A DNA stretch of 63,936 nt, counting the filler, from Octopus bimaculoides (lineage: Eukaryota): assembly GCF_001194135.2 (NCBI RefSeq). It is 4 parts of 3 records of this genome, joined end to end, with 100 filler letters (N's around TTAATTAATTAA, not from the genome) between each part and the next. Parts side by side here need not be neighbours in the genome. Positions count along the whole stretch, not along the records: positions 1 to 11,855 come from NC_068983.1; positions 11,956 to 32,599 come from NC_069003.1; positions 32,700 to 59,422 come from NC_068983.1; positions 59,523 to 63,936 come from NC_069010.1. One strand, 5' to 3'. Position numbers and translations under genes: made by a program. The notes under the pieces are model-generated. The model did not search any database. It saw only the letters and a program-made list of their open reading frames with translations, and was not told the origin of the DNA. Positions 1 to 63,936 of this stretch are shown here, one piece after another (position 1 is the stretch's first letter; each line of letters starts with the position of its first letter).

Positions 1-125
1 CATGAAATAACTTGCGATGTACGTTTTTTTGTTAAGAAGATTAAGAGGAAAAGATGTTTTATATGACACATTCTACCAGTGTCCCAAGTTTCAAAGTGTT
101 TCGTTAAGAAAATACTGGTGCCCCC
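1..125. mobile_element. Partial arm of MITE family 1 (same family as 598-1058)
   Basis: Reverse complement matches about 620-740 (acacattctaccagt...caaagtgtttcgttaagaaaa). Cut off on the right by a SINE. Confidence 0.6.
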
Positions 126-151
126 GTTTTGAACAAGATCCCATATACATA

Positions 152-294
152 TATACGACAGGCTTCTTTCAGTTTCCGTCTACCAAATCCACTCACAAGG
201 CTTTGGTCGGCCTATAGTAGGAGACACTTGCCAAGGTGCCACGCAGTGGGAATGAACCCGGAACCATGTGGTTGGTCACACAGCCACTCTTGCG
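152..294 (-). mobile_element. SINE family B, 5' half
   Basis: Reverse complement of the gtggctgtgtg...accacatggttccgggttca...tttggtagacggaaactgaaagaagcc motif, which recurs more than 10 times in the window. Confidence 0.85.
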
Positions 295-597
295 CGTACC
301 TGTATTTTTTAAAAAACTTTGTTAGTCCTTTTACAGGGTGGCGCACGAAAAGGTAGCCCGGGTTCCGTAGCATAGTGTAAATATAGAAATAAATTTACAC
401 GCGCGAAAAAGCACCCAGCCTTTCGTTTGCAAGTGACTTTGTTTATATTTCGACTGTTGGTATCTGCTATTCAGAAGCTATGTACAATAATACACTCGTT
501 TAATGTTGTCATCCACTTTTAATTGTTGTACACATACATGTGAAATGAATTGGCTTTAACTTGATACTTTTCCTCACCCGTTGGCATGACCTCCTGC

Positions 598-1058
598 GGA
601 TCTTTATGGTTTGACGGCCAACACTTGTTTTCTTAACGAAACACTTTCAAACTTGGGATACTGGTAGAATGTGTCATATAAAACATCTTTTTCTCTTAGC
701 CTTCTTAACAAAAATTACTTTTTAATAAGTTATTTCATGTTAAAGTTGTCGTATTTCTGTAATTTCAACCAATCACTGACGTCTATTCAGCTGAATACAG
801 TTAGTGCTGTTCGGTGTCAAGTGTGTTATTCCCTGTTTAAATATATCATTATTCCCTAGTAAGGGTTTAGGGTTTTAGGGTTAGGGTTCGGGTTTTAGAG
901 TTAGGGCTAGGGTTAGGGTTTTTACATGAAATAACTTCGAATACAAAATTTTTTATCTGGTCTATAACACAAAATATACAAGTATTCGAAGTTTGAAAGT
1001 GTTTCGGTACCAAAAACACTACATAAAAAAATGTTGGCCGTCAAACCATAAGGATCCC
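598..1058. mobile_element. MITE family 1 with long imperfect TIRs and a central TTAGGG-like tract
   Basis: Left end ggatctttatggtttgacggccaaca is inverted relative to right end tgttggccgtcaaaccataaggatccc. Degenerate (TTAGGG)n at 860-920. Confidence 0.75.
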
Positions 1059-2859
1059 TTTCCGCTACTGAGTACGTCATCTAGCAGAAAAGGCTAGATA
1101 CAATCTTACAATCAACTAATGTGGTGAGGATGCGGTGAAAATTTCGTAGCAAACAGTCGACTAGTGTGCCGTCTTAGTTCAGCGGTTACAAACGGTCGAA
1201 ATAATACAATGACACTTGCAAAAGAAATGTTCAGTTCTTTTCTGTGTATGTAAATTTATATCTGTATTTACACTATGCTATGGAAGCCAGGATGCTTTTT
1301 CGGGCGTCACCCTATGTAAGCTGCCCTCTTCAAACTATTTTCAAGGAAAATGATTTAAAGGTTGTTTCCAACATAATTTTCTCTTACACCAGAGATATTT
1401 TACATGTTTATTAGTAGTCCCTATGTTATAAAGCCAATACGTTGCAGAGAGCAAGAGTTATTTTTTAATGACTATTACCAGTTATATATTTTTATACAGC
1501 AGCGTTTTGTGACAAAATTTTAATGGTAACACCTTCAAATTATAAATCCTTAGCATCTGCATTGATTACATTTTAGGAGTTTTCCTAAATCTATTATTAG
1601 TCCCCAAATCTAAACAAACGCAAGCATTTAGGACTAAGTACACATTGGAATGATTGAGAAATGTTTCTTATAACGCTACTAAAGAGAATGGATTCTTTTG
1701 TATACACCAATTCACTGTAAAGATGATAATATCGCAAATTGCTTAGCTACTTTCCTTTTGCATAAAGTGACATTTTTATTGGCAAAAAAGTACGTGTAAT
1801 TGAATCACCTTCTATATCTTTCATGGGATCCTAACGGAACAAAGCTGAAGTCAAAGCTAAATAATACCAATAGACTACCGCTTTTCCACACTCATCATCA
1901 CCAACAGAGATTAATTAATGAAATTAACGATCAAAATAAACAAAAAACCGAAAAATTAAATTACTGTGGTTTCCATCTTGTAAAATATTGCTAAGTCATT
2001 CAATTCTTATTATATTTCCTTGAACTCGTTTCGTAATTGCATTTTCCTTTTATCAAATTTTCACTGCCGGTTGGTGCTTTTAGCCAACAATCGTGTGAGC
2101 TGTAAGAACAATAATAATAAATACATGAATAAATAAATAAAAAATATAACAGTAATACTAAATGAAAAGTAATATAAAGAGAAGAAATCTAAACAATTGT
2201 AATATTTTGCTTATTGTGTATGAGTGCTAGAAACATTTACTTCAAGGTTTTGTTACTGTCACTGTATAGAAATTGTAAACTAAATAAATAAATAGAGAAG
2301 GAGAGAGAGAGGGGGTAGAGAGGATGGATGGAGTAGTTATTTGGAACATGGGTTAAATTGCATCATCCATTTTCAGAAGAAACGAAAAATCTGTTGAGGA
2401 CTATGCTGCTATCTTGTGACAGCTTCTCATACCACCTTTCAGTCATATTGGTATTAAGCTGATGTAGAAAGTTTTCAAGCCAACATAAAGATTTCTGTAT
2501 TTTTCACATCTTAAAGTATAATTTTGATTTGTTAGGATTATTCGGTTTGTTTAGAAAATACTGTAGTTAGGAATGAATGTTTTTCGTGTACTGATTGTTG
2601 AGTAGAAAGTAACTGGAATTGGGAAGAAAATAATTTGCCTGTTCTAATTTGTGATGTGTACACGGCATATGTTGTAGTCTTTATTATATGGGGCTAGTTG
2701 GAACGTGATAAAAAAGGGTTACTTGGAAAATGTTGTAACTCCGTTATAACAAGTACACTATTACATGTAGTAACACGTACTCCAGCATATGTAGCACTTA
2801 AACTATAAAAGAAGTCAGGAAGAGTTTGGCATTTGACTATAGGAGTCGATTTTTTTTTC

Positions 2860-3360
2860 TGCAGAAACTTGAATCTGGTGGCATTACGAGGGTTTTGGCT
2901 GCTCTGTGCAGTCGCCAAACTGGCTACCCCCATATCAAAAGTAAAACGACCGGTCTATGCGGTCAGCATACTCCACTACGACACTGCTCGGATCTTGGGT
3001 GGAGAATGTAAGTGCAAGCAAAGATTGGCTGCATCATTTTAAGAAACACGAGAACACTTCATTGAGGACATTTGAGATTTTGACCCTTTGTCGAACAACC
3101 AGCTTACAATAACTGTAGTGTAATTATTTTCCTGTAAATATATGTGACTGTTTTTTTTTAGAGGATATACGACAGTGCAGAGCCCAAGAAAAATCAAATC
3201 TATAAAAGTGGCCAAAAAAATGGGCACCATAGTTTCAGCAGGGCAAGGACAGCTAGTGATTATTTTTAGTGTAATTAGTGCTACAGGGAATATTTTCCTC
3301 CTATGTTTGTATTTATTTTATTAATGGTGAGCCACCACGTTCTGTCAGTGTGGGACATCT
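2860..3360 (+). pseudogene. Decayed pogo/Fot1-like (CENP-B HTH + DDE_1) transposase relic
   Basis: Broken frames read KDWLHHFKKHENTSLR (from 3020), TTVQSPRKIKSIKVAKKMGTIVSAGQGQLVIIFSVISATGNIF, PPMFVF and NGEPPRSV. These are collinear with pogo-family motifs (DWF..F.KRH..LSLR; TTVQ.P; TSAERG; PPMFIF; NGAPPGS). Confidence 0.65.
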
Positions 3361-3822
3361 CTCAGGGTGAACAAGAGCCAAAAATCATCCACATTTAACG
3401 AACCATTAAACAGATTAGATATAATGAAGTCTTTTTCAGAGTAGTGAACGAAATCTGCGTATAAACATACAAATTTGAACGAAATTTGCATACAAACGTA
3501 CAAACCTAAGACAGAATCTGCAAGGGATTGTAAATTTGTGTACATCTCCAACGATATTACTGACCACATGTCACTTTATTCGCTGTTACCATCGGCGAAA
3601 TCTTTAATATTTAAAAATGATTTATGTTTAAATTATTTCTTTTCATTATTTTTTTTTTTCCAGAGGAAACATTTTTGTATGGGTGAAACTTAAGCGAATT
3701 ATAAACCTTTATACATTACTGGTGTCAACTTTGGAGAGCTTTCACGCTGAAATCAGAAAACACAAAACGAACTAGAAACCATACATTTTAGTTAATTTCA
3801 TAAAAAAAAAAGAATTGACTTA

Positions 3823-3990
3823 GGTGTAGCTGTGTGCAGACGTAGTTGTGTAGTAAGAAGTTTGTTTCCCTACCATATGGTTCCGAGTTCAGACCCACTG
3901 CATAGAACCTTCAGCAGGTGTCTTACTATATAGCCTCGAGTGGGTTTGGTTGACGGATACTGAAAGAAGCCCGTCGTATATATATATATA
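3823..3990 (+). mobile_element. SINE family B, 5' half, diverged
   Basis: gtagctgtgtg...accatatggttccgagttcagacccactgc...gatactgaaagaagcccgtcg followed by (TA)n. Confidence 0.75.
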
Positions 3991-4064
3991 TAATGGACTC
4001 TCTCGTCGTTAGACGACGTATGGGGGTTCGACAATTTCATGCTTAACAAAAACACAGATGATTT

Positions 4065-4290
4065 GTATATAGTGATTAAATGTTTGTATTTACATAAGCT
4101 TACTCACTCCATCAAATCAACATTACCTGTACAGGTGCACCATGTTCCACAAGTCAGATGACAAAACGATCGCAGAGCAACGTGAAATGAAGTGCTTTGC
4201 TCAAAAACACAACGCAACGCCCGGTCTGGGTATCAAACCCACGGTCTTGCAATTGTGAGTACAACACCAAAACCATTAAACCATCCAACT
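4065..4290 (-). mobile_element. tRNA-derived SINE (family D) with a conserved central core
   Basis: gtgaaatgaagtgctttgctcaaaaacacaac is the reverse complement of the core in 28790-29110 (ttgtgttcttgagcaagacactttatttcac). Confidence 0.6.
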
Positions 4291-4331
4291 TCACGCGCAC
4301 ACGCACACACACACAGAAATGTAAAACCCAA

Positions 4332-4388
<57 letters not shown>

Positions 4389-4501
4389 NNNNNNNNNNNN
4401 NNNNNNNNNNNNNNNNNNNNNNNNNNNNNNNNNNNNNNNNNNNNNNNNNNNNNNNNNNNNNNNNNNNNNNNNNNNNNNNNNNNNNNNNNNNNNNNNNNNN
4501 N

Positions 4502-4767
4502 ACTTGTTTATTACTGTTCTTATTCTAACTCATGTTCATTGTCTGGAAATCTTTCGCTACTCATCTGTGACCTCTTCAGCGACACTTTCCACCTTCGTAT
4601 GTGCTCTTCTTCCGCTTATTCCATTCTCACACAGTCACAAGAGAATGGAATAAGGAGAGCAAGAGTACACACGAAGATGGAAAGTATCGCTAAAGAGCTC
4701 ACAGATGTGTGACGAAAGATTTCCGGAAAATAGACAGGAGTTAGAATGAGAACAGTAATAAACGAGT
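4502..4767. repeat. Fold-back inverted repeat: 127-bp arms, 12-nt loop; Penelope-like terminal repeats in inverted orientation
   Basis: 4502-4628 is the reverse complement of 4641-4767, with about 20 mismatches in 127 by manual alignment. Each arm carries a hammerhead-like motif. Confidence 0.85.
4540..4585 (-). ncRNA. Type I hammerhead-like motif (left arm of the fold-back)
   Basis: Minus strand: tgtcg CTGAAGA ggtcacagatgagtagc GAAA gattt C cagaca. Core intact, helix III AGATTT near-palindromic, helices I and II imperfect. Confidence 0.5.
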
Positions 4768-7186
4768 GAAGAACGAATATATAGTGCGTGTGTTTATTTA
4801 ACAAAACAAAAAATACATTTCTTTCAACTGTTTCAATACACGGTATCACATCAGGAATATATATATATGTATTTCGTTTTTGTATTTGGACGAAAATAGA
4901 AAAATGATAGAAATATAATGTGTTGGTATATCTCAGGCAATATGAAATTATTATTAAGGTTATGCTATTACAATGATGATGAAAGAATAACATTTTTAAT
5001 AATTCCGCAATACTTACCTCCCGTGAGTATTAAAGGGAAGTAACTGTGATAATGTATTGAAATATAATTAACCACAGAAATAAATTCATATTAATGAATG
5101 CCTTTATTTAACAGAAATTTATTTTCGAAAGGATTTGTTGAACAGATTCAATAAAGAAAACACTTCTTCCCGGAGGAAGTAAAAAGTTAAAAAACTTGTA
5201 GGATTTAACAGTGTATTATAATAATTCAAACTAATACGTGATGTTAGCAATGTTGGCAGAATTATCAGGATATCAAAAAAAAAAAAACTTCACGGTATTT
5301 ATTCCGACTCTTTTATCTTCTGAGTTTGAATCATGCCGAGCTTAAATTTGCCTTTCAGGAACTCCACCCGTCAAGTACTCGAATCAGTGGTATCGCCTTG
5401 CTCCGTAACCTCAGAATTGCTGGCTTTATTGACTAAATTAAAAACAATTATTACCAAATTTGTAAATTTTATAAGGAGAAAGAAATGCATGCAATGGTAT
5501 AGCATAATATGATATACTCCTGCACGAATTTTATTATTAGAAAATAAGGAAGGCAAATTTTTTATTATCTGTGGAATATAGGTCAATTCTGGTATTTTAC
5601 TGCACAAAACTGAATATAATTCAGATTTAAATGTGGCTATAGTGAATTCAGAAAATTTTTTTGACTAATTTTTGTCATTTCAGATCGGCATTCTAAATTT
5701 TGACTCGTATATCTTTTCTCTGCAATAATGCTTCAATGGACATAAGCCAAGATTTTTTATTCAAGTTATTTCCCTTACAATAGAAAACTGTTAATTCGTA
5801 TTAAAAGCTATGGTAAGTGCCTCCAAAGTAGGTTAGCTTGGTTTTAGCATCGCAAACTTCTGAACCATTCTTTAACTCTACAATATTCTAGTTACTTACA
5901 GTTTTTGTTTACCCTCAAATCAGTTCTTATTAAGCAGATCTATGATCAAGGCGTTCCACCCTCGACCAACCTATCATATTTTCATGTAAAATATTCAGGG
6001 CTGCTACAATTTATAGTGTGTAGAGGTTTCATTGTTGGCTTGTGTAATCGTTGCCTAAAGCTTTTCACGCCCCCTCTTCCACTTGAGAGAGGTGAGATCA
6101 GCGTAGTTAACGCTGGTGCTGGGTCTGGGGGGGGGAGGGAAGTGGATACAGTATGGGCGAGAAGTCGGGATGGGAGGTGGAACTGGGAAAGCCTGGGTTG
6201 GTATAGTACGTGATGGGCCAAATCCGAAAAGCACAACTCACTGTCGAAGAGGTGGAAAAGGCCGAAAGATGAGACAATGTTTGTGAGCCACTGTTTGGCG
6301 TATGGTAGTGAGTAACAGCATCCCAGTTGAGTGGCCTTTCATTGGATGTGGTTTTGGATGTCAGTTCATATGTCAGCAGCGCCACTAACAGTGAGAGCAG
6401 TCTGTGGATCTCACCATATCATCAAAAAGAGCAAATAGTCGTGAGGGTTTTTTCTGAACAGCAACTTATTTATCTTAGCATATCTAAAACTGCATCACAA
6501 GCATGCAGTTTTGATTTTGATGAGGATGTGAATTCATCAGGAGGAGTCTTTAGTGATGGTGAACCCTAGTATTTGTAACGATCTCGAGGGTTCTAGTTGC
6601 ATTTTACTCAATCTTACAGTTGCGGTGTAAGGTGCTGTTGTTGATTTACTGCAGTGAACAAAGTCCGATACCAGATATTTTACTAGTATTATAAACAGTA
6701 TAAGTAACTGACAGTTTGGTGTCATGTTAAAAATACTTTGAGGGTTCCTCTGTTACTAAATGCTGGTTCTTTATTTAAAGCCATTTTATTCATTATATTA
6801 AAAGTCCTGGCGGAAGGATGAGAGTCAAGGTATCGTATTCTATTTCCTCTGTATATTTGATGGTACTTCAGTTGGTTGTTTCCGTCATCAACAAGGCACT
6901 GTTTCTATTTCCACGCTACTTAATTTTCGTTGAGTTTGTTCACCAATCAGAAAATGTTGTTCGGGCACCAAATCACTTCTAAAAAGATAGACCTTCGATG
7001 AAAAGCATTTCAACCGTGATACTTGAGGGATTTTTTTCCACTGCTATTTCTAACCAGTGACTCCTAGAATTTCCAAAACTGGTTCGATGAAAACGTATAA
7101 ATCACCAACGTTTGTTAATACTGTGATGATTACGACGATCAGGTTTTTAGCAGTATTTAACGTATGAAATAATTCATTCCCTATTC

Positions 7187-7220
<34 letters not shown>

Positions 7221-8634
7221 TTTCTAACGCTACTTTATCACGGGTAACTTTATGACGAGAGGAATTAAATCAGTAACGATATATCGGCTCAGTCTTTAAT
7301 GCCGATTTTGCTTTCAGTAGTTAATAATTGCTCCTACCCATGAATAATCTCATACAGTAAGGTGAGCTTGGCCGTTGTCATTCAACTGTCTGCCGCCGAC
7401 ACAGTATATTACTTGTAACGATAAATAAACCTCTCTATGTATTACAATAATCAGCGATCATATATGCAAATATTCATTTATTACTGAATTACAAAATACG
7501 TCTCAAAAATAACTGTAAAACTAGCTGTACCGTTGCAATAGAGTACTGTATGATTGGAGAAACGATTTGGCCGAGTCGACGGAATGCCAAAAAACCTATC
7601 AAAGAGATCGGTAGTTTGTATCTTGTCAATGATGCTATATTTGTTTTGTGGTCATTGCAAACTTTGAACAGGTATGACAAACATCACGGCGTTTTACATT
7701 CACTGAATGACACAAAGAAGATTAATAAGCACTGTCATAGTTGTTGTTGCTGCTGCTGCTACTGTTGTTGTTTAATACCATTTAAGGTCTGATTTAGCAG
7801 ATCTTTTGTCAAAAGCATTTTAGCTGCGAGCATTCTGCCTTTTTATGGCTTATATAGTGTGATTTAAGGGAGATTTGCTTTCGATTACTTGTAAGTTGAC
7901 GAACTTTTCTCCATTGGTTTACAGAGAACCTTGTTGGTTCGTGCACTGATCCAGGTAAGCCACGACGGTCTGTAGAAGAAATAAGATATTGTATAAGTAA
8001 CGGAGGTTTCGTTAACCTTCAGTACTGAATTAATGCAACCATTATCACTTAAAGAAGGATGGATTCTAGTAGGACCACCTATATAAGAATGAACGGTTTT
8101 AATGGTTCCCAATGTCCCGATGGGTTATGGAAGGTACGATTGTAAAGATGAATCTATCAGTGATATTCTTCTTCTTTAGCCATTGTCCTGAGATGCAGGT
8201 CACTTACAAAAATTCTCTACCCTTTCCTTTCCTGAGTCATCCTAGAAGTCCTTTGCCTCTTTGACATTCACCTGTAGGGCTCTGTACAAAGTACTTTTTT
8301 TATCAACCTCTTTTACATTTCCCTTGAAAATTTCATGAAAAGCCTGCCTTGTAATGTTATTTAATGGTTTGTGTAATGAATGTCAAAACCATTCCCGGCT
8401 GCTTCAATTTATCCATTGTTTAGCAAAGAGTTGACGGATTCGTCACCAGCTAACAGTGTTACCAAAGGATTCTTCCTAAGTTATCGTTCGTGAAGATCTG
8501 CACTTTCTTGATTGTAGTTTCAGTAGTGCCTCAGGATTCGCACCTATAAAGTAACACTTCTTTAACGTTCTATGCAGTCCACGTAAATTAAGAGTGATAA
8601 GCAGATAATTAACGTAACTCTACCTATCTATCTG

Positions 8635-9382
8635 TGGAGGCGCAATGGCCCAGTGGTTAGGGCAGCGGTCTCGCGGTCATAGGATCGCGGTTTCGATTCC
8701 CAGACCGGAATGAGTGTTTATTGAGCGAAAACACCTAAAGCTCCACGAGGCTCCGGCAGGGGATGGTGGCGAGCCCTGCTGTACTCTTTCACCACAACTT
8801 ACTCTTACTTCCTGTTTCTGTTGTGCCTAACACCTAAAGCTCCACGAGGCTCCGGCAGGGGATGGTGGCGAGCCCTGCTATACTCTTTCACCACAACTTA
8901 CTCTTACTTCCTGTTTCTGTTGTGCCTGTAATTCAAAGGGTCAGCCTTGTCACACTGTGTCACGCTGAATATCCCCGAGAACTACGTTAAGGGTACACGT
9001 GTCTTTGGAGNNNNNNNNNNGCCCAGTGGTTAGGGCAGCGGTCTCGCGGTCATAGGATCGCGGTTTCGATTCCCAGACCGGAATGAGTGTTTATTGAGCG
9101 AAAACACCTAAAGCTCCACGAGGCTCCGGCAGGGGATGGTGGCGAGCCCTGCTATACTCTTTCACCACAACTTACTCTTACTTCCTGTTTCTGTTGTGCC
9201 TGTAATTCAAAGGGTCAGCCTTGTCACACTGTGTCACGCTGAATATCCCCGAGAACTACGTTAAGGGTACACGTGTCTTTGGAGGGCTCAGCCACTTGCA
9301 CGTTAATTTCACGAGCAGGCTGTTCTGTTGATCGGATCAACTGGAACCCTCGACGTCGTAAGCGACGGAGTGCCAACAACAA
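8635..9382 (+). mobile_element. SINE family A (tRNA-Arg-like head): two near-identical copies across a 10-N gap
   Basis: Head ggaggcgcaatggcccagtggttagggcagcgg...ggtttcgattcc has A/B boxes, and the tail ends gagtgccaacaaca. The first copy has an internal ~100-bp duplication (8731-8928). Confidence 0.9.
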
Positions 9383-10125
9383 ATCTATCTATCTATCTAT
9401 CGACCGGGAACTAGAAAAATTCTCGTGGGTGCCTTCTGCATGAAAAATGTATAAGTCCAGACTAACATTCACAATGTAACCAGTATAAGTTATACCTTCA
9501 ATTAAAAAAAAAAAGTCAATTTTTATCAAGGCCTATTTCTTAGTCTATCTTTCACTCTCCTTATTCGTTTTTCGTTCTGTTCCTCCCGTCTCTTTGTTTG
9601 TTTGTCCTTCTGTGTTCTTCAATCCACTTCAATATACGTTTCTTTCTATTTTATATATATTCTTCCCCTGCCCCACAAACTCGCAACTGACACACATACA
9701 TATATCCACATTTCTTCTCCCAAACACTAATTCTCCACTTCTGTCTTTTCCATTTCTCTTTTTGTTTGTTTCTTTCATACATATTTCTAACATCGTTACA
9801 ATCTCATTCGCCCATTCATTCCAGCGCATTACCGCTTTTTCTTTCTTTTTTTCCTTTTTTTTTCTACCTTTATCTCCCCGTTTTCTCTTACAAATGACAC
9901 TAAATCATTCTCGCAAATTATACGCAATTTCTCTTTCAATCCAATTCTTTCTCCTACGTACACATACCCTTTCTTACCCTCTACAGCACTATCAATTCTG
10001 AATGAAAGCAATTTTCCACTGTTTGTTTAACTACAACGTCTTCAAAAGCAAACAATTTAGTTTTAGAATACACACACACACACACATGCATGTATGTATG
10101 TAGGCATGTTTGTGTGTATGTGTAC

Positions 10126-10170
<45 letters not shown>

Positions 10171-10205
10171 TATATGTATGTATGTGTGTACGTGTGAGTG
10201 CGTAC

Positions 10206-10261
<56 letters not shown>

Positions 10262-11531
10262 ACCCTCCCAGTTGTGCCGTATAAAAGATGATTTAATAAT
10301 AAATCATCTTTTGTACGTTTGTGGTTGAAGACTTTTTTAATCCACACACGCATTCGCATAACCTATTAACAAATCTCCTTTTTCTTTCATTTAATAAATA
10401 AATAAATCAACAACAAATAAACAAGACAGGTTCAACCCACTGAAACTTAAGGAATCATTGTTCAGTACCAAAATGGTGTCCACAACACGAAGTTGTTGCG
10501 GAAAAAGCTATAATTTAATTTACTCGACGGTCGGTTAACCTTTTATCTAGAGTCGTTTTATTATATTAGAAATCAACATTTCAAGTAAACAAAACGATCG
10601 TCAATTATATTGTGCAGCTACCAAATACGATGATGAAGCGAACCTGTACACACTAAATATGCATACCTCTTGATGCCTGTGGTCAGAATTTCGACTGAGG
10701 AGACTGTTATTTATCGAAATGGGTACACTGTTAGCAGTCTAATTTGCTGGGAAAAACGAGTTAAAATAGATATCTATATAATAATCTGCTGGTTCGTTCG
10801 CCTGTTATACATTAGTTAGTTAGAGAGGTGGGGTGGAGTGAGTGAGAGGTGGAGTAAGAGTGAGAGAGAGAAGTGTAGAAAGAAAAGAGGAAGAAGTAAA
10901 GAAAAGTGATTAATGTTAATACGCTAAGAAGTGAAGTACGAGAGAAAAAGACGACGAGATGAAAAGTGGGAGAGAGAAGTTTTAACGACGTGGGGAAGGA
11001 ATACTTACTACGTAGTTAAAAGTTAACCGAAGGGAAAGGTAGATAAGGGGGTAGGGAAGGCAGTTATATTGAGAAGGAGAGGTGGTGGTGGTGTGTTGAT
11101 AGTAAAAAAATTTTTTTTTATAGCGACCACCGCTTAAAGCATGCACATAAATGCAATTATTTATCGTCTGCTAGCTTAAAAAATTGATGTTTGTTTATAA
11201 TGGTTAATTTAGCCTAAACTCTGGATTCGCAAGAAATACGGTTGGAAGCTGCTCGAGAAAGGTTGCACAGATATAGTGCACGGATCAGAGAGGAACAGCG
11301 AGAAAATATAATAAAAAAGAGGAAAAAGACAACATTGACGGAGACGTGAGGAAATGAGTGTAGACGAACGTCAAGGATATTTAAAGAAAGCTAAACTGTG
11401 AATGCTATGAAAATGCAAACCATCCTTTCTTTCTTAAACAGGTTCTCTTAATTTTTACCATTCCGTGGAATTTCCACGGATCCCACTAGTTTGATGATAA
11501 TTCGATAATTTACATATTCAGTCTTAATACG

Positions 11532-11745
11532 TTTCTTATTTCTTTATTGCCCACAAGAGGTTAAACATAGAGGGGACAAACAAGGACAGACAAAGGGATT
11601 AAATCGATTGCGTAACTGGTACTTAATTTATCGACCCCGAAAGAATGAAAGGCAAAGTCGACGTCGGCGGAATTTGAACTCAAAACGTAACGGCAGACGA
11701 AATACCAATTTCTTTATTGCCCACAGGGGGCTAAACACAGAATGG
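11532..11745 (-). mobile_element. SINE family C
   Basis: Reverse complement of ctgagttcaaattccgccgaggtcgactttgcctttcatcctttcggggtcgataaa...tagccccttgtgggcaataaagaaat. Other copies are near 30880-31460, 35250-35350, 36860-36990, 54170-54330 and 56745-57230. Confidence 0.85.
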
Positions 11746-11955
11746 TACAAAACAACTGATTGGGATCAGTAATCCGTATGGTTTACATAAAATATGACTT
11801 TAAAAATTATATAAAATATAAAAAATCGAATGACATTAACAGTACATTAGACAACNNNNNNNNNNNNNNNNNNNNNNNNNNNNNNNNNNNNNNNNNNNNT
11901 TAATTAATTAANNNNNNNNNNNNNNNNNNNNNNNNNNNNNNNNNNNNNNNNNNNN

Positions 11956-12000
<45 letters not shown>

Positions 12001-12659
12001 TGGGGTTGATTTGTTCAACTGAAACCCTTCAAGGCGGTGCTCCAGTGTGGCCACAGTCTAATGACTGAAACAAGTAAAAGATTAAAGATAAAGGGATTTC
12101 TTTTTATTTATACATGTTTTATTTATACATGTTCTTTGAGAAGAAATCTAACTTCAAGCTACTTTTTTACGGATTAATTTTTACACGGTTTTCTAAACCT
12201 GAGAAAAATAGGGTTGTAAATTTTGATTTTGCACCCCTGCCCCGCCCACTCCATCTCTGACCCTGACCAAAAATTAAACGTTGATGATTAGGGGCTTGGC
12301 AAAAGAGCCCAATAAAAAAAGAAGTATGAGACTGAGGTCAAACTGTGCTTCTAAAATCCATCAAAATGGTGCTTCAGTATGGTTGCATCGCAGTGACCGA
12401 AATAAGTAACCGTGAAAAGGATAACTGGAAGAGATTAAAATGATGTGGAATTTAGCTGAAATTTCTAGAAGAAACTTCCAGAATTAGGAGAGAACAGGAA
12501 ATGTTGAATTGAGGCCAGGAAACTGTGAAGAGAAAATGGCGGCCTGTGAATCTGTTGGTTGTTTCTTGTTCTTTTTCACAAGAACAAATATATTGATCTC
12601 CGGTGAAAGAGAAGCGATTACACTGGGTAGCTTTGATTTCCTTCGCTTGCTTGGTCCTT

Positions 12660-50949: not shown

Positions 50950-51227
50950 ATAAATATCTTCTCACTAATAAATTTGAATACCTTCATCATGAAATGGGCT
51001 TGAATCATGTACAATTAGTTCAATGGCCACAAATATTCCGAACACGCCTTTTCAAAATTAAGGAACGGCATCAATTTTTGAAATACCTTAAACGAAACCA
51101 GTATGACCCATGCAAAGAGAACTATGTATCATTAAAAGCTTTGGTTACTCAGACTGATAAAGAATTTTGCACAACTATTGCTAAATCTTCTACAGCTGAG
51201 TTTAATCAATTTCTAAAAACATTGTAA
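50950..51227 (+). CDS. MTERF3: MTERF3 coding exon 5 (last)
   Basis: tttcag|AT. PQIFRTRLFKIKERHQFLKYL...QYDP..ENYVSL...FCTTIAK...FLKTL* is the MTERF3 C-terminus. All phases join to give 1401 nt (466 aa plus stop). Confidence 0.95.
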
Positions 51228-51286
51228 TTTAAAGCATGTATATAGGCAAATTCTTAGAAAAGAATGTCAAAGCTTATTAATATTTT

Positions 51287-51292
51287 AATAAA
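51287..51292 (+). terminator. Candidate polyadenylation signal of MTERF3
   Basis: AATAAA 60 nt after the stop, followed by a T/GT-rich sequence. Confidence 0.5.
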
Positions 51293-52139
51293 TAACTTTG
51301 AACTTAGATTTTTTTTTGTTTTTTCTTTACTTGATGTTCAGGTTATATCTCTTGTTGTTTATAGTAATGCATAATTCAATGTTTAGACAATAGAGAAAGC
51401 AGCAGGGAGTGATTAGTAAGGACTTGGGTTTGGAAATGAAGATTTTTAACAAAACAAGGTGCAAGCATGGCTGCGTATCACGTTGGACAATTGTCTTCTA
51501 TTGTAGCCTCACACTGATCAAAGCCTTGAGTGGATTTGGGAGAATGAAACTGAAATGAACTCATCATGTATATACATATCTATGTGTGTGCGCGCATGTA
51601 TAAATGTCTCCAGTGTTAACATTGTATCATCATCATCGTCATCGTTTAATGTCCCATTTTCCATGCTGGCATAGATTGGACAGTTTGACAGGAGCTTGGC
51701 AGCCAGGGAGCTGTTCTGACTCCAGTTGTCTGTTTTGGCATGATTTCTGTGGCTGGACCCTTCCTAACACCAACCACTTTACAGAGTTAGCTGGGTACTT
51801 TTTATATGCCACCAGTATGGGTACATTCATGCAGCAATGGCATGAGTGCATTTTACATGGCACCAGCACCTGCAAAGGACATGCCTATATGTATGGATGA
51901 CTGATTTTACTTAGCTTGACATGTCTTCTCAAGTACACCAAATTGCCACAACCCCCAGTCCCTTGTCATTTCCTCAGTGAAGCTCAACATCTGAAGATCC
52001 TTTCTCGCTACTTTGTCTCACATCTTCTGGGTTTACCCCTTCCACAGGTCCCTCACCATCTCACAGGCAGAGGCATTCATTTCCAATCTACTTTGTAAAA
52101 CATCTGGCCATGGGGAAATATTACTTTGCTTAGAAACAG

Positions 52140-54060
52140 ATGAGTGTTGGCAACAGGAAGAGCACCTGGTATGATAATGTTTTGGAAGAACATGATTCAC
52201 AGAAATACCTAAGAAAACTCAGAAACCTTATCGATGAGCTAAGGAAATGTGGCAGAATACAAGTGCAGTTCAACAAGACAGGCAACCTGTATAATTTTAA
52301 TATTGATCACTACAAGAATATTATATGTAAGAAGCTTAATAAGGGATATAAAACTATGCCATTTTCCATCTTGGAAGGACTCAGAACTGTTGAGGACCTG
52401 GTATTCAAAACTCTGTCTACCTAAACAACCTCAGATTACCTTGAAGGACCATAAACTGAATTCCTCCTTTAACTCTTTTACTAGGTTGATTAGTCCATCC
52501 AAATCTGACATAGGTCACATTAACAAAATCATTATTTTTTTATTATTATGCGCCCTTTTAAAGCCTAGCCAGGCTTATGGGCCCGGTTTCTGTGTTCCCC
52601 CAGCTGGATGGGACACCAGTCCATCGCAGCGTTACTCAAGAACAGGAAGAAAGAGTGAGAGAAAGTTGGGGTGAAAGAGTACAACAGGGGTCGCCACCAC
52701 CCCCTACCAGAGCCTTGTGGAGCTTTAAGTGTTTTCGCTCAATAAACACACAATGCCCAGTCTGGGAATCGAAACCGCGAGTCCACTGCCCTAACCACGG
52801 GGCCATTACGCCTCCACAACAAAAGCATTACAGATAGGATATTCCCCACATGGAGAAACCTTGTGAAATTAGATCTTTAGTTGGATAAACAGATACTGTT
52901 GACTGATTTAAAAATTAACCTATCAAAATACAAACAAAATTTATGCAGATAGATATTGAATCCTATTAATCCTGTACTTTTTAATAAGGCTTTAATCTTC
53001 ATCATGAAGAACTCTTTATCTAGGAAGGATGTTGATATAATTTTAGCAGCTAGGAAAACAGTCAATTTAGATTGACAAATTGTGGGCTTGTAAAAACAGG
53101 TTAGAAAACTTCAAAACTACGGGCACAAGTGACTGAGGGCCCAAGTTATTGATGTGGTAGATCTGTACATATTGCATAATATTAAGTGTGTCTTCACTGA
53201 TATAGGAGGTGGACTGAAAGAGTTGATGCCCTACTCCTATTCTGTAGGTTTAGCAAAGTTGACCTAGAACACACAACTGAAAGAATCAGGAATATTTTCA
53301 GTAGTAATGGACTATCTGTTACTATGGATAGGGACATTATAATGACACAGATGTAACGCTGACCTCACTATGGGTTTGTAGTCTTACCACAAACACAGTA
53401 CATGAATAGAAAGTTTAATCAACCAAGAGCCATCATCAAATCCATAGTAAATAGTGTATCCACAAGAATATCTAGACTATTGGCAGTAATATCCTAATGC
53501 AGAATGCCCAATACTATAATGACACACTGGGTATGTAGAGAAGATCTCTCATCTTCCAACAGGGTGCATGCACTTGTTCTACCCACCACCTCCAGAAGCC
53601 ACTTAAATCAGAATGTACTAGATTTGGTCTTACATCAGATAGCGATAAGATAGATCACCATGGCAATGGGTTACAATGTTTACATTCTGCAATTGAAGTT
53701 GTGAACAAAATAGATCTCATACAACCCCTTTTAGTACCCTGTCTTAGATGAAGGATCACATCCAACACCATTAAATCCAATAAAGAGATGAATTTAGATC
53801 TTCCACATAGAAAGTATAAGAATAGGCTACATAAAAGGAGAACAGTTTGGTTTACCTCACCTTTGTGTGGAATATTGCTAGAGATATACGTGGCATCTTC
53901 TTCAGAGCCCTTGAATACCATAAAATATTCAACAGACACAATATGAAATTATCTTACTCAACCACACCAAACTTGATGCAAAATATAGCTGCTTTGAATA
54001 ACAGGAAACTGAACCCTAGGACATACAGGGACCCAGCACAGCTTCTGGTAAAATGTTAAC
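52140..54060 (+). mobile_element. Decayed Penelope-like element RT (Neptune-like)
   Basis: Broken frames: QFNKTGNLYNFNIDHYK, PQITLKDHKLN...RLISPSKSDIGHINK, FMQIDIES, IIKSIVNSVSTRISRL and HKIFNRHNMKLSYSTTPN. These are collinear with PLE motifs (DKT.NLY; ITLKDHK; RLINP.KS; FDI..FYPS; HKIFNRN.VKVSYSC). Confidence 0.8.
52540..52817 (-). mobile_element. SINE with family A head but a different 3' module, inserted in the PLE
   Basis: The head matches family A, but the tail ggactggtgtcccatccagctggggg... differs. Near-perfect TSD aacaaaa(t/g)catta at 52522-52534 and 52818-52830. Confidence 0.85.
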
Positions 54061-55495
54061 CCCAGTTTGGTTCAACACTACAGTGGCTCCGAAAGGCAGC
54101 CTGCAAAGGAGCATATGGTACCTACAATTCAGTTCCTAATCTAGGTACAAGGCCAGAAATTTCGAGGGAAGTGAGTTAGTTGATTACATTGACACCAGTA
54201 TCACATTGGTACTCTACTTTATCAGCCCTGGAGATATAAAAGATAAAGTTGACCTTGGTGAGATTTGAACTCAGAATATAAAGATCTAGAACAGATAGTG
54301 CTAAACATTTTTTTTTTTTTTCTAAATCCTTAAATGATTCTATGAGTGCCACGTTTGGATGTGTAATAAGATCTAACAGCATGTTCTGGTATTATAAAAG
54401 ACTCCAGAGAAGTGTATTGGCAGATCATTAGAACATTAGAAAAAGTACTTTGCAGTATTTATTCCAAATCTTGCCAACCTCAACCTGACCTTTTTCATCA
54501 CTCCACAGTCAAATAAAAAATGTGCCTGTCCAATCCTAGGGTTCACTCAACTGACTAATCCCCTTCCCTAAAAACTGTTAGCCTTGTACCAAAACCAGAA
54601 ATGCTAATTACACCTACTCAGTGAAGCACATACATCACTGTAATTACTAAAGTACTGATGAGTGATTCACTAAGTAAATGTACAGGAGTTGTAAAAATTA
54701 GTATATAAGTGCACTTGTGGAAATTACCTCATAAAAAATAAATTAGTGCCCAAGGTGCCATGCAGTGGGACCATGTGCAAGTGTCTTCTATTATAGCCTC
54801 AGGCCAACCAAAGACTTATTAGTAGATTTGGTAGAAGCCCCTAGTGTGTGTGTGTAAGAGTCTTTGTGCCTGTTTGTCCTCACCACTGCTTGACAACCAG
54901 TGTTGATGTGTTTACATCCCCATAACTTAGTGGTTCAGCAAAAGAGACTGCTAGAATCAGTACCAAGTTTAAGAAAATAATTCTTCAGAGAGGTACCCCA
55001 GTATGGCCACAGTCTAATGACTAAAAACAAGTAAAAGTTAAAGGATATTTAAGTAATAAAGCATCAAAAATAATTATGTTGTGAGAAAAAGATATGAAAT
55101 GAATTGATAATTTCTTTCAGTGATTAGCAGTAACTGATTTTATTAGTGAATAAAATTATAGTTGTAATTAAATTATCACTGCAAGTAAACCATTTTAGGT
55201 TATGAAATTTACATAAATTTATTTATTCATTTTTTTTGATTCATGGTTGAAATAAATTAATTGAATTATAAAAAAAAATTACATTATTTACTGATATATG
55301 ATTTACATGTATTTTACTAAATATATCATTTTGACTTGCATCCAACAACAAACATCTAAGAGATAAATCACAGAATTAACACAAGAGATTTCCTCCTCGT
55401 TTCCTCATCAAATTAATTATTACAGATTTGTTAAATATCTATTACAACCAATGAAATAACTCTTACATGGAACAACAAAACAATGGCACAGTATA

Positions 55496-55756
55496 TTACG
55501 TCTTTAAGGTCAAAGTCCTGCTAAAGGCATTATGAGAGTTGGATTTCCTAGTGGAGGCAGGAGCTGTCTCTGGTCGGTAAATAGCTGGAAATTGTTGTCT
55601 GAACCAAATCTCATATTCTTCAATTGTAATATCAGTAATTTTTGCTCGGCAAAATTCTATAGCAGCACTGATGTCAGGACTGCATATATCCCAAGGTTCC
55701 AATGTTGAGAGGACTTTCAGGAACTTATAAGCACTTAACTTCTCACCAAATTTCAC
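55496..55756 (-). CDS. CCDC60: CCDC60-like, last coding exon
   Basis: ttcag|GTG. FLKVLSTLEPWDICSPDISAAIEFCRAKI matches, from memory, the CCDC60 C-terminal motif LLKVLQDLRIWELCSPDIAVAIEFVREHI. Confidence 0.85.
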   Translation of the reverse strand: MKFGEKLSAYKFLKVLSTLEPWDICSPDISAAIEFCRAKITDITIEEYEIWFRQQFPAIYRPETAPASTRKSNSHNAFSRTLTLKT

Positions 55757-56623
55757 CTGAATGTGACATTACACAATTGAATATACATATTAGATTGTAA
55801 TTTAAAAGTATTTTTTGAAAATGAAAAAGTACATTGAATTCTTTTTTTAGCTTGAAAGTTATATGAATTAATCAAAGCTCTTTCTTGAAGGCAACACAGG
55901 GATAAGATTTCAAAATTATATATTCTTTTTATCAGAATGTTTTTTTTTTTTTAGTTAGCATCCATTTTTTTGACCTAACAGAGATGACAGGGTTTTAACA
56001 AATTAAAAGGTTTACATATTTTAATGGAATCAGTTATTTTTTTTAAGTTGGATACACCTCCCTCTCATTACGGGTTAACCTTAAAGCAGTTATAAAACCT
56101 GTTGTTATTTTTAGAAACTGAGGCAATTCGGGTTTACAAGAGGTAATTGTCATCTGATGACATTGCAAAAAGTAGATTAAATAATTGAGAGACAATATAG
56201 CAAGATGAACAATAACAAAAAGAGAAAATATATAATTAACACTTTACTATTTCATTGATATCAATAACAAAAAAAGAAAATATATAATTAACACTTTAAT
56301 ATTTCATTGATATCAATAATACATGGCAGGCTATTAATAAATATGCATATGGAGTCATTTATATATTTCATAAGAAAAACTCAAACCCATATAATTGAAA
56401 GAGTTACATTATTATCAAGTTTGTTATTTGCATTTATTTATGTACTTAATGTATGCCTTCCATTTCTGGAGAAAATATCACTGATACAAACTTATAACTA
56501 TATAATCAATAAATCTGTATGTCTAATATATATATATATGTCTATTAAATATTTATTTTAACTTGCAGTGGTATTTACAACCCAATGAAGTTAGAAAAGA
56601 ATAAGAAAATATACGATACTTAC

Positions 56624-56714
56624 AAAACTGAATTTGGAAAGCTTATGAAGTATTGCTTTATAATACCATAGAGATTTTAAGGTTGACGGAATTTTCTCCT
56701 GAAGTTCTACAAAC
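56624..56714 (-). CDS. CCDC60: CCDC60-like internal exon
   Basis: catcag|G...TTT|gtaagt. (W)FVELQEKIPSTLKSLWYYKAILHKLSKFSF; 91 nt, phase 2 to 0. Confidence 0.85.
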
Positions 56715-58479
56715 CTGATGGCAATAACAATAACGTTTTTAAATTTTGGCACAAGCCAGCAATTTTTTTTCTTTTCTTTTTTGTGAGCTACTTGATTACT
56801 TAAACTCCAGTACTTGGCTGATAATATATTTTATTGACCCCCAAAAAGGATGAAAGGCAAAGATAACATTGGTGAAAAGGTTAGAACTTAGAATGTGGAT
56901 AGCCAAAAGAAATGCAGCTGAGCATTTTGCTTGATACACTAATGATTCTGTCAGCTTGCTGACTTAATAATAATAATAATCCTTTCTACTATAGGCACAA
57001 GACCTGAAATTCAGAGGAGGGGGATAGTCGATTACATCAACCCCAGTACTTGACTGGTACTTATTTCATCGACCCCAAAAGGATGAAAGGCAAAGTTAAC
57101 CCTAGCAGAATTTGAACTCAGAATGTAATGTAGAGACAGACGAAATGCTGCTAAACACTTTGCCTGAGCATGCTAACAACTCTGCCAGCTCACCACCTTA
57201 ATAATCAATTACATTTGTACAAGAGTACAAGCTTCTTGGGGGAATGGTGTAGTAAATTTAATCAACCCCAGTGGTACTTATTTTATTGATAGGTAGAGGA
57301 AGTGAAGTTAAAAGGCAAAGCCAACCCCAAGAAAGAGTTAACATTTAGAGTACACATTATGTGCACTTGCCTAATAATGTATCCTTATCAGAGTCCACAT
57401 CTGCTGCCTTCTCAGTCTTTGATATCCACTCTTCTCTCCATCAGTTATCTCCTTATCACTCACTCCCTATCTTTCAAGTCACTCTATCTCTCTTCTATTC
57501 ATCTTCACAGACTTGTCACCTTGAGTGAATGAACACATCAGAGAGCAGTGGGGAATCTCTAGTCTTAGGAGATATAAGGAAACCTCACCAGTGGTGGCAA
57601 CATGATAAAATGTACTCAGTGCACACAGTAAAATAGTTGGCAAACAAGCAGGGACAACATGATCTTACTGAGGAATGATAACCTCTTTAGTGTTTGTGCC
57701 ATGATAAAATGAATCCAGTACACTTTGTAAAGGAGTTGGTGATAAGAAGAGTGTCCAGTTTTAGGGATCAAGCCAAAAATGAAAAGTACCAGCAAGACAG
57801 GATCCTTTGAACCATCTTACATGGCAGTAACTCTCAACAGGAGCTGGCTTGGACCATGGCAACTATGGTTCAACCCATGCCAATATGGAAAGCAAATGTA
57901 AAAATTATGATGTTGATAATGATGAAAGCCAGGGTTTGGACAACTTGTAAGTAGTAGTTCAAGAAAAGACTATTAAAACTGAGGTTTTTTATAAACCTGT
58001 GTTCCTTGCAGCTGTGAAATACAGCACTTTCATTTATAATAGGCATGGAGGCTTAAACAAGCTAAATATCTTATCTAAGAAGAGTGCCTGCAACAAAGGA
58101 AACAGAGGTTCAGAACTTCATCAAGTCTATCACTTTTTTCAGTAATAATTATGTTAATTTGCAACTCACAACTATCATTCGACGAATTCCTTAAATCTTT
58201 AATTAAACATCACATTAACCCATATGTTTTAATTTATGACTTTTCACATCATAATCATCATATTACTGCAGCCACTGCCACCATCATCCTTCATCACTTC
58301 TCCCTCCTCCTCCTCCTTTTATGTCCACTTCCCATGCTAGTATGGGCTGGACAGAAAATATGGAATGCCTCACGAATTTGAATGCCATCTATGTACATTA
58401 GCTTTACAATAGGTTACTCTTTTCCAATAGCTATGAAGGTAAAAAATATAAATTTATAATATTAGAAATCTCAACTCAC

Positions 58480-58623
58480 CAATTATTATCTGGAACAATC
58501 TTTTCATCAAATTTGTTGAACTGAGATACTGTTTTTTTACGCATTTCATTAAGGACATGGCGATAACTGAAATGGTCCCCTGATATTGCTTGATACTTGC
58601 TCTGACAGACTAGCAAATTTTCT
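58480..58623 (-). CDS. CCDC60: CCDC60-like internal exon
   Basis: ttgcag|A...TG|gtgagt. ENLLVCQSKYQAISGDHFSYRHVLNEMRKKTVSQFNKFDEKIVPDNN; 144 nt, phase 2 to 2. Confidence 0.82.
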
Positions 58624-58725
58624 CTGCAATAATGAAGGAAATTCAAGCAATTCTTTTACATAAATATCTTTTGAGAAAACATGTTGAATTGAGTAACATA
58701 TCTACAATAAATAGGCTTTAATTAC

Positions 58726-58848
58726 TTCTCTATTTTCTCTAAAGTATCATGCAAAGAAAAGGCTTTGTCTTCTTTTACATCTTCAAATTTTTGACGCAAT
58801 AACTGGATGAGATTTTCTTGGTGATGCCTGGATTTAACTTCAGATGAA
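58726..58848 (-). CDS. CCDC60: CCDC60-like internal exon (upstream exons not identified)
   Basis: ttgcag|T...AA|gtaatt. LRQKFEDVKEDKAFSLHDTLE resembles CCDC60 MRAKF...GFCLQDKME; 123 nt, phase 2 to 2. Confidence 0.82.
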
Positions 58849-59149
58849 CTGCAAGTAGAAAAATGAAGAGGAGTAGGCAGTATTAAAGCAACTGTGACAG
58901 ACTGGAGTGATTGAATTGTTATAGACAATACTCATAATAGAAAAGATACAACAACTTTATTTTCCTGGCAGATGTTTCAGAAAGAAACAGCTATACTAAT
59001 GGCTTTTAGAAATGTAGGTCTGGACAACTAATATTTTTTAACTCCTAAGTGTTTGAAAAATACTTAAGTTCTTTCATAGGTCAGAAACACTAAATAGAAA
59101 AATACAGAGATTATGAATCTGGGAAATATATATATATATATGTATATAT

Positions 59150-59420
59150 ATGAAGACCAGGAAAGCCCCCGGCCCATCAGGAATCACTGCAGAGATGCTC
59201 AAAATATCTGGCAGTGACTATAGCCTAGTCACCCGTATTACGAACCAGGTGATACACGAAGGAGTCATACCCAATGACTGGTGTAGCAGCATCATAGTCA
59301 ACTGCTACAAAGGTAAAGGTGACGCTTTAGATACAAATAATTACAGAGGCATCAAGCTGTTAGATCAGGTTATGAAAGTTACAGTGAGGGTCATAGCCCA
59401 ACTAATTAGGGAGCAAATCA
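59150..59420 (+). mobile_element. RTE LINE reverse transcriptase N-terminal fragment
   Basis: KAPGPSGITAEMLK...IPNDWCSSIIVNCYKGKGD...NYRGIKLL. Runs into a gap. Confidence 0.9.
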
Positions 59421-59641
59421 ATNNNNNNNNNNNNNNNNNNNNNNNNNNNNNNNNNNNNNNNNNNNNTTAATTAATTAANNNNNNNNNNNNNNNNNNNNNN
59501 NNNNNNNNNNNNNNNNNNNNNNATATATATATATATATATAAATATATGTATATATATGCATATATGTATATATATATATATATATATACACAAACACAC
59601 ACATACATATATACATATATATATATAAGTTATATATATAT

Positions 59642-59677
<36 letters not shown>

Positions 59678-59859
59678 TGTGTGTGTGTGTGCGTGTGTGT
59701 GTGTGTGTATATATGTATACATGCTCTTCTATTATGTGAGAAGCCATGTAGATCCTCCACAGCCAGAAACCTGTTCTGCTCAGGTCCCTCTCTGCCTTAC
59801 TCGTTAACATCACATCTCCTAGCATAAAGCCGCTTTCCTCTCAACAGTAGCCCTGTGCA

Positions 59860-61075
59860 GTCAAAGAGGATGTTAGACGTGCAAAATGCATGGTGACTCC
59901 AGAAGTGCTGGTGCCACAAGAAGAGAAGAAAAAAGACCATCTAGTCCACTCTGTAAAGCAGTTGGCATTAGGATGGGCACCCAGCTATTGAAACCACGCC
60001 GAGGCAAATACGGAGAGCGATGCAGCCCTTGAGCGTGTTGGGATTGGCCAAACTGTCCAACCGATATCAACATGGGAGACGGATGCAAAAAGATGACCGT
60101 GCCGGTGGCACATAAAAAGCACCATTTGAGCACGATCGTTTCCAGCTTTGCCTTACTGGTGGCATGTGAACAAAACATTGGCTGACTTCTGTGCAAGTGG
60201 CAGATAAAAAACACCATTTGAGCGTGGCGGTTGCCAGTACCGCCGGACTGGCCCTCATGCCGGTGGCACGTAAAAAGAACCCACTACACTCTCGGAGTGG
60301 TTGGCGTTAGGAAGGGTATCCAGCTGTAGAAACTCTGCCAGATCACATTGGAGCCCAGTGCAGCCATCCGCTTTGCCAATCCCCAGTCAAATCGTCCAAC
60401 CTATGCTAGCATGGAAGGCGGACGTTAAATGATGATGATGATGTATATATATGTATATATATGTATNNNNNNNNNNNNNNNNNNNNNNNNNNNNNNNNNN
60501 NNNNNNNNNNNNNNNNNNNNNNNNNNNNNNNNNNNNNNNNNNNNNNNNNNNNNNNNNNNNNNNNNNNNNNNNNNNNNNNNNNNNNNNNNNNNNNNNNNNN
60601 NNNNNNNNNNNNNNNNNNNNNNNNNNNNNNNNNNNNNNNNNNNNNNNNNNNNNNNNNNNNNNNNNNNNNNNNNNNNNNNNNNNNNNNNNNNNNNNNNNNN
60701 NNNNNNNNNNNNNNNNNNNNNNNNNNNNNNNNNNNNNNNNNNNNNNNNNNNNNNNNNNNNNNNNNNNNNNNNNNNNNNNNNNNNNNNNNNNNNNNNNNNN
60801 NNNNNNNNNNNNNNNNNNNNNNNNNNNNNNNNNNNNNNNNNNNNNNNNNNNNNNNNNNNNNNNNNNNNNNNNNNNNNNNNNNNNNNNNNNNNNNNNTATA
60901 TATATATATATCGGAGTGGTTGGCGTTAGGAAGGACATCCAGCTGTAGAAACTCTGCCAAATCAGATTGGAGCCTGGTGCGGCCATCTGGTCCACCAGTC
61001 CTCAGTCAAATCGTCCAACCCTTGCTAGCATGGAAGGCAGACGTTAAACGATGATGATGATGATGATGATGACGA
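59860..61075 (+). mobile_element. RTE-type LINE 3' UTRs ending in (GAT)n, two copies around a gap
   Basis: ggagtggttggcgttaggaagg...catggaaggc(g/a)gacgttaaa(t/c)gatgatgat at about 60290-60445 and 60910-61075. Confidence 0.75.
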
Positions 61076-62539
61076 TGATGATGATGATTATGATGATGAT
61101 GTATACATAAAAACTCAAAGTCTGACAATGAACCAATTTTACGAGAAGCATGGGCAAGCAAAAATTTAAGTGGAAGACATTGGTGCAAATATTGTGACTT
61201 TTATTAAATAAAAAAATATCAAAATTTGTCAAAAATTTCAAAAAAAATCAAAAATGTTCAAAGTGCGTTGCTTCTATCACCAAACAAGCCTGGAATATTT
61301 TTTTAGGGGGGGAGCGGAATCAATTGACAAAGCTTTGATACAATAATCAACGGTCAAGCGCTGCAAGAAAAAGATGGCATAGTCACATTGTGACTAACAA
61401 ACATGTATGTGTATATGTATCCATGTATATATCTATATGTGTGTGTGTGTATATATCTATGTATATATATGTATATGTGAGCATGCATCTGAATGCATAT
61501 ATATACATGTGTGTGTCTATATGAATATATAATACTTATGCGCAATATTGATGACATATATATACATATGTGTATCATACCTGTATATATGTATGATGTA
61601 GACCATATATATATATATATATANNNNNNNNNNNNNNNNNNNNNNNNNNNNNNNNNNNNNNNNNNNNNNNNNNNNNNNNNNNNNNNNNNNNNNNNNNNNN
61701 NNNNNNNNNNNNNNNNNNNNNNNNNNNNNNNNNNNNNNNNNNNNNNNNNNNNNNNNNNNNNNNNNNNNNNNNNNNNNNNNNNNNNNNNNNNNNNNNNNNN
61801 NNNNNNNNNNNNNNNNNNNNNNNNNNNNNNNNNNNNNNNNNNNNNNNNNNNNNNNNNNNNNNNNNNNNNNNNNNNNNNNNNNNNNNNNNNNNNNNNNNNN
61901 NNNNNNNNNNNNNNNNNNNNNNNNNNNNNNNNNNNNNNNNNNNNNNNNNNNNNNNNNNNNNNNNNNNNNNNNNNNNNNNNNNNNNNNNNNNNNNNNNNNN
62001 NNNNNNNNNNNNNNNNNNNNNNNNNNNNNNNNNNNNNNNNNNNNNNNNNNNNNNNNNNNNNNNNNNNNNNNNNNNNNNNNNNNNNNNNNNNNNNNNNNNN
62101 NNNNNNNNNNNNNNNNNNNNNNNNNNNNNNNNNNNNNNNNNNNNNNNNNNNNNNNNNNNNNNNNNNNNNNNNNNNNNNNNNNNNNNNNNNNNNNNNNNNN
62201 NNNNNNNNNNNNNNNNNNNNNNNNNNNNNNNNNNNNNNNNNNNNNNNNNNNNNNNNNNNNNNNNNNNNNNNNNNNNNNNNNNNNNNNNNNNNNNNNNNNN
62301 NNNNNNNNNNNNNNNNNNNNNNNNNNNNNNNNNNNNNNNNNNNNNNNNNNNNNNNNNNNNNNNNNNNNNNNNNNNNNNNNNNNNNCCGTAAATATAAAAA
62401 GAACTTTTCGAAGTCTATCATACTCTGAGATACAAAAAACATCCACAACCTTTTGTCTAAATAAACCATTATCGTTCCTGAAACTTGTTTTTCATATCTA
62501 TTACGGATTGCTTGAAGCTAACTTTCTTCCTACACTTTG

Positions 62540-62705
62540 CTCCCTGGATCTGAGTTCAAATTCCGCCGAGGTTGACTTTGCCTTTCATCCTTTCGGGGGT
62601 CGATTAAATAAGTACCAGTTACGCACTGGGGTCGATATAATCGACTTAATCCGTTTGTCTGTCCTTGTTTGTCCCCTCTATGTTTAGCCCCTTGTGGGCT
62701 AAACA
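62540..62705 (+). mobile_element. SINE family C, 5'-truncated, little diverged
   Basis: tctgagttcaaattccgccgaggttgactttgcctttcatcctttcgggggtcgatt...tagccccttgtggg. Confidence 0.88.
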
Positions 62706-63123
62706 TAGGGAGCCAATTTTGTCTGACTGTGTAGGACACTGCTCAAAGACTTATGACAGACAGGAACTTTGCTGTGAGCTAGCTAGGGATCTAGGCTACA
62801 ATGAAGGGGATTTCTTCTAAGCCCAAGTCAGCCGATGGCTCTCAACCCCATGTGTTTCACTAAATGTAAATAAATCTTTCCCCAACACACTCTGGTTCTC
62901 CATTGATTTTTTTTGTGTATAGCTTAACTAAAGCTATAACATGTTTTGGTATACAGTCATGAGTACTAACATTTGCTCTGCTAACAGGAAACCTAAGGTA
63001 CCTACAATAATATATATACTGTAGCTTAATATATATTTACTTAAACAGGCAAGGAATAAGTAAATATATATAAATAAATAACTATGTGTGTAATACACTC
63101 AACAGTTAGAATACAATAGTTAT

Positions 63124-63180
63124 TAGCTACAGACTGTTTCTTTGAACATGTAACGATAATGTGAAAAACTCATCAGGCCA
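63124..63180 (-). ncRNA. Type I hammerhead-like motif, probably degenerate
   Basis: Minus strand: tggc CTGATGA gttt ttc acat tatcgttac atgt tc aaa GAA ACAGTCTGT A gcta. Palindromic helix III and GUA triplet; C11.1 is missing. Confidence 0.55.
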
Positions 63181-63267
63181 TTGTAGAAATTATAGAATTA
63201 TTTACAAAAAGAAGTAGAAATTTTAAGTTATCAGGATGGTGGTAAAATGGTAAAATACAAACTGGAA

Positions 63268-63585
63268 GAAATAACCCAGATTCTCATTCAAGGAATTTTC
63301 GCTTTTTATGTGATAGGACGAGACATATGAAATGTGTAAAAAGAAAGATGTATAAATAAATAAGCATAAGAAGGATAGGAACACGAGTCAGATATGAAAG
63401 TGAGGCTGAAGAGTGTCTGAAGTGGGGAAAAGATGGGTCTGAAACTCCGTATTAATATCAAAAAGTTAGAGGTTAGGATACAATACCAACATCCATGCAT
63501 GTATTGTTGTGCAAGCACCAAAGGACAGATAACTGTGTGTTATGCTATTAGCAGAATTCCTTGAATTAGAACCTGGGTTATTTTC
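63268..63585. repeat. ~35-bp imperfect inverted repeats around a ~245-bp spacer
   Basis: gaaataacccagattctcattcaaggaattttcgct versus agcagaattccttgaattagaacctgggttattttc. Confidence 0.6.
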
Positions 63586-63897
63586 GAAATTTCTGTTTCC
63601 TGTTTTCTTCTAGGAAGAGACAAGACATGATTTGGAGCTCCTAAACGCCTGAAGAGTGTTTAACGAAATCGTTATGTGAGGCGTGCATGAAACAGCTGGT
63701 AGCCAAACAACTATAGTGAATTAACAGTTGATTGGATTATGTAATTAAACCATAACAACCTAGAATTAAGAGGGCTTCTGATATGTATGAGAGGCTCACA
63801 TTCGTTTTGTGTGTGTGTGTGTGTGTGTGTATTCATACGTGTGCAACAGTGTATATCTTAATGTTTCAGTCATTTCACTGCAGCCATGCTGGAGCAG

Positions 63898-63936
<39 letters not shown>

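What the first reader, a model, noticed from the sequence alone, without database searches (positions are those of the whole stretch)
4502..63180. Several unrelated type I hammerhead-like motifs share one architecture
Seen in sequence: six motifs in five different contexts (4540-4585 -, 4684-4729 +, 28623-28658 +, 29311-29373 +, 49993-50058 +, 63124-63180 -). Each has a CUGANGA-type core and GAAA, then a palindromic or near-palindromic helix III (AGATTT, ACGT, ATTGCAAT, ACCATTGGT, ACAGTCTGT) ending in an NUH triplet directly before helix I. Three have a 4-5 bp helix II base, an internal loop and a further stem, although their primary sequences differ. Established: Penelope-like elements and retrozymes carry type I hammerheads whose palindromic helix III favours dimeric cleavage, and these usually have a short or absent helix II. 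Inference: octopus may host several families with a long, bulged helix II, where the internal loop could supply the tertiary contact.
Basis: partly seen in the sequence, partly recalled or inferred. Interest (0 to 1): 0.8.

Follow-up and report, generated by a model that had tools for sequence, protein, structure and literature searches.

The report
Penelope-retroelement hammerheads with lengthened helix II
The window holds at least nine intact or decayed hammerhead ribozyme motifs, likely left by Penelope-like jumping genes of kinds already known to carry them (one published example is from octopus); only the longer second helix in some of them looks new, and cutting is untested.

Summary
The motifs are real. 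They are not a new shared architecture. Motifs 1-3 are ordinary Penelope-type hammerheads; two have broken cores, and motifs 1 and 2 are the arms of one fold-back. The 9-nt palindromic helix III of motifs 5, 6, 8 and 9 matches published Hydra-clade Penelope hammerheads, including Hydra-1_oBim of Octopus bimaculoides (Craig 2021, File S2). Motif 5 belongs to a family of roughly 10^3 copies; its majority letter restores helix I. What remains new is helix II of 29-36 nt (Hydra table: 12-26 nt). It folds well in motifs 5 and 8, weakly in 4 and 7, and not at all in 6. Motifs 4 and 5 share a 3' flank and carry U1.7 and a 3' loop A, so an internal-loop contact is plausible (viroid precedent) but untested. 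No RNA ends pile up at the motif 5 cut. This scan reached the fold-back Penelope reading before, in two other genomes. Verdict: a modest variant of a known kind.

The parts
4502..4767 (.). Fold-back (inverted repeat, 12-nt spacer) carrying m1 and m2, pointing outward; left arm ends at an N gap beside a (TA)n run
   Evidence: I10; 81% over 269 nt
4540..4585 (-). m1: Penelope-type hammerhead, intact core (C3 4579), extra nt after A9, decayed 17-nt helix II, 6-nt helix III, UUC; helix I broken at pair 2
4684..4729 (+). m2: same family as m1; core has one mismatch (C3 4690); helix II hairpin -4.5 kcal/mol
25177..25300 (+). About 124-bp element between two (TA)n runs carrying m8 (C3 25223, position 17 at 25273; missed by reader): 5-bp helix I, core with U at 3, 31-nt helix II (8 bp, 1x1 loop, 4 bp; -14.2), helix III ACTC-A-GAGT, GUU
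   Evidence: helix III and triplet identical to Penelope-3_HM
28213..28262 (-). m9 (C3 28259; missed by reader): core with one mismatch, 6-bp helix II (24-nt domain), helix III ACTT-T-AAGT, GUC
   Evidence: helix III and position 17 identical to Penelope-6_HM and 14_HM
28623..28658 (+). m3: minimal PLE-type hammerhead (4-bp helix I, extra nt after 9, 4-bp helix II with tetraloop, ACGT, GUC); core has two mismatches, likely dead
   Evidence: pattern as
29311..29373 (+). m4: intact core (C3 29317), 6-bp helix I then U1.7, 4-bp helix II base with a weak distal stem (32-nt domain), perfect 8-nt palindromic helix III, AUA (position 17 at 29367)
29374..29510 (+). 3' flank of m4 resembling the 3' flank of m5; shared 10-nt tail motif 170 nt (m4) and 174 nt (m5) after C3
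49776..50238 (+). Element carrying m5: body about 49920-50240 with an inverted copy of its 3' 104 nt on the left (arms 49776-49877 and 50138-50238, 91%); high-copy family; lies between mTERF exons in sense orientation
49993..50058 (+). m5: intact core (C3 49998), U.U then 4-bp helix II base, 2x2 internal loop, 9-bp distal stem (36-nt domain, -13.3), helix III ACCA-T-TGGT, GUA (position 17 at 50053), U1.7; this copy has a C.A mismatch at helix I pair 2
63124..63180 (-). m6: intact core (C3 63176), 4-bp helix I, 29-nt helix II domain with no stable fold, helix III ACAG-T-CTGT, GUA
63647..63703 (+). m7 (missed by reader): homolog of m6 on the other strand, pointing outward; intact core (C3 63649), 2-bp helix I, 33-nt helix II domain, imperfect 9-nt helix III, GUA
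40944..51226 (+). Host mTERF gene (context): exon stretches at 40947-41846 and about 50951-51226 flank m5
   Evidence: RNA reads on the last exon

Best explanation
These are hammerhead ribozyme motifs that likely come from the 3' ends (pseudo-LTRs) of several families of Penelope-like retrotransposons, left as truncated, often fold-back and partly decayed insertions. Shown: the motifs, their non-random occurrence, the fold-backs, the high copy number of the m5 family and the match of helix III to published Hydra-clade hammerheads. Inferred from published work: in an active element transcribed as a tandem RNA, two copies would pair through the self-complementary helix III (predicted -6.5 to -10.9 kcal/mol as a duplex for m4-m8, no stable hairpin alone). 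The dimer would cut after the NUH triplet and release unit-length element RNA for reverse transcription. m1-m3 are of the ordinary short-helix-III PLE type. m5, m6, m8, m9 and probably m7 are of the Hydra-clade type (4 bp plus a 1-nt centre). m4 has an 8-nt palindrome and shares a 3' flank with m5. In m4-m8 the helix II domain has grown to 29-36 nt. Most likely this is a tolerated apical extension. In m4 and m5 the internal loop may also supply the loop-2 adenine for a contact with U1.7 (about 0.3, inferred). Lone dispersed copies, and pairs on opposite strands, would cut poorly or not at all.
For: Non-random: 3 strict hits, 0 of 1000 shuffles reach 3; 5 hits with <=1 core mismatch against a shuffle mean of 0.062, 0 of 500. 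All 26 Hydra/Repbase rows of Craig 2021 File S2 have a 9-10-nt palindromic helix III. m8 equals Penelope-3_HM and m9 equals Penelope-6_HM there; m5 differs from Hydra-1_oBim only at the centre base; U.U at 10.1-11.1 followed by 4 bp, as in m5, is the Hydra magnipapillata pattern (compared by eye). Outward-pointing inverted arrangements (m1/m2, m6/m7, m5 arms) match published PLE insertions. m8 sits in a 124-bp element between two (TA)n runs, the Hydra target. m5 family: summed contig depth 151k and 37k over 49975-50019 against about 45 and 12 at unique stretches. At 50055 the majority letter makes helix I five clean pairs (12405 of 13853 depth in X1; 14 of 19 and 11 of 14 RNA reads); at 50019 it turns a G.U of the distal stem into A-U (98% of depth); no core change is among the 40 listed rows.
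Against: No motif is linked to a PLE reading frame. The Hydra-like RT remnant at 52134-52542 is a by-eye match, lies 2 kb from m5, and gave no informative database hit, so clade membership rests on RNA architecture alone. No cleavage evidence: no read ends pile up anywhere on the m5 stretch in two RNA runs, about 6% of each read (table 6). The majority letter at 50031 would break a distal helix II pair unless its partner also changes; 173 rows were not shown, so this is open. The 1-nt loss at 50049 that would make helix III a perfect 8-mer is the majority in RNA reads (12 of 18, 11 of 14) but only 390 of 13381 depth in X1 contigs. m4's 8-nt helix III is not in the Hydra table. (TA)n proximity is not general: 4 of 9 motifs lie within 300 nt against 23% of random positions, and m5 is 6.5 kb away. 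Family data exist for 1 of 9 motifs only.
Confidence: 0.78

Rival explanations
1. m4 and m5 are solo copies of non-LTR retrozymes: about 300-nt non-autonomous units that cut themselves out of tandem transcripts and circularise, borrowing a PLE reverse transcriptase.
For: Canonical helix sizes (6-bp I and 4-bp II in m4); a high-copy body of about 300 bp without an ORF; retrozymes exist in molluscs and are argued to derive from PLE pLTRs.
Against: No tandem direct copy of any motif in the window; arrangements are inverted. RNA depth of the whole family is only about 4-5 times that of one mTERF exon, though these cDNA libraries may miss circles.
Confidence: 0.13
2. m5 is a domesticated intronic ribozyme that cuts the mTERF pre-mRNA.
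For: Sense orientation between mTERF exons; intact core and stable helix II.
Against: This copy departs from the family majority at helix I pair 2; it is single, with a helix III that does not fold alone; no read ends pile up at 50053.
Confidence: 0.03
3. The motifs are chance matches in AT-rich repetitive DNA.
For: Descriptors were tuned after seeing the motifs; no Rfam hammerhead hit; m6 helix II does not fold; m1, m2 and m3 fail the strict scan.
Against: 0 of 1000 and 0 of 500 shuffles reach the observed counts; the family majority repairs helix I of m5; 0 of 120 metagenome matches to a similar pattern fold as hammerheads, which shows what chance matches look like.
Confidence: 0.04

Closest known systems
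Hammerheads of Hydra-clade Penelope-like elements, including Hydra-1_oBim of Octopus bimaculoides (Craig et al. 2021, PMC8557442, File S2)
   Same: Type I topology; 9-10-nt palindromic helix III (m5, m6, m8, m9); U.U at the helix II base followed by 4 bp (m5); (TA)n flanks (m8); inverted 5'-truncated copies.
   Different: Helix II domain is 12-26 nt in the 26 Hydra rows against 29-36 nt in m4-m8, with an internal loop and distal hairpin in m5 and m8. No ORF link shown here. Two spike-moss PLE rows flagged non-canonical in the same table have even longer helix II domains.
Minimal and short-helix-III PLE hammerheads (Cervera & de la Pena 2014, PMC4209133)
   Same: m1-m3: extra nucleotide after A9, G10.1-C11.1 in m1 and m3, 4-5-bp helix II, 4-6-nt palindromic helix III, short helix I, opposite-strand pairs 100-700 bp apart.
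   Different: Nothing substantial for m1-m3; m4-m9 have a longer helix III, and m4-m8 a longer helix II.
Non-LTR retrozymes of coral, mussel and axolotl (Cervera & de la Pena 2020, PMC7229834)
   Same: Type I hammerhead in a short high-copy repeat; U.U at the helix II base (axolotl Amex2); dimer cleavage.
   Different: Retrozymes are tandem arrays expressed as abundant circles; here copies are single or inverted and no circle is shown.
Chrysanthemum chlorotic mottle viroid minus-strand hammerhead (Dufour et al. 2009, PMC2632901)
   Same: An internal loop of helix II, with a 3' A pairing to a U of domain I, replaces terminal loop 2; this is the contact proposed for m4 and m5.
   Different: It uses a terminal hairpin loop 1 in a viroid; here helix I is open-ended (type I) and the contact is untested.

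Membership tests
Type I hammerhead ribozyme | Core CUGANGA, GAAA and NUH in type I order | tested here: met
   Intact in m1, m4, m5, m6, m7 (5 of 9); one mismatch in m2, m8, m9; two in m3
Type I hammerhead ribozyme | Helices I, II and III closing the core | tested here: inconclusive
   Met in m4 and m8, and in m5 with the family majority letter; helix II does not fold in m1 and m6; helix I is 1-2 contiguous pairs in m1, m7 and the window copy of m5
Type I hammerhead ribozyme | Self-cleavage after position 17 | not testable with these tools
   No in vitro test possible; no read-end pile-up on the m5 stretch in two standard cDNA runs, a weak test
Type I hammerhead ribozyme | Match to an Rfam hammerhead model | tested here: not met
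   No hammerhead family among 132 matches at E<=5
Hydra-clade PLE hammerhead | 9-10-nt palindromic helix III | tested here: met
   m5, m6, m8, m9 perfect 4 bp + 1 nt; m7 imperfect; m4 is 8 nt; m1-m3 not
Hydra-clade PLE | RT with DKT motif and C-terminal GIY-YIG lacking CCHH, upstream of the hammerhead | tested here: inconclusive
   No ORF recognised beside six of the motifs in three-frame translation (m1, m8, m9 not examined); unlinked remnant at 52134-52542 resembles Hydra-1_Obim by eye without database support
Hydra-clade PLE | Insertion into (TA)n | tested here: inconclusive
   Clear for m8; 4 of 9 within 300 nt of a (TA)6 run against 23% of random positions; m5 6.5 kb away
Penelope-like element insertion | Inverted 5'-truncated copy next to the pLTR; opposite-strand hammerhead pairs | tested here: met
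   m1/m2, m5 arms, m6/m7; not seen for m3, m4, m8, m9
Penelope-like element insertion | Dispersed multicopy family | tested here: met
   m5 only, roughly 10^3 copies from summed contig depth, which the tool warns is no true copy number; other families not tested
Non-LTR retrozyme | Tandem 150-450-bp repeats, each with a hammerhead | tested here: not met
   No direct tandem copy of any motif in this window; rest of genome not available
Non-LTR retrozyme | Abundant circular RNA | not testable with these tools
Hammerhead with internal loop 2 (CChMVd-minus type contact) | Unpaired 3' A of the helix II loop and U at 1.7 forming a reverse Hoogsteen pair | tested here: inconclusive
   Both nucleotides present in m4 and m5; the pair of features is absent in m6, m7, m8 and m9; covariation and mutagenesis not done

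The most novel reading that the evidence does not exclude
The m4/m5 superfamily is a high-copy Penelope-derived lineage whose type I hammerhead uses an internal loop of a lengthened helix II as loop 2, docking its 3' A on U1.7 as the CChMVd minus-strand ribozyme does. Combined with an 8-9-nt palindromic helix III, this would be a fast, dimer-gated ribozyme, with the distal hairpin left free for a second job such as binding the element's reverse transcriptase. I found no such variant reported for an animal retroelement in my searches.
Probability: 0.25. Interest if true: 0.55.

Novelty: new variant of a known kind. Interest (0 to 1): 0.33.

Why it matters
If the extended helix II is conserved and supplies the tertiary contact, it widens the known design range of natural type I hammerheads. 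It would also offer an efficient, testable model for the open question of what PLE hammerheads do, since the minimal ones cut poorly in vitro. Practically, descriptors with short helix II spacers (7-17 nt in one search of Craig 2021) and the Rfam models miss these motifs, so hammerhead counts in this genome are probably underestimates: nine motifs lie in 64 kb. If the extension is neutral, the finding is an annotation of decayed ends of a known retroelement clade.

Tried and rejected
Rfam: no hammerhead hit; the MIR5380 match at 4567-4702 only reflects the fold-back. Protein searches with the Hydra-like RT remnant: none at E<=0.01, none at E<=0.1, four weak multi-stretch hits that I did not examine further, no Pfam family. 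A by-eye idea that the 29-nt block shared upstream of m6 and m7 encodes the end of a GIY-YIG domain could not be tested and is not claimed. Flank comparison of 21 pairs on 2 sides: m1-m2 and m4-m5 (3' side) stand out; m2-m7 (3 of 300) is probably noise; m4 and m5 show no 5' flank similarity (135 of 300) and no primary-sequence similarity over the motif (527 of 1000). Half motifs at 22888, 44747, 48904 and 51552 had no core. Lunse et al. (RNA Biol 14:1499) is not held. Look-ups of earlier findings by place and by sequence were empty.
Full report
SETTING. The window is AT-rich animal DNA with 18 N gaps, many microsatellites and an mTERF gene. No genome is held.

IS IT THERE? All six motifs lie at the stated coordinates. 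The core is intact in m1, m4, m5 and m6, has one mismatch in m2 and two in m3. A strict type I descriptor finds m4, m5 and m6. In 1000 block-wise dinucleotide shuffles the mean is 0.003-0.03 and none reaches 3; dropping the helix II test gives 0.168 and 1 of 1000. A descriptor with a 4-bp Watson-Crick helix III and at most one core mismatch finds five (adding m8 and m9) against a mean of 0.062, 0 of 500; with two mismatches, 6 against 0.55, 0 of 500. These descriptors were written after I had seen the motifs. Rfam returns no hammerhead among 132 matches at E<=5. Helix II folds firmly in m5 (-13.3 kcal/mol, z -4.2) and m8 (-14.2), weakly in m4 (-3.1) and m7 (-4.7), and not at all in m1 and m6. 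The helix III segments of m1-m7 form no hairpin alone; those of m4-m8 pair as self-duplexes at -6.5 to -10.9, while 3-5% of random 8-9-mers from the window reach -6.

HOW THE MOTIFS RELATE. m1 and m2 are the arms of one fold-back, 4502-4767, 81% alike. m6 has an outward-pointing homolog, m7, about 470 nt away on the other strand (alignment score 85 against 24, 0 of 1000). m5 lies in an element whose 3' 104 nt recur inverted on its left (91%), between mTERF exons in sense orientation. m4 and m5 share no detectable primary sequence over the motif (527 of 1000) or upstream (135 of 300). Their 3' flanks do align (score 56, 3 of 3000 shuffles; best of 1152 window tiles apart from three that overlap m4's own flank), and a shared tail motif lies 170 and 174 nt after C3. 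This was one of 42 comparisons and the tail motif also occurs in other repeats, so common ancestry is likely rather than shown. m8 sits in a 124-bp element between two (TA)n runs.

FAMILY EVIDENCE (m5 only). I laid 4 of 24 listed runs on 49885-51230 at 80% likeness. Summed contig depth is 151k (X1) and 37k (X10) over 49975-50019, and 45k and 15k over 50020-50064, against about 45 and 12 at unique stretches. That suggests roughly 10^3 copies; the tool warns this is no true copy number. For the reading: the majority letter at 50055 turns the C.A mismatch of helix I into a C-G pair (12405 of 13853 depth in X1, 2875 of 2988 in X10, 14 of 19 and 11 of 14 RNA reads); the one at 50019 turns a distal G.U into A-U; no core change is among the 40 rows shown. 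Mixed: a 1-nt loss at 50049 would make helix III a perfect 8-mer; it is in 12 of 18 and 11 of 14 RNA reads but only 390 of 13381 contig depth. Against: the majority letter at 50031 breaks a distal pair unless its partner changes too, and 173 rows were not shown. RNA depth over the motif is about 4-5 times that of the last mTERF exon, nearly all from other copies (9 and 7 reads are 99% alike or better). The libraries look unstranded, and no place shows a pile-up of molecule ends. So there is no evidence of cleavage or of an abundant dedicated transcript, from a weak test.

COMPARISON WITH PRINT. Cervera & de la Pena 2014 (PMC4209133; main text parts 1-2 of 4, supplement file 2 parts 1-2 of 3, file 1 not searchable) describe PLE hammerheads with a larger-than-usual helix II (6-8 bp), an extra nucleotide after position 9, palindromic helix III, opposite-strand pairs 100-700 bp apart, and low dimer activity. 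Craig et al. 2021 (PMC8557442; passages, section 11, supplement parts 2-3 of 59 and search hits; preprint passages) tabulate Hydra-clade hammerheads. All 26 rows have a 9-10-nt palindromic helix III, among them Hydra-1_oBim; m8 and m9 equal listed rows in helix III, m5 differs from the octopus row at the centre base, and m5's U.U plus 4-bp base is the Hydra magnipapillata pattern. By my count their helix II domains span 12-26 nt, against 29-36 nt in m4-m8; two spike-moss rows flagged non-canonical are longer still. Dufour et al. 2009 (PMC2632901; passages) show an internal loop of helix II serving as loop 2 in a viroid, through a 3' A paired to a U of domain I. PMC9217987 (passages) places that U 7 nt after the cut. 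m4 and m5 have both nucleotides; m6-m9 do not have the pair. This was noticed after the fact and rests on two motifs. Perreault 2011 (PMC3088659; passages) reports U.U at the helix II base and palindromic helix III in repeats. Also seen: PMC7229834 (parts 2-3 of 6), bioRxiv 10.64898/2026.07.22.740005 (part 1 of 5), and passages of PMC6765202, PMC7761336 and PMC13725137. Lunse et al. 2017 was seen only as a title in a reference list and may bear on novelty. Searches for an octopus or long-helix-II report found no description of a bulged 29-36-nt helix II in an animal PLE hammerhead; the library lacks most subscription papers.

MECHANISM. Shown: motifs, fold-backs, a high-copy family, repair of helix I by the majority letter. 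Inferred from the papers above: these are 3' ends of PLE families; in tandem transcripts two copies would pair through helix III and cut after NUH to release unit-length RNA; dispersed single copies and opposite-strand pairs would be largely inert. Not shown: a link to a PLE ORF, cleavage, or the tertiary contact. I put 0.78 on the PLE-end reading, 0.13 on solo retrozymes for m4 and m5, 0.03 on a domesticated mTERF ribozyme and 0.04 on chance. Two earlier notes of this scan read similar palindromes in other genomes as truncated fold-back PLE insertions; they agree with a reading I had already stated and are not independent evidence.

VERDICT. Observation partly confirmed; interpretation partly supported. 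A known kind of ribozyme in a known kind of element, with a published octopus example. The residual novelty is a lengthened, bulged helix II, well supported in 2 of 9 motifs. New variant of a known kind; interest 0.33.

Noticed in passing
window 52134-52542 (+): Frameshifted stretch that resembles by eye the N-terminal RT region of Hydra-1_Obim as printed; no Pfam or database support; no hammerhead beside it.
   Followed up: partly
window 29663-29815: 153-bp palindrome (73%) between TA-rich flanks. Each arm carries what looks like the 3' half of a hammerhead (GAAA, near-palindrome, GUA) without a core; it shares 17 of 18 nt with 62983-63000.
   Followed up: partly
window 62988-63005 (+): Half motif GAA-ACCT-A-AGGT-A with no recognisable core or helix I, facing m6.
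   Followed up: partly
window 50155-50244, also 29487, 38364 (-), 17783: A tail motif shared by several repeats; summed contig depth here (640k in X1) is about four times that over the hammerhead, so more families or truncated copies share this end.
   Followed up: partly
window 40944-51226 (+): mTERF gene (PF02536), last exon covered by RNA reads.
   Followed up: partly
window 55499-55768 (-): Exon with DUF4698 (PF15769, E 2e-13).
   Followed up: no
window 32816-34300 (-): Broken PIF1-like helicase (PF05970), probably a Helitron remnant (inference).
   Followed up: no
window 37394-37466 (+) and 39286-39357 (-): Two tRNA genes above the Rfam gathering score.
   Followed up: no
window 50290-50640 (+): Another very high-copy repeat in the mTERF intron that dominates RNA depth on the laid stretch.
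   Followed up: no
window 24104-24833: Tandem repeat with a 37-nt period (family D10).
   Followed up: no
window 63644-63690 (+): In m7 an alternative 6-bp helix covers the start of the core in the predicted MFE fold, which could switch the motif off.
   Followed up: no
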